A stretch of 61,899 nucleotides of DNA, the filler included. It is 5 parts of 5 records of this genome, joined end to end, with 100 filler letters (N's around TTAATTAATTAA, not from the genome) between each part and the next. Parts side by side here need not be neighbours in the genome. Positions count along the whole stretch, not along the records: positions 56,212 to 61,899 come from SRR31156797_28903; 4 more parts are not named here. One strand, given 5' to 3'. Below the pieces are notes generated by a model. That model did no database searches and was not told the DNA's origin. It saw only the letters and a list, made by a program, of their open reading frames with translations. The position numbers were made by a program, and so were the translations under genes. Below, in pieces: positions 1 to 61,899 of this stretch; within the stretch, counting starts at the first letter, position 1, and each line of letters opens with the position of its first letter.

Positions 1-56
1 TCGAACCCCGATAAGCGGAGTCAGAGTCCGCTGTCTTGCCATTAGACCATCTCCCA
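1..56 (-). tRNA. tRNA-Gln(CTG), 3' end truncated by window edge
   Basis: Reverse complement TGGGAGATGGTCTAATGGCAAGACAGCGGACTCTGACTCCGCTTATCGGGGTTCGA: D-loop GG, anticodon stem GCGGA/TCCGC around CT-CTG-AC, T-loop GGTTCGA. Confidence 0.92.
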
Positions 57-130
57 GTGGCAAAAAAAGGTGGCGTGAAAATAGATGAATTTACTACACT
101 TGTCAAGAAAAATAACAGTTTTAAATCTGG

Positions 131-937
131 TTAACTAACAATTAATCCGGCATAGCCGACAACCTGATTTGTATCACCGCTGGCCTCACCTGAATCGGTA
201 TAACGCACTAACTCAACTTTTTTACTTTTAAGGATTCGAGAGGCAAGCAGAGTTACCACTGTCGGAATAACACCGCACATGGAAATCTGATGTGCATGGA
301 CCGTTTCATACAGTCCCTTGGGGTCAAAAGCCAGCATTTTATCGATGGCCATTTGATCCTGAGCAGATGCCTGCTCTCTTGATTTATAATGGGTCATGTC
401 TGTGGAAGCGACAAGCAGCACCGGTGTGGATATCGCGTTCACAGCAGTTGCAATATCTTTCGCCACCACCTCGCAATCCGCGTAGGAAATGTGTGATACA
501 CAAATTGGCACTATTTTTAAATCTTTCTGCAGGAACTGCAAAAACGGCACCTGCACTTCCAAAGAATGTTCACTGTTATGCGCATCCTCATCTTCAGCGA
601 TGATTGTGGATACCTTTACTAGCTGCGTTGCCAATTCCTGATCAATCGGGACAGGCCCCATGGGCATCTGCCAATCTACAGTCCCCAGGGCAACCGCGGC
701 ACCTCGACCATGGTGATTAGGGCCTAGAATGATAACCGTTTCAGGGACCTGTACGCGGCTGATGGTCACACCTGCTGTTGCTCCAGAATAGACATACCCT
801 GCATGGGGCATGATTACAGCAGTTGCTGCAATTTTCTTGTTCTCATCAACCACAGGGGTGAAGCTGGCAATGGTTTGCTCTAGCTGCGCAGGATCTCCAG
901 GATAAAATTGATTTGCAACGACTGGTTGACGAATCAT
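131..937 (-). CDS. amrB: AmmeMemoRadiSam system protein B (MEMO1 family)
   Basis: Motifs R.PVVANQFYP, PHAGYVYSG, GPNH, EHSLEVQVPFLQ, STDMTHY, SMCG, VVGYA. Confidence 0.92.
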   Translation of the reverse strand: MIRQPVVANQFYPGDPAQLEQTIASFTPVVDENKKIAATAVIMPHAGYVYSGATAGVTISRVQVPETVIILGPNHHGRGAAVALGTVDWQMPMGPVPIDQELATQLVKVSTIIAEDEDAHNSEHSLEVQVPFLQFLQKDLKIVPICVSHISYADCEVVAKDIATAVNAISTPVLLVASTDMTHYKSREQASAQDQMAIDKMLAFDPKGLYETVHAHQISMCGVIPTVVTLLASRILKSKKVELVRYTDSGEASGDTNQVVGYAGLIVS

Positions 938-991
938 GCTCCCTCCTCACGGCGTACCATTACAACTGCAAGCTCAATACAACCAAGCGAC

Positions 992-2452
992 TTATTTCAC
1001 ATCCCAGGTTGTTCCCTCTGGACCATCTTTAAGCACGATATTACTTGCCAACAATGTGTCACGAACCTCGTCACTGGTTGCCCAGTCTTTGTCTGCCCTG
1101 GCTTGATTACGTTTTTCTATCAAACCAACAATTTCCGCTTCACTAAGATCAATGGCTGCCAAGAGTTGTTCTTTCTTCTGCTGCATCACTTCAACCGGGT
1201 CAAACTGAAGAATGCCGACCACGCTGCCAAGTTGCTTCAGGGTCACAGCTGTATTGGTAAGCAAAGTAAAATCTTCTGCACTAATTTGAGTACCAACAGA
1301 TCGCAACACCTTGTTTAGCGTCTTAACCGCATCAAACATCAGGCCAACAGCCTGGGCAGTGTTAAAATCATTGTCCATGGCATGCTGAAACCGCTCTTCA
1401 ATCGATTCCAATTTGTCTCTATCCTTCTTCCCAACGACCTGCGCGCCCTGCTCTTGCCCACCTGTTAACTGTTCGACCCTGGCTAAACAATCGTACATTC
1501 TTTCAAGTCCGGCACGTGCATCCTGCAAAGCATGTTCCGAGAAATCCAAAGGATTCCGGTATTGGGTGGAAAAAATGAACAACCGCATTTCTTCAGCGCT
1601 ATACTGCTGCAACACATCACGGATGGTCAAAAAATTGCCAAGTGATTTTGACATCTTTTCATCTTTTATAGTTACAAAACCATGGTGCATCCACAGGTTT
1701 GCAAACTCCGTTCCTGAGGCCCCGCAACTCTGGGCAATCTCATTTTCATGATGGGGGAAAATAAGATCCTTGCCACCACCATGAATATCAAACGTTGCAC
1801 CAAGATATTTTTTACTCATGGCAGAACATTCAATATGCCAACCTGGCCTACCGTCTCCCCATGGGCTTTCCCACTTGGGCTCTCCAGCTTTAGCCGCTTT
1901 CCACAGGACAAAATCCATAGGGTTTTCTTTCTGCTCGTTCACCTCTATGCGTGCACCAGCCTGCATATCCTCTAACGAACGGCCCGACAACCGTCCATAT
2001 CCGTCATAGCGGTCCACCCTATAATACACATCGCCTCCAGAAGGATATGCCATGTCTTTATCGATCAGGGTTTGGATAAGCTCTGTCATTTCACCGATGT
2101 GTTCGGTAGCTTTGGGTTCGATATCTGGACGTATAGTGCCTAGAGCGTCCATATCCGTATAAAACTCATCTATGAATCTCAGCGCGAGAGCAGCAGAATC
2201 AAGATCCTGTTCATTGGCTCGTTTGATGATTTTATCGTCAATATCCGTAAAGTTACGAACGAAAGTCACTTTATAACCACGGTAACGTAAATAACGGACC
2301 ACCATGTCAAATACAAGCGCTGACCGGGCGTGACCAATATGACAGTAATCGTAAGAGGTGATGCCGCACACGTAGAGCTTAACATGATTGTCTTCTATGG
2401 GTTGCAGCAGTTCCTTTTTGCGAGAAAGGGTATTATAGATTCGTAAAGGCAT
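992..2452 (-). CDS. cysS: Cysteine--tRNA ligase
   Basis: HIGH, KMSKS, GRPGWHIEC, DIHGGGKDLIFPHHENE and a C-terminal anticodon-binding domain. Confidence 0.98.
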   Translation of the reverse strand: MPLRIYNTLSRKKELLQPIEDNHVKLYVCGITSYDYCHIGHARSALVFDMVVRYLRYRGYKVTFVRNFTDIDDKIIKRANEQDLDSAALALRFIDEFYTDMDALGTIRPDIEPKATEHIGEMTELIQTLIDKDMAYPSGGDVYYRVDRYDGYGRLSGRSLEDMQAGARIEVNEQKENPMDFVLWKAAKAGEPKWESPWGDGRPGWHIECSAMSKKYLGATFDIHGGGKDLIFPHHENEIAQSCGASGTEFANLWMHHGFVTIKDEKMSKSLGNFLTIRDVLQQYSAEEMRLFIFSTQYRNPLDFSEHALQDARAGLERMYDCLARVEQLTGGQEQGAQVVGKKDRDKLESIEERFQHAMDNDFNTAQAVGLMFDAVKTLNKVLRSVGTQISAEDFTLLTNTAVTLKQLGSVVGILQFDPVEVMQQKKEQLLAAIDLSEAEIVGLIEKRNQARADKDWATSDEVRDTLLASNIVLKDGPEGTTWDVK

Positions 2453-2480
2453 AGGGGAAATGTCGGCTATATTTAGTGTC

Positions 2481-2606
2481 TGTAACTATTCAGCAGTACC
2501 CACGGAGTCTGCGCTTACCTCGATGCACGATCAGGCAGGAAAAGAGAGCGTTACTCTCGTTATCCAGCCTACTTATACGCATGTGGAGCATTACTGAACT
2601 GTTATA
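2481..2606. repeat. MITE/REP-like element with imperfect terminal inverted repeats (copy A, about 125 bp)
   Basis: Left end TGTAACTATTCAGCAGTAC pairs imperfectly with right end GCATTACTGAACTGTTATA; shares an exact 18-mer (2504-2521) in inverted orientation with 3957-3974. Confidence 0.7.
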
Positions 2607-2664
2607 ATATATTTAGTTATGTATAAGACCTGCCGGTAAAAGTGCAATCACCGACATTAGGTTA

Positions 2665-3894
2665 TCATTTGTAATGGTACAGTTTTGCCACCCAATGTAA
2701 CAGAAACAGACCAGGAATGGCAACCACTGTACAGCAAAAGAAAAATCCGGCCCACCCTATTGACTCGGCCATAAAACCTGTGGGGGCGGAGGCAAGTACT
2801 CGCGGGATACCCATCAGGCTCGATAAGAGCGCATACTGGGTGGCAGTAAATTTTTTATTGGTCAGTGATGCCATATAGGCCACATAAGCAGCTGTGCCCA
2901 TACCACCACTCAAATTTTCAAAAGCAATAACCGCTGCCAATCCACTAAGACTGGGACCGATCATGGCAAGGAGAGAAAAACCGGCGGTAGAAATTGCCTG
3001 GAGTATACCAAACATCCAAAGGCTTCTGATAATGCCGGTCCGCAAAATAACAATACCACCAACTAAACCGCCAATAATGGTTGCCCAGAAACCAAATAAT
3101 TTAGCAACAGCGCCTATTTGGGTTTTGGTAAATCCAATATCCAAATAAAAGGGAATGGTCATGGTGGAGGCCATCTGGTCTCCTATTTTATAAAACAGCA
3201 CAAATAACAAAATAAGCAAGGCACCGTTTCTACTAAAGTACTCGACAAAAGGCTGAACCACTGACTCCTGAAAATTGGTTGGCCCAGCTTCCTCCACCCG
3301 TGGTTCTCTCGATAAAAGGGTAGTCATCATGCCAATTCCCAGGCTCGCCGCCATAAACAAATACACCTGGGAAAAAGAAAAGTAATCGGCAAGAATCAAC
3401 CCACCGCTGCCGGCAAGCAGCATACCTACCCTATATCCATTAACATAAAGTGAACTTCCCAATCCCAACTCGTTATCACTGAGATCTTCACGCCGATAAG
3501 CATCGACGACTATATCCTGGGAAGCAGAAAAAAAGGTAACCAAAAGGGCAGCCAGCGCAACCAGCCATGGCGTTTGGCTGGGGCTGGTCATACCGAGAAA
3601 GATCAGGGCACCCATAAGCAGCAGCTGGAACACCAGCAGCCAGCCACGCCTCCTGCCAAGAAACGGTAATGTAAAACGATCCAGGACCGGGGCCCACAGA
3701 AATTTAAGGGTATAGGGCAACCCCACCAGAGAAAAAAGACCGATGACAGAAAGATCTACACCCTCTTCCTTCATCCAGGCCTGGAGTACGGAGAGGGTCA
3801 AAAGCAGCGGCACTCCACAGGAAAACCCCATGAGAAAGGACACCAGCATGCGTGGTGAAAAAATCTGTCTGTGTATGGGGATAGTCATGGCCAT
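2665..3894 (-). CDS. ampG: AmpG family muropeptide MFS transporter
   Basis: GFSCGVP, LPYTLKFLWAP, GRRRGW, SASQDIVVDAYRRE, TATQYALLSS. Start set at ATG 3894 because the upstream GTG lies inside the repeat element. Confidence 0.93.
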   Translation of the reverse strand: MAMTIPIHRQIFSPRMLVSFLMGFSCGVPLLLTLSVLQAWMKEEGVDLSVIGLFSLVGLPYTLKFLWAPVLDRFTLPFLGRRRGWLLVFQLLLMGALIFLGMTSPSQTPWLVALAALLVTFFSASQDIVVDAYRREDLSDNELGLGSSLYVNGYRVGMLLAGSGGLILADYFSFSQVYLFMAASLGIGMMTTLLSREPRVEEAGPTNFQESVVQPFVEYFSRNGALLILLFVLFYKIGDQMASTMTIPFYLDIGFTKTQIGAVAKLFGFWATIIGGLVGGIVILRTGIIRSLWMFGILQAISTAGFSLLAMIGPSLSGLAAVIAFENLSGGMGTAAYVAYMASLTNKKFTATQYALLSSLMGIPRVLASAPTGFMAESIGWAGFFFCCTVVAIPGLFLLHWVAKLYHYK

Positions 3895-3915
3895 TTGATT
3901 GGAAAGAGTGTTTTT

Positions 3916-3998
3916 TGAACTATTCATCAGCACCCCACTGCGCCTGCTTGTACACAGAGGTAAGCGCAGACTCCCTGAAGCACTGCTGAACAGTTACA
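3916..3998. repeat. MITE/REP-like element (copy B, shorter, inverted relative to copy A)
   Basis: Ends GAACTATTCA...CTGAACAGTTACA; about 55 bp resemble the reverse complement of 2479-2537, including the exact GAGGTAAGCGCAGACTCC. Confidence 0.7.
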
Positions 3999-4085
3999 GA
4001 TCAAGAGTAAGCCGAGGATATTTGTTATTCGCCAAAAAATAACATCTTTTTTTCTCAATAGAGATATGAGGTCCGAGAATAATTC

Positions 4086-4868
4086 TCACGCCTCTTTACC
4101 GGCAACAATAAACAGGTGTAATTCCCTTGGACCATGTGCGCCATGGACCATAATTAATTCGATATCACCTGTTTTACTTGGGCCGGAAACCAAAGAAAGG
4201 CAATTGGTCAACCCTAGAGCCTGCTCTTGTGGGTCCCACTTTAAAAGCGTATACAGCTCCTTCAGGTTAGCCAGTAGTTTTTCTTCTTCAATCACCACAA
4301 TATGAATGGCAGGCACCAAAGATACCGATCGAGCATGGCCGGGCCTGCTTCGCATGGCGAGGGTTGCAGTGGCAGCAACAAGGTAATCAGCAGAGGTTAT
4401 CCCGATAAAGGAAGCTTCAACTTTTTCCCTCACCGTTGGCTGTTGCTCAAGGGATGCATCCTTTGCAGCTTGCTCACTTGTTTCTGACTCAGTTATATGG
4501 ATGCTTACCCCATCAAGCTCAGGATCAGATTCCAGGTTTAACCGGCTCAAGAGAGGGTGGTCCCAACGAACGACACTTTTCTCTGTTCCCCATTCTGGAT
4601 CTTTTTCAAGTATAAGCCGACCAATGGCACCTGCAATATCCTCAAGATTTTCCTCAGCATGAAAGTCGATGTGCAAAGGACCTGCTACCTGTTCAATAAC
4701 GGCCCGCAGTTTTTTCTTCTCTGCACCTGACCTTGCCTTTATTCGTTCAAGTACTGCTTCCTGGTCCGGCGAGGCTGCTGTGGTAAAAAGAGCAGAATCA
4801 GCTGGATTTGCCGCCCCTCTTCCCAATGCCTTACCAATGGTTTGGATAAATTCGGTTCGCCTTGGCAT
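4086..4868 (-). CDS. lutC: Lactate utilization protein C (LUD/YkgG domain)
   Basis: GITSADYLVAATAT, RSVSLVP, SGPSKTGDIE..MVHGAHGP; ATG at 4868 overlaps the lutB stop. Confidence 0.88.
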   Translation of the reverse strand: MPRRTEFIQTIGKALGRGAANPADSALFTTAASPDQEAVLERIKARSGAEKKKLRAVIEQVAGPLHIDFHAEENLEDIAGAIGRLILEKDPEWGTEKSVVRWDHPLLSRLNLESDPELDGVSIHITESETSEQAAKDASLEQQPTVREKVEASFIGITSADYLVAATATLAMRSRPGHARSVSLVPAIHIVVIEEEKLLANLKELYTLLKWDPQEQALGLTNCLSLVSGPSKTGDIELIMVHGAHGPRELHLFIVAGKEA

Positions 4869-6307
4869 CACGGTTTTCCCCCTTCTCTTTCTTTCCATCT
4901 CTGCATAAAGGTCTTGGACGCCAAAGGCTTTAAATTTCGATTATTGGTCCAGCCATTAAACGGAAAAGGAAGACGACGGATCATGCCATCTTGTCCAGGC
5001 AAAACCTTCTGCAACACATAACCAATTTTCAAAAAGCCGTCATACACTTTGCGCCGCTGAATAATTTTCTGCCAGCCTTCAAACATGAGCTTTTCCAGCT
5101 TCCCTTTAGGCTGAACATCCCATTTGGCATCTCCCTCAGAGAGCTTTGACCGCAATGCCAACAACATCCTTGGCAGATTAATCTCAAGTGGACATGCCTG
5201 GCGACACGCGCCGCACAAGGTTTCACCTGTGCAAAGGTCAGCAGCATTGTTCACCCCAAAAAGAAGCGGAGTCACCACTGCACCGACAGGGCCTGTATAA
5301 GCTGATCCATACGCATGCCCACCAATTTTTCCGTATACAGGGCAAACATTTAAACAGGCTCCACAGCGGATACAACAAAGCATTTCTCGAAATTCTTCAT
5401 CTGCAAGAATTTTTGATCGCCCATTGTCCACAATAATAAGATGGAAAGCCTCGGGACCATCGCAATGATCAGCAGCTGCAGGGCCACCTATATAACTGAC
5501 ATAACCGCCGATCTGCTGCCCGGCTGCCCCCATTGACATCAACCTGAGGATAGACTGCTGCTCTTCAAGGTTGGCAACAAGCCGCTCCATCCCCATGAAG
5601 GCCACATGCACTTTCGGCAAGGTAGTGGACATCCGGATGTTTCCCTCGTTAGAAACCGTTGTAATATGTCCGGTTTCTGCACAGGCTAAATTGCATCCAG
5701 AAATGCCCATATCAGCCGTAAGGAATTTCTGGCGCAGCGCCTTACGTGCATCATAGGTTAAAGTGGGCGGATCTTCAGTATAGGGTGTACCAAGTTTTTC
5801 GGAAAAGAGTCTGCCAACTTGCTGCCTGGTCTTATGAATGGCAGGAGCAACAATATGGGTTGGCTTTTCGCCTGCAAGCTGGATGATGAATTCACCAAGA
5901 TCGGTTTCGGCAACATCAATGCCCGCCTCTTCAAGGGCATGATTGAGGCCGATTTCTTCGGTGACCATGGATTTCCCCTTAACCACCTTTTTCACATCTT
6001 GGCTACGGGCTATGGCTAGGCAGATGTCTACAGCGTCCTTATCAGTTGCTGCAAAATGCACCTGGCCGCCGTTTTTATGGATATTATCAGCCAGGGTTTC
6101 CAGAAGGATATCTAAATTATCGATTGCCTTGCGCCGGTACCCATGCGCTGTCTTTCTCAGTTCCTGTCCTTCCGGGAGGTTCTGGTAAAGGGTCTGGGTC
6201 GCTGGCCCGAGCCGGGACTGGAGACTTTCCAGTGCAGACTGCAGCACTGGGTCAGCAATGGAGCCGCTTGCTACTTTTTTATACTCTGCTGAGGTAATTT
6301 CACTCAT
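4868..6307 (-). CDS. lutB: L-lactate oxidation iron-sulfur protein LutB/LldF
   Basis: KGKSMVTEEI, ETDLGEFIIQL, NEGN, CIRCGACLNVCP and CGACRQACP ferredoxin motifs; likely start MSEITS at 6307. Confidence 0.93.
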   Translation of the reverse strand: MSEITSAEYKKVASGSIADPVLQSALESLQSRLGPATQTLYQNLPEGQELRKTAHGYRRKAIDNLDILLETLADNIHKNGGQVHFAATDKDAVDICLAIARSQDVKKVVKGKSMVTEEIGLNHALEEAGIDVAETDLGEFIIQLAGEKPTHIVAPAIHKTRQQVGRLFSEKLGTPYTEDPPTLTYDARKALRQKFLTADMGISGCNLACAETGHITTVSNEGNIRMSTTLPKVHVAFMGMERLVANLEEQQSILRLMSMGAAGQQIGGYVSYIGGPAAADHCDGPEAFHLIIVDNGRSKILADEEFREMLCCIRCGACLNVCPVYGKIGGHAYGSAYTGPVGAVVTPLLFGVNNAADLCTGETLCGACRQACPLEINLPRMLLALRSKLSEGDAKWDVQPKGKLEKLMFEGWQKIIQRRKVYDGFLKIGYVLQKVLPGQDGMIRRLPFPFNGWTNNRNLKPLASKTFMQRWKEREGGKP

Positions 6308-7040
6308 AACTCTTCCCTGCAAGAAGTTGGGCAATATGCATCACCTTTACCGGTGATTTCTTTCTACTCAACATCCCCTCAATATTCATAAGGCAACCCA
6401 TATCACAGCCAGCAACGACATCAGCTCCTGAGGCGATAATATTATTGACCTTGTCTTCTACTAGCGCTTCCGAAATCTCAGAATATTTGACCGCGAAGGT
6501 ACCGCCGAACCCACAACACTTATCCGCATCCTTCATCTCAACCAGTGTCATATCATTTATATTGGCAAGCAATGATCGCGGCTGTCTGTCTATATCCAAA
6601 AACCGGTTAAGATGACAAGACGCATGATAAGTGACCTTGCCATTAAATCGTGCGCCGACATCTTCAACACCCAGCACATCCACTATATACTCGGTAAACT
6701 CAAAGGTCCGCTCACCGACAGCCTTAACACGAGCAAGCATTGCTGGCTCATCTCTAAACAGGTCCTGATAATGATTCCTTACCATATTCACGCATGATCC
6801 GGATGGTGAAACAATCGTTTGCGCATTCTCAAACAGGGTTAAAAATTTTTCTGCGGCAGCACGCGCAACCTTCTGATGCCCTGAATTAAAAGCCGGTTGC
6901 CCGCAACAGGTTTGATCGGTGGGACACTCAACATCAAGGCCAAGCCCTTCAAGCACATCAACCATGGATTCAGCAACTTCCGGATACATAGTATCCACAA
7001 TACACTGCACAAAAAGGGTGACGTTATCTTTTTTCTGCAT
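6300..7040 (-). CDS. lutA: Lactate utilization protein A (two CCG domains)
   Basis: QTCCGQPAFNSG, SGSC, YHASCH, CCGFGGTF, DMGCLMNI. Confidence 0.93.
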   Translation of the reverse strand: MQKKDNVTLFVQCIVDTMYPEVAESMVDVLEGLGLDVECPTDQTCCGQPAFNSGHQKVARAAAEKFLTLFENAQTIVSPSGSCVNMVRNHYQDLFRDEPAMLARVKAVGERTFEFTEYIVDVLGVEDVGARFNGKVTYHASCHLNRFLDIDRQPRSLLANINDMTLVEMKDADKCCGFGGTFAVKYSEISEALVEDKVNNIIASGADVVAGCDMGCLMNIEGMLSRKKSPVKVMHIAQLLAGKSYE

Positions 7041-7052
7041 TGCCGGCCTCGC

Positions 7053-8372
7053 TTAATTTATAAGATGGGATGGTAACCATGTAATCAACTTAGGGAAAAC
7101 AATTAAAAGAATGATAGCAAACACCTGAAGCCCGACAAAAGGCATTACCCCGCGATAGATATCGATGGTCTCGACCTCTGGAGGTGCGATACCCTTTAAA
7201 TAAAAAATGGAATAAGCAAAAGGCGGGGTCAAAAATGAAATCTGCAAATTCACCATCACCAACACTGCAAACCATACCGGATCAAACCCAAGCCCTGCAG
7301 CGATAGGGGTTATCAAGGGCACGATGATAAAAAGAATACCCATCCAATCGATGAACATGCCGCAGAAAACCAAAAGAAGCATGATAGTAAAAAGAATACC
7401 CCATTTTCCCATGGGCAGGTTCATGAACATATTGGTAATGACCTCATCTCCCCCCAGTGCAACAAAAACCGTGGAAAAGAAAGTTGCCCCAATGGCAATC
7501 ATCATGATCATTGCCGTAATACTCAGGGTCTGCTGGCAGGCATCTTTCACCACAGCAAAATTGAGCCGGCCATAGGAAGCCGCCAAAACCATACTGGCCA
7601 GAGCACCCACAGCAGCTGCCTCTGTAACCGCTGCAATTCCGAAAAAAATGCTGCCGAGTACAGAAAAGATGATCAAGGCTGGTGGAATGACTGAAGTAAC
7701 CAGAATCAGGAGTTTCTCCTTAACCGATGATTGTCGTTCTTCAATTGGCATTGGCGGCCCATCTTGAGGCCTCAGGTAGCAGCGGATACCAATGTACAAC
7801 ATATAGAGAAGCGTCAGTAATAACCCGGGGATAAGACAACCAAGAAAAAGCTTGCCCACTGAAATACGGGCTATGGGACCATAAACGATAATCATTACAC
7901 TGGGCGGTATGAGGATACCCAGGGTACCACCAGCACAGATGGCTCCGCACGCCATAGATTTATTGTATTTTTTGGCGAGCATGACAGGTAGTGCCATCAG
8001 GCCGATGGTAATCTCGGAGGCACCGACAACGCCGGTTGCGGCAGCAAAAATAGCAGAAATGGCTATGGTAGAGATCCCTAGCCCGCCTCTGAAGCGTCCC
8101 CACAGGATGTGCATCGCATTAAAGAGCCGCTCAGCCATCCCTGATTTTTCCATGAATACCCCCATAAATAAAAACAGAGGCACTGCTAGCAGGGTATAAT
8201 TTTTCATAAGGCCGAACAGCCGGGCAATAAATAGCCCGTAAATGTCGGCTCCCATGAAGTTTGCCCCAAAAAGAAAAGCAACCCCGCCCAGGACAAAGGC
8301 TGTAGGAAAACCAAGAAAGATCCCGGTAAACAGGGCCGCAAACATCAACGCAACAGTGATTTCAGGACTCAT
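7053..8372 (-). CDS. dctM: TRAP transporter large permease
   Basis: LAVPLFLFMG, GGTLGILIPPS, LTPPF; polytopic membrane protein. Confidence 0.95.
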   Translation of the reverse strand: MSPEITVALMFAALFTGIFLGFPTAFVLGGVAFLFGANFMGADIYGLFIARLFGLMKNYTLLAVPLFLFMGVFMEKSGMAERLFNAMHILWGRFRGGLGISTIAISAIFAAATGVVGASEITIGLMALPVMLAKKYNKSMACGAICAGGTLGILIPPSVMIIVYGPIARISVGKLFLGCLIPGLLLTLLYMLYIGIRCYLRPQDGPPMPIEERQSSVKEKLLILVTSVIPPALIIFSVLGSIFFGIAAVTEAAAVGALASMVLAASYGRLNFAVVKDACQQTLSITAMIMMIAIGATFFSTVFVALGGDEVITNMFMNLPMGKWGILFTIMLLLVFCGMFIDWMGILFIIVPLITPIAAGLGFDPVWFAVLVMVNLQISFLTPPFAYSIFYLKGIAPPEVETIDIYRGVMPFVGLQVFAIILLIVFPKLITWLPSHLIN

Positions 8373-8887
8373 CGTATCTCACCCCCGTTGCATACAGTTA
8401 CTATGTTGCGTAAAAACTCAGCAATACCTTGCAGCAAAAGCAAACCGACTCCAATGGGCATCATTGTTTTAAAAGGATAAAGAATCGGCTGCCAGTAGCC
8501 TTGCATTGATTTTTCCCCAATCTCCCAGGAAAAAGCCACATACGGGATCAAAGCGTAGAGAATTCCGCCCCACAAGGGAAAGAAAAAGACAAGATAGAAC
8601 GCCGCATCAATCAACGCTTTTGTCCTACGAGAAAACCGATTGTACAAAATATCTATCCGTACATGGTGTTTCCTTTTAAGGGTCCAAGCCTCCCCAAGGA
8701 GGAAAAAAGTGCCGCCGATCATGTAGCTGAGATCAAAAGCCCACTTTGTCGGTTGATTTAGAACGTAACGGGAAAAAATTTCATAACCAATAACAACGGT
8801 CAGTACCATGACCAACCAGATGATGATTTTGGCCGAAGTCTCGCTGATGGCGTCAATAGCCTTCACAATACCACGTATTATTTTCAT
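8369..8887 (-). CDS. dctQ: TRAP transporter small permease
   Basis: 4 TM segments, HVRIDI motif, lies between dctP and dctM. Confidence 0.93.
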   Translation of the reverse strand: MKIIRGIVKAIDAISETSAKIIIWLVMVLTVVIGYEIFSRYVLNQPTKWAFDLSYMIGGTFFLLGEAWTLKRKHHVRIDILYNRFSRRTKALIDAAFYLVFFFPLWGGILYALIPYVAFSWEIGEKSMQGYWQPILYPFKTMMPIGVGLLLLQGIAEFLRNIVTVCNGGEIR

Positions 8888-8912
8888 CTCGGAAAAACCT
8901 GTGCAGAAACAA

Positions 8913-8952
8913 ATAAAGGAGCCGCCAGGTATATCCCCGGCGACTCCTTTAT
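8913..8952 (-). terminator. Stem-loop between dctP and dctQ (attenuating or mRNA-stabilising)
   Basis: ATAAAGGAGCCGCC ... GGCGACTCCTTTAT inverted repeat. Confidence 0.65.
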
Positions 8953-8970
8953 CAATGAAGCTGTTTGTTT

Positions 8971-10026
8971 TTAGTTATAGGAAGGAGTCATCAGCGCTTT
9001 GTACTGGTCATATCCAGCGCGGAATTTCTTCTGGGATTCGTACACCTTTTTGAAAAAAGGATCTTTTTCACCTTTTTTCTCCATCAGTGCAGCTGCTTTA
9101 ACTGCCAACTCCTTCTGAATTGCAGGATCTAGATACTGGATCTTCACACCTTTTTCTTTAAAAAAGTCCAGGGCAGGAATATCTCTGACAATACAGAGGG
9201 TCAGCATTTTCAGGGTTGCGGCCTTGGATGCGGTACGAACAATCGCCTGAAGATCTTCTGGAAGTTTTTCCCAAGAACGTTTGTTTACCTTCAGGTCAAG
9301 GATGGTACTTGTCTGGTGAATACCTGGTACCAGGAGGTAGTCTGCGATCTCAAAAAAAGCCAGATGCTTATCGATATTTGGAATACTGAATTCTCCTGCA
9401 TCTAAAACCTTCCGCTGCAACGCTTCATAGACTTCGCCTGCAGGAAGCATCATCACCGAGGCACCGGCTTCACTTAAAATTTCTCCCCAGTACCCGGAAG
9501 TACGGAACTTTAGCCCCTTGAAATCTTCCATTTTGGTAATGGGTTTATTAGACCAGGCAAGATTTTCACTTGGGAGAATACCGCACGGCGCGACATACCC
9601 TAGATCAAATTTTTTATATAACTCATCAAGGAGTTCATTTCCTTCGCCCTCATAAAGCCAGGTAAGATAGGGAATAGGTTCCATTCCAAAGGGGATATAA
9701 CCAAACAAAGGGGCTGCCGGCAGTTGACCTACAGAATAGCTTGGCGAACTGTGAGCAGCATCAATTACCCCCATACGTACAGAGTCAGTTACCTCCAGCG
9801 CACCCATGAGCACCCCTGCAGGATAGGTCTTTATGGTCAAGCGCCCGTTACTCATCTTAGTAACCTGAGCAGCAAAATCTTCAGCTAATTCCTGAAGAAT
9901 TGTACCATCAGGCCATGAGGTGGCCATTTTCCAAGTAAATTTATCAGCTCCTAACACGTTTGTGGTCGCGACAGTCGAGACGATAAACAAAGCCGCTACA
10001 GTCAGAATTACTTTTTTGAATTGCAT
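8971..10026 (-). CDS. dctP: TRAP substrate-binding protein, probably lactate or 2-oxo-acid binding
   Basis: Signal peptide, WKMATSW, KGLKFRT, GEVYEALQR..LDAGEF; co-oriented with lutABC. Confidence 0.9.
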   Translation of the reverse strand: MQFKKVILTVAALFIVSTVATTNVLGADKFTWKMATSWPDGTILQELAEDFAAQVTKMSNGRLTIKTYPAGVLMGALEVTDSVRMGVIDAAHSSPSYSVGQLPAAPLFGYIPFGMEPIPYLTWLYEGEGNELLDELYKKFDLGYVAPCGILPSENLAWSNKPITKMEDFKGLKFRTSGYWGEILSEAGASVMMLPAGEVYEALQRKVLDAGEFSIPNIDKHLAFFEIADYLLVPGIHQTSTILDLKVNKRSWEKLPEDLQAIVRTASKAATLKMLTLCIVRDIPALDFFKEKGVKIQYLDPAIQKELAVKAAALMEKKGEKDPFFKKVYESQKKFRAGYDQYKALMTPSYN

Positions 10027-10131
10027 CGAGATCCCCTTGCAGATTGATGTTAATCAAATACCTTTTGTATCTAAAATAGGGAGTTAAATACACGCCGAAA
10101 ATATGAATTGTCAATGATTTTATGCGACGGG

Positions 10132-10149
10132 ACTGAATAACAATTCAGT
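10132..10149. promoter_or_regulatory. Palindromic candidate operator upstream of the TRAP-lutABC operon
   Basis: ACTGAAT-AACA-ATTCAGT, perfect 7-bp arms. Confidence 0.4.
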
Positions 10150-10317
10150 ATTGGAGTCATGGGATACAGGTGAGTAACAGGTAGGATTCATTGCGCGAAA
10201 ACACATTGACCGCATTCCACCGGGCGACTATTTCGGTTCAACAAACATTGAAAACAGAGTAAAAGGTTACCTGTGAGCCACATTCTTTGAAAAAAATTGC
10301 CCATAATACCTTGTCAA

Positions 10318-10668
10318 ATGCACCTAAACTTCCGCACCTTTCATAAACTGCGCATTGTAACGGCTGTAATCGTTCTCGCCCTGGCCCTTATCTATCTTAA
10401 TGGGGGAGAAAAAATTGGATTGATTGGATTTGCGATACTCGCCGCCGTAGTCGCAGTCATTTGCAATAAAATCCGAAAAGGGATTATGCCAGCAGTCTGT
10501 GACCTCTGTGGCACCAAAGCCACCATGAAAGCCGAATACGGCGCAGGATTTTCAAACGCTCGGCTGATAATTAATTGTCCCTGTTGCGGCAGGGTTGTTA
10601 ACCAGGCCAAACAGGGCGTTGACCCCCAAAAAGAAACGGGAAAAAATTTAAAGACCAACGGAGAATGA
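10318..10668 (+). CDS. Small membrane protein, 2 TM plus zinc-ribbon-like CxxC...CPCC domain
   Basis: Two hydrophobic helices followed by CDLC and CPCCG; start codon uncertain (ATG 10318). Confidence 0.65.
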   Translation: MHLNFRTFHKLRIVTAVIVLALALIYLNGGEKIGLIGFAILAAVVAVICNKIRKGIMPAVCDLCGTKATMKAEYGAGFSNARLIINCPCCGRVVNQAKQGVDPQKETGKNLKTNGE

Positions 10669-10738
10669 AAGGCTTCCCCTTCTCTCGATTCACTCCATTA
10701 ACAGGCAACCAACCAAGTCAAGCAGAGACGCTAGGCAG

Positions 10739-11239
10739 TTATTTTTTCTCAGGCAACGTTACTGATAATTTTGCCAACGATTGCAAAAGGATTTCGATTA
10801 CATCGGTAACGCGCTCAGCAATTATTGGGGAAAGATCCATGCCCGTCTCGAGGGTCTGAGGGACAACGGTTATATATTGGACCTGTTCGGGTACTTTTCC
10901 TCTTATCTTACAGATATCAAGAATTTCCAGCATTCCTATTTGGTGGGGAGACATTCTTGTCTGCACATTCCCTGCCCTCACATCTTCATCTGTAAAAAGA
11001 TGTACAGAACCGGGATCGTCTTCAAGATCGATCACATCCAGAACATAAAGCTTGTCACATTGCTCGATAAAAGGTGCGAGCAATATTCCTGCTGTACCAC
11101 CATCGAAAACACTTATATTTTCTGGTATCTCATAGTGTTGTTCAATGTGTTGGACACAGTGAACTCCAAACCCTTCGTCCCCAAGCAGCAAATTACCTAT
11201 GCCGAGGATGCCAATGGTCTTATTTTGCAAATGGGTCAT
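10739..11239 (-). CDS. hybD: Hydrogenase maturation protease HybD/HyaD family
   Basis: GIGNLLLGDEGFGV, DGGT, SPHQ; directly after the large subunit. Confidence 0.95.
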   Translation of the reverse strand: MTHLQNKTIGILGIGNLLLGDEGFGVHCVQHIEQHYEIPENISVFDGGTAGILLAPFIEQCDKLYVLDVIDLEDDPGSVHLFTDEDVRAGNVQTRMSPHQIGMLEILDICKIRGKVPEQVQYITVVPQTLETGMDLSPIIAERVTDVIEILLQSLAKLSVTLPEKK

Positions 11240-11354
11240 TTTTTAAGCCTCGAAAAGACGGCGACCCCATCACTTCAACAATGTCACAGGAAAAGAAGTA
11301 ACGGGGCCCGCCGAGTTGTGAATAGTCTCCTGATTTAGAGACAGGTGGAACGCC

Positions 11355-13058
11355 TTACATCACCTTGATGGTGGATAATTCTCCACCATCAGGATTCAAC
11401 ATATGCACGGCACAAGCCATACAAGGGTCAAAAGAATGAATGGTCCGCAGAATTTCAAGCGGCTTTTCCGGATCAGCAACCGGGTTCCCCACCAGGCATC
11501 GCTCGTAGTACCCAGGCTCATCATTAGTTCCCCTTGGGCAGGCAAGCCAGGTGGATGGCACAACTGCCTGGTAATTTCTGATTTTGCCATTTTCAATAAC
11601 AATCCAATGAGAAAGAGTTCCCCGAGGGGCTTCATGGATGCCAACGCCTCGCTGCTCACCTTCAGGAAAATGAGGCTCATTGAACGTTGTATTATCGCCA
11701 GAATCAATATTAGAGATCAAAGCCTCCCACTGTTCGGCCATTGCATCCTGGACGACTGCAGCCCTGATGCTTCTTGAAATATGGCGCCCCATGGTTGAGG
11801 GAAGAATATCAGTATCAAAATTGGTCCTGCCAATGGATGCCATTGTTTCAAGCATCGTGTTGGTATAATTAACAGCAGGTGTATGTCGTGCTGCCAGCAT
11901 GGCAAGAACACTGGCCACAGGACCAACCTCGGCAGGCTCATTTAAGAATGAGGGAGATTTAACCCAAGAGTACTTACCATCCGACTCGTCCCCTGTGAAA
12001 TTAGGCTCTGTTTCCTCCACATAGGGATGACGCGTCCAGTCACCCGCATAGTAGGAATGCTTGACACTTTCCTTGACGTTATCCTCAAAGAATGGATCTT
12101 GAGAACTGCTTATTCTTCTGAAACTCTCTATATCGTTGCCCTTTATATAACCGCCGGGCATGGCAAACTTCTTTCCGTTTTCGTCCATAGGCATTTCCGG
12201 AACAGAAAGATAGTTGCCGTTACCCTTACCATAAGAGCACCACTCAGGGTACATGGCTCCGATTGCTGCGACATCAACCATATACACCTGCTCAACAAAG
12301 TCCCGCACCTCATCCATAAGGGTCTTGATGTAATACAATCTCTCCATGGTCAGGGTAGCAGGGCTGTCCAGATTAATGGGATTGGCAACACCACCAACTG
12401 CAAGGTTCTGGATATGAGGCGTCTTAGATCCGAGAACTGTAACCACCTTATTGATTTTCCGTTGATACTCCAGGGCCTGAAAGTAATGCACGGCAGCAAT
12501 AAGGTTAACATCAGGATCAAGCTGCATTGCCGAATGTCCCCAGTAACCACTAGAAAAAGGTCCCAACTGCCCAGAGCTAATAAATTTCTTCAATTTTTCC
12601 TGGGTCTGCTTAAACTCCTGGTAGCTGTTGTGTTTCCAGGGAGAAAGCTTCTGCGCCAGGGCAGCTGCTGTTTTGGGATCGGCTTTAGTAGCAGCCGATG
12701 CAATATCTACCCAGTCAACTGCTGAAAGGATGTAAAAATGAATGATATTATCTGCAAGACAATGAGCCCCTACAATCATGTTACGGATGTACTGGGCATT
12801 TACAGGAACTTCAAGCCCCAAGGCATTTTCAACGGCCCGCACAGAAGCCATGGCATGGACAGTCGTACATACACCACAGATGCGCTGGACAATCAACCAC
12901 GCTTCACGCGGATCTCTGCCTTTTAAAATAGTTTCAATTCCGCGCCACATGGTCCCAACGGACCTGGCATCAAGCACCTGGCCGTTTTCGACCTCACACT
13001 CAATGCGAAGATGCCCCTCAATTCTGGTTATTGGATCTATTACAATTTGTTCAGACAT
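11355..13058 (-). CDS. hybC: [NiFe] hydrogenase-2 large subunit (group 1c)
   Basis: DPITRIEGH, RICGVC (L1), DPCMACAVH (L2) plus a cleavable C-terminal tail; LGSKTPHIQNLAVGGV. Confidence 0.96.
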   Translation of the reverse strand: MSEQIVIDPITRIEGHLRIECEVENGQVLDARSVGTMWRGIETILKGRDPREAWLIVQRICGVCTTVHAMASVRAVENALGLEVPVNAQYIRNMIVGAHCLADNIIHFYILSAVDWVDIASAATKADPKTAAALAQKLSPWKHNSYQEFKQTQEKLKKFISSGQLGPFSSGYWGHSAMQLDPDVNLIAAVHYFQALEYQRKINKVVTVLGSKTPHIQNLAVGGVANPINLDSPATLTMERLYYIKTLMDEVRDFVEQVYMVDVAAIGAMYPEWCSYGKGNGNYLSVPEMPMDENGKKFAMPGGYIKGNDIESFRRISSSQDPFFEDNVKESVKHSYYAGDWTRHPYVEETEPNFTGDESDGKYSWVKSPSFLNEPAEVGPVASVLAMLAARHTPAVNYTNTMLETMASIGRTNFDTDILPSTMGRHISRSIRAAVVQDAMAEQWEALISNIDSGDNTTFNEPHFPEGEQRGVGIHEAPRGTLSHWIVIENGKIRNYQAVVPSTWLACPRGTNDEPGYYERCLVGNPVADPEKPLEILRTIHSFDPCMACAVHMLNPDGGELSTIKVM

Positions 13059-13069
13059 GACAAAACTCC

Positions 13070-14221
13070 TTACTGATTTGATTCAGCTGGTTTATGAACG
13101 CTGAAAACAGGGAAAACTTTTACAAAAAGTGTATACGCTGCAATTTCAAAGGCGATGAGCCCATAGGTAATCATCTGTTCACCAATGGATGGAAAATATT
13201 TCCATCCTGTTCCTGGATCAAAACCGATGATATAAGTATTAAAACGAAACAATGAACCGCCTACCAACACGGCAACTGCCGCAACAAAGAGTAATCGAGG
13301 ATTAGAGCGGTAGTTAGGATAGGCCAAGATAAACAAACCAATAAGCAGCATACAGTTCTCGACCAGAAACATGTTACCGAGGAAGCTGCCGGAAAAGGCA
13401 TTGGCCATTTCGCCACGCATGAAAATATTCTGAAAGCGAATAATTAGATAAAAGCCTAAAATCCAAGACATGATCCGCGCGATTTTAGCCAGCATACTGG
13501 TCTCGTCGCCCAGTTCATATACCCTGGAAGAAATGGTCGCTTCAAAGACAACCATTGCAAACCCCATGAACAACGCGGTAAGCAAAAAGAGCAATGGCAG
13601 GGTGCTGGTATGCCACAGGGGAGAGAGCTTGTAACCTGCCATGAGCATCATTGTTCCCAAAGAGGATTGATGCATGGTCGGCAGCAGCACCCCAAGAGCA
13701 ATCAAAGCAAAAATAACGCGATTGAGACGTTTGCCAAAATTCTTCAACTTCCACTTTTCTACAAAGGCCGGGGTAAATTCTAGCCAAAGGACAAAGATGT
13801 AGGTCCCAATACACATGGCCACCTCAAACATGACCGAGTGAAAATTCATCTGCCAGGGCAGGTAGAGATTATAAACATTCAGGTACCTGCCGATATCAAG
13901 AAACACGGATACACCGGCAAGGGTATAGCCAAACATGGAGGCAAGCAAAGCAGGTCTTACCAGAGGGTGGAATTGACCTTTATTCAAGATATAGACAAGC
14001 AGGGCCATAACGTACCCACCACAGGCAAACGCGGTACCTACAACCACATCATAGGCAATCCATATGCCCCAGGGAAACCCATCATTCATATTTGAAATGG
14101 ATCCAATCCCAAAAACAAATCGCTTGACCGCAAAATAACCTGCTATGCCGACAATGATAAGACAGATCACAAATGTCGGAGTAAAGATTCTTCCGCCCAG
14201 GGGTTTTGCTTCATCACTCAT
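13070..14221 (-). CDS. hybB: Hydrogenase-2 membrane subunit (NrfD/PsrC family)
   Basis: PWGIWIAYDV, DIGR, LPTMHQSSLG; about 10 TM segments. Confidence 0.93.
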   Translation of the reverse strand: MSDEAKPLGGRIFTPTFVICLIIVGIAGYFAVKRFVFGIGSISNMNDGFPWGIWIAYDVVVGTAFACGGYVMALLVYILNKGQFHPLVRPALLASMFGYTLAGVSVFLDIGRYLNVYNLYLPWQMNFHSVMFEVAMCIGTYIFVLWLEFTPAFVEKWKLKNFGKRLNRVIFALIALGVLLPTMHQSSLGTMMLMAGYKLSPLWHTSTLPLLFLLTALFMGFAMVVFEATISSRVYELGDETSMLAKIARIMSWILGFYLIIRFQNIFMRGEMANAFSGSFLGNMFLVENCMLLIGLFILAYPNYRSNPRLLFVAAVAVLVGGSLFRFNTYIIGFDPGTGWKYFPSIGEQMITYGLIAFEIAAYTLFVKVFPVFSVHKPAESNQ

Positions 14222-15206
14222 GATTTTCTCCTTTGACGGTTCCTATTTTTTCCTGGTCCTCTGCGTTTTTGTTCTTCTTTACCATGAACACAAGGCCAGC
14301 GAGAACTACCAGGGGATAGACCATTCCTTTATAAATGGCGTACTGAATACCACTGGCCATGGATACAAAAGATTCCTTTGGAAAACTCGGCAGACCGAAT
14401 TTTTCAAAAGGAACTGCAGACATATACATCACCTGGGTACCGCCCAATTCTTCTCTACCATATACGTGCCGTACATATTTTGGAGCTTTGAACGAATGAA
14501 CTTTCCCAGAATCAACAGATGAAACAGGAAAATAATATTGCTTTCCTGGTTTCATCTGCAGCCGACGCCTAGACTCTTCAATCAACTTTGCCACTGGCCC
14601 AAACAAGGAAGCCCCGGTTGGACAGACTGAACAGCAGGCTGAAATACCTCCCTTTGCAATAAGATGGGAACAGAGCTGACATTTGACGATCTCTGGATAC
14701 GGATCATCCCACTCAAATTTTGGAATATTATAGGGACAGGCAACCTGGCAATACCTACAACCGATACAGGCATCCTTATTATAGCTCACAATCCCGCTAT
14801 TTTTGTCCTTTACAAGGGCAGACACCGGACAAGCCGTCACACAAGAAGGATCAACACAATGAAGGCACTGGCGTTTGATAAATGCATACCCGTCTTGGAC
14901 AACATCCTTGTTAACGCCGGTACCACTTGAGAATTTTTTTATAATATTCAGCGTGTTGGAAGAAAGATCCACGGGTTTATCCCAGATGCCTTTTCCCTCA
15001 GCTAATTCAGGCGGCATGGAATTCGCCTCTTTGCAAGCCGACATACAGGCATTGCACCCCACACATAAGGTGGAATCATAGAGAATCCCTAGAGCTCCTG
15101 GCGGCAATGCTTCTACCGTTCGGGCATCAACAACTTGACCATCAAGGGTCAGCAGGGCCAGGCTACCAGCTGCGCCCTTAAGAAAATCACGCCTTTTCAT
15201 CTTCAT
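14214..15206 (-). CDS. hybA: Hydrogenase-2 4Fe-4S ferredoxin-type subunit
   Basis: Tat signal KRRDFLK, four Cys clusters (CVGCNACMSAC, CLHC..PSCV.AC, CIGCRYCQVAC, KCQLC), C-terminal TM; start at ATG 15206. Confidence 0.93.
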   Translation of the reverse strand: MKMKRRDFLKGAAGSLALLTLDGQVVDARTVEALPPGALGILYDSTLCVGCNACMSACKEANSMPPELAEGKGIWDKPVDLSSNTLNIIKKFSSGTGVNKDVVQDGYAFIKRQCLHCVDPSCVTACPVSALVKDKNSGIVSYNKDACIGCRYCQVACPYNIPKFEWDDPYPEIVKCQLCSHLIAKGGISACCSVCPTGASLFGPVAKLIEESRRRLQMKPGKQYYFPVSSVDSGKVHSFKAPKYVRHVYGREELGGTQVMYMSAVPFEKFGLPSFPKESFVSMASGIQYAIYKGMVYPLVVLAGLVFMVKKNKNAEDQEKIGTVKGENHE

Positions 15207-16311
15207 CTGCAGACCCCTTACGTCCAAGCTTCGCTGTGAATACTGCTCCTGCACCGATTGCAGCACCGCCCAAACCAGCCATAAGCGCTGCCGACCCAGC
15301 AGATACTCCCTGGCCACGTTCTACAGTAATGGGCGCATGTTCCGCTGCAGGTGTTGCATGCAAAACCGGGCTGGTAGTAAACTGGGGCATATTAAACCCA
15401 ACCCCCTGCTCTGCACAGCCGAAACAGGGATGTCCGATGGCAACGGGCCAGCAGCCAGATCCGGCATCACCAAATTGACTGGTTGAACAGTTCGCATGAG
15501 TTACCGGCCCCTTGCAGCCAAGATAATAGAGGCAATATCCTTGACGGTGACCTTCATCACCAAATTGACGGGCAAAGCGTCCATTATCAAAATGCGGCCT
15601 TCGTTCACAATGTTCATGAATCAACCGTCCATAGGCAAATTTCGGACGATTCTTGTCATCAAGGGCAGGCAGTTTATTAAAGGTTAGGTAGTGGATAATA
15701 GTTGAAAGGAGGTTATACGGATTGGGGGGACACCCAGGAATACTGACTACAGGCTTATCGGTAAGAACAGCCTGTACCCCCACACACTCAGTAGGGTTGG
15801 GCTCCATAGCAGCCACCCCACCCCATGAAGCACAGGAGCCAACGGCAATAACAGCTCCGGCCTGCGAACCAATCTCTTTCACGCTATCAACAAAATTCTT
15901 GCCGGCAACCTGGCAATAAATCCCCCCGTCTTTCAGGGGAATTGCTCCTTCAACAATCAGAATAAATTTGCCATAGTTTTCCTCTACGGCTTGATGCAAG
16001 GCTGCCTCGGCTTGATGTCCGGCACCTGCTGAGAGGGTTTCGTGAAAATCGAGGGAAATGAGATCGAAAATCAATTTTTCAATGGAGGGGTGCTCAGATC
16101 TAAGCAGTGACATACTGCACCCGGTACACTCTGACCCATGAAGCCAGATTACAGGTGGCCGTTGGGGACTGGTTATCGCATGAGCAATTTTAGGCGCTAC
16201 AGCTTCTGGCAGGGCCATGCCTGCAGCGACTGCAGAGCAAAATTTCATAAAATCCCTGCGCGTAACTCCGTTTAATCTTTCCTGGATCTGTTTAAAATTC
16301 TGGTCCTTCAT
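15187..16311 (-). CDS. hybO: [NiFe] hydrogenase small subunit
   Basis: Tat TRRDFMKFC, ECTGC, GSCASWGG, PGCPP, HEHCERR, GCKGP, HPCFGC, C-terminal anchor. Confidence 0.96.
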   Translation of the reverse strand: MKDQNFKQIQERLNGVTRRDFMKFCSAVAAGMALPEAVAPKIAHAITSPQRPPVIWLHGSECTGCSMSLLRSEHPSIEKLIFDLISLDFHETLSAGAGHQAEAALHQAVEENYGKFILIVEGAIPLKDGGIYCQVAGKNFVDSVKEIGSQAGAVIAVGSCASWGGVAAMEPNPTECVGVQAVLTDKPVVSIPGCPPNPYNLLSTIIHYLTFNKLPALDDKNRPKFAYGRLIHEHCERRPHFDNGRFARQFGDEGHRQGYCLYYLGCKGPVTHANCSTSQFGDAGSGCWPVAIGHPCFGCAEQGVGFNMPQFTTSPVLHATPAAEHAPITVERGQGVSAGSAALMAGLGGAAIGAGAVFTAKLGRKGSADEDEKA

Positions 16312-16376
16312 ACTCTCTCTCTTGATTATCGGCCCCCGGTCTCCCGCGATGCCGCCTATAGCATTTGTGCGTATAT

Positions 16377-16652
16377 TTACTTACAGATGTCGTCAGTAAA
16401 CGGTGAAGGTTCACTGAGACATTTTGCAAGCACCTTACGCTCCTTCTCAGATACGTCTGCATGTAATTTGATCATTGCATCTATAATACCTAACCACCGA
16501 CCTTGGCTTTCGCCAACTTTCGCACAACTCGTTGAAAAACCGTGGCAGCCATTGCATTTGGTTGCAAGAATCTCCCGGCACCCTTCGGTGGAATGGCACC
16601 CAACGAGAATGACAACAGGTACAACAACGGCATAGATTTTTTTTAATAACAT
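16377..16652 (-). CDS. Small putative monoheme c-type cytochrome lipoprotein
   Basis: Lipobox-like ILVG-C, a single CNGCH, co-oriented 65 bp upstream of hybO. Confidence 0.65.
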   Translation of the reverse strand: MLLKKIYAVVVPVVILVGCHSTEGCREILATKCNGCHGFSTSCAKVGESQGRWLGIIDAMIKLHADVSEKERKVLAKCLSEPSPFTDDICK

Positions 16653-16826
16653 TTTGGGTAGTTATAAGAAAACGAATAATGACTCAAAGACGTCAAGAGA
16701 TGCCTCAAAAAATCCGATCTGCATACAGAATACACTGGCTTGAGAAAACATAACCCGCATACAGCAAAAATCAAATAACACAGATTGCACAATTTGCACA
16801 TCAACATTTGTTTCCATCAGGATTAA

Positions 16827-16842
16827 TGATACTAATGTATCA
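16827..16842. promoter_or_regulatory. Palindrome upstream of the hyb operon
   Basis: TGATAC-TAAT-GTATCA. Confidence 0.4.
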
Positions 16843-16933
16843 ATTCAACTGACAAGGACCCTGGATACCAAAACTAAAAGGTGTGTAAAAACAGATATAC
16901 AAACAAGGGAAACCAACAGAAGAACCCGGAAAA

Positions 16934-16945
16934 GGGGGGGGGGGG
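16934..16945. repeat. G12 homopolymer tract
   Basis: 12 consecutive G in an otherwise AT-rich intergenic region. Confidence 0.85.
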
Positions 16946-17367
16946 CAAGCAAAAATGATAATTATTCAGCTAGTTAGGAAACCCTTAATAGGAATAATTT
17001 ACAAATATATAGGGACAAGATAGAACGGGAAAGACCAAGCTGCGTTGACCAAGAGACGCATCGGCCCCGAGCAGCTAAACAACAAATGAAAAAAAATGCA
17101 TGAGACAACTCAGTTTATAGCGATCGCGAAAAAACAGGAAATACATATTAATTCAGATAATTAACCCGATCCATACCCATACAGGCGCATGAAACAAGCA
17201 AGCTGGAAAGGAATTTTCTTCCCCAACTTGGCACTTACACCAAAGACAATACATGAAAAATAAATAATAGTGATTAGTCTATACTTATCACTATAGTGGA
17301 CGCCAACGGCACAACGGATTCCAACGCAGGTATCCACTGCTCGCGCCTTCAACCAGAGGGAGATATC

Positions 17368-18006
17368 ATGAAAAGGCTCTTTTCACGTCAATCCCAGCTC
17401 AAAACCCTTACCAGGGTCTGCAGAAACTCCTACCTCACAAGCTGCTGCCAAGCAGTAGTTTACGGCTCGTTTATAACCATTCTCATACAGGCGTGGGAAA
17501 CTGGCGAAGCCTTCTTTTTACTGGCAAGTTATTCTGATGAAACAATGAAATTTGTCAGGAACTGGATAACCCTTGGCTACATTCTGACCATCGTGCATTT
17601 TTTCATCAAGCTGGAACAAATTCCAAAGTATCTCAATGTCGTGCAGTCCGATAATCCAAAATATGATCTTAAGAGACACCTGGATTGCGTACGTTGGGTT
17701 GGAGTGGTCTGTGGGTTTACCGCTGGCATGCTTTTATCGTACTGGTCAATGCACTCTGCCACAGGCCCTGACTCCAGGCTAATCTGGTCCACCATTATCT
17801 TGATGCTTATCATCATGATTGGAACCGGCAGAGATTTCTGGAGAATGTCTGGACTATCTCCCAATATTGCAGAAAAAATAGAATCTCTTACTAGCCGCTA
17901 TGCGGCTGCAAGAAAATATTGCCTAGAGATCTTAGAACACAGACCTTTCGTAGATGTCGACTTCGACCTCCTTACGCAGGAACTAAGGCGAACGGCTGTT
18001 ATCTAA
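17368..18006 (+). CDS. Hypothetical membrane protein (about 4 TM)
   Basis: GAGGGAG RBS before ATG 17368; four hydrophobic segments; no recognised motif. Confidence 0.65.
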   Translation: MKRLFSRQSQLKTLTRVCRNSYLTSCCQAVVYGSFITILIQAWETGEAFFLLASYSDETMKFVRNWITLGYILTIVHFFIKLEQIPKYLNVVQSDNPKYDLKRHLDCVRWVGVVCGFTAGMLLSYWSMHSATGPDSRLIWSTIILMLIIMIGTGRDFWRMSGLSPNIAEKIESLTSRYAAARKYCLEILEHRPFVDVDFDLLTQELRRTAVI

Positions 18007-18070
18007 AGAACAAGAGGATATCAACCTCTCCCTCGAAGAAGGGGGATGAAAGGAAAGGCACACAAGTATA

Positions 18071-18106
18071 CAAAAAAAGGGTAGTTGACAAAAAGTCAAC
18101 TACCCT
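18071..18106 (-). terminator. Rho-independent terminator after tRNA-Asp
   Basis: AGGGTAGTTGAC-AAAAA-GTCAACTACCCT 12-bp stem followed by a U tract on the minus strand. Confidence 0.85.
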
Positions 18107-18117
18107 GAATTTTTTTT

Positions 18118-18147
18118 TGGCGGGATCGACGAGACTCGAACTCGCGA
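18118..18147 (-). tRNA. 3' fragment of a tRNA, probably tRNA-Asp
   Basis: Reverse complement TCGCGAGTTCGAGTCTCGTCGATCCCGCCA: T-arm, G discriminator, CCA. Anticodon not visible, so the identity is inferred. Confidence 0.75.
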
Positions 18148-18247
18148 NNNNNNNNNNNNNNNNNNNNNNNNNNNNNNNNNNNNNNNNNNNNTTAATTAAT
18201 TAANNNNNNNNNNNNNNNNNNNNNNNNNNNNNNNNNNNNNNNNNNNN
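18148..18247. other. Artificial contig junction (N run with TTAATTAATTAA linker)
   Basis: 100-nt spacer with an all-frame stop linker. Confidence 0.98.
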
Positions 18248-18403
18248 GGTTTTCGCTTCGCTCAACCGTCATTTGCATTACGTGCATAATTTACCTCGCT
18301 GTGTTCGGTGTCATTTTTTCGCTATGCTCATTGCGCTAAGCGCTACGCCCTTTTCGCTGAAGTAGCCTTTTTCGCTTCATTCGCCTACTTCACTTCGTTC
18401 GCA

Positions 18404-19873
18404 TTACTCTCCCTGTCCTAAAGAATAAGCCCTGGCTCCGTTAAAATTATACAGGTTTTCTGTTTTGATGAAGTCCAGACCGTCATCCCGAATCTCGGTT
18501 AATAGAGTAAGGATATCTTGTGATTTAATTTTATCCTTTTTCTCCGGCCGTCCCTTGATGTTTTCTTCTGAAACAAATCTACATCGCCAGTGGTCTGTGC
18601 AGAAAGTCTCGGGCATTCCGTCAGGGAAAACTTTTACCCCGCGATTGGTGATCATCTTAAGCCTGAGACTGGATTTTTTCATGGCCAACAGTCGCTTACC
18701 AAGAATATCCGGGTTGCGATCCGATTCAGACCAATCGATAAATACATCCACACCAACAAGCTCCTTTCTAACAGGCGCTGTAGGCCTGGTGCTGATTTGT
18801 ATGCGGCTATCACCGTCTTTGAATTTGACCGGCTCCAGGTCGAATGGTAATTTTCCAATTCGTTTAATGATTTCGTCGGCAAATTCCATGGTACCAACAC
18901 GTTTATAGCTGAGGTCGTTTCTGAATATATCGCCGGTATGGTAGCCGTCTTCCAGGGTTTTGAGCCATGCGTTGGCTATCAGCTCAGCGGTTTTGTTATC
19001 GCCGATGTGTACAAGCATCATAATGGCAGCATTGATGAGTCCTGAAGGATTTGCAATGTCCTTGCCTGCGATGTCAGGGGCAGATCCATGTATGGCTTCG
19101 AACATCCCGAAGTCCGTTCCGATATTGGCTGATCCGCCCAGTCCGACTGATCCGGCAACCTGTGCTGCAATGTCCGAAATGATATCCCCGTATAGGTTGA
19201 GTGTTACGATTACATCAAAAATTTCGGGCCGCTCGGCAAGAAGTGCTGACCCTATGTCGATAATTTTATGCTCTGTTTCGATGTCAGGATATTCTTTGGC
19301 AACCTTATCAAAAGTACTGTGAAACATGCCATCAGTATGTTTCATAATGTTGTCTTTACTCATGCAGGTAATCTTTTTTCGATTGTTGGCACGGGCGTAT
19401 TCGAATGCGTACCTGATGATACGTTCGCTGCCTGGTTTTGAAACCAGCTTGAGGCATTGTATCACCTCTGGAGTTTGCTGGTGCTCAATGCCGGCGTAAA
19501 GGTCTTCCTCGTTTTCACGGACAATCACAAGGTCCATGTTCGGAAAATTTGATCGCACATATGGCGTAAAAGCCCTGCACGGGCGGACATTCGAGAAAAG
19601 TCCCAGTGATTTTCTGATGGTTACATTGAGGCTTTTGTATCCGCCTCCCTGGGGCGTGGTAATCGGAGCTTTCAGAAATACTTTGTTTTTTCTGAGTACA
19701 GTCCAGGATTCTGGTGATATACCTGATTTTTGGCCTTTTTTGTAAACCTTTTCGCCCACATCAATGAAATCATACTCAAGGTCAGCACCTGCCGCATCCA
19801 AAATTTTTATTGTGGCATCCATAATTTCCGGGCCGATGCCGTCGCCCCTGGCTACTGTTATCCGCTGCTTCAT
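18404..19873 (-). CDS. icd: NADP-dependent isocitrate dehydrogenase (long form with C-terminal extension)
   Basis: GDGIGPEI, KAPITTPQGGGYKSLNVT, RENEEDLYAG, NLYGDIISD, FEAIHGSAPDIAG, DHWRCRF. Confidence 0.95.
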   Translation of the reverse strand: MKQRITVARGDGIGPEIMDATIKILDAAGADLEYDFIDVGEKVYKKGQKSGISPESWTVLRKNKVFLKAPITTPQGGGYKSLNVTIRKSLGLFSNVRPCRAFTPYVRSNFPNMDLVIVRENEEDLYAGIEHQQTPEVIQCLKLVSKPGSERIIRYAFEYARANNRKKITCMSKDNIMKHTDGMFHSTFDKVAKEYPDIETEHKIIDIGSALLAERPEIFDVIVTLNLYGDIISDIAAQVAGSVGLGGSANIGTDFGMFEAIHGSAPDIAGKDIANPSGLINAAIMMLVHIGDNKTAELIANAWLKTLEDGYHTGDIFRNDLSYKRVGTMEFADEIIKRIGKLPFDLEPVKFKDGDSRIQISTRPTAPVRKELVGVDVFIDWSESDRNPDILGKRLLAMKKSSLRLKMITNRGVKVFPDGMPETFCTDHWRCRFVSEENIKGRPEKKDKIKSQDILTLLTEIRDDGLDFIKTENLYNFNGARAYSLGQGE

Positions 19874-20009
19874 AGCTTTAATTATATTCTACTTTTCATT
19901 CATTTATCCAATAAACCTCAATGGCATACTTTGGTTCAACAAAAATCGAAAGATATTAATTTGTGAAGGCATTTAATTTCGCTGATGTGATTTTTTTCTC
20001 AATTTCTGG

Positions 20010-21224
20010 CTACACAGTTATGATATAATTTGCAAGGTAGGCAAGGCATATCAAACCGCCTAGGTAGAGTGTCAAAAAATAGAACAGATTGAGTACTTTA
20101 AAACCATCAAGGTTGCGTGAATAGTGTAGGTTATCCATATTAAACTTGAAGCTAAAGAATATGACAGCGGTGTAAAAGAAGGAATAGCGAAGATAAGCAA
20201 ACCATCGATATAAAGGACTTCTGTTTTTTTGAACTGCCAATAAATTTTTAATATTGTCAATTGTATAAACCTGTGTGTTCAGGAATCTTAAAAAAAATGA
20301 GTTGATAAATGAAAACACCAAAAAAATGATGAAAACGTTTACGATAATACATTCTTTGTTATAACCATAGCCCCACCAGTGTTTGTCCACAAAGTTTAGA
20401 GCGTGGCCCCAAAACCAGGAATAATCCCCATCAGGGTCGGTATATTGAAACGCCTTGTATTCTTTGTCCAGTATCTCATAGCTCTGTGTGAAGCCTTCCC
20501 TTTTTTGCATGAGAAGAAGGTCTTCATATACATTTGTTTTTAATTCATAACCAACAGAATCCTCTTTAGGAAACCAAAGTTTGAATCGCTTGTATCTGAA
20601 CCGAAATTTATCAATGGCCGCATTAGTCAGATTGATGTAACAAGAATCGTATTCAGGGTTTATGATCGACTGGGTCAGGTCGATCTCATTTGAAATCCTG
20701 GTTGTTTTTGAAAAGTTCAGGAATTTTGGTAGTGTATCTCCTAAAAGAGAAATCTCTCCTTTAAATTCCGTTTGTCCAAAATCCGCTAAGCTGTCGAATT
20801 TACAATAATCAAAAAATACCTTCGAATGGAATCGTGCTCCGGCTAAATTTGCTGATGAATCAAATCTTGCCATTAGAAAGCTGGCCATGCCTGTAAATTC
20901 CACATCCTCGAAAATAGCTGCCGAATGGAATTTTGCTGAACTAAAATCGGCGGTATCATTAAATATTGAAGCACCAAAATCGGCTGTTGAAGAAAAAGTA
21001 GCCATGGTAAAGTCAGCTGATGAATTAAAATGTGACTCCCGAAAATCCGCTTCAGCATTAAAATTGTAAAACGGATAATCTGTGTGATTTAAAATCCTTG
21101 TTTCCAGATCCCAGTACTCAATATTCCTCCAGGCCCATTCCTGGTTATCCTGGCTGAATAAATGACCTGTAAAAAACAAGACGAACAAAAAGATGATAGT
21201 GTACCTGGAATTCATAAACCACAT
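20010..21224 (-). CDS. Pentapeptide-repeat protein with C-terminal membrane domain
   Basis: Signal peptide; repeated A-D-F-x-x-A-x-F units (ADFRESHF, ADFTMATF, ADFGASIF, ADFSSAKF); WWGYGY then hydrophobic helices. Confidence 0.82.
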   Translation of the reverse strand: MWFMNSRYTIIFLFVLFFTGHLFSQDNQEWAWRNIEYWDLETRILNHTDYPFYNFNAEADFRESHFNSSADFTMATFSSTADFGASIFNDTADFSSAKFHSAAIFEDVEFTGMASFLMARFDSSANLAGARFHSKVFFDYCKFDSLADFGQTEFKGEISLLGDTLPKFLNFSKTTRISNEIDLTQSIINPEYDSCYINLTNAAIDKFRFRYKRFKLWFPKEDSVGYELKTNVYEDLLLMQKREGFTQSYEILDKEYKAFQYTDPDGDYSWFWGHALNFVDKHWWGYGYNKECIIVNVFIIFLVFSFINSFFLRFLNTQVYTIDNIKNLLAVQKNRSPLYRWFAYLRYSFFYTAVIFFSFKFNMDNLHYSRNLDGFKVLNLFYFLTLYLGGLICLAYLANYIITV

Positions 21225-21438
21225 TTAAATTTTATTCATAAAAGATAAGAGATTGGTGAGTCCTTAAACACTCGGTTTAATGATCAGGTTCATTTGTGGA
21301 TGGAAGGATACGCTTCAAATTCCGGTTTAAAACGGCTATCTTCTTTTGGACAAAGCCACATTAATATAGCTGCCCAGGTCGTCTTTTTCGATGGTTGACA
21401 GGCCGGGGCCGTTGTGGCCGTAAAAAATACGTCAGATG

Positions 21439-21690
21439 CTAGCCTTTTTTCAGCACTTCAATTACACTTTTCAAATTCTTCCGGGTGCTTTCCATCAGCA
21501 TATTTTTTATGCGCATCTCTTCATTTAATCTTTCCTGAACGGATTTAATTTCCTGTTCCTTAAACTTGAATTGTAAATTAGAGTTGCTGATCTGTTTCCT
21601 GAAAACAAAAAAGTTGATGAGTACCCCGATTAAGGTGATCAAAGCTGCAATAAGGGTTGAAATCAGGGGTATCAATTCGGTATTTTTCAT
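21439..21690 (-). CDS. Small hypothetical protein, N-terminal TM plus coiled coil (may be a truncated remnant)
   Basis: Hydrophobic N-terminus followed by a charged helical segment. Confidence 0.45.
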   Translation of the reverse strand: MKNTELIPLISTLIAALITLIGVLINFFVFRKQISNSNLQFKFKEQEIKSVQERLNEEMRIKNMLMESTRKNLKSVIEVLKKG

Positions 21691-22174
21691 ATTTATGATT
21701 CGTGAGAAAACGGGAAATTTTACATGATCTTACCGGGGCTTTGCAGTGACGCAACTAATCTATAAATGCCTGACAGATCAGTGCCTGCAGTTTACCATGA
21801 TCGTCAATATTTTCTGAGGGAATCATCTGGATAAAATAAACTACCACAAGTTCCTCTTCGGGGGCAACCCAATAACTGGAATGATAGGCTCCGCCTCAGC
21901 TAAACTCACCCTCGGATCCCAGGAGGCCTCGCGAACCTGGAACTTCCACAATTGAAAAACCAAGTCCATTTCCAATCCTCATTTCTCAGGGATACGAAAT
22001 ATCTGCGAAATGGCAAACCGTCATGAGTTCAACCGTCTTTGGTCAAATGCAGGATAACCGCTAAAAAAAATACTGCGGGTTTCATTAAAATTCTTGATTT
22101 CATAAGTTAGGATTAACACAAAAAATAAATAAACGTTGTACAAACTTTTGCCCTAACATTATGGAAAATAAGTT

Positions 22175-22984
22175 TTAACCGAGTGCAACATCCAGCAACA
22201 TCATTGTTGCAAAACCTATCATTGCGCCAATTGTTGATAAATCTGTTTCGTTCCCCATTTGGGATTCAGGGATCAATTCTTCAACCACAACAAAAATCAT
22301 GGCTCCTGCTGCAAATGAAAGCGCATAAGGCAATAGCGGCTCAATGGTAAGAACAAGGTATGCCCCGATAACTCCGGCTATGGGTTCAACTACTCCGGAT
22401 AGCTGACCATAATTGAATGCACGCAATCTTGTGAAGCCCTCTCTCCGCAAGGGTATTGAAACTGCTGCACCTTCGGGGAAGTTTTGTATGCCTATTCCAA
22501 TTGCCAGCGCAACGGCACCTGACAGAATTCCAATATCGGGGTTATTGGCCAATGCCCCAAATGCAACGCCTACAGCCAGACCTTCCGGAATATTATGAAG
22601 CGTGATGGCAAGCACCAATAGAACACTTCTTTGCCATGTGGTCTTGATTCCTTCAGCCTTGTCTGTGGATAATCCAAGGTGTAAATGAGGTAAAATTTTA
22701 TCAACAATCAACAAAAACGCTCCACCTGATAAAAACCCTACAACCGCTGGTACCCATGCAGTGGTTCCATCTTTTGTTGCCATCTGGATGGCTGGATTTA
22801 ACAGCGACCAAAAACTTGCGGCAATCATTACGCCTGCCGCAAACCCAAGCATCGAATTCAGCACTTTTTTGTTGAGTGATTTAAAAAAGAAAACCATCGA
22901 AGAGCCGGCGGCCGTTAGAAACCATGTAAATAATGTGGCAGCTAACGCTAATAAAACCGGATTATAATTTAGCAGTTCTTTCAT
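22175..22984 (-). CDS. ZIP family metal transporter (GufA/ZupT-like)
   Basis: HNIPEGLAVGV, QNFPEG, VVVEELIPE. Confidence 0.95.
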   Translation of the reverse strand: MKELLNYNPVLLALAATLFTWFLTAAGSSMVFFFKSLNKKVLNSMLGFAAGVMIAASFWSLLNPAIQMATKDGTTAWVPAVVGFLSGGAFLLIVDKILPHLHLGLSTDKAEGIKTTWQRSVLLVLAITLHNIPEGLAVGVAFGALANNPDIGILSGAVALAIGIGIQNFPEGAAVSIPLRREGFTRLRAFNYGQLSGVVEPIAGVIGAYLVLTIEPLLPYALSFAAGAMIFVVVEELIPESQMGNETDLSTIGAMIGFATMMLLDVALG

Positions 22985-22995
22985 CCATTATATGA

Positions 22996-24825
22996 TTAGC
23001 CTAAAATCGCACCAATAATTGTTGCCGAAAGGAGTGAAGCCAGCGTGCCGCCAAGGAGAGCTTTCATGCCATACTTACTAAGGAACCACCGCTTGTTGGG
23101 GGCCAGTCCGCCAATACCACCAATCTGAATACCGATGGAAGCAAAGTTGGCAAACCCACAGAGCATATAAGTAGCCATAATCACTGACTTATGGCTGGCG
23201 AAAGCGCCGGTGGATTTCAGTTCAGCCAGGCTGGTGTAGCCCACAAATTCGCTGGCGATGAGTTTTTCGCCCAGGAGTTGTCCGAGCAGAGTGATGTCCT
23301 GGCTGCCTGCACCAATTACCCACATGAGTGGAGCAAAGGTGTAACCCAGCACAAATTCCATCGAAAGTTCGGTGTATTGTCCACCGGTGAAGGCCGCAAT
23401 GGATTCGTTGATGCCGGTCCATGTACCCACTTTCAGAAAAATGAAATTGACCATGGCGATGAAGGCGAAAAATACCAGCAGCATAGCGCCCACATTGGCA
23501 GCTAGTTTGAGGCCTTCAGTGGTACCGTTTGAGAGGGCATCCAGGAAGTTCCGTCCGATCTTGTCCTGTTTCACCTCTACCTTCATGTCAATTTCATCGG
23601 TTTGTGGTATCAGTATCTTCGAGATGACAATGGCGCCGGGAGCTGCCATTACGGATGCGGTGAGCAGGTGCTTGGCAAAAATGAGCCGCTGAACGGGATC
23701 GTCGCCCCCCAGGAAACTGATATAAGCCGCCAGCACACCACCGGCAACAGTGGCCATCCCGCCGATCATCACCAACAGCATCTCCGAATCGTTCATTTTA
23801 GGCAGGTAAGCCTTGATCATAAGTGGTGATTCGGTTTGGCCGAGAAAAATATTGCCGGCAACAGATAAACTTTCAGCACCGGAAATTTTAAGGGCTTTGG
23901 TCATGAGCCAGGCCATTACCCAAACAATTTTCTGGATGATGCCGAGGTAAAACAAAACACTTGTGAGCGCTGAGAAAAAGATAATGGTGGGTAGAATCTG
24001 GAGCGCGAAAATATAACCTGTTTTGGGGATGTCCATCAGGTCGTTAAAAAGGAAAGTGCTGCCAATTTTAGTGAAATCGAGTATCACCACAAAAATTCCG
24101 CCAACCAGCCCAAAGAAATCCTCAACAATTGGCACGAACAAAATCCCCAATGCAATCCCCACCTGGATGAGTAACCCCACAAGAACCACGCGCCAGGCAA
24201 CCTTTCTACGGTTCGAACTGAAAATCCATGCTATGATGATCAACACCATGATCCCCAGTAAACCACGGAGTAATGACATGACATTAAAGCCACTAGCGCT
24301 TCTTTTAACAAATGCGGTGCTCCCTGGTGCTTTGTTTAGATAAACGTGTTGCAAGCCATGTTCCAGCAAGACAAGGGAGTCGGAGGTGATTTTGACGATG
24401 TTGTATGTTTTTTGTTCCCTTGGAGAAGCCAGGCGATTTTTTTTCAGGCGCGTGATTTCTTCTCCATCCTTATAAAATACAACATGTGGCTGGCTATCGA
24501 TAACAGTGTAAACCGTAGAGTCAATTTCATGTGCTGCGGGCGCAAGGTCATAAATAAGTGTTAACGTTTTGTCTTCGATCTGCCAGTTACCTTTCAGGAG
24601 TTTTTCCTCATCTTGCAGGTATTGTTCAAATGTTTTTAGCTCCGAAGCCAGCGTTAAACCGGCTTTTGGATTATTTACAGCCGTGGTGTTGTTGAGGCTG
24701 TCTATTGTTGCTGCATGTGTCCAGTCTGCTGCAAGGAGTTCCTGTATGTTTTGATCCTGCTGAGCTGACAAGATGAGGGGAATCGACAGCATTAAGATGG
24801 AAAGTAATCGGAAAGTTTTATTCAT
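22996..24825 (-). CDS. CNT/NupC family nucleoside transporter with N-terminal soluble extension
   Basis: GNIFLGQTE, MATVAGG, SEFVGY, LCGFANFASIGIQIGG; signal peptide and about 160 aa extra domain before TM1. Confidence 0.92.
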   Translation of the reverse strand: MNKTFRLLSILMLSIPLILSAQQDQNIQELLAADWTHAATIDSLNNTTAVNNPKAGLTLASELKTFEQYLQDEEKLLKGNWQIEDKTLTLIYDLAPAAHEIDSTVYTVIDSQPHVVFYKDGEEITRLKKNRLASPREQKTYNIVKITSDSLVLLEHGLQHVYLNKAPGSTAFVKRSASGFNVMSLLRGLLGIMVLIIIAWIFSSNRRKVAWRVVLVGLLIQVGIALGILFVPIVEDFFGLVGGIFVVILDFTKIGSTFLFNDLMDIPKTGYIFALQILPTIIFFSALTSVLFYLGIIQKIVWVMAWLMTKALKISGAESLSVAGNIFLGQTESPLMIKAYLPKMNDSEMLLVMIGGMATVAGGVLAAYISFLGGDDPVQRLIFAKHLLTASVMAAPGAIVISKILIPQTDEIDMKVEVKQDKIGRNFLDALSNGTTEGLKLAANVGAMLLVFFAFIAMVNFIFLKVGTWTGINESIAAFTGGQYTELSMEFVLGYTFAPLMWVIGAGSQDITLLGQLLGEKLIASEFVGYTSLAELKSTGAFASHKSVIMATYMLCGFANFASIGIQIGGIGGLAPNKRWFLSKYGMKALLGGTLASLLSATIIGAILG

Positions 24826-24871
24826 ATTTTTCGATAGCTACAGAATGAATCTGCAAATATCAAAAAATAAG

Positions 24872-25462
24872 TTAATCGCGCCGCTTAATTTCGTCACGGA
24901 TTACAGATGCTTTTTCGTAATCTTCGTTTTCGATGGCTTTCTGGAGGAGGTCATTCAATTCTTTGAGGCTGCTTTTAGAATAAGGATTCGACGATTTCGA
25001 TTTGGGTTTCACCCAATCTGATTCTTCTGATTTCTGCTCTTTTTCGTCCTTCACAATAATTCCTGCTTCCGACATTATTTTTTCGGTGGTAAAAATTGGG
25101 CACTTGAACCGGATGGCCATGGCCACGGCATCAGAGGTTCTGGAATCGATTTCGATGGCTTTTTCGCTATTGTTACAAACAAGCTGGGCATAAAATACGC
25201 CATCATGAAATTTATTGATAAAAACTTCCGTGATGGTGATGTGGAATGCATTTGCAACACTTTTGAGCAGGTCGTGGGTTAATGGACGGGCGGGCTTCAT
25301 TTTTTCCAGTTCGATGGCTATGGCCTGTGCTTCAAATCCCCCGATGATTATCGGTAGCCTTCTTTCACCTGCAGTCTCACCCAATATCAATGCATAAGCT
25401 CCACTTTGCGATTGACTATATGACATTCCCAGAATTTCAAGTTGTATTTTGTCCATTATCAA
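24872..25462 (-). CDS. Bifunctional nuclease (DUF151) with UVR domain
   Basis: LPIIIGGFEAQAI, RPLTHDL, DSRTSDAVA; C-terminal AIENEDYEKASVIRDEI. Confidence 0.92.
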   Translation of the reverse strand: MIMDKIQLEILGMSYSQSQSGAYALILGETAGERRLPIIIGGFEAQAIAIELEKMKPARPLTHDLLKSVANAFHITITEVFINKFHDGVFYAQLVCNNSEKAIEIDSRTSDAVAMAIRFKCPIFTTEKIMSEAGIIVKDEKEQKSEESDWVKPKSKSSNPYSKSSLKELNDLLQKAIENEDYEKASVIRDEIKRRD

Positions 25463-25782
25463 AGCACTTTTTTAATCAGACACGAAATTATAAAAAACTT
25501 TTGTGATAAACAGGGCATATGCGTTTCAGGTCCAAATTTACACTGCTTTACCTCTCATTCAAACAAACTGTCACTGTCTTGATTTGTTCATTTCATTTTA
25601 AACTGAATCAATAGCTAGTTGCACGTGATTAAAAATGAGCCTGTTAAAAAAATGTAAATATTCTTATTTGGACAGAATAAAAATAAGAGCGCTGCAAAAT
25701 TTTGACTTTTTTTTTCGAGTTTTGCACGAAAATTAAATAATATTTTTATAACTAACTGAAAATCATTTACTTAATCAAAATT

Positions 25783-28179
25783 ATGGATAACGTAGTTTAT
25801 TATTTACCTCTTGCCGGGATTGCCGGCATTTTATTTATGTTGTGGAAATCTTCATGGGTTTCGAAACAGGAATCCGGGACAACAAAAATGACGAACATCG
25901 CCAAACACATTGCTGACGGTGCCATGGCATTTTTAAAAGCAGAGTATAAAATCCTGGCCATTTTCGTGTTGGCTGTTGCAGTTTTATTGTTTTTTAAAGG
26001 CGAAAATGAAGCCGGTTCTAATGGCTATGTTTTGCTTTCGTTTGTTGTTGGAGCTGTTCTTTCGGGACTTTCGGGTTATGTGGGCATGCGCATAGCCACA
26101 AAGGCCAATGTACGGACTACCAATGCCGCCCGTTCATCACTCAACAAAGCCCTTGAAGTGGCTTTTAACGGTGGCTCAGTCATGGGAATTGGAGTTGTTA
26201 CACTCGGATTACTGGGATTGTCGGTTTTATTTTTATTTTACAATTATGTATTGGGCGTTGACTGGGGACTGGATACCGTGATCAATGTGATTTCATCTTT
26301 TTCACTTGGAGCTTCTTCCATTGCGCTATTTGCGCGTGTTGGGGGAGGTATTTACACAAAAGCCGCCGATGTTGGTGCCGACCTGGTAGGAAAAGTGGAA
26401 GCCGGCATTCCGGAGGATCATCCGTTGAATCCTGCAACCATTGCTGATAATGTGGGTGATAATGTGGGTGATGTTGCAGGTATGGGTGCCGACCTTTTCG
26501 AATCATTCGTAGGATCAATCATCGCCGCAATGGTGTTGGGTGCCGCATTTGTTGGCGCTTCCGAGATTGCTTCAGGCTTTGAACTTGGCCCGGTAATTTT
26601 GCCCCTGGCCCTGGGAGCCTTTGGAATTTTAACCTCGATTTTCGGGACATTTTTCGTTCGAATTAAAGAGAACGGAAACCCGCAATCAGCACTAAATAAA
26701 GGTGAATTCTGGTCAGGGATCGTGATGTTTATCGGATCGTATTTTATCATCCGCGCCTTCCTGCCTGAATCATGGACCATTGTTACTTTAGATGGGACTG
26801 AAAAGGAGTACACCTCGATGGGCATTTTTTATTCCACAATTGTTGGGCTCGCCATCGGCCTTGCCATTGGTAAGATCACGGAATATTATACGGCTACCGG
26901 TAAAAATCCGGTGAAATCCATTGTAAGCCAGTCGCGTACAGGCGCGGCTACAAACATTATTGCCGGCCTTGAGGTTGGGATGAAATCCACAGCGATCCCG
27001 GTTATCGGACTTGCGGCTGCAATAATTACCTCCTATCATTTTGCGGGCCTTTACGGAATTGCTATTGCAGCAGTTGCTATGCTGGCCAATACAGGAATCC
27101 AGCTGGCTGTGGATGCTTATGGCCCAATTGCAGATAATGCTGGTGGAATCGCTGAAATGACTGATCTTCCGCCGGAAGTTCGTAAACGTACCGATAAACT
27201 TGATGCTGTAGGAAACACCACAGCTGCCATCGGAAAGGGCTTTGCCATCGCATCGGCTACACTAACTGCCCTGGCGCTGTTTTCAGCATTCATGACGCAG
27301 GCAGGAATCTACACCATCGATATTTCAGAACCACGCATCATGGCTGGTCTGTTGGTGGGAGGTATGTTACCATACCTGTTTTCGTCGATGGCTATGGGTG
27401 CTGTTGGCCGAGCCGCGAATTCGATGATCGAAGAGGTACGCCGCCAGTTTAATTCCATCCCTGAATTGAAAGCTGCACTTATCGTTATGAGAAAGTATGA
27501 TTCTGATATTTCTAAAGCTTCGGATGACGAGAAAAAAGTGTTTGATGCTGCTGAGGGGAAAGCTGAATACGAAAAATGTGTTGAGATATCCACAAAGTCT
27601 TCACTCAAGGAAATGGTACTTCCCGGTTTGCTGGCCATTATCGCTCCTGCTGCAGTTGGTTTTCTGGGTGGTGCAGAAATGCTTGGTGGTTTGCTTGCTG
27701 GAGTTACAGCTTCCGGTGTACTTTTGGCTATCTATCAAAGTAATGCCGGCGGAGCTTGGGATAATGCAAAAAAAATGATCGAGGAGGGGGTTCACATGGA
27801 TGATGTGCATCACGGTAAAGGCGGTGACTCACATAAAGCTACAGTAGTTGGTGACACTGTTGGTGATCCTTTCAAAGATACATCCGGCCCGTCGCTGAAT
27901 ATTTTGCTTAAGCTGATGTCGGTAGTTGCGCTGGTGATTGCACCTAGTATTGCCATCGATAATATGGACCGCGGCGCTATGCTGGAGCCACCACAGGAAA
28001 AAGTGATCCGGTTGGAGGATCATGATTTGGGTTGCCATGATGCGGAAACTGTTGATGAAACCTTTACAGTATTTATTGAAAACCAGTTTTCCATTTTGGA
28101 TACGAAAAAAACTTTAAAATTTCAAGAAATTAAACCAGGATCAATGAAAATAAAGATGCCAGTAGGTTTGCCGTCGTAG
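25783..28179 (+). CDS. hppA: Membrane-integral, K+-dependent (probably Na+-translocating) pyrophosphatase
   Basis: [35 protein letters not shown] (Ala = K+-dependent type), [14 protein letters not shown]. Confidence 0.95.
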
Positions 28180-28205
28180 ACTTAATTTACAAATAAAATT
28201 ATGAA

Positions 28206-28236
28206 GGCCACATTTCAAAAGGAGTGTGGCTTTTTT
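28206..28236 (+). terminator. Rho-independent terminator after hppA
   Basis: GCCACATT...AGTGTGGC followed by TTTTTT. Confidence 0.7.
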
Positions 28237-28304
28237 ATTACTTGGTTGCAATTATTGTAATTAAATTGATCTTTGCAAAGCCAAAATAGTCAAACCAAAA
28301 TTAC

Positions 28305-30866
28305 ATGAAAAAGAAAAAATCGCAACAGCCAGGGGGTGGTATTGTGGGTAATATCTGGCCCATGAAAAGCGAACTTCTTTCTTTAATATTGTTGTTGATA
28401 GCCCTACCGCTGGTCTATTCCAAAAATACACTTGATCCGGTAATCATGCCGAGATTATTTTTTTTGAGCCTGTCTCTTATTTTGATTTTGCTGCTCAATT
28501 TTAAGCATGGTAAAACCACCGTTAATAAATGGTTTGTTTTTAGTTACGGATTATATCTGGTGTTGGTGGTTTTATCAGTTTTTCAGGCTGTTAATGTGAA
28601 GGAAGCTCTTGTTGATATCGTCAAAACTTCGATGCTTTTTTTTACATTGATTTATCTAACACAGACATTTCAAAAAGAACAGGTTATCTCGTCGATCCCG
28701 GCAATGGTAAATGTTGCAGCAACCATTTCAATTTTTCTGGGGTTGTCATCCTACCTTGGAAGCCTTAACAATTCTGATTCGATTTACATGCCTGATGGGC
28801 GACCGTGGTATTATTCGGTAAGCGGGCTGATGGCACACAAAAATCAATATGCAATTTCGCTGATGTTGATGCTGCCTTTTACAGGATATGGAATATTCAG
28901 ATACAAAAATGTCGGAAGAATTTATGCTGTCATTACAACAACCGCTATCCTTTTTATGATTGTTTTTCTCAGGACACGATCAGTCTGGGTTGGAACTTCT
29001 CTCGGTTTGTTTATATTTTTTGGTGGAATAATAATTTTTAACCTAAAGCTTGGCATCAAAAAAGCTCACTTTAAGCGGCTAATATTAACATTTTCAGCAA
29101 TCTCAGTTCTGGCAATTATTTTGATTTTTGCGGGTAAAGGTGGTGATTATTCCATCAGTACACTGGTAAAAAGTATTTCAGACCCATATTCGGCAACCAA
29201 CATCAACCGCATAAAGATTTGGGAGGTAACTGGTGATATGATTGCAGAGAAGCCTGTATTTGGTGTAGGTGCCGGAAACTGGAAGCTCAATACTCACCGG
29301 TATTTTTCGGCCACCCATTTTGATAAATCATTGTTGAACTGGCTCCGGCCGCACAATGATTACCTGTGGATTTGGGCCGAAAAGGGCATTTTCGGACTAT
29401 TGGCGTTTATTTCCATTTTTCTGGTCTCGATGATTTTTATTCTAAAAATCATATTTTCCGATGCCAAAACAGATAATAAGATTCTAGCATTATTGCTGGC
29501 CTCAGGAATCGGTGGCTATCTGCTGGTTTCATTTTTTACTTTTCCGCTCGAGCGAATAAACCACCAGGTTTACCTTGTAATTTTTTTTGCAGTGATATCT
29601 GCAATGTTCTCAAACGCAAAACACAAGCGTGATATCACGGTTAAACAAAAATTTATCCTGATACCGGCATTGGCAATTGCCATTTTTGCTGCCTGTTATA
29701 GTTATAATCTTATCAGGATGGAAAATCAGGTTCGTGAATGCAGAGACCTACAGTTTTCAAAAAACTGGAAAGGCATGTATGATAAGTCTTTGCAGATATC
29801 TACAACATTCAGAGATATTGATGCTGACGGTACTCCCCTTGGTTGGTATGCAGGATTGTCAAGCATGAAAGCAGGCAGATATGAACGCGCCGTGAAAGCA
29901 TACGAAATGGCTGTAGATGAGCACCCGGGGCATTTCAAGTCAATGAATAACCTGGGAATGTGTTACCTGAAATCTAAAAACCACCGGTATGCAATATCAA
30001 TACTTAAGAGGGCAACCGAAATTTTGCCTGACTACCCCGAGGGGAAAACAAACCTGGCGACCGCATATTTACGCAATGGGCAGTTTCATGAATGTTATAA
30101 AACGTTAGCATCAATTCCAGAATACCTGATCGTAGATAGAATACTTGAATTTAAGCACCGCATCCGGGGAAATCCCAGGCTGATAGGTCGACAAAATATG
30201 GATTCAACATTGATCACCTTTTCTGGAAACCCAGTGGATAAGTATGCATATTATATTCAAATTGATCCTGATTGGCTTGCATTGGTTGAAGGTAAAGCAA
30301 AAGCACAAAATATCCCCCTTGAAAATGCCATTCAGGCTGATGCACATTTCATAGCAAATGAAAAAGAACCTGAAAATTATCTTTTCTGGAATGGCCTGGA
30401 TTATTATGAAGAACTGATCTTGAAAGATACTGCATGGGTAAAGCATGTTCAGAAACAGGCGAGGCAAAAGGGTAATGACTTCAGGTTGGAACTCGAAGGC
30501 CATGCCCGCTCAGAGTTTGCATCGATGAATCCGGTTGCATATGTTTTGTTTGTAAGGGCTGAGAAAAAAAAGCGGCAGCTTCTCGCTGATACCCCAAGGC
30601 ATTTGGAATTGATTCGGTACGCCAATACAAATAAGTTTAATTTTGAAACCTATCTGGATGCATATGTCCATTATATTGTTGGGACCGAATACTTTGAAAA
30701 ATCGGAATACAATAGAAAAATTGACGGATATATCCATGCAATCAACCAGGATGATGATTGGTTAAGTCTGGTGAATCAAAAAGCCAGAAAAAAAGAAACC
30801 ATGTTGTCCGAGGAACTGATCTCGGAAGCAACCTACATGGTTATGCGCGAAGAAAACGGGCATTAA
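28305..30866 (+). CDS. O-antigen ligase (Wzy_C) family protein with TPR and C-terminal helical repeats
   Basis: Multi-TM N-terminus, TRSVW, R..IW, GVGAGNW, PHNDYL, E.GIFG; TPR-like NNLGMCY/NLATAY; four W..KA-type repeats. Confidence 0.88.
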   Translation: MKKKKSQQPGGGIVGNIWPMKSELLSLILLLIALPLVYSKNTLDPVIMPRLFFLSLSLILILLLNFKHGKTTVNKWFVFSYGLYLVLVVLSVFQAVNVKEALVDIVKTSMLFFTLIYLTQTFQKEQVISSIPAMVNVAATISIFLGLSSYLGSLNNSDSIYMPDGRPWYYSVSGLMAHKNQYAISLMLMLPFTGYGIFRYKNVGRIYAVITTTAILFMIVFLRTRSVWVGTSLGLFIFFGGIIIFNLKLGIKKAHFKRLILTFSAISVLAIILIFAGKGGDYSISTLVKSISDPYSATNINRIKIWEVTGDMIAEKPVFGVGAGNWKLNTHRYFSATHFDKSLLNWLRPHNDYLWIWAEKGIFGLLAFISIFLVSMIFILKIIFSDAKTDNKILALLLASGIGGYLLVSFFTFPLERINHQVYLVIFFAVISAMFSNAKHKRDITVKQKFILIPALAIAIFAACYSYNLIRMENQVRECRDLQFSKNWKGMYDKSLQISTTFRDIDADGTPLGWYAGLSSMKAGRYERAVKAYEMAVDEHPGHFKSMNNLGMCYLKSKNHRYAISILKRATEILPDYPEGKTNLATAYLRNGQFHECYKTLASIPEYLIVDRILEFKHRIRGNPRLIGRQNMDSTLITFSGNPVDKYAYYIQIDPDWLALVEGKAKAQNIPLENAIQADAHFIANEKEPENYLFWNGLDYYEELILKDTAWVKHVQKQARQKGNDFRLELEGHARSEFASMNPVAYVLFVRAEKKKRQLLADTPRHLELIRYANTNKFNFETYLDAYVHYIVGTEYFEKSEYNRKIDGYIHAINQDDDWLSLVNQKARKKETMLSEELISEATYMVMREENGH

Positions 30867-30893
30867 ATGATTTGATCAGCTTTTGAAAATTGT

Positions 30894-31277
30894 CTAGACA
30901 ACAACAGCACTCACCTCAATCTCTACCAGCATTTCCGGATGCACCAGCCCATTTACCTCAACCATGGTTGAGGCCGGCTTAATCTCCCGGAAAACCTCGC
31001 CATGGGCTCGTCCAATTTCTTCCCATCTTGAAATATCAGTCACATACATGCGTGTCCTGATCACATCTTTTAGCTCTGCACCGGCATCCTGAAGGGATTT
31101 TTCTATCTTTTTCAGGATGAATTGGGTTTGAAGATATGCATCATTCTCCCCGATAATTTCATCGTTTTCAACGGCGGTAGTTCCGGCCACTTCAACGATA
31201 TTGCCAACTTTTACTGCGCGGGAGTAACCAACAATGTCCTCCCATTTTGCACCCGAAGATATATTTTTCCGTTCCAT
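30894..31277 (-). CDS. RidA/YjgF family protein
   Basis: WEDIVGYSRAV, VAGTT, RTRMYV, PASTMVEV, VEIE; start MERKN. Confidence 0.93.
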   Translation of the reverse strand: MERKNISSGAKWEDIVGYSRAVKVGNIVEVAGTTAVENDEIIGENDAYLQTQFILKKIEKSLQDAGAELKDVIRTRMYVTDISRWEEIGRAHGEVFREIKPASTMVEVNGLVHPEMLVEIEVSAVVV

Positions 31278-31538
31278 ATAAAATTGTGTTTGATGGTTAG
31301 GAGTTGATCTCAAAAATACTGTTTTGATGGGTTTTCCCTGGTTATTTCTACATCAATTTGGAAGCGTTACCCCGATGAGATTCTTAAATTTTGCAAAGAT
31401 TGAAAAACCTGAAATATTTCTGAAATACCATAAAATCCTATCAATCAGAAGGTGGGAGCTTGCCATAGGCATATGTTGTAAATTGGCCCGCAACATATTT
31501 TTATACATTTGTTTTTCCTGAAACAAAATAACTGAATT

Positions 31539-32963
31539 ATGCATTGGATCGATCTTTCGATATTTATTCTTTACATGGTGGCCATGCTGAGTGTCGGGTT
31601 TTATTTTATGAAACGCAACAAGGATACCGACGACTATTTTGTTGGCGGCCGTACAATGGGGAGTTGGCACATTGGCCTTTCGGTGGTGGCAACTGACGTA
31701 GGCGGTGGTTTTAGTATTGGCCTTGGTGGGTTGGGTTTTATGATGGGGCTGGCAGGGTCGTGGATGTTGTTTACAGGTTTGATCGGTGCATGGTTGAGTG
31801 CGGTATTCCTGATCCCAAAAGTTTTTAAACTTTCTGCCAAGCATAAGTTTTATACTTTTCCTGAAATTTTTCGACATTATTACGGGAAGGAAGTAGCCAT
31901 CCTGGCGGGGATCATTTCGGCCATTGGTTATATGGGGTTCACGAGTTCTCAAATCCTTGCCGGGGCCAAACTTGCGGCAGCATCGTTCGTGGATCTGGAT
32001 ATGCAAACAGCCCTCATTATCATGGGGGTCATCACGATTGTGTACACCGTAATGGGTGGCCTGAAGGCGGTAATTTACACTGATACCATCCAGTGGATTT
32101 TACTGATATCAGGATTGATCCTTATTGGAATTCCACTCAGCTATTTTGCTTTAGGCGGGCGTGAGGTTATCATGAATTCGATACCTGATGAATTTTTTAG
32201 TTTGCAAAACGTTTCATGGCAGACCATAGTAAACTGGGCCGTGACCATCATCCCAATCTGGTTTGTAGGTATGACGCTCTATCAGCGTATTTATGCTTCC
32301 CGCACCGAAAAACAAGCCCGCAAAGCCTGGTTTATTGCCGGCATTTTTGAATGGCCGCTAATGGCTTTCATGGGAGTGATGCTGGGGCTGTTCTCCCGTG
32401 TTGCGCTTCAGGAGGGTTTCTTTGAATATCTGGGCTATAATTCGCTAAGTGATATTGATCCGGAGATGGGCCTTCCCCTTTTATTAAGAACTATACTTCC
32501 GGTAGGCCTGATGGGGCTCATGATGTCTGCTTATTTTTCGGCCATTATGTCAACTGCTGATAGTTGCCTTATGGCTTCTTCAGGGAATGTGCTTACCGAT
32601 ATACTGCAAAGGTTTACCACATTACCGAAAGGAAAAAAAATCTTGCGGCTCTCACAGGGCCTGACGTTGACCATAGGTGTTCTCGCCTTACTTTTGGCCA
32701 CTGCCATGCAAAATGTACTTGAGCTCATGCTTTACTCCTATGCATTTATGGTATCCGGGTTATTTGTCCCTATTCTTACGGCCTTTTACACCAGGAAGCC
32801 AAATCAGCTGGCCGCTTTCCTGGCTATGCTTTTAGGTGGTGGAACTACCATTACCCTCATTATATTTGAATGGAATCTGCCCTTCGGGTTGGATGCCAAT
32901 ATTTTTGGGATTAGCATGTCTGTATTTACTTATCTTGTGGTTTCATTTATTAAACCAAAGTAG
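31539..32963 (+). CDS. Sodium:solute symporter (SSS) family protein
   Basis: YFVGGR, GGLKAVIYTDTIQ, YQRIYA, SAIMSTADS; about 13 TM segments. Confidence 0.93.
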   Translation: MHWIDLSIFILYMVAMLSVGFYFMKRNKDTDDYFVGGRTMGSWHIGLSVVATDVGGGFSIGLGGLGFMMGLAGSWMLFTGLIGAWLSAVFLIPKVFKLSAKHKFYTFPEIFRHYYGKEVAILAGIISAIGYMGFTSSQILAGAKLAAASFVDLDMQTALIIMGVITIVYTVMGGLKAVIYTDTIQWILLISGLILIGIPLSYFALGGREVIMNSIPDEFFSLQNVSWQTIVNWAVTIIPIWFVGMTLYQRIYASRTEKQARKAWFIAGIFEWPLMAFMGVMLGLFSRVALQEGFFEYLGYNSLSDIDPEMGLPLLLRTILPVGLMGLMMSAYFSAIMSTADSCLMASSGNVLTDILQRFTTLPKGKKILRLSQGLTLTIGVLALLLATAMQNVLELMLYSYAFMVSGLFVPILTAFYTRKPNQLAAFLAMLLGGGTTITLIIFEWNLPFGLDANIFGISMSVFTYLVVSFIKPK

Positions 32964-33128
32964 TTCATTTCATATTAGATAAACATGACCTGAATGAAAT
33001 ACACATGAGTTTTGCCCGATGAGTTTTCACCGTGATGAAGACCTGTTTTGATTCACCAGAACAAATTAAAGCCTGATTTATTGATTAAACCCCGTGAGTG
33101 GTATGGCTGAAATGAGGGCATAAAAAAA

Positions 33129-33191
33129 GGGTAAGCTACCTGTGTCGCACCGCTACGACCGCCTACCCTTGCTGCCTTCCGACCCTGGGGG
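33129..33191 (-). ncRNA. ffs: Signal recognition particle small RNA, 3' part
   Basis: Reverse complement contains CCCCAGGGTCGGAAGGCAGCAAGGGT (domain IV GGAA tetraloop with CAGG/AGCA) and ends in a U tract. Confidence 0.8.
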
Positions 33192-33291
33192 NNNNNNNNN
33201 NNNNNNNNNNNNNNNNNNNNNNNNNNNNNNNNNNNTTAATTAATTAANNNNNNNNNNNNNNNNNNNNNNNNNNNNNNNNNNNNNNNNNNNN
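33192..33291. other. Artificial contig junction
   Basis: N spacer with TTAATTAATTAA. Confidence 0.98.
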
Positions 33292-33307
33292 CTTCTCTTC
33301 GGCACCA
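33292..33307 (+). tRNA. 3' terminal fragment of a tRNA, probably tRNA-Leu
   Basis: CTTCTCTTCGGCACCA: acceptor 3' strand matching a GCCGAAG 5' end, A discriminator, CCA, followed by a terminator. Confidence 0.55.
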
Positions 33308-33316
33308 GTAAAGAAC

Positions 33317-33347
33317 AAGGGCTGTGACATACGTCGCAGCCCTTTTT
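33317..33347 (+). terminator. Rho-independent terminator after the tRNA
   Basis: AAGGGCTGTGAC-ATAC-GTCGCAGCCCTT followed by TTT. Confidence 0.8.
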
Positions 33348-33666
33348 CTTTACTTTTCTAACATCTCTACTCGTTTTGTATTTCTCAACGTAATTCAATC
33401 TTTCTAAGTCCCAAAAAACAAATCATAAAAACATATTTCACTGCCGCAAAGGATGTCCCATCACCCTTGCTCCGAAATCGACAAGATATTTTCGATTGAT
33501 TAAAACCTTCACACACAACCATAAAAATCTTTTAAAAACAAATAATTAAGTCTATTTTCACGTGAATTCACGTGAAAACCCTTTGACTTGGAGGCGTGCG
33601 TACAACAGGGGATAGTAAGTGTAATTATTATATCTTCGTACTGAAAACATCATGTGAGTTTTTTCG

Positions 33667-36600
33667 ATGCACTTTCTCCCTTCTTGTCTGACACGATTTT
33701 TCTCCCACCTGTTCCTGCTCATGTTTTTATGCCTCGTTACTTTGGCTCCGGCTTCGAACGGGCTTGCCGCTGATTTTGAAGTGACCAACCTGAATGATTC
33801 CGGTGCTGGGTCGCTTCGGCAGGCGCTCGCCAGTGCTGGCGACGGTGACAGGATCGTTGTTTCACCAAGTTTGTCCGGCACCATTACACTGGCGTCAGTG
33901 CTGCCGACGCTCAATTCAATCGAGTTCGTCAACGCGCAGGGGGTGAAGCTCTCCATGCCCAATGGAAATATTAATAACCCTCCGTTGCTTGTCGCACGAA
34001 GCAAGACAATAGGCGGCACCCTTCCATCGACCATAACCCAGAAGGGAACGGGGCAGCTAACGGCCATACATGGGGAAGGCGCACTGACCTTTGCCGATGA
34101 GATGTCATCCACGGTCTCGTCTACCTCGCTCGACAGCCATGCACTCGGCGTGATTGCCATGAGTGATCTCACTTTTGAGAAGGACATTTCAGGCTCCATT
34201 CTGGCGCAAGGACCATCTCCAAGTACTGGCCTGTTTGCAGGGAGGATTCTTTCCTTGAAAAGCCTGTCCGGTTCGATTGAAGCGAGAAGCTCAAGTGCGT
34301 ACGGGATAAGTGGAAGTGATGGCGTCATCATTCAGGACGATGTCTCCGGATCAATCTTCGCAGCCGGAAAGGATGGTCAGTCCAGGGGGATAGAGTCTGA
34401 GCAAAATATCAGTATAGGCTCCTTCTCCGGTTCGATTTTCGCGAGTGGGGGATGGCGCGAGGGCGGCGGAATCTGGGCTGACAAAAATCTGAACATCAAT
34501 GGCCCATTGTCAGGGGACATAGTTGTTTCTAGCAAGGCCATTTATTACAGTGGTCTTCATGCTGGTAGAGATATGAAGATTGGTGGAGATCTGTCCGGAT
34601 CCATCTCTGTAAAAGGCCCTGACGTTATTTTTGGAATATCCTCCTCAAATCTGACAATTGAAGGAGATTTGTCCGGTTCGATTGCCGCAACTGCGAGCAG
34701 TGGACGGGCTTTGGGGATATATTCTCAATACAACACCAGTATAGGCTCCCTCTCCGGTTCTGTCTCTGCCGTGGCAACCGAAGGGTTCGCCTATGCATTC
34801 TATGGTGAGGATTCCCGAATAAATGGTGATATGTCAGGGGCCATCTCTGCGTTAGCTCCTTCTTCCGCCTATGGCTTTGGGGCTAACAGTTTTCTGCTCA
34901 AGGGCGTAATGTCAGGATCGATTGTCGCAACTTCCACAGGTTCTGCAGCCTACGGCATTAATGCAGCGAGTTGGATGACGTTCAATGATGTGCTGTCCGG
35001 TTCGATTGAGGCCACGGCACAGCGTGATGCATTTGGGCTGATAGCAAACGGGGATTTAACGTTCGACAACGGATTGACCGGCTCCGTGACCGCGGTTTCC
35101 CGTGGCGGATATGCGTACGGAATTTACGCATACAATGACCTCCTCCTCTCCAACGGACTTTCGGGAAAGGTTTCCGCCACGTCAGGAGGGGCTTACGCTT
35201 ATGGATTGATCAGCTATTATGACGGAAAGATTGACGGAAACGGTGTACCGCTGGATATTTCAGGTTCGGTCTCGGCTTCTGCCAATGGGCGGGCCGTAGC
35301 AGTCTCGGCACCCCAAGGGCTGAATCTCAATGTCACCGGTTCGCTTCATGCCACGGACACCTCCGGAAGCGGCAAGGCATACGCCATCCGGGCCGGAACG
35401 TATGATTGGCGCACGAACAACTGGATTCCCGGTGGTGCAGTCAACGACACCATCGTCCTCGGTAATGGCGCGAGCGTGGTCGGCAAGATCGATCTGGGCG
35501 GCGGCACCAATCTGCTAACTCTGGGCGATAGCGGTTCCCTGAACGGCGACGTAAGTAATATCACGACCATGACCAAGACCGGCGCGGGTACGTGGAGCAC
35601 CAATGGAGAAATCAACACCAACGATCTCGCGGTGCAGGGTGGAACGCTGAAGGTGAACGTCGCGCAGACAGCGACGCCCACAGTGCAGGTGGCGAACAAT
35701 TTCATCAACAACGGCGATGTCGCTTTTGCCCTCGGAGGGCTGACGCAGAGCGGAGAATCCTTCACCGCATTGACCAGCGCAAATCTTTCCGGGACAGGCT
35801 CATATAGCACCAATTCCCCGTTGTTGAACGTGAGTATCGCCGGCAACAACGTCAACTTGACCAAAAAGAGCTATATGGATGTTGTTGACATGGGCAATGA
35901 AAACGCCGTTGCCATGGCCGCTGTACTTGATCCGCTCACAGCCACGGCTACTGGCGATATGGCGACTATCCTCGGAAAGCTCGATTGTTCCGCTTCGCAG
36001 CAAGCCTTCAATACGAATTTGACTGAACTCGGCGGGGTTTTCTCTTCCGGCATGACGACCATCAGCCTCGGGACAGCGCACCAGCTTTCCCTTGCCACTC
36101 AGACGCGTATGGCCCAGATGCGCGCCTATCAGATCATGTTGGCACAGAATGATGAGACCGTTGACTCCGAGGACCCGGAATCATGGCCCATGGTCGCAGC
36201 CAACGGCGATCTGGTCGGAATCATGTCGCGCGAGCCAGAATATCAACCCAACGGGGTTCATCTGCGCGTGCTAGGCCGTACCGGTAATATGGACAGCCAT
36301 GGTGGCTACGACGGATATGATTACAACAGCGTCATTTTTTCCGGCGGCTATGATCGCGTGCTCCGCGATGGCTTTCTTGCCGGTGTCAGCGGCGGCTATG
36401 CCAGGACGGACGCGGATTACAAGGACGAAGGAGGAAGCGACTCCAGCCTCGACAGTTATTCGCTTGGAGTTTACGGAACATGGTTCAAAGACCAATGGTA
36501 TGTGGATGCAGTGCTTGCCGGAGCGTATAACCAATATGACATGGACAGGCGTCTCGCGGCTTTTGACAGAACGGCGACCTCCGATTCTTCCGGGTACACG

Positions 36601-37074
36601 GTGTCTGCCAAGAGTGCCGGAGGGTACCGGTTTGATGTCAACGGCTATGGACTGACTCCTACGGCCTCGTTGGAATACACACGTTTTCATCAAGACGGAT
36701 ATACGGAATCCGGTGCCGGAGCCGCTAATTTAAGTGTACCGGATGTGGACAGCAACTTTCTCGAAAGTGGACTTGGCGTAAAATTAGACCGCACATGGCA
36801 CACCGATTTCGGTCAGATCATTCCGGAACTCTCGGCCATGTGGATGCATGAATGGTTCACTCAAGACCGCGCTCTGACCGTGTCCATGACGGGTATGCCC
36901 GGCACCGTCTTCTCACAAACCACAGCCGAAACCGCGAGAGACGCCTACCGTTTCGGAGCAGGCGTCCGCGCCATCTATGATACGAACATGAGTCTCGCCC
37001 TGCGTTATCAAGGAGATGTAGAGGAACACGCAGCCAGCCACAGCTTGATGTGTGAAGCGCAATTCCTATTTTAG
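33667..37074 (+). CDS. Type Va autotransporter with repetitive beta-helical passenger
   Basis: Signal peptide, VTNLNDSGAGSLRQAL N-terminal motif, about 15 SG(S/D/K/A)(I/V)xA...A(Y/F)G repeats, KTGAGTW, C-terminal beta-barrel ending in F. Confidence 0.92.
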   Translation: MHFLPSCLTRFFSHLFLLMFLCLVTLAPASNGLAADFEVTNLNDSGAGSLRQALASAGDGDRIVVSPSLSGTITLASVLPTLNSIEFVNAQGVKLSMPNGNINNPPLLVARSKTIGGTLPSTITQKGTGQLTAIHGEGALTFADEMSSTVSSTSLDSHALGVIAMSDLTFEKDISGSILAQGPSPSTGLFAGRILSLKSLSGSIEARSSSAYGISGSDGVIIQDDVSGSIFAAGKDGQSRGIESEQNISIGSFSGSIFASGGWREGGGIWADKNLNINGPLSGDIVVSSKAIYYSGLHAGRDMKIGGDLSGSISVKGPDVIFGISSSNLTIEGDLSGSIAATASSGRALGIYSQYNTSIGSLSGSVSAVATEGFAYAFYGEDSRINGDMSGAISALAPSSAYGFGANSFLLKGVMSGSIVATSTGSAAYGINAASWMTFNDVLSGSIEATAQRDAFGLIANGDLTFDNGLTGSVTAVSRGGYAYGIYAYNDLLLSNGLSGKVSATSGGAYAYGLISYYDGKIDGNGVPLDISGSVSASANGRAVAVSAPQGLNLNVTGSLHATDTSGSGKAYAIRAGTYDWRTNNWIPGGAVNDTIVLGNGASVVGKIDLGGGTNLLTLGDSGSLNGDVSNITTMTKTGAGTWSTNGEINTNDLAVQGGTLKVNVAQTATPTVQVANNFINNGDVAFALGGLTQSGESFTALTSANLSGTGSYSTNSPLLNVSIAGNNVNLTKKSYMDVVDMGNENAVAMAAVLDPLTATATGDMATILGKLDCSASQQAFNTNLTELGGVFSSGMTTISLGTAHQLSLATQTRMAQMRAYQIMLAQNDETVDSEDPESWPMVAANGDLVGIMSREPEYQPNGVHLRVLGRTGNMDSHGGYDGYDYNSVIFSGGYDRVLRDGFLAGVSGGYARTDADYKDEGGSDSSLDSYSLGVYGTWFKDQWYVDAVLAGAYNQYDMDRRLAAFDRTATSDSSGYTVSAKSAGGYRFDVNGYGLTPTASLEYTRFHQDGYTESGAGAANLSVPDVDSNFLESGLGVKLDRTWHTDFGQIIPELSAMWMHEWFTQDRALTVSMTGMPGTVFSQTTAETARDAYRFGAGVRAIYDTNMSLALRYQGDVEEHAASHSLMCEAQFLF

Positions 37075-37141
37075 AAAATACTGAATAAAAAATCGCTATC
37101 GGCAGTGACTCTTTTGTTCGAAGCAAAAAAGACGACCACTC

Positions 37142-37192
37142 CTTCTCTTTGAAACCTACACAAAACAATAGCTGTGACAGACGTCGCAGCCC
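37142..37192 (+). repeat. Degenerate direct repeat of the tRNA 3' end plus terminator (attR-like)
   Basis: Ungapped match of 40/51 nt to 33292-33342, with 21/22 identity across the terminator part. Confidence 0.75.
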
Positions 37193-37386
37193 ATGTTTTG
37201 TGCGCCCCAAGTATTCAGCGACTCCACTGACACCGATGTCTCTTCAAAAACATATGTCTCAATATCTTAATAGTCTTTCTACCTCATAATTTTCTGGTAA
37301 AAAGAGTTATCATCTACTATTAACAATAGAGATAATCAGCCGATACTGATTATGTTTATTTCACAGAATCATACTATGGGGATAGG

Positions 37387-39192
37387 ATGTTTAAAGATCT
37401 CAGTTTAAAATGGAAAGTGATGTCCCTTGCTCTGGTCGGCCCCCTCCTTGTCGCCGCCATTCTTGCAGCGCAACAGGTAATCCAGATTCAAAACAGTGGC
37501 GAAAAAGACATTATCGACCAAAGTCGCGCTGTGGTACTCATGGCTGAAGCAGCCCGACAGGAGATGTCCAAAAAGTTGGAAATGGGTGTTATCATGCCCT
37601 TTGATCAACTGAAACATTCCAAAGCAAAAATAATTGAAGCGATTCCTGTCATTACCGCCATCAAAATGGCAAAACGCCAATCAAATGAGCTCGATTTTCA
37701 ATTCAGGGTTCCCAAAGTCAGTCCTCGAAACCCAGAAAATGCCCCTACCCCGCTAGAGAGCAAAGTTCTGGCCGAACTCAAAGCAAAGAATCTCACTGAA
37801 AAAATTCTGATCGAAGACAATCAAATCCGCTATTTCCGCGCCATTCGACTGACCAAGGAATGCCTATACTGCCATGGAGATGCCAGAGGCGATGTTGACC
37901 CCACGGGCGGCATCAAGGAAGGCTGGAAAGTAGGTGAAATCCACGGCGCATTTCAAATCATATCCTCACTGGAAGGAGCAAAAGCAAACATTCTCAAGGC
38001 AGAACTGTATACGGCAGGTGAGACACTGTTCATCTTGCTGCTCATTGGTTTCCTTGTTTGGCTTCTGGTCAAAAAGATCATCGTCAACCCGCTTTTCCGC
38101 ATCCGTATCTTTGCGCAAAGCGTCGCTTCTGGAGAACTGGACGCCACCCCCGAAGGTGTTTTTTCAGCAGAACTTCGCTCTGTGAAAAACAGCATTGAAA
38201 CCATGGTCGACAAACTCAAAGCCCAAATGTTTGAAGCCGCAGAAAAAAAGGAAGAAGCCGAAACGGCCAAAGGGAAGGCTGAATCTGCCATGGAAGAAGC
38301 CAAAGAACACGAGAGTACAGCGACAAACCTGCTGACCAAGATGCAACGTATTGCCCAAGATGCCTCAATCATTGTGGAGCAAGTCACTTCGGCCGCAGAC
38401 GAACTCTCAACTCAGGCAGATCAGGTCAGTCAGGGCGCAGACGTTCAACGAGACCGCACAACCCAAACAGCAACGGCCATGGAAGAAATGAACGCGACAG
38501 TACTTGAAGTCGCTCGCAATTCGGCCAGTTCAGCAGACTCAGCCGCCAATGCCAAGACTCAGGCTCAAGAAGGTGCCGTTGTTGTCCGTGAAGCCACGAC
38601 AGCCATTCGCGAGGTGCATGATCTTACAGCCACGCTCAAAAATTCCATGGGCAAACTTGGTGAACAAACTACCGATATCGGCCAAATCATGAATGTTATT
38701 GAAGACATCGCGGATCAAACCAATCTCCTTGCCCTAAACGCAGCAATCGAGGCCGCTCGGGCAGGCGAAGCAGGACGCGGATTCGCTGTCGTTGCTGATG
38801 AAGTTCGCAAATTAGCAGAAAAGACTATGGCCGCCACCAAGGAAGTAGGCGATGCCATTCAGGCCATTCAGGACGGCGCGGCATCCAATATCAAGAGTGT
38901 GGACACCGCAGCCCTCGCAGTAGAACAGGCCACGGAACTTGCCAATCAATCTGGAGAATCTTTGGATCGTATTGTATCCTTTGCCGATGAAACTTCCGGC
39001 CAAGTCCAATCCATTGCTACAGCAGCCGAAGAACAATCCGCAGCATCCGAAGAGATCAACCAGGCCGTCGACGATATCAACTTGATCGCTTCAGAAACCG
39101 CTGACGGCATGAATCAATCTGCCGAGGCAATCAATGAGCTGGCTCGACTCTCCAACGAACTCCGCCATCTCATCAAGGAAATGAACGAGTAA
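37387..39192 (+). CDS. Methyl-accepting chemotaxis protein with periplasmic heme-c (DUF3365/Tll0287-like) sensor
   Basis: [62 protein letters not shown]. Confidence 0.93.
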
Positions 39193-39209
39193 TACCACTC
39201 AGCAATGAT

Positions 39210-39245
39210 AAGGCGGAAGCTCTGCTACGAGCTTCCGCCTTTTTT
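39210..39245 (+). terminator. Rho-independent terminator after the MCP gene
   Basis: AAGGCGGAAGCTC-TGCTAC-GAGCTTCCGCCTT followed by TTTT. Confidence 0.9.
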
Positions 39246-39368
39246 AGGCTACACCATGGTTCTCTGTAATATTACAAGTTGATATTCCCTTCTGCCTTGT
39301 GTTCCTTGCAATGTTTCACTAGGGTTCATTATGAATCGAATTGAACCAATCATACCGGAACAATCACC

Positions 39369-40763
39369 ATGCCCATAGCTGATCCAACCGCGTTGATACA
39401 CAGCCTGACAGACAAAAAAGGACTCGCCGCACTCCTTGATGTCCTTCCGCTTGGTGTTGCCATCATGGACACAGAAGGGACCCTGCTTGCTGTCAACAAC
39501 ACCTACGAAGACATCACGGGGGTTGAAGGGAAACAGGTCCTCGGCATGAAATGTCTTCATGCCTTGCGGTGTGACTTCTGCATGAAGAACTGTCCGGTCA
39601 TGACCGAATGGGAAGACCGAACTCCCCAGACCGTCGAAGCCAATATTCTCAATCGCAGCAGAGAAAAGGTCTTCGTCAACCTGACTCTTGCCCCCCTCAT
39701 AGGCGATGACAATACCATACAAGGTGTCATTGAAACCATCACGCCAAGCGGTGGCGGACCTCTTGACGAAGTGGCCGGCCATGTTCTGGGACTTGGTGAA
39801 CTGGTTGGCCGAAGCCCCCAGGTCCGAAAAATCTTTTCCATGACGCCATCCATTGCCCAAACTGATTCCCCGGTGCTTCTTACAGGGGAAACAGGCACTG
39901 GTAAGGACATGCTCGCCGAAGAGATTCATAACGAATCCGACCGGGATGGGCCATTCGTCAAAGTCAATTGCGGAGCACTCCCTGACCCACTCCTTGAATC
40001 TGAACTCTTCGGGCACAACAAGAACGCGTTTCCCGGGGCGGATCAAACCAAGCAGGGACGGCTACGAATGGCTCATGGTGGCACGTTATTCATCACCGAA
40101 ATCGGCGATCTTCCCATGCGACTGCAAACAAAACTCCTTGCCTACATGGACAATCACGTGGTGCGCCCCATGGGGTCCACCAAAGGAGTACGTACAGATG
40201 TTCGTATCATGGCAGCCAGCAACACAGATCTGGAAGAAGCCGTACGCAACAAAACATTTCGGCAAGACCTTCTTTACCGCCTCAATGTCATCCGCCTCCA
40301 CCTGCCTCCCTTACGAGAACGTGGTGAAGATTTGCTTTTGCTTCAAGACCACTTTCTGAAAATGTTCCAGCTTCGCTACAAGAAAAAAGTGGAACGGTTC
40401 TCCAAAAACGTAGACAACCTCCTTAAGTCATACACATTCCCCGGCAACATTAGGGAATTACGAAACCTCATTGAGTATGCCGTCAACTTTTGTGACACCC
40501 CGGTCATCCGCATGAGACATTTGCCGGGCTACATCCTGCACGGGCACGGACTCCCGGAAAATCTTGTGACACCACCGAGCCAACACCCTCACAACCCGGG
40601 TGAAGTCAGAACAGCACGCCCTGAACGATGGGAAGACGTTCAACGCAAAATGATACTGGAAGCTCTGATCAAAACCGGCGGACGCAAGCAACAGGCAGCG
40701 GAACTCCTCGGATGGGGCCGCAGCACTTTGTGGCGTAAAATGAAACATTTCGGCATAGAGTAA
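39369..40763 (+). CDS. PAS-domain sigma54-interacting (NtrC/Fis) family regulator with degenerate GAFTGA and Walker B
   Basis: Cys-rich PAS, GETGTGKD, ESELFGH, NAFPGA, LFITEIGD, FRQDLLYRL, PGNIRELRN, HTH. Confidence 0.92.
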   Translation: MPIADPTALIHSLTDKKGLAALLDVLPLGVAIMDTEGTLLAVNNTYEDITGVEGKQVLGMKCLHALRCDFCMKNCPVMTEWEDRTPQTVEANILNRSREKVFVNLTLAPLIGDDNTIQGVIETITPSGGGPLDEVAGHVLGLGELVGRSPQVRKIFSMTPSIAQTDSPVLLTGETGTGKDMLAEEIHNESDRDGPFVKVNCGALPDPLLESELFGHNKNAFPGADQTKQGRLRMAHGGTLFITEIGDLPMRLQTKLLAYMDNHVVRPMGSTKGVRTDVRIMAASNTDLEEAVRNKTFRQDLLYRLNVIRLHLPPLRERGEDLLLLQDHFLKMFQLRYKKKVERFSKNVDNLLKSYTFPGNIRELRNLIEYAVNFCDTPVIRMRHLPGYILHGHGLPENLVTPPSQHPHNPGEVRTARPERWEDVQRKMILEALIKTGGRKQQAAELLGWGRSTLWRKMKHFGIE

Positions 40764-40768
40764 ATACC

Positions 40769-41107
40769 ATGGAAAAAATTCTTATCCCCCTCACCGGCAA
40801 CGAACTGGCTCCCAGGTTCGACATTGCCCTCGAAGTACTCATTGTTTCCGTTACCCGAGAGACAAGCGCCATGGGTAAAATCGATGAGAAAGTTGTCATT
40901 CTCGACACTCCCTCCAGTGAAGCCATGTATCGAATGGTCATGTCCGAAAACATCAAGACCATCATCTGTGCAGGCATTGAAAAAGAGATATTCGATTTCT
41001 TGCGACGCAAGCGAATCAGAATCATAGATAACGTCTGCGGCCCGGTCGATGCGGTTCTCGAAGCATATCTCATGGGGAACCTCTCTCAGGGACAAAACTA
41101 CTACTAG
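40769..41107 (+). CDS. NifB/NifX (dinitrogenase FeMo-cofactor) family-like protein
   Basis: KILIP, APRFD, IICAGI, GPVDAVLEAYL.G.L pattern; 5 bp after the regulator. Confidence 0.75.
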   Translation: MEKILIPLTGNELAPRFDIALEVLIVSVTRETSAMGKIDEKVVILDTPSSEAMYRMVMSENIKTIICAGIEKEIFDFLRRKRIRIIDNVCGPVDAVLEAYLMGNLSQGQNYY

Positions 41108-41114
41108 ACAGTTT

Positions 41115-41186
41115 TTGTCCCAAATTGTTTCATTATGAAACAACAGTCGCAAGCCACAATGTTCCAAAATGTTTCATTGTGTTCTT
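41115..41186. promoter_or_regulatory. Operator array: 19-bp palindrome plus phased half-sites
   Basis: TTGTTTCAT-T-ATGAAACAA (41125-41143); half-sites TGTCCCA 41116, TGTTTCA 41126, TGTTCCA 41160, TGTTTCA 41170. Confidence 0.65.
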
Positions 41187-41422
41187 GAACTTTTATTCAC
41201 ATAAGAGTCTTGACGCAAACAATGATTTACTATTTATAGGAATGCGAACCCTTTTAAATGCTCGGCCCGCGTAATGTTACGTAATGTGAAATTGGGGGCA
41301 ATTTCAGGACTGACTCGAAAAAAGGTTCACCTGACACAAAAAAGCTCACTTGAAACATTCCATGACAAGGGAGGCAAGTGTGCATCAATGTGCAAACAAT
41401 ACTTCTCGGGAGGAAGGATTAC

Positions 41423-41938
41423 ATGAAAATCAAAGACCTGATGACTCCGGTAGAGGATTACCAGACCCTTGGTCTGGAAGCCTCTCTGAGCGACGTCGTG
41501 AGTGCCTTGCACGACAGCAAACATCGCGACATCCTCATTGTGGATGAAAACGATGCCTTTGCAGGTGTGGTGACCATGACGGACATCATCGTTGCGCTGG
41601 AACCCAATTACAAGAAGCTCAACAAAACCGATCTGGGCAGCGACATTCTGTCCAACCGATTTGTGGCCGAACAGTTCAAGGAATTCAATCTCTGGACCAA
41701 CACCCTGACCGACCTCTGTGGCAAGAGCATCGATCTCAAAGCCAAGGACGTCATGCATGTCCCCGAAGACACTCATTACATAGATAAAAACGGCGATTTG
41801 GAGCATGGTGTACATCTATACATCATTGGTGCTCCCCAACCCCTGATCGTCCGTAGTAACGGCAAAGTGGAAGGTATCCTCCGCATGGCCGATGTCTTTG
41901 ATGAAATCATTAATCGCATGAGCGCCTGTGCCGGCTAG
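41423..41938 (+). CDS. CBS domain protein
   Basis: KIKDLMTP, VDENDAFAGVVTMTDI, KAKDVM, GKVEGILRMADV; RBS GGAGGAAGG before ATG 41423. Confidence 0.88.
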   Translation: MKIKDLMTPVEDYQTLGLEASLSDVVSALHDSKHRDILIVDENDAFAGVVTMTDIIVALEPNYKKLNKTDLGSDILSNRFVAEQFKEFNLWTNTLTDLCGKSIDLKAKDVMHVPEDTHYIDKNGDLEHGVHLYIIGAPQPLIVRSNGKVEGILRMADVFDEIINRMSACAG

Positions 41939-41962
41939 GCCTTGGTGAACAAGGAGATAATC

Positions 41963-42273
41963 ATGGAAACAGCTCAAGCTGCCAAACCCGCATTCGACTG
42001 GAAACGCCTGGTGTTCATGCTCCTCGGCGTCGTACTCTTCGCCGTTGTCTATTTTGCCCCAGCCTGGCCGGACGCCATTGACCCCATGGGTCAACACTTT
42101 CCCCTGCCCACAGAAGCAAAAGGCGCGATTGCCGTCTTTCTGCTAGCTGGTACATGGTGGGTATTTGAAGTCGTCCCCATCGGCGTCACTTCGTTGATGA
42201 TCGGTATTCTTCAGGTCATGTTCCTGATTCGCCCAGCCAAAGTGGCGTTCAAGGATTTCATGGATCCGTCCGT
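41963..42273 (+). CDS. SLC13/DASS family transporter, N-terminal fragment
   Basis: WWVFEVVPIGVTSL motif; RBS AAGGAG; truncated by the gap. Confidence 0.8.
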
Positions 42274-42373
42274 NNNNNNNNNNNNNNNNNNNNNNNNNNN
42301 NNNNNNNNNNNNNNNNNTTAATTAATTAANNNNNNNNNNNNNNNNNNNNNNNNNNNNNNNNNNNNNNNNNNNN
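42274..42373. other. Artificial contig junction
   Basis: N spacer with TTAATTAATTAA. Confidence 0.98.
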
Positions 42374-43977
42374 TACGCCCTGAAAGCCGAACCCCAGGCA
42401 TGGTTGGTGCAAACCGTCCGGCCTTCGCCGCGAATGTTGGGAATGTTATACCCGGCCCCTATGAACTGGGCGCCGCGAAGGGTCAGCAAGTCGCCGAATT
42501 CCGAATAAGGGCCGTGATCCACGGACCAGTCCGATTCCATGGCCAACAGCTTGCCTTCCTTGTCGGCCGCATATCGCATATTGACAAAGAACGGCGAACG
42601 CTTTCCGGTATAAGTCATCTGCTGATGGTAATTATAACGCAGGAAAACCGGCTTGCCCGCGGCCAGGCAGGCCACCCCGACCAGGGCTTCCATGGTCGGG
42701 CTGAATTTGTACCCGAACGTTCCGCCGGCCGGGTTCTGGATCATGACCAGGTTTTCAACATCCACGCCCAATCCGGCCGCGATCATGGCCGCGTGAAGCC
42801 CCAGGGCGATCGACTTGGAATGGATGTGCAGCTTTCCGTCTTCGTTCATGTACGCGCAGCCAACGTCCGGTTCCATGGGCATGTGCGGCTGACGCCCCAC
42901 GAAAAAATCGTCTTCAACCACTACGTCGGCCTGGTCGAAAACAGGTCCGGTTTCCTCGCCCTTGACGACCTTTTGGACAAAATAGACATTGGGCGTGCCC
43001 GGATGGATTTCCATGGCGTCCTCGGCCATGGCCGCTGGAGCACTCATATAGGCCGGCAATTCTTCAAGTTCAACCTTGACTTTTTTCGCGGCCGCCTTGG
43101 CCTGGGCTTCAGTATCCGCGCATACAATTGCGATGGCGTCGCCGTACTGGTAAACCTTTTCATCGCAAAGTATCGGGCGATCCCAGCCGTCTCCCAGGTT
43201 TGTCGGGAATGTAATCAGGCCGGTGATGCGGTTTTTGCCTTTTATATCCTTGTGCGTGACCACCTTGTGCACGCCCGGCATGCTTTCGGCTTCGGAAACG
43301 TCAATGGAAATTATATTTGCGTGAGAAACCTCGGCCTGGACCAGGGCGAGCTGCAATGTGTCGGGAGGCATTTTAAGGCCCAGGTCGGCGCCGTAATCCA
43401 ATGTACCGGTGACTTTGGCCGCGGCCGAAGGCCTGGGATGCTTACCGCCCCAAATCCGGCCGTCTTCCGGGATCTTGTACATTAAATCATCAGCTTTCAT
43501 TTCACCGTTCATTACCTTGGCCGCATCCGTGACCGCGTCGACCAACTGCTTGTAGCCCGTACAGCGGCAGGCGTTGCGGTGAACCTGAAACCAGTCCCTG
43601 ATTGCTTCACGATCAGGATTGGGATTTTCCGCCAACAGGGCCTTGGCCGATACGATAAAGCCGGGACTGCAAAAACCGCACTGGGCGCCGCCGTGGACTA
43701 TCCAGGCCAGTTGTATAGGATGCAGGTTGTCCGGGGTTCCCACTCCTTCAATAGTAATGATTTGTGCATCGTCAGGCACCTTGGACATCTTGGTGACGCA
43801 TGATCGCACCAGCTTGTCGTCAAGAATGACGTTGCAGCAGCCGCACTGTCCCTGCCCGCATCCGACCTTGGTTCCGGTCAGGCCCATCTGCCCGCGCAGC
43901 ACATTGGCCAGGGAATCTTCCGCAGCCGCAACCACTGTTCTGGGGATGCCGTTTACCATGAGGATCTTTTTGATCAT
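42374..43977 (-). CDS. mop: Molybdopterin aldehyde oxidoreductase (Mop type), C-terminus truncated
   Basis: Two [2Fe-2S] domains (GCGQGQCGCC; QCGFC...NACRCTGY), GGTFGYK, GKRSPF, WGSAFR. Confidence 0.95.
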
Positions 43978-44035
43978 TTTCGCCTCCTACATAAAATAGT
44001 GATAGAGTTATGTAAAAATTGAATCCCCGACGCTG

Positions 44036-45091
44036 TTATTTGCCGAATCCGCAAAGAGGATAACGGCATTCCGGGCAGCCGGCGCAAAAGCCTCCGTGCC
44101 CCATTTTTTGTATGTCCTGCAGAGTTACTGTTTCTCCGGCCAGAATGCGCGGAACGACAAGGTCGAAAATGGTGGCTTTGTGATACATGACGCAGCCGGG
44201 CAGGCCGATGATCGGAACGTCGTTCTTGTAGGCCAACATGAACATGGCCCCGGGAAAGACAGGGGCGCCGTACGCGATCACATCAGCGCCCACGGCCCTG
44301 ATGGATGCCGGTGTCTGGTCGTCCGGATCCACGGACATGCCTCCGGTCACAACCACCATTTTCGCGCCTTCATCTATAAGTTCCAAAATGGCTTTAACAG
44401 TCATGTCCCGGTCGTCGGAAACCAAGACCTGGCGCATGACCGAACCGCCCAACTCGGAAAATTTCTTTTCCACAACCGGGCCGAATTCATCCTTGATAAG
44501 GCCTCCGTAAACTTCACTGCCGGTTGTGACCACGCCGATAGGCCACTCAGCCAGCGGCCTGACTTGAATGACCGGATGATGCTTTCGGCAAATTTCTTCC
44601 GCCCGCCTGACGTTTTCCTCTTCCACAACTAGAGGAATAACCCTGGTTCCGGCCGCGGCCCGCCCCCTTGGCAACGCCTGATTGGTGTGCAGCGTGCCTA
44701 ATACAACGTCCGGCACGGAATTGATAAGGTTGACGGCTTCAACATTAACCTTCAAAAGGCCTTTGCGTTCGGCAATGATGTTGACCCGGCCTTCGGATAC
44801 ATCGGATAACTCAAGACCCGGGCCGGCCGCGGCGGCGGCGATCCTCTCGGCGGCTTCATTCTCATGAACCATTCCCGGCTCTATTTCCAGGGCGTAAATA
44901 TGCTCCTTTCCGATTTCCAAAAGAAGAGGAACGTCCTCCTCGGTGATCAAATGGCCTTTTTTAAAGGCCGGCCCCTTGAATTCGCCCCGGACGATTCTGG
45001 TGACGTCGTGACACAGCACGGCGCCGATCGCCTCGCGGACCTGGAGAACCCTGGTCAACCCGCACCTCCATCTTAAAGTTGCATAATCCAT
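44036..45091 (-). CDS. MoeA-like molybdopterin-binding protein
   Basis: VLCHDVTRI, VTTGSEVY, TGGMSVDPDDQTP, YGAPVFPG, GLPGC, C-terminal CAGCPECRYPLC; start uncertain. Confidence 0.88.
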   Translation of the reverse strand: MDYATLRWRCGLTRVLQVREAIGAVLCHDVTRIVRGEFKGPAFKKGHLITEEDVPLLLEIGKEHIYALEIEPGMVHENEAAERIAAAAAGPGLELSDVSEGRVNIIAERKGLLKVNVEAVNLINSVPDVVLGTLHTNQALPRGRAAAGTRVIPLVVEEENVRRAEEICRKHHPVIQVRPLAEWPIGVVTTGSEVYGGLIKDEFGPVVEKKFSELGGSVMRQVLVSDDRDMTVKAILELIDEGAKMVVVTGGMSVDPDDQTPASIRAVGADVIAYGAPVFPGAMFMLAYKNDVPIIGLPGCVMYHKATIFDLVVPRILAGETVTLQDIQKMGHGGFCAGCPECRYPLCGFGK

Positions 45092-45144
45092 CCGTCCGCC
45101 GGAGACCTTCTGACAAATTCGTGATCTCTGGTTTAATACGATAG

Positions 45145-45301
45145 ATAATATGTCAAGAAAGATATTTTTGTCAACATGCTTTCGGTGTCTTGGGGTGAAT
45201 ACTTATCACGCTGATAAAAAACAATAATATAGATAGATGATAGTTGGGAAATGTTTGCTTTGAGATCGATTGAAAGATTTAAATTATCATAAATGATATA
45301 A
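45145..45301 (-). promoter_or_regulatory. sigma70-like promoter with two TATCA-N4-TGATA-type operators
   Basis: TTGACA (45174-45169), 18 nt spacer, TATTAT; operator TATCATAAATGATATAA at 45285-45301 and a degenerate copy at 45150-45165. Confidence 0.6.
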
Positions 45302-45553
45302 TAAAAATAGAATTGTTGCGAGTGTATCAAGCAGCAGTTTTGGCCTGCGGCCAAGAGAGGATGACCGGGCGGCCTGAATATCCCGATAAAGGCGCCCGGT
45401 CATATTTTAAGAGGATGTTTAAAGGCGGGAAGGCTAAGTGTACGTCTACTGGGCTCCATGTCGGGTCCGTAATGGACCATTCAGGCGTAAACCCGGTCAG
45501 CAAATAGGCGATCTGATACTGGCGAGGTTACGCCTGAAAACTTGTAATAACCA

Positions 45554-48214
45554 TTAAAAGGCCTGCTGGTATACCTCCAGCACTTCATTGGGATCCGTCA
45601 CCGGCCTGGGATTGAACAATACGCAGGGATCGACCATGGCGTGAAAAGCGCATTCGGCCAAAGACTCTTCCGGGACGCCCATATCTTTGAGGCTAATGGG
45701 GGCGCCGGCTTTCTTCATCAGCTTTTCAACCGCATCAGCCGCGGCCATGGCTGCATCGATCTTTTCCAGGCCGGCGATGTCCACGCCAAAGGCCTGGGCG
45801 ACCTGGACCAGGGCGTCGGTTGCATATTCCGCGTTAAAGCGCATAACCTTGGGCAGCATTATGCCGCAGGCCGCCCCGTGCGGAACGCCGTGCAGGGCGC
45901 CGACCGTATGGGCCATGGCGTGAGCCAGCCCGATGCCGGCGACTGAAAAAGACATGCCGGCCATGGTCGCGGCCGATTGCATGGCAAAACGCGATTCAGC
46001 ATTAGCGCCGTTATCGATCACAATTGGCAGGTGTTGGTTGATCAGCCTAATGGCATGCAGGCTGAGTCCGTCGCAAAGCAGGTTGGCGCGAGTGCTCATC
46101 ATGGCTTCGGTTGCGTGGGTTAGAGCGTCCATGGCCGTGGCCGCGGTCAATGCCGGCGGAAGCCCTGTTACAAAGGCCGGGTCCAGGAAAGCGACATCCG
46201 GATATATCTGGTTGTCTGAAATAAATACCTTTCTGTCCAGGGTGTTATGTCTGACCACGGCCGCATTTGTGGCTTCGCTGCCCGTGCCCGAAGTAGTGGG
46301 GATGACGATGTGCGGGACCGGCGACCTTGTCAGCCTGAAAAAGGCGTAATGATCGACTGCTTTTCCGCCTTCGCGCAGAAGCACGCTCAGCCATTTACCC
46401 GTGTCGATCACGCTGCCCCCGCCCACGCTGACGAGCACGTCCGCATCCACTTGCCTGGCAAACTCGGCTGCCGCGTCAATTGCGTCCAGTCCCGTATCCT
46501 GGGGAATATTGTCGTAAACGCCCACGCAGTAATCGCCCAGTGCCTTTTGGGCTTTATCCGCCAAGCCGGCCGCTCGCACGCCCGGATCGGTCAATATCAG
46601 GGCGCGTTTGCAGTCGAGCAACTGGACTTCATGGGCCAGGGCGGCAATGCTGCCTGGTCCGGCATTGATCTTGGTCGGAACAAGAAAGTTGTATGATGTG
46701 GATTTCGGATGGTCGAGCAGCATGCCGACAGCCATTTTGGATGAAACGTCTCCATGGGAAGCTACATGGACGCGCTTGACCTGGGTGTATTCGGCCAGGC
46801 CTTCGTGCCCCAACTCCCGGCCGACTCCCGATTGTTTGTACCCGCCAAACGGGCAGTAATCGCTCATGACGTGGTAGTCGTTTATCCACATGGTGCCGGT
46901 GCGCACTTCCGCGGCCAGGGCTTCGGCCCGGCCCACATTGGTGGACCACACGCCGCCGCCCAGGCCGTAGATTGAATCATTGGCAATGGCCGCGGCTTCC
47001 TCGTCGTCGTCAAACCTTATCACGCTGACAACCGGCCCGAATATTTCTTCCTGGGCGATTCGCATCTTGTTATGGACATTGGCGAATATGGTCGGCTCGT
47101 GATAAAAGCCCCCTTCCAGGCCGGGAGGGGCGACCCGGGCGCCGCCGTAAATCAGTTCCGCGCCTTCTTCCTTGCCGAGCTTCACATACATTTCAGTGGT
47201 CTGGCGTTGGGGTTCGCTGACCAAAGGCCCCATCTGGGAATTGGCGTCCAGTTGGTACCCGATGCGAATGTCCTTGACCCGCTTTAAGAGCCTTTCCATG
47301 AACTCGTCGTAAATCCTGGATTGAACAAGCAGCCGGGTGCCCGATTCACATATCTGGCCGCTGTGGAAGAACGTGCCGAACAGCCCGCCGTCTACGGCCA
47401 GGCTCAGGTCTGCGTCGTCCAGGATAATATTGGCCGACTTGCCGCCCAGCTCAAGGGTGACCATTTTAATGGTGTCGGCGCCCATTTTCATGATGGTTTT
47501 GCCCACTTCGGTGCTGCCGGTAAAAGCGATGCGGTCGACTTCCGGATGGGTGCAAAGCGTTTTTCCGATGGCCCCGCCCGAACCGGCGATAACATTGATG
47601 ACGCCCTTGGGAATTGGGCTGGCCTGGGCTATTTCGGCCATTATCAAAGCTGATATGGGGGTGTTGGTGGCCGGCTTCAAAACGATGGAATTCCCCATAA
47701 TAATGGCCTGGGCGATTTTCCAGAAGGCCATGGTCATGGGGAAGTTCCAGGGAATAATGCCTACGCAGACGCCCATGGATTCTCGCCGAACGTAGTTGCG
47801 GCCAGGGATGAATGGATTTCCCGGAACCGGTATTTCTTCCCGCCACGGGAATTCAGTGGCCGCGTAATGGGCCAGGTTGCGCATCAGGGCCGCGCCCAGT
47901 AGAACTTCTCCGCCGGTCCGGGCGACAATGCCCCCGGAATCCATGGATTCCATCATGGCCAGTCGAAGGGCCTGGTGCGACAGTCTGTCCGCGAATTCCA
48001 TCACCCGACGTGAACGTTCGGCCGGGTCGAGATCCTTCCAGCCTGAAGTTTCAAACGCTTTTCGGGCGGCCAGTATGGCTGCTTCAGCCTCAGCCTCGCC
48101 GGCCTGGGCCACTGTGGCAAATGGCAGGCCCGTGCCCGGGTCAATGGTTTCAAAAGTCCGCCCGTCGGCGGCGTCGACAAATTCACCGTCAATAAAAAGT
48201 CTGTAATGCTCCAT
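45554..48214 (-). CDS. Fusion of NAD(P)-dependent (non-acylating type) aldehyde dehydrogenase and iron-containing alcohol dehydrogenase
   Basis: N-half PWNFP, FTGST, LELGGKS, GQIC, EEIFGPV, PFGGYKQSG; C-half GGGSVID, PTTSGTGSE, DALTH, HAMAH..HG..HG. Confidence 0.92.
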   Translation of the reverse strand: MEHYRLFIDGEFVDAADGRTFETIDPGTGLPFATVAQAGEAEAEAAILAARKAFETSGWKDLDPAERSRRVMEFADRLSHQALRLAMMESMDSGGIVARTGGEVLLGAALMRNLAHYAATEFPWREEIPVPGNPFIPGRNYVRRESMGVCVGIIPWNFPMTMAFWKIAQAIIMGNSIVLKPATNTPISALIMAEIAQASPIPKGVINVIAGSGGAIGKTLCTHPEVDRIAFTGSTEVGKTIMKMGADTIKMVTLELGGKSANIILDDADLSLAVDGGLFGTFFHSGQICESGTRLLVQSRIYDEFMERLLKRVKDIRIGYQLDANSQMGPLVSEPQRQTTEMYVKLGKEEGAELIYGGARVAPPGLEGGFYHEPTIFANVHNKMRIAQEEIFGPVVSVIRFDDDEEAAAIANDSIYGLGGGVWSTNVGRAEALAAEVRTGTMWINDYHVMSDYCPFGGYKQSGVGRELGHEGLAEYTQVKRVHVASHGDVSSKMAVGMLLDHPKSTSYNFLVPTKINAGPGSIAALAHEVQLLDCKRALILTDPGVRAAGLADKAQKALGDYCVGVYDNIPQDTGLDAIDAAAEFARQVDADVLVSVGGGSVIDTGKWLSVLLREGGKAVDHYAFFRLTRSPVPHIVIPTTSGTGSEATNAAVVRHNTLDRKVFISDNQIYPDVAFLDPAFVTGLPPALTAATAMDALTHATEAMMSTRANLLCDGLSLHAIRLINQHLPIVIDNGANAESRFAMQSAATMAGMSFSVAGIGLAHAMAHTVGALHGVPHGAACGIMLPKVMRFNAEYATDALVQVAQAFGVDIAGLEKIDAAMAAADAVEKLMKKAGAPISLKDMGVPEESLAECAFHAMVDPCVLFNPRPVTDPNEVLEVYQQAF

Positions 48215-48302
48215 TGGTCGCTCCTGACTGTTCCGTGGATGTTCCGGGTTAGTGTTTTGGGGTAAATATTGAAATCTGTTTCCATCTGATTGTTCTATAT
48301 GA

Positions 48303-48431
48303 ATATCAAAAAAGATATAATACTATAAAAACCTGTCAAGACTGTAAATTGTAATAATATGTAACCATTAAAATATATTACGATGCGTTTCTTTGGATTT
48401 GATAAATCATATTATATCATAAATGATATAA
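48303..48431 (-). promoter_or_regulatory. Promoter region with two copies of the same operator
   Basis: Perfect TTATATCAT-AA-ATGATATAA (48412-48431); ATATCAAAAAAGATATAA (48303-48320) overlapping a TTGACA-16-TATCTT promoter. Confidence 0.65.
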
Positions 48432-48561
48432 AAACAAATAATTTTGTCCAGGAATGAATCTTAAAGAGGGCTCGCTTGTAAGGTGCTGATATGACTTTTA
48501 TATGCTGTGTAGTGGCAGGTTGGGTCAGCTCAGGGCTTCCCAATAATAGCCTTTAGGCGAG

Positions 48562-49854
48562 CTATGGCCGAATTGCCAGAACCATAATCATTAAAATCCC
48601 GAAAGCAAAGCCTATTGAAGCCTTGGGAAAGGGTTTGATAAGAAACCGGCTCAGGCCGTAACTCAAAACAAAGGAAGCAATTGATACAAGTCCGAATTTC
48701 ACTAATCCCGGAATGTTCGGCATGCTCATAAATATCAATTGCAGGCCGATGACAAATATATAATGCCCAAGGTAAATGTTATATGAGTGCGAAGCCATAT
48801 CCCGGCCAAAAGCAGTCGGTTTGTTCCAAAAACGGACAGCCATGGAACTGAAGAAGCCAAGCGTGGATATGGTCAGAAAATTCATTACCAGGAAATAGAC
48901 CGGCCCATATAGATCTTTAAAATCTTGCGGGCCGTGGATCATCAGATAGCGCACAATGAGCAAAGCGCTCAACAATAATACAAAAAGAACGCACCAGGTT
49001 TTGATATGGCCGGGAAACTTTCCCCTGATTATCCATTTATTACGATAGATAAGCACTCCCAGAGCGAAATAGATCAGGAAGAAAAATATGCGGGAAGGTC
49101 GAAACTGAATAATGTTTCCCAGGGTAAAGAGGGGTTCCGGCCCTGATGATTTCGGGCCGAAAGCCATTATTACGCCTATCATGGCGAATGAAAAAAATGT
49201 TGTTAAAAAACCGACCGCCAAAAACAGCTTAATCGTGGGCCAAATTCCTTGTTTAACGTCCGGGTGTGAAATTCCTTCAGCGTCAAACCAGTTTTTTTTC
49301 ATTTTGTAACTAACGGCGAAAATTAAAAACATCAGGATGAGCAGGGATAAAAACCACATGTATCGCTGGTAGAACCAGTTGTTCATCATTAGTTCATTCA
49401 TGGATGGAATAAGACCGATGTCAAATCCGAGGGCGTTATTCATTAGCTCAACCCAAAGACTCCCATAGCTTTTCGTTAAGGTAAATCCATCCCTGGTATA
49501 GTGGTAGACAAGCGGCAATATTGGACAAACCGTCAGTATGCAGACCAGCCAGGGGACGCCCAGTCTTTTTAATTTGCCCTTTAAAAAAGAAGCCGTACCC
49601 TTTTTTTGAATGCTCGGCAGGGCGAAATAACCTGAAACGAAAAAAAGAAGAGGCATGGTGAATGAATCGAAGAAAGTTGATAAGAATATAACCGCCAGGC
49701 TGAGGCTGCTGTCGGCGACCGGCCACCAATCCAGACCCCTGTAGGCGTTGCAGGCGTGTTCCATTACCACGCACAGAACGAAAAAGTAGCGCAGGTTGTC
49801 CAGGAATACTACCCTGCCGGAACTGCTTGCCATAGGCGCCGACATCAACTCCAC
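48562..49854 (-). CDS. Acyltransferase-3 family membrane protein (OpgC/MdoC-like)
   Basis: R..FLDNLR, H, MPLLFFVSGYF, KRLGVP, WFL, SYNIYLGH. Confidence 0.9.
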   Translation of the reverse strand: MELMSAPMASSSGRVVFLDNLRYFFVLCVVMEHACNAYRGLDWWPVADSSLSLAVIFLSTFFDSFTMPLLFFVSGYFALPSIQKKGTASFLKGKLKRLGVPWLVCILTVCPILPLVYHYTRDGFTLTKSYGSLWVELMNNALGFDIGLIPSMNELMMNNWFYQRYMWFLSLLILMFLIFAVSYKMKKNWFDAEGISHPDVKQGIWPTIKLFLAVGFLTTFFSFAMIGVIMAFGPKSSGPEPLFTLGNIIQFRPSRIFFFLIYFALGVLIYRNKWIIRGKFPGHIKTWCVLFVLLLSALLIVRYLMIHGPQDFKDLYGPVYFLVMNFLTISTLGFFSSMAVRFWNKPTAFGRDMASHSYNIYLGHYIFVIGLQLIFMSMPNIPGLVKFGLVSIASFVLSYGLSRFLIKPFPKASIGFAFGILMIMVLAIRP

Positions 49855-49982
49855 CGCCTTTCAAATAGAGGTTAAGACAGTATTTTCGTGAACCAATGTG
49901 AACTGGGAGCTTTATTAGCCGGCGCTAATCTTATTGCACTTATACACCTGACGTCAAAGAACAATTCATAGACGGCTTATAT

Positions 49983-50918
49983 TTATTTTACTGAACCGAC
50001 AAAAGCCTGGAAGGCCTGCCTGGTGTCGTAAATGAATTCATAGCCTGTATCCCGGATAAGTTTTTCATTTGACGAAATCCAGGGATTGACCATCATCCTT
50101 AAGGGCGGTGAAGGGAACTGAGTTATAAAAGACAGGCGCAAATGCCAGGCCAGGTTATTTAAAGGATATATCACGGACCAGGGCACGGGCAGGTAAATGT
50201 TGCCGAGCGCCTTAACCATTTCCTCAAAGGTCATGGTTCCGTTTCCTGTTACGTTATAAGCGCCGGACAACTCTTTTTCCAGCATCAGAACCATGATGTT
50301 GATCAAGTCGTCTTCATGAACAAACTGCCAGGGCAAAGAATTGGACGGCAGCATGACGACCTTCTTTTTCAAATGCTCGGCCATGGGATTCTTAAAGCCC
50401 GGGCCCACGACAAAGCAGGGCCGAACAATAGCCACGTTTACTTCAGGGTGCTTTGGGATGAACTCCTTAAAGATCCCCTCGATCTCTTTTTTATTTTTTG
50501 CGTAAGTAAAATCGTCGTTGCCCCGCAATGGGCTTTCTTCGGTAAGCGGCTGATCGTTATCCGGCCAGAAGCCGTAAGCCGTGGTTGAACTGGTATAGAG
50601 AATCCGCCTAATCCCGGTCTTGACCGCGGCCTCGAGAACATTCCTGGTCCCGCCTTTATTAATATCTTCCATCAGGCCCTTGTCGTGAATTGGAGGAAGC
50701 ACATAAGCGGTGTGCACTATGGAATCGATGTTTTTCTGCTCCAATATGTCATCCATGGGCTCTCTTATGTCTCGCTTTATAAACTCATATTTTTCATTTG
50801 TAATTGCCGATTCCTTTATATCCGTCCCGATGACTGCCTCCGCCCAATCTTTTTCCACTATCGACTCCACCATCCTGCCGCCGATATATCCGGCGGCGCC
50901 GGTAACCAGGATCCTCAT
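49983..50918 (-). CDS. Extended SDR / NAD-dependent epimerase-dehydratase family
   Basis: GAAGYIG, SSTTAYG, YAKNK, QFVHEDD. Confidence 0.9.
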   Translation of the reverse strand: MRILVTGAAGYIGGRMVESIVEKDWAEAVIGTDIKESAITNEKYEFIKRDIREPMDDILEQKNIDSIVHTAYVLPPIHDKGLMEDINKGGTRNVLEAAVKTGIRRILYTSSTTAYGFWPDNDQPLTEESPLRGNDDFTYAKNKKEIEGIFKEFIPKHPEVNVAIVRPCFVVGPGFKNPMAEHLKKKVVMLPSNSLPWQFVHEDDLINIMVLMLEKELSGAYNVTGNGTMTFEEMVKALGNIYLPVPWSVIYPLNNLAWHLRLSFITQFPSPPLRMMVNPWISSNEKLIRDTGYEFIYDTRQAFQAFVGSVK

Positions 50919-50968
50919 GATTCAACCTCCATAAGCATATTCATTGCATGGTAAAACTAACCTGGCGA

Positions 50969-51745
50969 TTATTTTGATTTGACGGTCAGCGTCTTTACTA
51001 TAAAGCGCCTTAAAAAGGGTAAAAGCCAGAAAGCCACGAAAAGCAGGTACGTGGCGCCGCCCACCCGCCAATGCAGCTTCTTGCCATGAACCGCTTTCCA
51101 AACAGTATTGGCGATATCGGCAGGCGTCAGGTTTACTCCCATTTTATCTATGCTGTAAACATCCTCGGGTACGTCCAGAAGAGGCGTTTTCACATAAGGG
51201 GCCACAATGTCGCAAACCACGATGCCGTATTTTTCCAACTCGATATCCCAGGCTTCAGTCAGGGCGCAGACGGCGTGCTTGGTGGCCGAATAAACAGACA
51301 GATCCGGTATGCCGTATATGGCCGAAGCCGAGGCCATGTTTATCAGGCGCGCCCCTGAAGCGGCCTTAAGATATGGTATGGCAAAGTGGGTGCAGTTTAT
51401 TACCCCCTGCAGGTTGACTGCGACAATCTTCTGCTTTTCCTCAAGGTCGACTTCTTCGTTATGACCAAATTTCAATACTCCGGCATTGTTGAAAAGAGCG
51501 TTCATTTTGCCGTCGGTCTTTTCGGCGTAAGCTTCAATTACTTCTCGCACATTTTCGGGATTTGTGACATCCATGACCCTGGAAAAGCAGTTGTCCTTCC
51601 CGATTTCTGTTTCCAGCGTCTCCAGCCCTTCTTCATTCATGTCTACAATGCCGACATACCAACCTTTTTCGGCGAACAAACGCGCTGTTTCACGCCCGAT
51701 GCCGGAAGCAGCGCCCGTAATTAAAATATTGTTTTTTCCGCTCAT
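50969..51745 (-). CDS. Classical short-chain dehydrogenase/reductase
   Basis: TGAASGIG, NNAG, YSATK. Confidence 0.93.
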   Translation of the reverse strand: MSGKNNILITGAASGIGRETARLFAEKGWYVGIVDMNEEGLETLETEIGKDNCFSRVMDVTNPENVREVIEAYAEKTDGKMNALFNNAGVLKFGHNEEVDLEEKQKIVAVNLQGVINCTHFAIPYLKAASGARLINMASASAIYGIPDLSVYSATKHAVCALTEAWDIELEKYGIVVCDIVAPYVKTPLLDVPEDVYSIDKMGVNLTPADIANTVWKAVHGKKLHWRVGGATYLLFVAFWLLPFLRRFIVKTLTVKSK

Positions 51746-51760
51746 AAATGCACTCCTCCA

Positions 51761-52147
51761 TCAGCTGTATTTTTTATAACTTGCAAGGAACTCGATAAAT
51801 AAAATCGAAAACAGCAGGTCCACAACGCCCGGGCCGATCAGGAGCAGGGAAATATTGCCGGACAGGGCGGCCCAGGTCAGTCCGACAAATACGACAATCT
51901 TGCCGACAATGCCCAGTTTGACAATGGCGTGATTTTGGCCCAGGTCCATCGACACCCAGAAATAGCCTACACCGAAGAGAAAGGCCAGGGCCAGGAACAA
52001 AAGGAAAAACACCGGGTACACCGGAAGCTTCATGCCGAAAAGGGGGAAAATCAACTTGTACCCCAGGGCGAATGACAGCGTGGCCGCCCAATTCCAGATC
52101 GCCCCGATGAAAAACATTTTTCTATAGTAGGATGCCTTGGGAATCAT
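51761..52147 (-). CDS. Small 4-TM membrane protein
   Basis: Four hydrophobic helices; likely start MIPKASY, just after the thiolase stop. Confidence 0.7.
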   Translation of the reverse strand: MIPKASYYRKMFFIGAIWNWAATLSFALGYKLIFPLFGMKLPVYPVFFLLFLALAFLFGVGYFWVSMDLGQNHAIVKLGIVGKIVVFVGLTWAALSGNISLLLIGPGVVDLLFSILFIEFLASYKKYS

Positions 52148-52176
52148 TGATAACTCCTTTACGGATGATCCGATTC

Positions 52177-53415
52177 TTATGCTTTTTCCAGAATATGGAT
52201 GCACATGGCTGCTTCTTCCACTCCTATGTTGCCCCCGCCGTTTTCAGCCAGGGCGATACGGGCGCCTTCAACCTGCCTTTTACCGGCCTGGCCTCTCAGC
52301 TGCTCCACAAGTTCGTAAATCTGGGCCAAACCCGAAGCCCCTATGGGGTGGCCGCGGCATTCCAAACCCCCGCTGGTATTGATGGGCTTTGAACCGCCCA
52401 GGGTTGTGGCCCCGGATTCGGCAAACGGCCCTCCTTCGCCGGCCGGGCAGAAGCCCATGACCTCGGTCTGGTGCAACTCGCCGTACGCGGTGGCGTCATG
52501 CAGTTCCGCCAAATCAATATCATCCGGGCCGAGCCCCGCCTTTTCATAAGCCTGCTTGGAAAGCCGTTCGCCTATATCCTCGCCGTCCATATCCCGTTCC
52601 GCGCCCTGGCCCATTATTGAAGCGCGAATTTTTATCGGCCGGGCGCCGGTCAGCTTTTTCAAAAAGTCCTCCGAGCAGACGATTGCCGCTGCGGCGCCGT
52701 CCCCGACAGGGGCGCACATGGCCCGGGTGAGGGGATAAGCCACGGCCCGGTCCGCCAGTATCTGTTCAACGGTCATGGGCTGCTGATACTGGGCCAAAGG
52801 ATTTAGTGAACCATGGTAATGGTTTTTCGAACTGATGACCGCCAGGTGCTGCTGGGTCGACTTGAACCGGTCCATATGCCAGCGGGCCATCATGGCGTAC
52901 GCATCCATGAAAATGCTCCGTCCCTGGCCGGGCGCCGACTCGCCTTCCGGGAGCTCTACTTTAAAGGACTGGCCCATCTCCATGAGCATGTTGATATGCG
53001 GTTCGAAGTTTTCAACATCCATGCAATAGGCATACGCGGCCAGGGATTTGGCTTTGTCCGGGCTGGTGATCTTTTCCGATCCCACGGCAATGGCCACCTC
53101 GAACATGCCGGCCCTTATGCCTGAATACGCCAGATGCAAGGCAGTGGAAGCGCCGGCGCATGCGTTTTCCACATTTGTGACCGGAATCCGGTCTATGCCC
53201 ATACTGCGGAAGACAACTTGCCCCCTTATGGAATGCTGGTTGTCGAACATGCCCCAGAAGGTGTTGGAAAAATAACCGGCCTGTAGATCGGCTTTTTCCA
53301 ATCCCGCATCCTGAAGGGCCTGGTTAATAACTTGATGAGCCATTGAGCGTACGGAATCATCCGGATACTTGCCGAATCTATTCATTCCCACGCCGATAAC
53401 ATAAACGTCTTGCAT
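52177..53415 (-). CDS. SCP2-type thiolase family protein
   Basis: NVENACA, C.PVGDGAAA, ELHDA, GHPIGASG, ENGGG. Confidence 0.92.
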   Translation of the reverse strand: MQDVYVIGVGMNRFGKYPDDSVRSMAHQVINQALQDAGLEKADLQAGYFSNTFWGMFDNQHSIRGQVVFRSMGIDRIPVTNVENACAGASTALHLAYSGIRAGMFEVAIAVGSEKITSPDKAKSLAAYAYCMDVENFEPHINMLMEMGQSFKVELPEGESAPGQGRSIFMDAYAMMARWHMDRFKSTQQHLAVISSKNHYHGSLNPLAQYQQPMTVEQILADRAVAYPLTRAMCAPVGDGAAAAIVCSEDFLKKLTGARPIKIRASIMGQGAERDMDGEDIGERLSKQAYEKAGLGPDDIDLAELHDATAYGELHQTEVMGFCPAGEGGPFAESGATTLGGSKPINTSGGLECRGHPIGASGLAQIYELVEQLRGQAGKRQVEGARIALAENGGGNIGVEEAAMCIHILEKA

Positions 53416-53471
53416 AGGTTTCTCCTGGAATGCCCGGGCCGATAATTGATCGCCCCGTTCGTTTTTATTCT

Positions 53472-54665
53472 TCAGGTTTTGGGCAGCCCCTTAACATAAC
53501 ATTTTAAAGGCATGTCATTCACCAAAGCCCCAACGCATTTGTTACAGGATTCGCATGCTGCTTCCGTGGTTTTGCCTTCCTGGATTCTCTTGACCAGAAA
53601 AGGCTCGCGAATGAAAGGCCGGCACATGGAAATAAGATCGGCCTGGCCGTTTTCCAAAACCTGCTCCATGTGCTCCACCCGGCGCATGCCGCCGACCAGG
53701 AAGAGCTTTGTCTCGCCTATTACCGGCCTCATCTTTTGGGCGTAAGGCAGGTTCCAGGCTTCTTCAAAATCGAATTTGCCGACCATGCCCTTTAATACAA
53801 CCCAGGCCAGGGGCTTCTGCCACATGGGCAAGGGCCTGACAAACTCGCTGACCGGCACCTCGCCCCGCCACATGTGCATGTTGGAAAAAACTGTTGTACC
53901 GGTAGTGAACTCCAGGCCGTCGACTCCCAATTCGGACAGCCAGCCCGCGTATTTCACGGCCAGGTCAGGAGTAATTCCATCTTTGGGGGTAAAGTCATGA
54001 GCATTAAGCTTCATGACCAATGGCATGCCTTCGGGCATATGCTTCCGGGCCGCCGATACTATTTCCTTTACAAACCGGAAGCGGTTTTCATCCGACCCTC
54101 CCCAACTGTCGGTTCGCTGATTCAGATAGGGCGACAGAAACTGGTTGGGCAGGTAACCCGCCCCGGCGCTGATGTGGATGCCGTCAGTACCGGCTTCCAC
54201 GGCCCGCCGCGCCCCTTGGCCATAGGCTTCAATCACTTCATTTATTTCGTCTTCGGTCATTTCCCTGGGCTTGACCATGTACATGGGGTCACGGCCGACG
54301 CTGGAAGGCGCCATTGGCTGGGCCCCGATATTGTCTTTAGTTGTTTGCCGGCCGGCGTGAGCCAGTTGAAAACAGGCCAGCGACCCATGCTCGTGTATTG
54401 TATCGGCAAGGCGGGTCAGGCCGGGAATCATGTCATCGCTGTGGATGCAGGTCTGGTGGGGAGTGGCTTTGCCCATAGGGTGAACATTCATATAACCGGG
54501 TATGATAAAAGCAACCCCGCCCCGGGCGATATTTTTGTACCGGTCGATCAGTTGATCGGTGACCCGGCCTTCAGAATCAGACATGCATTCGTACGTGCCG
54601 GCATGGACAAAACGGTTTTTGAGCTCCAAGCCTCCAACTTTTTGGGGTGTAAACAGGATGGACAT
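53472..54665 (-). CDS. NADH:flavin oxidoreductase (Old Yellow Enzyme family)
   Basis: LKNRFV, QLAHAGR, GYL.NQFLSP..N.RTD.WGG, RPFIREP, CESCNKC. Confidence 0.92.
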   Translation of the reverse strand: MSILFTPQKVGGLELKNRFVHAGTYECMSDSEGRVTDQLIDRYKNIARGGVAFIIPGYMNVHPMGKATPHQTCIHSDDMIPGLTRLADTIHEHGSLACFQLAHAGRQTTKDNIGAQPMAPSSVGRDPMYMVKPREMTEDEINEVIEAYGQGARRAVEAGTDGIHISAGAGYLPNQFLSPYLNQRTDSWGGSDENRFRFVKEIVSAARKHMPEGMPLVMKLNAHDFTPKDGITPDLAVKYAGWLSELGVDGLEFTTGTTVFSNMHMWRGEVPVSEFVRPLPMWQKPLAWVVLKGMVGKFDFEEAWNLPYAQKMRPVIGETKLFLVGGMRRVEHMEQVLENGQADLISMCRPFIREPFLVKRIQEGKTTEAACESCNKCVGALVNDMPLKCYVKGLPKT

Positions 54666-54693
54666 AGGACCTCCGTTATTTCGGGCTGAGTTA

Positions 54694-54715
54694 GGGGCCT
54701 GAAAGCTCAGGCCCC
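54694..54715. terminator. Intergenic stem-loop
   Basis: GGGGCCTGA-AAGC-TCAGGCCCC, no clear U tract. Confidence 0.5.
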
Positions 54716-54748
54716 ATAAAGTCCATGTTTGGCGACTTCTAATTCTCC

Positions 54749-55996
54749 TTAATAGGGCATGCGGGGATAGGTCTCGATAATCTTGTGCCCTGCGGCAATG
54801 GCAAGGGTCTGGTTGGAACCGTCCTCAATCAATGTAGCCCTGGCGTCCCGGAACAGTTTTTCTATCAAGTATTCCTTGGCCAGCCCGTTTCCGCCGAATA
54901 TCTGAATGGCTTCATGAGTATTCTGAAACGCGGCTTCAGTGCCCTGGATCTTGGCGAAAACAGAATACTCTTCCGCGGGCATTGACGTATTCTGGTTGTA
55001 AATGTACGCAGCCCTGGTGATCTGGCGGGCGACTTCAACTCTCCTGAGCATGTGGAACAGGTTCATCTGGATGTGGCTGTATTCGATCAGCGGTTTGCCT
55101 CCCTGGACTCGCTCCTTGGCATAAGAAAGCGATTCCTCGAAAGCGGCCCTGGCTATTCCGGATCCAAGCGCCCCCATGAGACAGGTCGTGGCCGAAAGCG
55201 TAATCTCAAGCATAGCCTCGTACGCTTCAGGCCCGGCCACCAGGTACGATTCGGGAACACGTACGTCGTCAAAGAAAATTTCGCCCTGGTTCAGGTCCCG
55301 CTGGCCCAACTTGTTGAGAGGCTTGCCCTTGGATACGCCGGGTCGGTCCAATGGAACGATGAATATGCCGCTGCCGGCATGCCCCATGGATGGGTCTACC
55401 TGGCAGTACAGGGCGCAATGGGTGGCAATAGTCCCGCCGGACACCCAGGATGACTTCTGGCCGCTGATAATGTATTCATCCCCTTCACGGCGGGCTCGGC
55501 AGTTAGCCGGAATGCCCGAATCATGAAAACTCGGATATCCTGGAATCAGAGTGTCCGAACCGTGATCCGGCTCGGTGATGCCCCAGCAGCCCCGTATGCT
55601 TGCATCTCTGCACTCGCAAAAGGGCACAATGATGTCATCGATGATATCGTCTTCAGGCACCATGCTGGCTATAAACGCTGGAAAAGCGCAAACCGCCAGT
55701 TGAACGGCCATGCCGGCGCTGCCCCAGCACAGTTCTTCAAAAATTATGACCTGTTGTAATGAAGTAAGGTCCATGCCGCCGTACGATTCCGGGATCAGAA
55801 TGGTATGATAACCCAACTCATATGCCTGTTTGAGAAAATCCCACATCGGGGAGCCGTCGGCAATGACTTCTTCCGGCGACATTTCGTCAAGTTCCTTGGC
55901 TATGGGCCGCATCACCTCTTTGGCGAATTTATGGGCCGCTGTTTTTAATGCCAGGTCGTCCTCATTAAGATTAAGGTCCAGGTCCAGAAAATCCAT
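54749..55996 (-). CDS. Acyl-CoA dehydrogenase
   Basis: ITEPDHGSD, GQKSSWVSGG, KLGQR, R.QGGKPL, QIFGGNG, FRDAR...IEDG. Confidence 0.95.
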   Translation of the reverse strand: MDFLDLDLNLNEDDLALKTAAHKFAKEVMRPIAKELDEMSPEEVIADGSPMWDFLKQAYELGYHTILIPESYGGMDLTSLQQVIIFEELCWGSAGMAVQLAVCAFPAFIASMVPEDDIIDDIIVPFCECRDASIRGCWGITEPDHGSDTLIPGYPSFHDSGIPANCRARREGDEYIISGQKSSWVSGGTIATHCALYCQVDPSMGHAGSGIFIVPLDRPGVSKGKPLNKLGQRDLNQGEIFFDDVRVPESYLVAGPEAYEAMLEITLSATTCLMGALGSGIARAAFEESLSYAKERVQGGKPLIEYSHIQMNLFHMLRRVEVARQITRAAYIYNQNTSMPAEEYSVFAKIQGTEAAFQNTHEAIQIFGGNGLAKEYLIEKLFRDARATLIEDGSNQTLAIAAGHKIIETYPRMPY

Positions 55997-56027
55997 TTTG
56001 TCCTCCTAAAACGGTATAACGGTGTGG

Positions 56028-56111
56028 TTATTCTTCTTTCTTATACCGGGCCTCGATCTGGTCGGCGTACTTGACGACGATTTCAGGAATCTGTTCGTAC
56101 AGGATCGTCTG
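56028..56111 (-). CDS. C-terminal fragment of an unidentified upstream gene
   Basis: Open frame QTILYEQIPEIVVKYADQIEARYKKEE* co-oriented just upstream of the acyl-CoA dehydrogenase. Confidence 0.55.
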   Translation of the reverse strand, partial: QTILYEQIPEIVVKYADQIEARYKKEE

Positions 56112-56211
56112 NNNNNNNNNNNNNNNNNNNNNNNNNNNNNNNNNNNNNNNNNNNNTTAATTAATTAANNNNNNNNNNNNNNNNNNNNNNNNNNNNNNNNN
56201 NNNNNNNNNNN
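56112..56211. other. Artificial contig junction
   Basis: N spacer with TTAATTAATTAA. Confidence 0.98.
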
Positions 56212-56389
56212 CTGGACCATCAAAGAAGCCTTGCTCAAATACCGGCGCACCGGTTTAAAGAATTCTGCAAAAAAAATTGAATGGCTGGATGAAACACTGT
56301 ATGAAAATCATGACCTCATTGATGACGTTCTAGTAAAATCGTACCGCCGGGATAAAATTGTTTTTTCGGTGGTCTTTCCATTTTTATAG
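56212..56389 (+). CDS. 4'-phosphopantetheinyl transferase, C-terminal fragment
   Basis: Own translation from 56213: WTIKEALLK...TGL, matching the WTxKEAxxK signature; stop at 56387-56389. Confidence 0.75.
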
Positions 56390-56504
56390 CCTGTTTAAGA
56401 ACGGTTCCCAAGTTTTTTATGATCTCTTGTGAAAATATGCTGCGAAATCATACGATTATGATTGCAATTGTGAACTGCTTTTATACCGCCGGGTAAAAAA
56501 GTGT

Positions 56505-58004
56505 TTAGGATGGGTTGGCAAGCCTTCGGGATCTGTCTGAAGAAATTTTATATTTTTTGAGTATGCGTGTATTGGATTTTTCGACAGCCTGTCGGTTTAA
56601 AACAATTTTGAATCCTCTGATATCTTCTATAAGGTGATAATCCTTTTTACAGTTTTCAAAAGCTGCGATCAGATCCAGGAGAGTGACAATTGGTCTGCCG
56701 TTTACCTTGACAATGATGCCGTTGATAAATTGGTGGTAACCTATATTGACATCGTCGGGCAGCACCTGGGCCAGCATAACGACTTCCTTTTTGTTTTTTT
56801 GAGGTCTGCCGTTGTAAAAAAGATTGATCAATTCTGTGGGGGCATTCAGGTGAAAATTACTGCCTGACCCATATTCATAAAGATAGTTCAGGGTCAGGGA
56901 CTCAAAAACCAGGCCGCCAATAATATAAAATGAGGGTTCTGTATTATACTGTCTGTAAGGCACCAGGCGGCAGCAGTGCATGGAGCGTGTGAGGGGTATA
57001 TCAATGATGATGGGCCTACCCTGTCTGAGCACTTTTATTGAAACAGTATCGTTGATCTGTTTTTGTTGAACTGAAAATCCAAGATAGGTTCGTTCACCTT
57101 TGCGAAATTCAATGGTACCGTCATTATCAATATCATTGTTGTCTATGCTTAGCAGTATGTCGTTGATTTCCAAATACCCAATGGCTGGTGAATCCGGATA
57201 GATGGCATTGATCAGGACACCGGTCTGTGAATCCTTCATCTTGTAAAATATTCTCATATCGCTATTCTCAAGTTTCTGCATGGATACACCAAGTTCCGGT
57301 ATACCGTCCAAGCGGTTGTCTGAAATATCCTTGAGAAAACGTTCAATCACGGGGACAGGAATCATGTAACCGATATTTTCCAACTCAATACCGTAGGCAT
57401 TCTGGAAAGCGATGCCTACGATTTTACCATCTTTGAGTACCGGACCGCCGCTGTTTCCATGGTTGATGGAAGCGTCAAGCTGGCAGGCAATCAGATATGC
57501 ACCGCTGTGTTTATACTCTTTATGTTCCACGCGGGATACCACTCCTTTTGTGATGGACAATTTATCTCCGCCTTCGGGAAACCCATAGGCATAGACTTCA
57601 TCTTTGATATGGGAAAAGTCGCCTAATTCCAATGGGACTACACCTTTGAAAAACGTGGGGTCATTTACCTTGAGCAGTGCCAGATCGCTTTTATGATCTA
57701 TCATGTCCACAACTGCAGTATAGCGTTTAGCTTGGCCGGTTTTGCGAATCTGTAAAAATGTGTTATCACAAACCACATGTGCATTGGTTAAAATTTTGTT
57801 TCCTTTGATGATAACCCCTGAACCATGCCTTGAAGCAATGCCCTTCATCTGCCACGGCTCGTGATAGTTGTGCTCACTGAATACCACATATATTTTGACC
57901 ACAGTGCTTTTTTCATCTGTTGCAAATCCGGTGGCCGGGGATAAAAAAGAAAATAGAAAAATCAAACATGGGATGAAATTGAAAAGGCAGTATATCTGTT
58001 TCAT
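56505..58004 (-). CDS. Secreted Deg/HtrA-type serine protease (trypsin plus PDZ domains, Deg2/Deg9-like)
   Basis: Signal peptide, LTNAHV, DLALL, GNSGGP, two PDZ-like regions. Confidence 0.92.
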   Translation of the reverse strand: MKQIYCLFNFIPCLIFLFSFLSPATGFATDEKSTVVKIYVVFSEHNYHEPWQMKGIASRHGSGVIIKGNKILTNAHVVCDNTFLQIRKTGQAKRYTAVVDMIDHKSDLALLKVNDPTFFKGVVPLELGDFSHIKDEVYAYGFPEGGDKLSITKGVVSRVEHKEYKHSGAYLIACQLDASINHGNSGGPVLKDGKIVGIAFQNAYGIELENIGYMIPVPVIERFLKDISDNRLDGIPELGVSMQKLENSDMRIFYKMKDSQTGVLINAIYPDSPAIGYLEINDILLSIDNNDIDNDGTIEFRKGERTYLGFSVQQKQINDTVSIKVLRQGRPIIIDIPLTRSMHCCRLVPYRQYNTEPSFYIIGGLVFESLTLNYLYEYGSGSNFHLNAPTELINLFYNGRPQKNKKEVVMLAQVLPDDVNIGYHQFINGIIVKVNGRPIVTLLDLIAAFENCKKDYHLIEDIRGFKIVLNRQAVEKSNTRILKKYKISSDRSRRLANPS

Positions 58005-58109
58005 TTTAACCTTTTAGGCCTCATGCATAAAACTGAGCCTTCCAAGGAAAAATTTCAAGGTCAGCTCATCAGGTTGCAAAAACGAAAAGTGGGAGTCAAA
58101 AAGTTTATA

Positions 58110-58406
58110 TCATTTGATATTTAGAAATTGTTTTTTTAGTTGATTCTTAAATGTAACGGATTTCTCGTTGGATTTCATCAGGCGGCTGAATACCGTTTTG
58201 GTTTCACCGGTGGCTGTGTCAATGACAAAGGCGCCGACCAGTGCCCCGCCATCAACAGGGGATGTGGCCCATGATTGAAGTTGAAATCGCCCGTAATTAG
58301 GTGGAGGAGGCGAATTAATCGCCCCTATAAACAATATACAGAACAGAGTTACTGCAATACCCAGAATAAAAAATTTTATTTGGGAATTGTGAAAAATTGT
58401 TTTCAT
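58110..58406 (-). CDS. Small membrane-anchored or secreted hypothetical protein
   Basis: N-terminal hydrophobic helix, GRFQL, FVIDTATGET motif. Confidence 0.7.
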   Translation of the reverse strand: MKTIFHNSQIKFFILGIAVTLFCILFIGAINSPPPPNYGRFQLQSWATSPVDGGALVGAFVIDTATGETKTVFSRLMKSNEKSVTFKNQLKKQFLNIK

Positions 58407-58445
58407 TATTTGCTGTCTCCCGCACCAGCGTTTATCAGGTTATTT

Positions 58446-59195
58446 TTATTGACTCTTGGCGAAATCGTCTTCCTGGGCACCAAACCCCTGGACCTCAATC
58501 ACCTGTCCCGCGATACCGATTTCTTTGCCGAGTATGGCAGTCGCATCTGCTACATTAAGGATCATGGTCATGTATGCATCACCGTTTTTCTCCCATCCAT
58601 GGTCCGATACCTCGGCAAGGTAAAGCGTTGCCAGCAGCTTGGTTTTAACAATATCGGATTTCAATATGAAGTTTTCAATACTTGTCTTCGATTCAACTTT
58701 CATACCCACAATACGCCTGGCAAGTTCGAGATAGGCGTTTATTTCTGCCGCCCTGAGTGCGGCAATGGCACCGGCACTGGAAGCTGTAGATGTCCCGTAA
58801 CCTACCCGTTTAAAAATTTTGTTCTGCAGGTTCATATGCTCTCCGTCGATGTTTTGAATGCTGGGAAGCTGAACCTCGGCCTCGACTTTGGCAATGTCCT
58901 TTTGGGGATCATAGGAGATACTGGTAAACTGGATATTATTTATAAACGCTTCGGTTTTGGTCTCGGTAACACTTTGATACTTCGCTGCAATCATGTCCAT
59001 CACTGATTCCGACGCCCTGATTTTAAGTCCATAAACGGATTCTACAAGGGAACGAGAGGCTTGAATTTTTGCCGCCATAATGCTCATCAAGCGTTTGTTG
59101 CCTGCCCAGGCAGAGGGAATGCACCCTAACAGGAAAATTACCGAGACTATCATAAATAAACAGGTTTTATTTTTTTTATTTTTAATCTGCATCAT
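58446..59195 (-). CDS. Exported protein with two LPP20/FlgP-like domains
   Basis: Internal duplication: AAKIQASRSLVESVYGLKI and RAAEINAYLELARRIVGMKVESKTSI; signal peptide with possible lipobox LLGC. Confidence 0.75.
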   Translation of the reverse strand: MMQIKNKKNKTCLFMIVSVIFLLGCIPSAWAGNKRLMSIMAAKIQASRSLVESVYGLKIRASESVMDMIAAKYQSVTETKTEAFINNIQFTSISYDPQKDIAKVEAEVQLPSIQNIDGEHMNLQNKIFKRVGYGTSTASSAGAIAALRAAEINAYLELARRIVGMKVESKTSIENFILKSDIVKTKLLATLYLAEVSDHGWEKNGDAYMTMILNVADATAILGKEIGIAGQVIEVQGFGAQEDDFAKSQ

Positions 59196-59548
59196 TCCAT
59201 CTCTATCTTTAGGGTTTGAGTTTTAATCTGATTAGCATTTTTTTGTTTTGTTGTTTTTATTGGCGACTCTGATGTCGGGGTCATGTCAATTTGTTTTTCA
59301 ATGATTTTTACCTGTGGGTCGTTGCTGCTTTCTATGACAATGGCTTTGTACTTTACGGTGCCGCTTTGGGGGATATCGGGAAAACCGCTGACAATCTCTT
59401 TATTCACCTTATCCAGGTCTTCTACCCGATTTTCGACATGTTTTTTATTTCCTGCCCAGTCAAGGGAAGGAAATAAGAGGGTACCCAAAAAAATACAGGC
59501 ACTAATGAAGCCCATCAGGCAGATGTTTTTTTTACCAGTCATCATCAC
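59192..59548 (-). CDS. Small exported hypothetical protein
   Basis: Signal peptide ending in WA; overlaps both neighbouring genes (translational coupling). Confidence 0.7.
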   Translation of the reverse strand: MMMTGKKNICLMGFISACIFLGTLLFPSLDWAGNKKHVENRVEDLDKVNKEIVSGFPDIPQSGTVKYKAIVIESSNDPQVKIIEKQIDMTPTSESPIKTTKQKNANQIKTQTLKIEME

Positions 59549-60911
59549 TTAACATCCTGCCGATTCCGGCACCTGCCTTAATGCCAGGCTGGGACCTGGG
59601 CTTAGGTTTGGCGTGTGCGGTGGGTTTGGGTGCTGGTATCTGGGGAATTGCTGCCGACTGGGTCTCTGCCGGCTTGGGTTCAGGTGTCGCTGGTACTTGG
59701 GGTTCAGCAGGTACATACTTGGGTGTTTCCACAATAACCTGGGAGGCTTCTTGGTTTACATATTCCTGGCCGGATGCCAGTATAGTATTCAACTGGTTCC
59801 GCCTGGCAAGGGTAGACTCATCAATGGGAATATCAGAATAGATTTTCATGAATGTGTCAAACCCGATGACACTTGAACCAGGCGTAAATTCTGGGTCAAT
59901 GCCCTGAAATGCCGCTTGGGTCGCCGGATCAATCCGGCCGGTAAGGTAGACTTCATGCCCGTAAAGATATGCCCATTGCTGGGCCGCCATAATCCGTTCA
60001 GTATCGTCGATGCTGTAATAGTATCGTTTGATCTGCTTGACCACAACTTTATCCGGTTTTGTATCGTCACCAAGGAGTTTCCAATAGGGAAGTGCAAGGT
60101 ATTTTCCCACCATCTGGATCATGCTGACTTGAACCAGCACCCTTACGGCTGCATGTCTGCCCTGTACCTTTTTAATAGAGCCTTTTCTGCCGAAGGTGGG
60201 GCCAAACAGCGTTATACCGAATTCTTTTTCCCTTAATCCTTTACGGACTTCCATGCTGTTCACCGTATTCATTCGGGGTATTCCGGCCATGGTTTTAAAG
60301 TCGAGCATATTAAAATCTAAGGTAATTCTGGCAAGTCCCTGTTTTCCTGAATTGCTGTAGTCTAGTCCAACAGAACTGCTTGGGGTCCAACTCGGGGCAT
60401 TGGTGAAACTTGCTTCAACACCGAAATCCGTGCCGTCCCCACGGGTTTCAAGACCCCTGTCAAATTCAGTGATGCCGCCGCTAATGACGACCTCCGGAAT
60501 CAATTTTTCTGAAAAATCGGAGTACCCTGTGACATTCATGTTCTGTATGTATGCGGGATCATAGGGAATATATTTTATATATCCGCCGATTGAGTTCAGG
60601 GTACTTTTTAAAATTTCGGTAATATCCCGCGGTATTTCGCCGCCTGTTGATCTTGCGGTTCCTGTATTATCACCCACAGGATCACTTTGAATTTTAAGCT
60701 CCCCGGTATCGAAAATTTCCGTCATTAAACCCAGGTCGTTCAAGGTTTCTGTGTAAGACGTCAGTTTAACTTCAGGTCCTGTTTTTTCCAAAGTGATATC
60801 CACATTTTTAGGATCCACAGAAGATACACACCCGGTCAGTGTTGTCCCGATAAACATCACACACAGCACTTGAGCCACCCAGTTCTGCAGACCTAAAAAA
60901 AATTTAATCAT
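59532..60911 (-). CDS. CsgG/HfaB-like lipoprotein with peptidoglycan-binding-like segment and Pro-rich tail
   Basis: Lipobox LTGC; D.TG, ISGGITEFD, two predicted beta-hairpins, ITLDFNMLD..T, AAVRVLV; later Q..(Y)G...TGRIDPATQAA; start ATG 60911. Confidence 0.72.
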   Translation of the reverse strand: MIKFFLGLQNWVAQVLCVMFIGTTLTGCVSSVDPKNVDITLEKTGPEVKLTSYTETLNDLGLMTEIFDTGELKIQSDPVGDNTGTARSTGGEIPRDITEILKSTLNSIGGYIKYIPYDPAYIQNMNVTGYSDFSEKLIPEVVISGGITEFDRGLETRGDGTDFGVEASFTNAPSWTPSSSVGLDYSNSGKQGLARITLDFNMLDFKTMAGIPRMNTVNSMEVRKGLREKEFGITLFGPTFGRKGSIKKVQGRHAAVRVLVQVSMIQMVGKYLALPYWKLLGDDTKPDKVVVKQIKRYYYSIDDTERIMAAQQWAYLYGHEVYLTGRIDPATQAAFQGIDPEFTPGSSVIGFDTFMKIYSDIPIDESTLARRNQLNTILASGQEYVNQEASQVIVETPKYVPAEPQVPATPEPKPAETQSAAIPQIPAPKPTAHAKPKPRSQPGIKAGAGIGRMLSDDDW

Positions 60912-61188
60912 TTTTATCCCCAATTTGACCTCAATTAATTTATTTTCAAATTGCTTCAGCACGCTTTCATCTATTCAGGTATGATTTCGTAACCAGGGGA
61001 AATGAGTATCTGGATCCGTCCTGACGGCTGCTAAGCGACTTGGAAAAAATAGATACCATATATTTTGAGCCGAATTTTTATTGGTATTCAAGGCGCGACT
61101 CAGGAGAACGTGTTGAATATCCAGGGTTTTACGCTGAAGAATACGGATAAAAATCAAGTAAAATAGGAGGATTATTGTCTCCTCACCC

Positions 61189-61545
61189 CTAATCTGCAAC
61201 CAGCGTTTTGTCGCCCTTGCTGTCGTCAATGATAATAATATCACCTTTAACTGTGGATCCGGCACCCATGACTACACTGTTCATGTTGGCCGATCCAGAC
61301 CCGGACCCGGAAGCGTTTGAATCCCCAAGGCCTTCGCCGCTTTTTTTCATAACCATGGCTTTGCTTTTTGCATTCATTTTAATGAATGTAACATTCCGGT
61401 CTTTTTTCCCCAGTTGATCCCAATTTTTGATGCCGTCGTCAGTGTAATTTGATATTCCGTCGTCAAGGTCATCACTGAAACCAGTACACGGTACGGCTGC
61501 CGAAACCAGAAAAAACATAGCGATAATACTTAGTATGAATTTCAT
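61189..61545 (-). CDS. Small secreted protein with one degenerate copy of the upstream repeat
   Basis: RBS AAGGAGG before ATG 61545; signal peptide; acidic N-terminus, Gly/Ser linker, SANMNSVVMGAGSTVKGDIIII. Confidence 0.8.
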   Translation of the reverse strand: MKFILSIIAMFFLVSAAVPCTGFSDDLDDGISNYTDDGIKNWDQLGKKDRNVTFIKMNAKSKAMVMKKSGEGLGDSNASGSGSGSANMNSVVMGAGSTVKGDIIIIDDSKGDKTLVAD

Positions 61546-61647
61546 TTTAAATACCTCCTTATAATCCAAGGCTATCAGTTTTAGGTTATAAAGGGAATTT
61601 TTTTTTGTTGCAGCATCAGTCTTTGATCTGCCCGACTGATATCGATC

Positions 61648-61697
61648 AGGGTTCAGCAGTCCGTTATCAATAACTTTGCTGCTGAACCCTTTTTTTT
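61648..61697. terminator. 12-bp stem-loop between the repeat-protein gene and the accessory genes
   Basis: AGGGTTCAGCAG ... CTGCTGAACCCT; the T tract is on the plus strand only. Confidence 0.7.
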
Positions 61698-61727
61698 CAA
61701 TTAAAAACCTGTCTGATGCCTGTGAAA

Positions 61728-61899
61728 CTATTCAATATCCACAGATCCCATGTTTGCCGTATTGTCTTTGCCGATGGCGATATTTGCTGCATTTTTTACA
61801 TTGGATTTATTGATGACAGCGCCCTTGACTTTTGAATCCTGTATATTCACAGACCCCATGTTTGCCGTATTGTCCTTGCCAATGGCAATGTTAGCGGCA
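61728..61899 (-). CDS. C-terminal fragment of a 36-aa tandem-repeat protein (amyloid or beta-solenoid like); missing from the ORF track
   Basis: Own translation AANIAIGKDNTANMGSVNIQDSKVKGAVINKSNVKNAANIAIGKDNTANMGSVDIE*; 108-nt period; 17 identical aa with 7 synonymous differences. Confidence 0.85.
   Translation of the reverse strand, partial: AANIAIGKDNTANMGSVNIQDSKVKGAVINKSNVKNAANIAIGKDNTANMGSVDIE

Follow-up and report, generated by a model that had tools for sequence, protein, structure and literature searches.

A recurring gene cluster pairing a 36-residue-repeat protein with a predicted CsgG-superfamily lipoprotein: a candidate curli-like export system

Layout and recurrence of the locus

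The question raised by this locus is what a secreted tandem-repeat protein has to do with the lipoprotein encoded beside it, which resembles, at a distance, the outer-membrane pore of curli. The window (the whole stretch of DNA analysed, 61,899 nucleotides, consisting of five joined parts of one genome) carries the locus at positions 56505-61898 as seven co-oriented ORFs, all on the minus strand, in the order REP (3' end), hairpin, sm126, G, p118, L20, p98 and Deg (Table 1). The ORFs were found where a preliminary description had placed seven minus-strand genes, and the REP frame is open at its 5' end, in line with the statement that the locus begins beyond the window. N-terminal signals, judged by eye from the translated sequences, are basic-then-hydrophobic in all six complete proteins, for which signal or anchor sequences had been claimed. 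No published account of such a locus was found in the literature searched.

Table 1. Features of the locus (positions in the window; (-), minus strand)
Feature	Position	Description
REP, 3' end	61728-61898 (-)	56 aa; ~1.5 copies of a 36-residue repeat plus stop codon; 5' open
Stem-loop	61649-61689 (-)	After REP stop codon; 11-bp stem, G+C-rich
sm126	61189-61569 (-)	ORF; likely true start ATG 61545
Weak terminator-like hairpin	61167-61184 (-)	Directly 3' of sm126 stop codon (consensus scan only)
G	59532-60962 (-)	As listed from GTG 60962, 476 aa
G, lipobox Cys and CsgG-like domain	60063-60830 (-)	Residues 45-300 (GTG numbering)
G, helical peptidoglycan-binding-like domain	59763-60062 (-)	~Residues 301-400
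G, linker and tail	59535-59762 (-)	Pro-rich low-complexity linker and conserved C-terminal tail
p118	59192-59548 (-)	Small secreted protein; overlaps G stop codon by 17 nt
L20	58446-59195 (-)	Secreted; two LPP20-like domains; overlaps p118 stop codon by 4 nt
p98	58110-58406 (-)	Small; N-terminal membrane anchor and conserved periplasmic part
Deg	56505-58004 (-)	Deg/HtrA-family serine protease; signal peptide, trypsin-like domain, PDZ_2, PDZ_3

The arrangement is well past chance: the order REP-sm126-G-(p118)-L20-(p98)-(DUF2807)-(Deg) is the same in nearly all of 80 related loci that were fetched. REP accompanies G in 58 of the 60 loci with at least 2 kb upstream, the synteny that had been proposed as a check; sm126 is present in 74/78 loci, L20 in 65/73 and p118 in 36/75. 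The last two genes, whose membership had been called less certain, fare differently, p98 being frequent (48/70) and Deg occasional (19/63). The preliminary description had missed further recurrent members, namely a DUF2807 protein present in 34/68 loci and the small protein C8, and C10, a FlgT_N/LpoB-like protein, occurs in 10 loci. The carriers include Thermodesulfobacteriota, Nitrospirota and others, many of them anaerobic sediment bacteria, and extend to Desulfuromonadaceae, Geobacteraceae, one Sulfurospirillaceae and one FCPU426 genome; an assignment of the system to sulfate reducers is therefore too narrow. As had been remarked from the sequence, CsgE, CsgF and FapF are not recognisable here: no gene of the locus matches the CsgE, CsgF or Fap families at E<=1.

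The reading that we favour, with moderate confidence, is a curli-like (type-VIII-like) machine of the envelope, by which the repeat protein would be exported and then retained on the cell as a polymer of beta-solenoids. It draws on the recurring gene order, on the N-termini, repeats and modelled solenoid of REP, on the lipobox, fold and hairpin insertions of G, on the repeat core that sm126 shares with REP, on the hairpin after REP, on the link of the G tail with L20 and on the intact triad of Deg.

The lipoprotein and its periplasmic partners

The likely true start of G, matching its orthologues, is ATG 60911, which gives a protein of 459 aa (59532-60911). All 80 orthologues have the lipobox Cys and a CsgG-like domain of 251-256 aa. 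Sequence and model together indicate that G is a lipoprotein of the CsgG superfamily, with the predicted fold of the CsgG/FlgT/PelC ring lipoproteins. The earlier assignment as CsgG-like is thus upheld by fold search and not by Pfam, where G scores 16.7 bits against a CsgG threshold of 20.8 and is connected to the family through intermediate relatives only (24 of 30 G family members touch the Pfam model, and of 58 distant relatives retrieved by the G profile, 7 exceed the gathering score). Direct profile matches between G and CsgG are weak (E 0.0045, probability 7.7; E 0.0028, probability 11), and in these weak alignments the Asn-Phe of the CsgG constriction is not kept and the loop is 5 residues shorter. 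The modelling that had been proposed gave a structure of moderate quality (pLDDT 67.7) with a CsgG-type fold: Foldseek, with 32 matches at E<=0.001, gives CsgG chains probability 1.0 (E ~1e-4, TM 0.36-0.45), the best match being FlgT (3w1e, E 3.6e-5) and others PelC, HpaA, GNA1162 (4hrv) and an LPHT ring (8z5n), at TM-scores that are low overall (0.2-0.45). FlgT, PelC, HpaA and GNA1162 are not pores; FlgT and PelC are ring lipoproteins.

What points toward the membrane is a pair of conserved amphipathic hairpin insertions (residues 178-203 and 248-264, with hydrophobic alternation) where the membrane hairpins lie in CsgG. The first aligns on the CsgG TM1 hairpin (hhalign); the second, with only ~17 residues, is short for a membrane-spanning element. 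G may accordingly not be a CsgG-type pore, given this short second hairpin, the weak profiles, the low TM-scores, the missing Asn-Phe and FlgT as best match.

The peptidoglycan-binding-like domain of G and the co-occurrence of its tail with L20 had escaped the preliminary description. Residues 301-400 are modelled with pLDDT 81-96 across ten-residue blocks, and Pfam PG_binding_1 matches 10/30 family members in this protein family (best E 9.8e-5). The tail, ending in the motif G-R-x-L-x3-[DE]-W, is present at 65/65 loci with L20 and absent from 8/8 without it; on the tree of G, this co-occurrence involves two or more separate events. The tandem LPP20-like architecture claimed for L20 holds insofar as profiles of its two halves align with one another (hhalign E 3.5e-6, probability 87.6, 97 columns); Pfam sees the C-terminal half only, and below threshold (LPP20, E 6e-4). 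In the Atlas, L20 lies closest to the cluster 'LPP20 lipoprotein domain-containing' (score 0.96). The mature N-terminus of p118 starts AGNK, the same as that of L20; p118 matches no Pfam or NCBIfam family, and p98 likewise has no family match. The protease is as described, with Trypsin_2, PDZ_2 and PDZ_3 each above the Pfam cut-off and the triad H76/D107/S185 kept in 21/21 sequences, while falling under every NCBIfam equivalog cut-off.

These same features are compatible with a periplasmic scaffold, in which nothing is secreted across the outer membrane: G and L20 would form stacked rings or discs beneath that membrane in the style of FlgT/FlgO and FlgP at flagellar motors, and a periplasmic beta-solenoid REP, organised or tethered by the rings, would serve envelope stiffness or outer membrane-peptidoglycan spacing. 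We regard this as unlikely, though it is the most credible of the alternatives. The top match to FlgT, the LPHT ring, the LPP20-like partner, the HtrA-like protein, the peptidoglycan-binding-like domain and the lack of the CsgG Asn-Phe would all suit it, as would an inner-membrane-anchored p98, accessory proteins that are all periplasmic judging by their N-termini, and the FlgT_N/LpoB-like C10. It is opposed by the two amphipathic insertions, which PelC chains (132-158 residues) are too short to hold; by relatives of G that exceed the Pfam threshold for CsgG and not for FlgT_N; by the absence of flagellar genes among the named recurrent neighbour clusters of the loci; and by the logic of a secreted fibre, to which a repeat subunit that is strongly expressed, lacks caps and has its own single-repeat partner conforms.

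The repeat protein, its small partner and the proposed export route

In tblastn with the L002 REP, the REP fragment matched at 71-80% identity in several repeat registers; Tandem Repeats Finder made no report there because the window holds only 1.5 copies. Full-length orthologues have a period of 36 or 72 (74/38 and 35/70 in some groups), bearing out the 36-aa repeat first described, and the 5'-complete ORFs begin, on inspection, with the signal-peptide-like N-termini that the full protein had been expected to carry. REP consists almost wholly of repeats, which begin at the cleavage site and continue to the C-terminal residue, and ranges from ~4 to >40 of them (165 to 1515 aa), with invariant Gly, Asn, Ala and Met positions. 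AF2 predicts a regular solenoid that is all beta in structure (pLDDT 92.1, pTM 0.86; 250/274 residues with pLDDT >=90), as had been anticipated, and a high-confidence model of the monomer carries no information on polymerisation. The model has no match in the PDB at E<=0.001, its weak structural neighbours being beta-helices only; no Pfam or NCBIfam model names the full-length proteins, and REP has no similarity to CsgA or any amyloid family, Curlin_rpt being unmatched. It has neither a capping domain at either end nor an anchoring domain of its own.

The likely start of sm126 is preceded by AGGAGG and gives a product of 118 aa (61189-61545), unmatched in Pfam and NCBIfam, in which a signal peptide is followed by an acidic mature N-terminus (GDLDDGIS, conserved), a Gly/Ser-rich linker and one C-terminal repeat-like unit. 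The single degenerate repeat noted earlier is tentatively supported by a weak match to the repeat core of REP (hhalign E 0.007, 21 columns, 48% identity); the shared core speaks for the curli-like reading, the weakness of the match against it.

The stem-loop reported after the repeat gene is real and has a counterpart in 70/70 loci scored. On the gene strand it has an A-run before it and no U-run after it, and its best 60-nt MFE is -26.4 kcal/mol; across the 70 loci the median is -31.05 kcal/mol versus -18.8 in both control sets, and values <=-24 are reached at 93% of post-REP sites versus 24% of random windows and 10% of post-G windows. The gap of 277 nt between sm126 and G contains the weaker hairpin.

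Alternatively, REP might be secreted to the surface without polymerising, as a beta-solenoid monomer that G displays or releases and that works as an adhesin or binds minerals, polysaccharide or ice, its length set by repeat number; we judge this improbable. Wide variation in repeat number is common in adhesins; adhesins, antifreeze proteins and polysaccharide lyases are among the weak structural neighbours; and the 'putative adhesin head' protein (DUF2807) is often encoded nearby. Soluble beta-solenoids, however, usually bear end caps, which REP lacks at both ends along with any anchor, and a monomer would give little reason for a conserved partner that carries exactly one repeat-like unit. 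That the genes are chance neighbours, or the REP frame not a real gene, has nothing for it except the lack of database names and can be set aside with near certainty, since the order recurs in 80 loci across phyla, the identity of G is 46-69%, REP repeats have invariant positions and adjoining genes overlap at stop/start codons.

For the curli-like machine, the outer-membrane export, pore formation, polymerisation and protein-protein contacts that we infer would run as follows. REP would be produced in excess, its 3' hairpin attenuating transcription or stabilising the message, and would cross the inner membrane via Sec and then the outer membrane, where an oligomeric G ring would be the site of passage. 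The lipid anchor of G would lie in the outer membrane, its second domain would tie it to peptidoglycan, and its conserved tail would couple it to L20. Because the repeats run from cleavage site to C-terminus with no cap, REP is proposed to stack end to end; sm126, with its one repeat-like unit and acidic N-terminus, would be a primer, cap or anchor in a CsgB/CsgF-like role. p118, p98 and, elsewhere, the DUF2807 beta-helix protein would be periplasmic accessories, and Deg would clear misfolded subunits. 'Functional amyloid', 'fibre' and 'pore' are terms that we infer for this locus; an unnamed repeat protein with a predicted stackable beta-coil fold, paired with a distant relative of the curli pore, may form an undescribed type of surface fibre, and, if so, one found among many anaerobic sediment bacteria.

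Comparison with known systems

As in curli, a Sec-exported repeat subunit with a predicted beta-solenoid fold is accompanied by a second small protein sharing the repeat (compare CsgB) and by a putative outer-membrane lipoprotein of CsgG fold with insertions at the membrane-hairpin positions. Unlike in curli, the subunit is unrelated to CsgA in sequence and its repeat has 36 rather than ~20 residues; G scores under the Pfam threshold for CsgG, has no Asn-Phe at the constriction and is extended by a peptidoglycan-binding-like domain, Pro-rich linker and conserved tail; and CsgE, CsgF and CsgC are absent, the accessories being LPP20-like, p118, p98, DUF2807 and Deg. Fap resembles this locus in that the repeats of its subunit are of similar length and its operon includes a protease. 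Against the Pseudomonas Fap amyloid system (FapC, FapF, FapD; reviewed in PMC12822426), the present locus has no Fap family match at E<=1, a predicted CsgG fold in place of a FapF-type barrel, and a protease of the HtrA serine type.

Flagellar outer rings and discs draw on the same set of folds as this locus, combining a FlgT/CsgG-like lipoprotein with an LPP20-like and an HtrA-like protein. FlgT/FlgO and, from the LPP20 family, FlgP belong to these rings and discs, and PflC is an HtrA-like protein of the Campylobacter outer rings/discs. Unlike there, Deg has an intact triad, the partner that is always present is a secreted repeat protein and the named recurrent neighbour clusters lack flagellar genes.

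A widespread three-gene CsgG/HfaB-family cluster with two lipoproteins (GNA1162/DUF799 type), called uninvestigated in the available text of bioRxiv 10.1101/2021.05.19.444899, likewise sets a CsgG-family lipoprotein gene beside small lipoproteins of TolB-N-like fold; that text mentions no repeat-protein substrate, and reports that in Acinetobacter the three-gene cluster affects PNAG and pili. GNA1162 (4hrv) is itself among the structural matches of G. Caulobacter Hfa, set beside this locus by description, also ties a CsgG-like lipoprotein to a surface protein; unlike this locus, it anchors polysaccharide, and we know of no 36-residue-repeat protein or LPP20-like partner in the Hfa locus. There HfaB, a CsgG-like lipoprotein of the holdfast anchor HfaA/HfaB/HfaD, is required to place amyloid-like surface proteins anchoring a matrix, according to PMC6707917, so that CsgG relatives evidently serve substrates other than those of curli.

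Organization and conservation of the locus

The locus occupies 56505–61898 of the window as seven ORFs, all co-oriented on the minus strand, whereas the 5' part of the 36-residue-repeat protein (REP) and everything further upstream lie beyond the window edge. All six complete proteins carry an N-terminal signal peptide, lipobox or membrane anchor as judged by eye, and stop and start codons overlap between the genes for the CsgG-superfamily lipoprotein (G) and the small secreted protein p118, and again between p118 and the tandem LPP20-like protein (L20). The 277-nt gap between the small secreted protein sm126 and G (60912–61188) contains a weak terminator-like hairpin (61167–61184), and G may have its own promoter; an ORF that overlaps this gap (60975–61265) is probably not a gene. 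The G+C content of the locus (56001–61899) is 0.40–0.45, compared with 0.54–0.55 in co-oriented, metabolic-looking ORFs downstream (52001–56000), from which the locus is separated by a gap of ~500 nt (56004–56504); the lower value could reflect either Asn/Lys-rich coding or horizontal acquisition.

Features of the locus in the window, and occurrence of each component among related loci of other genomes (denominators are the loci that extend far enough to show the component)
Feature	Coordinates	Strand	Remarks	Related loci with component
REP, 3' end	61728-61898	-	56 aa, ~1.5 repeats	58/60 (72/80 counting all loci)
Stem-loop, 11-bp	61649-61689		between REP and sm126	
sm126, small secreted protein	61189-61569	-	start probably ATG 61545, AGGAGG upstream	74/78
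G, lipoprotein	59532-60962	-	start probably ATG 60911, matching relatives	
p118, small secreted protein	59192-59548	-		36/75
L20, tandem LPP20-like protein	58446-59195	-		65/73
p98, small membrane-anchored protein	58110-58406	-		48/70
DUF2807 protein				34/68
Deg, Deg/HtrA protease	56505-58004	-		19/63

Relatives of G number 886 at E ≤ 0.001 in a word-indexed protein set. When genomes were scanned at one per species, 190 stretches were found to encode a G relative, and the best 80 of these 190 loci were kept; the window's own genome is absent from the 80, the best match being 68–69% identical. The seven window proteins were mapped onto six-frame ORFs of the 80 loci and all ORFs were clustered, neighbour counts thus being derived from six-frame ORFs rather than from curated gene calls. 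The genes recur in the order [long REP] REP – sm126 – G – [p118] – L20 – [p98] – [DUF2807 protein] – [Deg]. No sm126 precedes G in eight loci (L030, L035, L049, L056, L058, L063, L067 and L071); in L030, L035, L049, L056 and L067 REP is located downstream of G–L20–p98, accompanied by sm126 in four of the five. Among loci whose upstream sequence reaches 2 kb or more, L058 and L071 are without REP; L20 is missing from eight of the 73 loci examined.

The carriers are mainly Thermodesulfobacteriota (Desulfobacteraceae, Desulfobulbaceae, Desulfuromonadaceae, Geobacteraceae and others), together with Nitrospirota (nine loci), Sulfurospirillaceae (one) and FCPU426 (one). On the G tree the window protein clusters with those of two Desulfospira genomes (support 100/99; 85% domain identity). 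One 2396-bp contig (L042) is titled Promethearchaeota archaeon, but its G is nested within a clade of Thermodesulfobacteriota and sits on a very short branch; mis-binning is a likelier explanation than an archaeal copy. In the closest relatives of the window, L001 and L002 (300–6400), the region just upstream of the locus encodes a histidine kinase of the dCache type together with response regulators, among them one that has CBS domains; all are possible regulators of the locus. In one Desulfobacterales clade (L009, L014, L018, L022, L029) secA precedes the long REP gene at a distance of a few genes, probably as a mere housekeeping neighbour.

The repeat protein, its putative small partner and the intervening hairpin

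REP ORFs that are complete at the 5' end begin with a signal-peptide-like segment (by inspection of the printed N-termini) and then consist of repeats alone, over lengths of ~165 to 1515 aa. The period is 36 or 72 residues, or in some groups 74/38 or 35/70, and each repeat has invariant Ser, Gly, Asn, Asn, Ala, Gly, Ala, Met and Gly positions. Two adjacent REP ORFs occur in about 27 of the 80 loci (manual count); these are typically a long protein and a short paralogue, while some are pieces of one gene. Tandem Repeats Finder, run on the window, reports no repeat in the REP fragment.

No family of Pfam, NCBIfam or the ESM Atlas names REP. Eight full-length REPs contain no stretch that passes in Pfam and no match to Curlin_rpt at E ≤ 1, and hhalign against E. 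coli CsgA finds no similarity (E 0.22 over 9 columns); a curlin identity was therefore rejected. A pentapeptide-repeat identity was likewise rejected: whole-protein Pfam scores reach 30–32 bits in two long REPs although none of their stretches passes by itself, the NCBIfam match attains 41 bits against a cut-off of 125, the period is 36 and not 5, and TM to pentapeptide structures is ≤0.26. A bactofilin-like identity was also rejected. The best ESM Atlas score, 0.86, is to nameless clusters and recognition is low. A word-index search with full-length REP scored 7999 candidates and returned 16 matches, each of them without a name or labelled 'hypothetical'; the count says nothing of family size because repeat words overflowed the search.

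When the 274-aa REP of L002 was folded with 13 relatives, a regular all-beta model resulted (pLDDT 92.1, pTM 0.86) in which the strand pattern is identical in every repeat. Comparison of this model with the PDB gives 0 matches at E ≤ 0.001, and the weak matches are beta-helices of many kinds with TM ≤0.26. As modelled, REP would represent a new beta-solenoid scaffold that has no caps, follows a simple repeat code and lacks a close solved analogue.

The adjacent sm126 comprises a signal peptide, a near-invariant acidic GDLDDGIS segment, a Gly/Ser-rich linker and a conserved C-terminal unit. The preliminary description had assigned it one degenerate repeat, and this is borne out weakly by hhalign alignment of the C-terminal unit with the REP repeat core (E 0.007, 21 columns, 48% identity).

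All 70 of the 70 loci scored have a strong hairpin behind the REP stop codon, constant in place and different in sequence between loci. The median best-60-nt MFE is −31.05 kcal/mol after REP, where 93% of values are at −24 or lower, vs −18.8 kcal/mol both in random windows (24%) and after G (10%). Such placement fits strong expression of a putative major subunit with attenuated read-through into the genes behind it. A U-run follows several of the hairpins in other loci, unlike that of the window; there (61649–61699, gene strand) an A-run precedes the hairpin and no U-run stands behind it, and on the plus strand the element resembles a canonical intrinsic terminator, for which reason it may be bidirectional, or serve RNA stability rather than termination.

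The lipoprotein G, its C-terminal tail and neighbouring proteins

In the window G and in 80 of 80 orthologues a lipobox Cys follows the signal sequence. The CsgG-like domain of 251–256 aa has a mean column identity of 75%; a helical domain matches PG_binding_1 in 10 of 30 family members; and a Pro-rich linker leads to a conserved C-terminal tail ending in G-R-x-L-x3-[DE]-W. Against Pfam CsgG (PF03783) the window protein scores 16.7 bits, under the 20.8 gathering cut-off, while 24 of the 30 family members match (best E 9.3e-5). A profile of the G domain recovers 523 representative clusters at E ≤ 0.001 among 1.84 billion, and seven of 58 distant relatives scanned pass the Pfam cut-off (best P0333, 34.1 bits). 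Kinship is thus supported through intermediates, and on sequence profiles G is a divergent branch of the CsgG superfamily. The 58 distant relatives include C-terminal modules of DUF4384 (16), PG_binding_1 (six) and TPR or Sel1 repeats (five); because these modules differ (P0335–P0407), the CsgG-like domain may be a platform joined to varied periplasmic adaptors.

Searches of PDB sequences with G (phmmer and profile) gave no true match, the hits being low-complexity matches to ribosomal protein L19 alone. The AF2 model of G is of moderate quality (pLDDT 67.7) and has 32 Foldseek matches at E ≤ 0.001, among them FlgT, CsgG, PelC, an LPHT ring, HpaA and GNA1162; for CsgG chains 4uv2, 6l7c, 6l7a and 4uv3, E is 7e-5 to 2e-4, probability 1.0 and target TM 0.36–0.45. 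As modelled, G has the CsgG alpha/beta fold. Residues 178–203 and 248–264 (numbered from GTG 60962), the latter a short segment of ~17 residues, display conserved hydrophobic/polar alternation and are low-confidence loops of the monomer model, as would be expected if they were membrane hairpins. Profile-profile comparison of G with CsgG has little power because the CsgG alignment is shallow, having been built from the best 120 relatives of E. coli CsgG listed, all at least 83% identical. In the weak hhalign alignments residues 178–203 align with the CsgG TM1 hairpin and a D-x-T-G motif is common to G and E. coli CsgG, whereas the CsgG constriction Asn-Phe is absent from G, whose loop is five residues shorter; in CsgG this loop is described as having a Phe clamp, with rings of Asn/Tyr after it (PMC4594475).

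The C-terminal half of L20 scores 20.6 bits against LPP20 (PF02169; gathering cut-off 25.9), and five of six orthologues match at E ≤ 0.1, L015 alone passing (26.4 bits). Its nearest Atlas cluster is LPP20-named (score 0.96), with PF02169 on 64% of cluster members. BLASTP of one half against the other gives no match; a profile of the N-terminal half does match the C-terminal half (E 3.5e-6), indicating a domain tandem. An AGNK motif, conserved across loci, opens the predicted mature N-termini of both p118 and L20, and may act as a recognition or processing signal common to the two, or stem from a partial duplication.

L20 and the tail of G occur together without exception: all 65 tail-bearing loci have L20 and all eight tail-less loci are without it. 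The G tree splits these eight between two distinct positions, so that no fewer than two independent events connect tail and L20, and we infer a putative contact between the two. A PDZ domain of Deg as receptor of the tail is disfavoured, 46 tail-bearing loci being without Deg nearby.

Deg itself matches Trypsin_2 (87.4 bits), PDZ_2 (36.3) and PDZ_3 (149.7), each above cut-off, and its His-Asp-Ser triad is intact in 21 of 21 sequences; domains and triad assign it to the HtrA/Deg (S1C) serine proteases, and in NCBIfam it does not qualify as an equivalog of DegP, DegQ or DegS. Neither p118 nor p98 matches a family in Pfam or NCBIfam. Further recurrent neighbours are the DUF2807 beta-helix protein, a small protein (C8, 24 loci) and an FlgT_N/LpoB-like protein (C10, 10 loci), all with signal-peptide-like N-termini and none found within the window. 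A second module, C15–C10–C20, occurs in L036, L043, L045, L062 and L072, directly preceded by an extra REP copy in L036, L045 and L062; C15 and C20 match no family, and the module may serve in assembly as a paralogous set or an auxiliary one.

Readings of the locus and relation to known fibre systems

The best-supported reading, to which we give an even chance, is a curli-like system that exports and assembles a putative beta-solenoid polymer. REP would be the polymer subunit and sm126 its primer, cap or anchor; G would form a peptidoglycan-tethered ring or pore in the outer membrane, with L20 coupled to its tail; and Deg would provide quality control. FlgT and PelC score similarly to CsgG against the G model in Foldseek, and G could instead belong to a FlgT/FlgP-like ring scaffold in the periplasm that secretes nothing, a reading which we regard as doubtful. 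It is improbable that REP is secreted yet remains a monomeric surface protein. A chance gene neighbourhood is excluded for an order recurring across the related loci.

If REP does form surface fibres, as the curli-like reading proposes, abundant sediment anaerobes (Desulfobacteraceae, Desulfobulbaceae, Desulfuromonadaceae and Nitrospirota) would possess a matrix or adhesion polymer unnamed by annotation pipelines, with a bearing on aggregation, on attachment to minerals or partner cells and on biofilms, including corrosive ones; the range of roles for CsgG-type lipoproteins would also be wider. REP, sm126, G and L20 constitute a defined, testable gene set.

Keyword searches confined to open-access papers turned up none on this operon. 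CsgG-like proteins are widely spread according to NanoporeDB (PMC13397529); CsgG relatives serve other amyloid-like substrates in the Caulobacter Hfa anchor (PMC6707917); a widespread CsgG/HfaB three-gene cluster is described as still uninvestigated (bioRxiv 10.1101/2021.05.19.444899); and a 2025 review reports, from profile searches, operons for curli or Fap among Desulfobacterota and Nitrospirota (PMC12822426). No Fap family matches the seven window proteins or eight full-length REPs in Pfam at E ≤ 1. Of the known systems curli is closest to this locus in logic; REP matches neither the curli nor the Fap family. It is possible, if somewhat short of probable, that the locus represents a third, independent class of Gram-negative fibre assembly besides these two, in which a hitherto unnamed, putative beta-solenoid with a 36-residue repeat would undergo export and polymerisation at a ring of the CsgG superfamily tethered to peptidoglycan, with a single-repeat primer and a stabilising tail–LPP20 link. 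Such a system would be widespread among the sediment anaerobes that reduce sulfate, sulfur and metals, and among Nitrospirota.

Follow-up and report, generated by a model that had tools for sequence, protein, structure and literature searches.

A small-protein gene at positions 61189..61545 (minus strand, stop codon included; 118 aa from the ORF list and its translation) of the 61,899-nt stretch of DNA analysed here, referred to as the window, founds an unannotated protein family, and the gene is real and well conserved. Judged from the sequences of the family and of its neighbours, the product is plausibly a two-module adaptor or nucleator, probably linking a fibre built of repeat subunits to a CsgG-type pore. 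The version of this role favoured here is that of a surface anchor and nucleator, which would combine the roles of CsgF and CsgB in one protein. It is given roughly one chance in three (about 35%), because a conserved motif lies at the exact mature N-terminus, as in CsgF, and because the C-terminal module appears to mimic the subunit repeat. The operon as a whole is apparently a coherent, and previously undescribed, CsgG-type fibre system.

The initial annotation had placed a gene for a small secreted protein at this position, and the open reading frame, a ribosome site and a signal-peptide-like start are all present. The ribosome site, GGAGG, lies 8 nt 5' of the ATG (61554-61558 in plus-strand coordinates), and the translated protein starts with a hydrophobic, signal-peptide-like stretch that is modelled by AF2 as a helix over residues 2-22. 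From these features the small protein is predicted to be exported. The signal-peptide stretch is variable across the family, and the conserved motif begins one or two residues past the probable cleavage site. A canonical lipobox, sought as a regular expression, occurs in only 8 of the 110 family members with a full N-terminus, which indicates that most of the small proteins are not lipoproteins. The acidic N-terminal segment (residues 25-37), the Gly/Ser linker (74-85) and the repeat-like stretch (85-105) that had been read from the letters are likewise all found in the translation, and the subunit repeat quoted alongside them is present in the neighbouring fragment 61728..61898. Eight runs of N occur in the window, and none of them falls within the small-gene region. 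The features of the locus are collected in Table 1.

Table 1. Positions of the small-protein gene, its segments and the neighbouring operon features, in window coordinates.
Feature	Position	Strand	Remarks
Repeat-subunit gene, 3' end	61728..61899	-	Truncated at window end; about 1.5 of the 36-residue repeats present
RNA hairpin, 12-bp stem	61648..61690	-	Between subunit gene and small gene
Small exported protein (predicted)	61189..61545	-	Stop codon at 61189-61191; no Pfam/NCBIfam family
Signal peptide (putative), residues 1-24	61474..61545	-	By inspection; DLDDG motif immediately after probable signal peptidase I site
N-module, residues 25-69	61339..61473	-	Acidic motif (DLDDGIS) at mature N-terminus, then Lys-rich predicted helix
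Linker, residues 70-85, Gly/Ser-rich	61291..61338	-	Length and sequence vary in family; pLDDT <50 at residues 74-88
C-module, residues 86-118	61192..61290	-	Pseudo-repeat like junction of two subunit repeats, but acidic, with Ile run
CsgG-fold outer-membrane lipoprotein (modelled fold), 476 residues	59532..60962	-	C-terminal helical/PG-binding-like part and low-complexity tail
Exported protein, 118-aa, unknown family	59192..59548	-	Accessory; on operon strand in 20/54 loci; no Pfam family
LPP20-like lipoprotein	58446..59195	-	Pfam LPP20 20.6 bits, below cut-off; in 46/54 loci
Membrane-anchored protein, 98-aa, unknown family	58110..58406	-	In 33/54 loci; no Pfam family
HtrA/DegP-type serine protease with PDZ domains	56505..58004	-	Pfam Trypsin_2 2e-24, PDZ_3 6e-44; downstream in 10/54 loci

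When Pfam and NCBIfam were searched with the small protein no family was returned at E<=0.1, and a profile search of PDB sequences with the small-protein family gave nothing relevant. A word-indexed search recovered 140 relatives (90% clustering) at E<=0.01 among 146 candidates; these are mostly 100-140 residues in length, and every named one is currently annotated as hypothetical. An exhaustive profile search (50% clustering) yielded 194 representatives at E<=1e-3, of which 120 score at <=1e-10 and 15 at <=1e-30. Fused forms were sought among proteins of 208-2000 residues and none was found, a result that the tool itself rates as weak evidence. One representative of 263 aa carries the C-motif only, placed behind an unrelated N-terminal part, and may be a chimeric ORF.

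The surroundings of the gene were compared across 54 loci, with one genome taken per species and all loci fetched through the small protein. Most derive from metagenome-assembled genomes of Desulfobacterales, Desulfobulbales and Desulfuromonadales, and the carriers are bacteria that reduce sulfate and metals. Outside these main taxa one locus is labelled Nitrospirae and another Sulfurospirillaceae, and a 2.4-kb contig carries the label of an archaeon. The repeat subunit is encoded directly upstream of the small gene in 52 of the 54 loci. For 48 of these the assignment was made with a repeat-unit HMM; in L043 the subunit gene is partly masked, in L054 a divergent repeat protein occupies the position, and in L023 and L031 the ends of subunit genes are present in short upstream flanks. 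The two loci outside the count, L018 and L045, have flanks of 237 nt and 2 nt, respectively, which are too short to assess. On the other side of the small gene, a CsgG-like gene follows directly in 51 of the 54 loci, where ‘directly’ means that its start lies within -100 to +200 nt of the small-gene stop codon. The three exceptions are L038, with no such gene on its 6-kb contig; L047, in which transposase-like ORFs of an insertion sequence (IS) are inserted between the genes; and L052, in which the pore gene is found 8 kb upstream while the small gene still adjoins the subunit. The co-occurrence of homologues, which the initial annotation had named as a check, is very strong for both the subunit and the pore. 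Four loci (L033, L043, L047 and L053) yielded no operon genes beyond those for the subunit, the small protein and the pore, which marks these three as the core of the system.

Against the pore protein the Pfam CsgG model scores 16.7 and 18.0 bits, below its gathering cut-off of 20.8, and searches of PDB sequences with the pore protein and with the pore profile returned no relevant match. A profile comparison of the pore family with E. coli CsgG using hhalign gave P = 0.0039. The AF2 model of the pore protein (pLDDT 77.8, pTM 0.67) is of good quality in its core and comprises long β-hairpins, then a helical part and a disordered tail. When this model was compared with the PDB using Foldseek the best matches were CsgG chains, with E values from 6.2e-10 (6l7a_A) to 4e-7 at a probability of 1.00 and TM-scores by target of 0.38-0.56; HpaA, PelC and FlgT match much lower down. 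The lipobox Cys is kept in at least 90% of pore family members, and in the Atlas the pore protein lies near clusters with CsgG and PG_binding_1 (score 0.91). A CsgG-like fold is accepted for the pore protein, while membership of the Pfam CsgG family by score is not. The pore-profile search returned orthologues only, with ‘DUF4384’ and a single PF03783 label among the source names.

Full-length orthologues of the subunit consist of a signal peptide and 2-12 copies of the 36-residue repeat, and nothing else. The mature subunit has no separate N-terminal targeting or capping segment, so that some other component must start, cap or target it. With a median pI of 9.9 and a net charge of +10.5 (n=24) the subunit is basic; Asn, Ala, Gly, Val, Ser and Lys are abundant in it and aromatic residues nearly absent. 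In a PDB profile search with the subunit the only matches were pentapeptide-repeat proteins (best E 2.1e-6). The Pfam model Pentapeptide_4 matches 5 of 24 subunits at E<=0.001, and the score of the L005 protein, 28.8 bits, is below the cut-off of 38 bits. Autocorrelation of hydrophobicity along the subunit peaks at lags 5, 10, 26, 31 and 36; a left-handed hexapeptide helix was rejected, since the peaks do not fall at lag 6. The subunit is probably an open-ended, uncapped β-solenoid related to the pentapeptide-repeat proteins. Pfam CsgE matches were seen on 2 of the 24 subunits, and not on the small protein; no single stretch accounts for these matches, which have the look of artefacts of the repeats.

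The RNA hairpin lies 3' of the subunit gene. In the window the intergenic fold has a z-score of -4.3, and none of 200 shuffles folds as well; at the same place in 37 of the 39 loci assessed a hairpin is more stable than all 20 shuffles. Hairpins so placed are usual where an abundant major subunit is followed by scarcer assembly factors, which would fit the genes here, and expression of the small protein is predicted to be low relative to that of the subunit.

Alignment of the small-protein family revealed a layout of two conserved modules with a variable Gly/Ser linker between them. In the N-module, residues D26, L27, D29, G46 and N51 are invariant in 33 diverse members, and D28, G30, I31, D43, I55, A59, S61 and A63 are kept in at least 90% of the same set. 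The N-block was sought in all other ORFs of the 54 loci, and none was found at E<1. The C-module, of about 33 residues, has the pattern ANMNSV ... S-x-VKG ... GDIIIID and is invariant in the 33 members at N89, S90, V91, G94, G96, G101 and I106. Distant representatives retain both the N-block and the C-block. The initial annotation had staked its reading on conservation of the repeat motif among homologues, and this conservation is borne out in both the 33-member set and the distant representatives. Relative to the subunit repeat, Asn and Lys positions are replaced in the C-module by a run of Ile flanked by Asp, and the small proteins are acidic, with a median pI of 5.06 and a net charge of -2 (90 of 121 members, with both motifs recognised by regular expression). 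An AF2 model of the small protein, calculated on the family alignment, is poor (pLDDT 59.6): it contains short helices and a further one, of low confidence, at residues 48-68, and leaves the linker and the C-block without structure. That the C-module has no confident structure alone fits what is expected of a segment that would fold on a partner.

The proposal that the C-module is a degenerate copy of the subunit repeat stood in part. The alignment exists, with 10 identities in 20 columns, one gap and a score of 32; as a pairwise match, however, it is at chance level, since 200 of 1000 shuffles of the small-protein C-part score at least as high. Likewise, the divergent pair from L054 gave no significant alignment (179 of 1000 shuffles). 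The signal above chance comes from profiles. The subunit repeat has a period of 36 residues, and the likeness runs across from one unit into the next instead of following a single unit from its first residue. A single-unit repeat HMM was uninformative against the family because the likeness crosses the unit junction and the signal is split, and it was replaced by an HMM that covers the junction, based on 152 distinct repeat segments. This model gives 7.9 bits for the query and, over the 121 family members, a median of 5.3 bits, which is no independent replication as the members are related. For composition-matched shuffles of the C-part the median was 0.3 bits, the 95th and 99th percentiles were 4.4 and 8.3, and the highest score was 13.1 bits; these figures describe the 897 of 920 shuffles giving any match.

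Profile-to-profile comparison of the small-protein family with a two-unit repeat alignment, using hhalign, gave P = 0.0086 over 23 columns, in the same register as the pairwise alignment. With the C-part alone the score was 18.2 (P = 0.002), which was reached by 1 of 300 column-shuffled controls; the reversed order scored 8.8. In a search of the 5050 ORFs of the fetched loci with the C-module HMM, subunits match only at E values of 2-6. The register of the likeness is identical in all tests, and the positions that match are some of the best conserved in the small-protein family as well as in the repeat family. Both the C-module and its cognate repeat are nearly invariant, which leaves no variation for covariation. 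Taken at the profile level, there appears to be a weak likeness between the C-module and the repeat that is above chance at roughly 1-in-100 to 1-in-300 and consistent in register.

The small-protein family was also compared with the accessory proteins of curli. No Pfam match to CsgF was found, and hhalign against E. coli CsgF gave P 0.34 over 8 columns; for E. coli CsgB no Pfam curlin repeat was detected and hhalign gave P 0.058. Against CsgE there was no Pfam match (hhalign P 0.54), and against CsgC hhalign gave P 0.40. By these comparisons the small protein falls outside the CsgF, CsgB, CsgE and CsgC families. The subunit is unrelated to CsgA (hhalign P 0.39), with no Pfam curlin repeat on it. 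Two modules on a flexible linker fit an adaptor of the kind that the initial annotation proposed by analogy to CsgF and CsgB; sequence homology to either protein was not found.

CsgB is a minor protein that has the repeat character of the major subunit and is encoded beside it. The small protein is likewise encoded beside its subunit, is predicted to be minor and may, on the weak profile-level likeness, have repeat character too, with one pseudo-repeat where CsgB has five repeats. The last repeat of CsgB is charged and divergent, and serves cell association. CsgF and the small protein are both small, exported accessory proteins whose genes lie beside that of a CsgG-type pore, and in both a conserved segment at the mature N-terminus precedes a helix, which in the small protein is predicted with low confidence, and then a second module joined on by a flexible neck. 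The first 27 residues of mature CsgF are described as lining the CsgG lumen, and its C-terminal domain as recruiting CsgB (PMC7304575). The motifs themselves differ: the N-motif of the small protein is acidic (DLDDGIS) whereas that of CsgF is Asn/Gly/Phe-rich, and the C-module is repeat-like where CsgF has a folded domain. A further parallel is the Hfa anchor of Caulobacter, for which a small secreted protein is reported to be encoded with a CsgG-like protein, HfaB, that is needed for its surface display (PMC6707917). The two systems share a small secreted-protein gene placed together with a CsgG-like gene, but the Hfa system lacks a major subunit made of repeats alone, and what it anchors is a polysaccharide. 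In the Atlas, HfaA is the nearest named cluster to the small protein (score 0.76), a match graded as a lead, which is often chance. The likeness to curli or to the Hfa anchor is limited to a CsgG-fold pore with small secreted partners. Curli and Fap operons, found with curli and Fap models, are reported from Desulfobacterota in a 2025 review (PMC12822426). Literature on CsgG-type secretion, functional amyloids and related domains was searched, and no description of the operon or of the small-protein family was found.

Two conserved modules on a flexible tether, together with a universal gene between those of the subunit and the pore, are both explained by a two-ended adaptor. In the proposed mechanism the small protein would be exported in minor amounts as part of a CsgG-dependent fibre system that occurs mainly in Thermodesulfobacteriota. 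Its C-module would mimic the junction between subunit repeats and attach to the solenoid at one end, as its starting or terminal coil; the module keeps the most conserved repeat positions and is unstructured alone in the model, which fits a segment that joins a solenoid end. The N-module, at the very mature N-terminus, would hold that end of the solenoid at the CsgG-type pore or the cell surface. One small protein may in this way do both the CsgF job of pore docking and the CsgB job of templating, which are separate in curli. The opposite charges of the basic subunit and the acidic small protein would support their pairing. The gene and its conservation, the layout in two modules, the strict linkage to subunit and pore and the CsgG fold of the pore are shown here; export, an expression below that of the subunit, both binding events, to the subunit and to the pore, and the side of the outer membrane on which the small protein acts are inferred. 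A narrower proposal is that of a minimal three-gene machine, in which the small protein (∼ 94 residues) docks at the pore and templates a pentapeptide-repeat-like β-solenoid surface fibre. This narrower form is rather unlikely to be correct in full; its class of fibre and type of nucleator have apparently not been described for type VIII secretion.

The same observations can be read in other ways. The small protein might stay in the periplasm, unsecreted, and act there much as CsgE does, and to a slight extent as CsgC, as an adaptor for secretion and a cap against aggregation: the C-module would bind the open end or the repeats of new subunits and block their polymerisation, and the N-module would deliver them to the periplasmic face of the pore. 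This is a somewhat unlikely reading, yet it shares the two-module layout and the strict linkage to subunit and pore, and fits them about as well. The small gene is the only universal accessory gene, and in curli, secretion at native levels depends on CsgE, a parallel that favours a periplasmic role. CsgE is of similar size. It is stated in a review to bind both CsgG and CsgA repeats (PMC12822426); by analogy, each would be a small accessory protein able to bind the pore as well as the repeats of the subunit and to keep the latter from aggregating. A gatekeeper role, blocking further stacking, is conceivable for the Asp residues on either side of the Ile run, and an acidic protein with a basic subunit would suit binding in solution. 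A surface nucleator, moreover, would have to be released into the periplasm without a separate chaperone and would there risk premature polymerisation, which favours the periplasmic alternative. Against it, there is no homology to CsgE or CsgC, and a conserved motif placed exactly at the mature N-terminus is what has been described for CsgF (PMC7304575). The hairpin further suggests a small protein much scarcer than the subunit, although a pore-bound adaptor could also be scarce.

The likeness of the C-module to the repeat might instead be coincidental, with the small protein a conserved operon member that makes no contact with the subunit and has another role, such as a pore plug, a regulator, a cation-binding factor or an envelope protein. 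The chance-level pairwise similarity, HMM detection far below search thresholds and a composition common to both proteins, rich in Gly, Ser, Asn, Val and Lys, that raises the scores of weak matches all point this way. Coincidence is nonetheless improbable, given that controls rarely reach the real score (99th percentile 8.3 bits against 7.9 for the query; one of the 300 column shuffles), that the register is constant and its matching positions are among the most conserved of both families, and that the small gene in L052 has stayed beside the subunit rather than with the distant pore gene. A distal cap or terminator is least probable of all and would be a surprising outcome: here the pseudo-repeat would add to the growing end, where its Asp-rich last strand would stop elongation and set fibre length, leaving the N-module exposed at the tip, where it might for example adhere or bind cations. 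Such a cap would agree with there being just one pseudo-repeat, with charges in place of the Asn or Lys of the subunit, and with a predicted abundance below that of the subunit, but one that sets length is not expected among only three universal components, and the tight adjacency of the pore gene would be left unexplained.

What is understood of type VIII secretion comes almost wholly from curli. In the present system the CsgG pore fold is tied to a different subunit, with 36-residue repeats and no curlin motif, and to one universal small partner that has no known relatives. Should this partner both dock and template, as the surface anchor and nucleator reading would have it, the system would show how little is needed for a surface fibre that is exported through an energy-free pore, and would offer a compact, testable model of templated β-solenoid growth. 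The system is present in cultured, non-pathogenic Desulfuromonas, Trichloromonas and Desulfobacula species, as judged from source names, among them Desulfuromonas thiophila, Trichloromonas acetexigens and Desulfobacula phenolica, and is open to study in them.

Downstream of the three core genes the operon in the window continues with the accessory genes listed in Table 1. For the LPP20-like lipoprotein, the orthologue in L005 passes the Pfam cut-off, at 30.4 bits.

A strong hairpin lies between the gene for the exported subunit of 36-residue repeats and the small gene, which encodes the candidate fibre adaptor. Among the loci retrieved through homologues of the small protein (L001–L054), a hairpin was found at the equivalent position in 37 of the 39 assessed; its position is conserved and its sequence is not. 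In several loci a U-run follows the hairpin, and the element therefore looks like a terminator or an attenuator.

The CsgG-like pore protein continues beyond its core into a helical part, which gives a weak PG_binding_1-like match, and then into a disordered tail rich in Pro, Ala and Lys. At the end of this tail is a conserved acidic motif whose last residue is Trp. Speculatively, this C-terminal Trp could be a ligand of the PDZ domains in the HtrA-type protease of the operon. Just downstream of the protease gene is one of four places in the window (18148–18247, 33192–33291, 42274–42373 and 56112–56211) that each comprise two 44-base N runs with 12 bases between them. This regular layout suggests, taken by itself, a repeated element that was masked; the four places are the joins between the records, where the filler is not from the genome.

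In a subgroup of loci (L033, L043, L047 and L053) the pore protein carries a C-terminal TPR extension (Pfam TPR matches are shown for L033 only), and the pore, subunit and small-protein genes are the only operon genes found there. L047 also has the only large gap between the small and pore genes, because transposase-like ORFs are inserted there. L050, labelled Sulfurospirillaceae, a group outside Thermodesulfobacteriota, has two subunit genes (5300–6055 and 9328–9933) against one small gene. L018, a 2396-base contig labelled as a Promethearchaeota MAG, bears bacterial genes for the small protein and the lipoprotein pore, and is probably a mis-binned bacterial contig.

Giant proteins of 1172–1453 residues adjoin the operon in L006, L008 and L052. 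The 36-residue repeat matches them weakly at 15–24 places, and Pfam assigns them to no meaningful family. They may be a second substrate that is larger than the subunit, or else an adhesin. Just past the operon of L001, two ORFs of 376 and 259 residues encode exported or lipoprotein-like products that, by eye, resemble LPP20/CsgG-type lipoproteins.

Positions of features in the window and in the retrieved loci
Feature	Sequence	Position	Remark
Strong hairpin	window	61648–61690	minus strand; same position in L001–L053
C-terminal third of CsgG-like protein	window	within 59532–60962	helical part and disordered tail
Transposase-like ORFs	L047	3539–4470	between small and pore genes
Pore gene with TPR extension	L033	6943–8565	Pfam TPR
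Pore gene with TPR extension	L043	10481–12028	
Pore gene with TPR extension	L047	4636–6189	
Pore gene with TPR extension	L053	10482–12053	
Giant protein gene	L006	13041–17402	
Giant protein gene	L008	4950–8858	
Giant protein gene	L052	5317–8835	
Two additional ORFs	L001	15203–17109	opposite strand

Follow-up and report, generated by a model that had tools for sequence, protein, structure and literature searches.

A 36-residue-repeat secreted protein sharing an operon with a predicted CsgG-fold lipoprotein: a candidate surface fibre subunit

Introduction

To our knowledge, the substrates of CsgG-type (type VIII) secretion are of two kinds, the curlins and the Hfa anchor proteins of Caulobacter, in which the gene order is hfaA and then hfaB. 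Fap systems use FapF as their outer-membrane component. Of the surface fibres made in anoxic sediments and groundwater, we know of almost nothing described.

According to the available portion of PMC12822426, curlin meets CsgG through an N-terminal non-repeat segment, N22. In the Hfa anchor, as described in the accessible text of PMC6707917, HfaA is a small, multimer-forming protein, and HfaB is a CsgG-like putative translocon needed for the surface localisation of HfaA. Excerpts of PMC12392863 describe the Fap repeats as ~50 residues long, linker-separated, three in number and imperfect, each forming one Greek-key layer, with the consensus G-psi-psi-N-q-a-G-n-q-q-N-psi. Canonical curli and Fap operons have been surveyed in Desulfobacterota and Nitrospirota (PMC12822426, PMC3521004), and the available parts of both surveys leave the repeat family reported here undescribed. 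A full-text literature search, limited to main texts outside subscription journals, likewise returned no description of the family or of its operon.

Here we analyse a 61,899-nt stretch of DNA, hereafter the window, joined from five parts of one genome, at whose edge lies the gene of this family.

Results

The 3' end of a repeat gene at the window edge

The first-pass annotation of the window had proposed a gene for a repeat protein at its far end. The gene is real, but it is encoded on the minus strand, and the window includes no more of it than the 3' end, the 5' part being beyond position 61899 (Table 1). Its frame extends over 61728..61898, with the stop codon at 61728-61730, and remains open at the window edge after 56 residues. 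The block AANIAIGKDNTANMGSV occupies fragment residues 1-17 and again 37-53, 36 codons (108 nt) apart. Its two 51-nt copies differ at seven sites, all third codon positions, all synonymous and none non-synonymous, which would happen with a chance of ~4e-5 if seven differences were placed at random (12 of the 51 sites being synonymous). The spacing and the substitution count given in the first-pass annotation are therefore exact in the minus-strand frame. The fragment is also devoid of Pro, Cys and aromatic residues, and its last residue lies three positions past the motif GSV, so that the composition and the abrupt end described earlier hold as well.

Truncation of the gene is best explained by an assembly break inside the repeat array, since in a possible source run the assembled contig that covers the whole stretch ends at the final base of the window, 61899. 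In the same run, short contigs of higher depth overlap the window end, as with a collapsed repeat array in short-read assembly. Searches for a contig of the same organism extending the gene found none, the nearest loci being ~74-84% identical in DNA.

Table 1. Features of the repeat-gene locus, with positions counted along the whole window.
Feature	Position	Strand	Remarks
All-repeat secreted protein gene, 3' end	61728..61899	minus	56 codons + stop, 1.5 units of 36 residues
G+C-rich stem-loop in spacer 3' of repeat gene	61648..61690	minus	12 bp
p126, small secreted protein, 126 aa	61189..61569	minus	without known family
476-aa lipoprotein	59532..60962	minus	CsgG-like predicted fold, C-terminal peptidoglycan-binding-like region, Pro-rich tail
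p118, small secreted protein	59192..59548	minus	fast-evolving, without known family; homologue in 18/137 loci
249-aa secreted protein	58446..59195	minus	LPP20/FlgP-type domain; in 39/59 loci
p98, one hydrophobic N-terminal helix	58110..58406	minus	without known family; 38/137 loci, 27/59 de-duplicated
Deg/HtrA-type serine protease	56505..58004	minus	PDZ_3 E 6.3e-44, Trypsin_2 E 2e-24

Full-length relatives and the repeat unit

A search for longer proteins yielded nine longer relatives, and pattern searches yielded 79 metagenome loci and 58 genome loci (137 together). The closest full-length relative, L001, is 95% identical to the fragment over its 56 residues, with DNA identity of ~84% in the repeat region and 74-75% in the neighbour genes. 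Querying 1.84 billion representatives with L001 returned 410 clusters at E <=1e-3, 65 at 1e-10 and 7 at 1e-30. L001 has 273 aa, of which 21 form the signal peptide and all the rest seven 36-residue units in direct succession, so that its mature form of 252 residues equals 7 x 36. The 60 distinct complete proteins of this short class are all built alike, from a signal peptide followed by 3 to ~13 contiguous units of 36 or 38 residues and nothing else, and their lengths grow by whole units; the spacing between conserved motifs is 36 in 217 cases and 38 in 90. The possibility that such repeats are a minor tail of a large capped adhesin or enzyme, raised in the first-pass annotation as a potential refutation, is hence not the case in close relatives.

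Composition is equally uniform. Pro, Cys, Trp and Tyr are absent from the 15,259 mature residues of the 60 relatives, in which Phe and His amount to 0.01% and 0.05%, respectively. Across 185 unique units, positions G6, N10, N19, A21 and G23 are invariant. Comparison of the units of L001 with one another gave 171 synonymous against 52 non-synonymous differences (pN/pS 0.089), which indicates, together with the seven silent differences in the fragment, that the repeat peptide is under purifying selection, as first proposed. The protein was also rightly called unannotated: no Pfam, NCBIfam or solved-structure relative was found, the family profile reached solved structures with a best E of 0.012 only, and a protein atlas placed it among unnamed clusters, with a best score (0.82) under the tool's bar.

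Chain ends, predicted fold and self-association

We then compared both ends of the chain with its internal junctions. The C-terminal tail comprises four residues past the last A-N-M-G-S-type motif in 56 of 60 proteins. At the other end, 50 of 60 proteins have a small-x-small site from which the mature chain would start one residue ahead of the first S-x-V-x-G, with cleavage assigned by the -3/-1 rule only and some of the ten misses due to the regular expression matching within the signal peptide. From motif to next S-x-V-x-G, internal junctions measure five residues in 129 of 140 instances. As a tail of four plus an N-terminal residue makes five, placing a C-terminus against an N-terminus recreates the internal repeat junction. 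The terminal units are as well conserved as the internal ones: 17 core positions in 58 proteins, five of them fixed by the motif used to register the units, are kept at 0.977 in the first, 0.974 in internal and 0.974 in the last unit, and the hydrophobic core positions at 0.956, 0.944 and 0.941. This agrees with the earlier claim that no capping domain is present. As far as sequence comparison goes, the architecture of the relatives is all-repeat, in phase and uncapped.

The AlphaFold model of the repeat protein, a check suggested in the first-pass annotation, is a confidently predicted beta-solenoid (pLDDT 92.7). Foldseek returned no match to this model at E 1e-3 or better, and the best fold matches were monomeric beta-helices of adhesins, autotransporter passengers and TPS exoproteins. 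When two copies of mature L001 were predicted together, without use of the family's own alignment, the score was 0.35 (runs 0.35, 0.31 and 0.41) against 0.00 for the best of three controls, which were unrelated proteins and not other solenoids. Contact agreement between runs was at least 95%, and partner pLDDT at least 82. The mark applied is reached by 21 of 30 proteins solved as one-chain pairs and by 0 of 23 solved as single chains. The predicted interface is head-to-tail and joins residues 233-273 of one copy to 23-59 of the other; its lowest-error inter-chain pairs (247-31, 246-30, 267-51, 268-52 and 251-35) are all 216 (6 x 36) residues apart, that is, each pair matches a position of the last unit with its counterpart in the first, and the invariant Asn of unit position 10 is among them. 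The model thus predicts in-register stacking with about one layer per unit, in keeping with the head-to-tail association originally put forward, and supports binding without showing it; the result may also copy intramolecular repeat packing across chains. An arrangement of two 18-residue rungs per unit was considered and dropped, because the inter-chain contacts join equivalent positions of successive units, which argues for one layer per unit.

Carriers, long paralogues and fusions

By a hand count of record titles, nearly all of them MAGs, 48 of the 58 genome loci are labelled Desulfo-, delta-proteobacterial or Thermodesulfobacteriota, four Nitrospirae, Nitrospirota or Magnetobacteriaceae, five generic Proteobacteria or Pseudomonadota, and one Phycisphaera. 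A single cultured species is named among the loci, L127 bearing the label of a MAG of Desulfocicer vacuolatum DSM 3385. Besides the short class, these searches uncovered two classes of long paralogues. The second class, 12 ORFs including L086:5355-9284, L126:6201-9503 and L123:13473-17834, consists of all-repeat proteins of ~660-1450 aa when full-length, with an N-K-N-S-V-V-type tail; a Pfam scan of the L086 and L126 members found no domain. At least nine of the 12 share their locus with the operon genes described below, and several of them immediately precede the short subunit gene, which gives some operons two candidate substrates. Members of the third class (19 loci, among them L012, L053, L081 and L105; ~600-920 aa when full-length) end in S-V-S-S-D and were never linked to a CsgG-fold gene. 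In L105 and L108, the third-class paralogue follows a gene that fuses units to another domain, which in L105 matches a subtilase. The longest long-paralogue ORF has up to 41 matches to the N-x-A-x-G motif.

A few units also occur as a module of other proteins, namely a DUF900 alpha/beta hydrolase (P0006), a vWA protein (P0009), two subtilases (P0013 and P0022), a DUF2807 protein (P0012) and a protein without recognised domain (P0025). These architectures hint at additional use of the unit as a docking or stalk module.

They also bear on the alternative that the repeat protein is a secreted beta-solenoid that does not polymerise, serving as a monomeric surface rod, spacer or adhesin whose length varies, its open ends covered by operon partners such as the DUF2807 protein or p126, or tethered to the cell surface. 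The N-terminal placement of the repeat module on P0013, P0022, the L105 subtilase, the P0006 DUF900 protein and the P0009 vWA protein would fit a stalk or docking element, the long paralogues would themselves be rods, and the monomeric beta-helices that head the fold matches speak for the same reading. Both chain ends, however, expose the canonical hydrophobic repeat face uncapped and are exactly in phase, and the head-to-tail two-copy model passed its controls. We regard a non-polymerising rod as unlikely, though far from negligible.

A conserved operon around the repeat gene

Downstream of the repeat gene and on the same strand, the window encodes p126, the 476-aa lipoprotein, p118, the 249-aa protein, p98 and the Deg/HtrA-type protease, past which lie unrelated metabolic enzymes. 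We scored gene order in 59 loci, each a short-class gene, duplicates removed, that is followed by 2.5 kb or more of sequence. The gene for p126 comes next in 49, and that for the CsgG-fold protein next in 47 and anywhere in 52, counts that describe repeat carriers only, because the repeat motif itself served to find the loci. The remaining seven loci have neither a CsgG-fold gene nearby nor any of the listed partners. Homologues of the Deg/HtrA-type protease occur in only 7 of 137 loci, which makes it an occasional last gene and not a core member of the cluster. Of 20 ORFs scanned next after p98 in relatives, 14 encode a DUF2807 (Toastrack-type beta-helix) protein, and in L001 the DUF2807 gene is divergent and just upstream of the subunit gene; no such gene is visible in the window. 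Judged from this gene order, the repeat gene heads a conserved operon. Also at L001, a 209-aa protein with weak CsgG/LpoB-type matches is encoded ~1.7 kb upstream of the subunit gene (L001:7090-7719, minus strand), with homologues in 4 of 137 loci.

In an alignment of 22 sequences, the signal peptide of p126 is followed by a conserved D-L-D-D-G-I-S and then a Gly/Ser linker, and the C-terminal segment resembles one repeat edge; hhalign against the repeat profile gave a weak match (19 columns, E 0.055), on which we place no reliance. Its profile found no relative among solved structures (best E 0.042), and NCBIfam returned nothing relevant at E <=1. In the protein atlas, p126 falls into its own unnamed cluster (0.96), and the nearest named one, HfaA (Pfam PF27294, 0.76), can be taken as a lead only. 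The 249-aa window protein scores 20.6 bits against LPP20 (PF02169), below the cut-off of 25.9; 16 of 19 relatives match that model (best E 9.5e-7), and a search with the family profile arrives at solved FlgP disc lipoproteins (E 8.4e-6 to 7.6e-4). In the window as in many relatives, A-G-N-K opens the predicted mature parts of both p118 and this FlgP-like protein, directly behind the signal peptide.

The 476-aa lipoprotein is a candidate outer-membrane export channel on the basis of its predicted fold. Foldseek ranked CsgG first (4.3e-8), ahead of FlgT (1.4e-5) and PelC (1.1e-4), with alignments of 202-211 residues for CsgG versus 121-148 for the other two. In sequence the match is weak: the window protein scores 16.7 bits against Pfam CsgG (PF03783), below the cut-off of 20.8, eight of 20 relatives match the model weakly (best E 0.0035), and no CsgG chain came up when the family profile was run against solved structures (E <=1). 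All of 20 relatives keep the lipobox Cys45, which the window protein has within L-T-G-C, and the alignment reveals two conserved loop regions. All five cluster-bearing genomes, of unstated completeness, have one intact copy of the gene each.

In a second alternative, the cluster is not a secretion system but makes a ring or scaffold in the periplasm or at the outer membrane: the repeat protein would be a periplasmic structural element, the FlgP-like protein a ring former, and the lipoprotein a counterpart of FlgT or PelC. Such a reading is improbable in view of the three orders of magnitude that separate CsgG from its competitors in the Foldseek search, its longer alignment, and the absence of flagellar or Pel genes beside the cluster in the window.

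Intergenic elements and RNA-library contigs

The spacer 3' of the repeat gene folds at -46.9 kcal/mol (z -5.4), and 0 of 200 shuffles fold as well. A strong stem-loop occupies the same place in all six relatives folded. In the window, no U-run follows the stem-loop in the sense strand of the gene. Such a run is present in four of the six relatives, and it follows the hairpin in the gene's sense in L001, L092, L084 and L098, unlike in the window. In fibre operons, a hairpin of this kind lets the first gene be made in excess. The repeat gene is the first and probably the most strongly expressed gene of its operon, and this terminator-like hairpin, like the CsgG-fold lipoprotein gene two genes downstream, fits a secreted fibre. 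On the plus strand, eight T at 61690-61697 come after the stem-loop, which in this orientation looks like an intrinsic terminator for the opposite strand.

In three metatranscriptome runs of one study, contigs 90-95% alike span p126, the spacer and the repeat gene; these are relatives' contigs that show neither transcription nor its level, and we gave them no weight. Relatives' contigs in two RNA-library runs skip 60986-61186 or 61036-61186 and have 19-29 other letters instead, which leaves the window with 150-200 additional nt separating p126 from the CsgG-fold gene. The core of this insert (61062-61104) occurs once in the window and has a summed depth of ~540 in the possible source run, compared with 14 in its flanks, which suggests that the insert at 61036-61186 is a short multi-copy element.

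Discussion

We put at about one in two the probability that the repeat protein is a secreted beta-solenoid that leaves the cell by divergent CsgG-type export and stacks head-to-tail as the subunit of a surface fibre or rod. The solenoid, the CsgG-type fold of the lipoprotein and the head-to-tail interface are predictions from structural models; export through the lipoprotein, in vivo polymerisation and what p126 and DUF2807 do are inferred.

The assembly pathway might proceed as follows. The signal peptide would be cut at the small-x-small site one residue before the first unit, a position taken from a rule of thumb, to leave a mature chain of an exact whole number of units whose two ends, as seen in the sequences, are in repeat phase. 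Fold match and gene linkage suggest that this chain would cross the outer membrane unfolded through the CsgG-fold lipoprotein, and the absence of Pro, Cys, Trp and Tyr would fit such a passage. Outside the cell, it is predicted to fold into a beta-solenoid with stacked ladders of Asn, Gly and Ala and about one layer per unit. Since neither end is capped and both are in phase, we propose that subunits stack head-to-tail, each contact recreating an internal junction, as the single two-copy model predicts. More speculatively, p126, with its repeat-like C-terminus, or the DUF2807 protein could template or anchor the first subunit.

A broader and more tentative reading, which taken with all its parts we consider possible but short of probable, is that the system represents a third, structurally distinct class of secreted cross-beta fibres beside curli and Fap. 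The polymer would then be a seamless solenoid interrupted by chain breaks only, exported by a divergent CsgG-type route, started or anchored by a Toastrack/DUF2807 protein or p126, and widespread in Desulfobacterota and Nitrospirota of anaerobic sediments. The unit-bearing subtilases, DUF900 hydrolase and vWA protein could dock onto it or co-polymerise, giving an enzyme-decorated matrix.

That the family consists of diverged pentapeptide-repeat proteins is very improbable. The idea comes from the weaker matches of the representative search, of which 15 of 22 scanned are pentapeptide-repeat proteins, from sub-threshold NCBIfam matches to HetL and Qnr-type models, and from the unit itself, readable as about seven A/S-N/K-hydrophobic-x-x pentads plus one residue; yet Pfam Pentapeptide (PF00805) matched neither nine relatives at E <=1 nor the fragment at E <=0.1, a period of 36 is not a multiple of five, such proteins are absent from the top 50 structural matches of the repeat model, and the present ones have signal peptides and an envelope operon.

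If the proposed subunit function is true, the coupling of a divergent CsgG-fold lipoprotein to an unrelated 36-residue solenoid would widen type VIII secretion and bring in a new protein scaffold that assembles by itself. Anoxic sediments and groundwater, in which the carriers abound, are settings where matrix, attachment and contact from cell to cell or cell to mineral matter. A subunit this simple, with perfect repeats, in-phase ends, 3-13 units and no Cys, Pro or aromatic residues, could also serve as a model for repeat-driven polymerisation and for engineered materials. For now, with a fragment of 56 residues from this organism, the value of the proposal is that of a sharp and cheaply testable hypothesis built on prediction and comparative genomics.

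Comparison with known systems

The right-handed parallel beta-helices of autotransporter passengers, TPS exoproteins and pectate-lyase-like enzymes are built of irregular rungs, are capped, and come with translocator or catalytic parts. The repeat protein is 5-12% identical to them and differs in its perfect repeats, with nothing attached and no barrel domain. Toastrack/DUF2807 proteins are closer in context, as operon partners in relatives and as the domain fused to repeats in P0012, and a solved relative, 3ljy, matches the repeat model; they form, nonetheless, a separate family without the 36-residue repetition. In PSP contexts, DUF2807-type domains are held to be intracellular by the Toastrack paper, in its available part, which speaks against the reading favoured here; the paper ties them to membrane stress signalling and not to fibres.

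With FapC and FapB, the repeat protein shares one predicted layer per imperfect repeat, conserved Asn and Gln ladders and the proposed status of secreted fibre subunit. Membership in that group is hardly credible: Asn-, Gly- and Ala-richness, the possibility of one layer per repeat and a loosely similar N...G...N motif are offset by a channel candidate of predicted CsgG-type fold instead of FapF and by neighbours without other family match at E <=0.1. None of seven window proteins matched a Fap family at that threshold, in a library whose inclusion of Fap models is unconfirmed. The likeness to FapB/FapC repeats drawn in the first-pass annotation is not supported by either period or motif, for the Fap repeats described in the excerpts of PMC12392863 are ~50 residues long, linker-separated and spaced N-x-x-G, whereas the units here are contiguous, 36 residues long, 3 to 13 per chain and spaced N-x-A-x-G.

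Differences from curli are several. The unit has 36 or 38 residues, compared with ~20 for curlin in the accessible text of PMC12822426, and the N-terminal targeting segment is missing, the predicted mature start being one residue before the first unit in the 50 of 60 relatives cited above. Curlin_rpt (PF07012) is absent from the window fragment at E <=0.1 and from nine relatives at E <=1, and a canonical curlin was found in 0 of 5 cluster-bearing genomes of unstated completeness, the E. coli control being positive. On period, targeting segment and family match alike, the repeat protein is not a curlin. No window protein matched CsgE, CsgF or CsgC; the partners here are p126, p118, the FlgP-like protein, p98 and DUF2807. 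As for the channel candidate, it falls short of the cut-off of Pfam CsgG and has a peptidoglycan-binding-like region in addition.

The resemblances to curli concern the layout of the system as a whole. The subunit is small, all-repeat and exported by Sec, and its number of units varies; a lipoprotein whose predicted fold is of CsgG type is encoded nearby, and the operon includes small accessory proteins. Each repeat is predicted to contribute about one layer to a cross-beta solenoid, and a possible nucleator has a repeat-like segment, p126 here and CsgB in curli. The Caulobacter Hfa anchor (HfaA/HfaB/HfaD) offers a precedent for the proposed export, with HfaB as putative translocon, and a parallel in gene order, p126 preceding the CsgG-fold gene as hfaA precedes hfaB. 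It differs in that holdfast polysaccharide genes are absent near the cluster in the window and in that the available text of PMC6707917 makes no mention of a 36-residue repeat protein. By analogy with these described systems, the repeat-protein system appears to work most like curli and the Caulobacter Hfa anchor.
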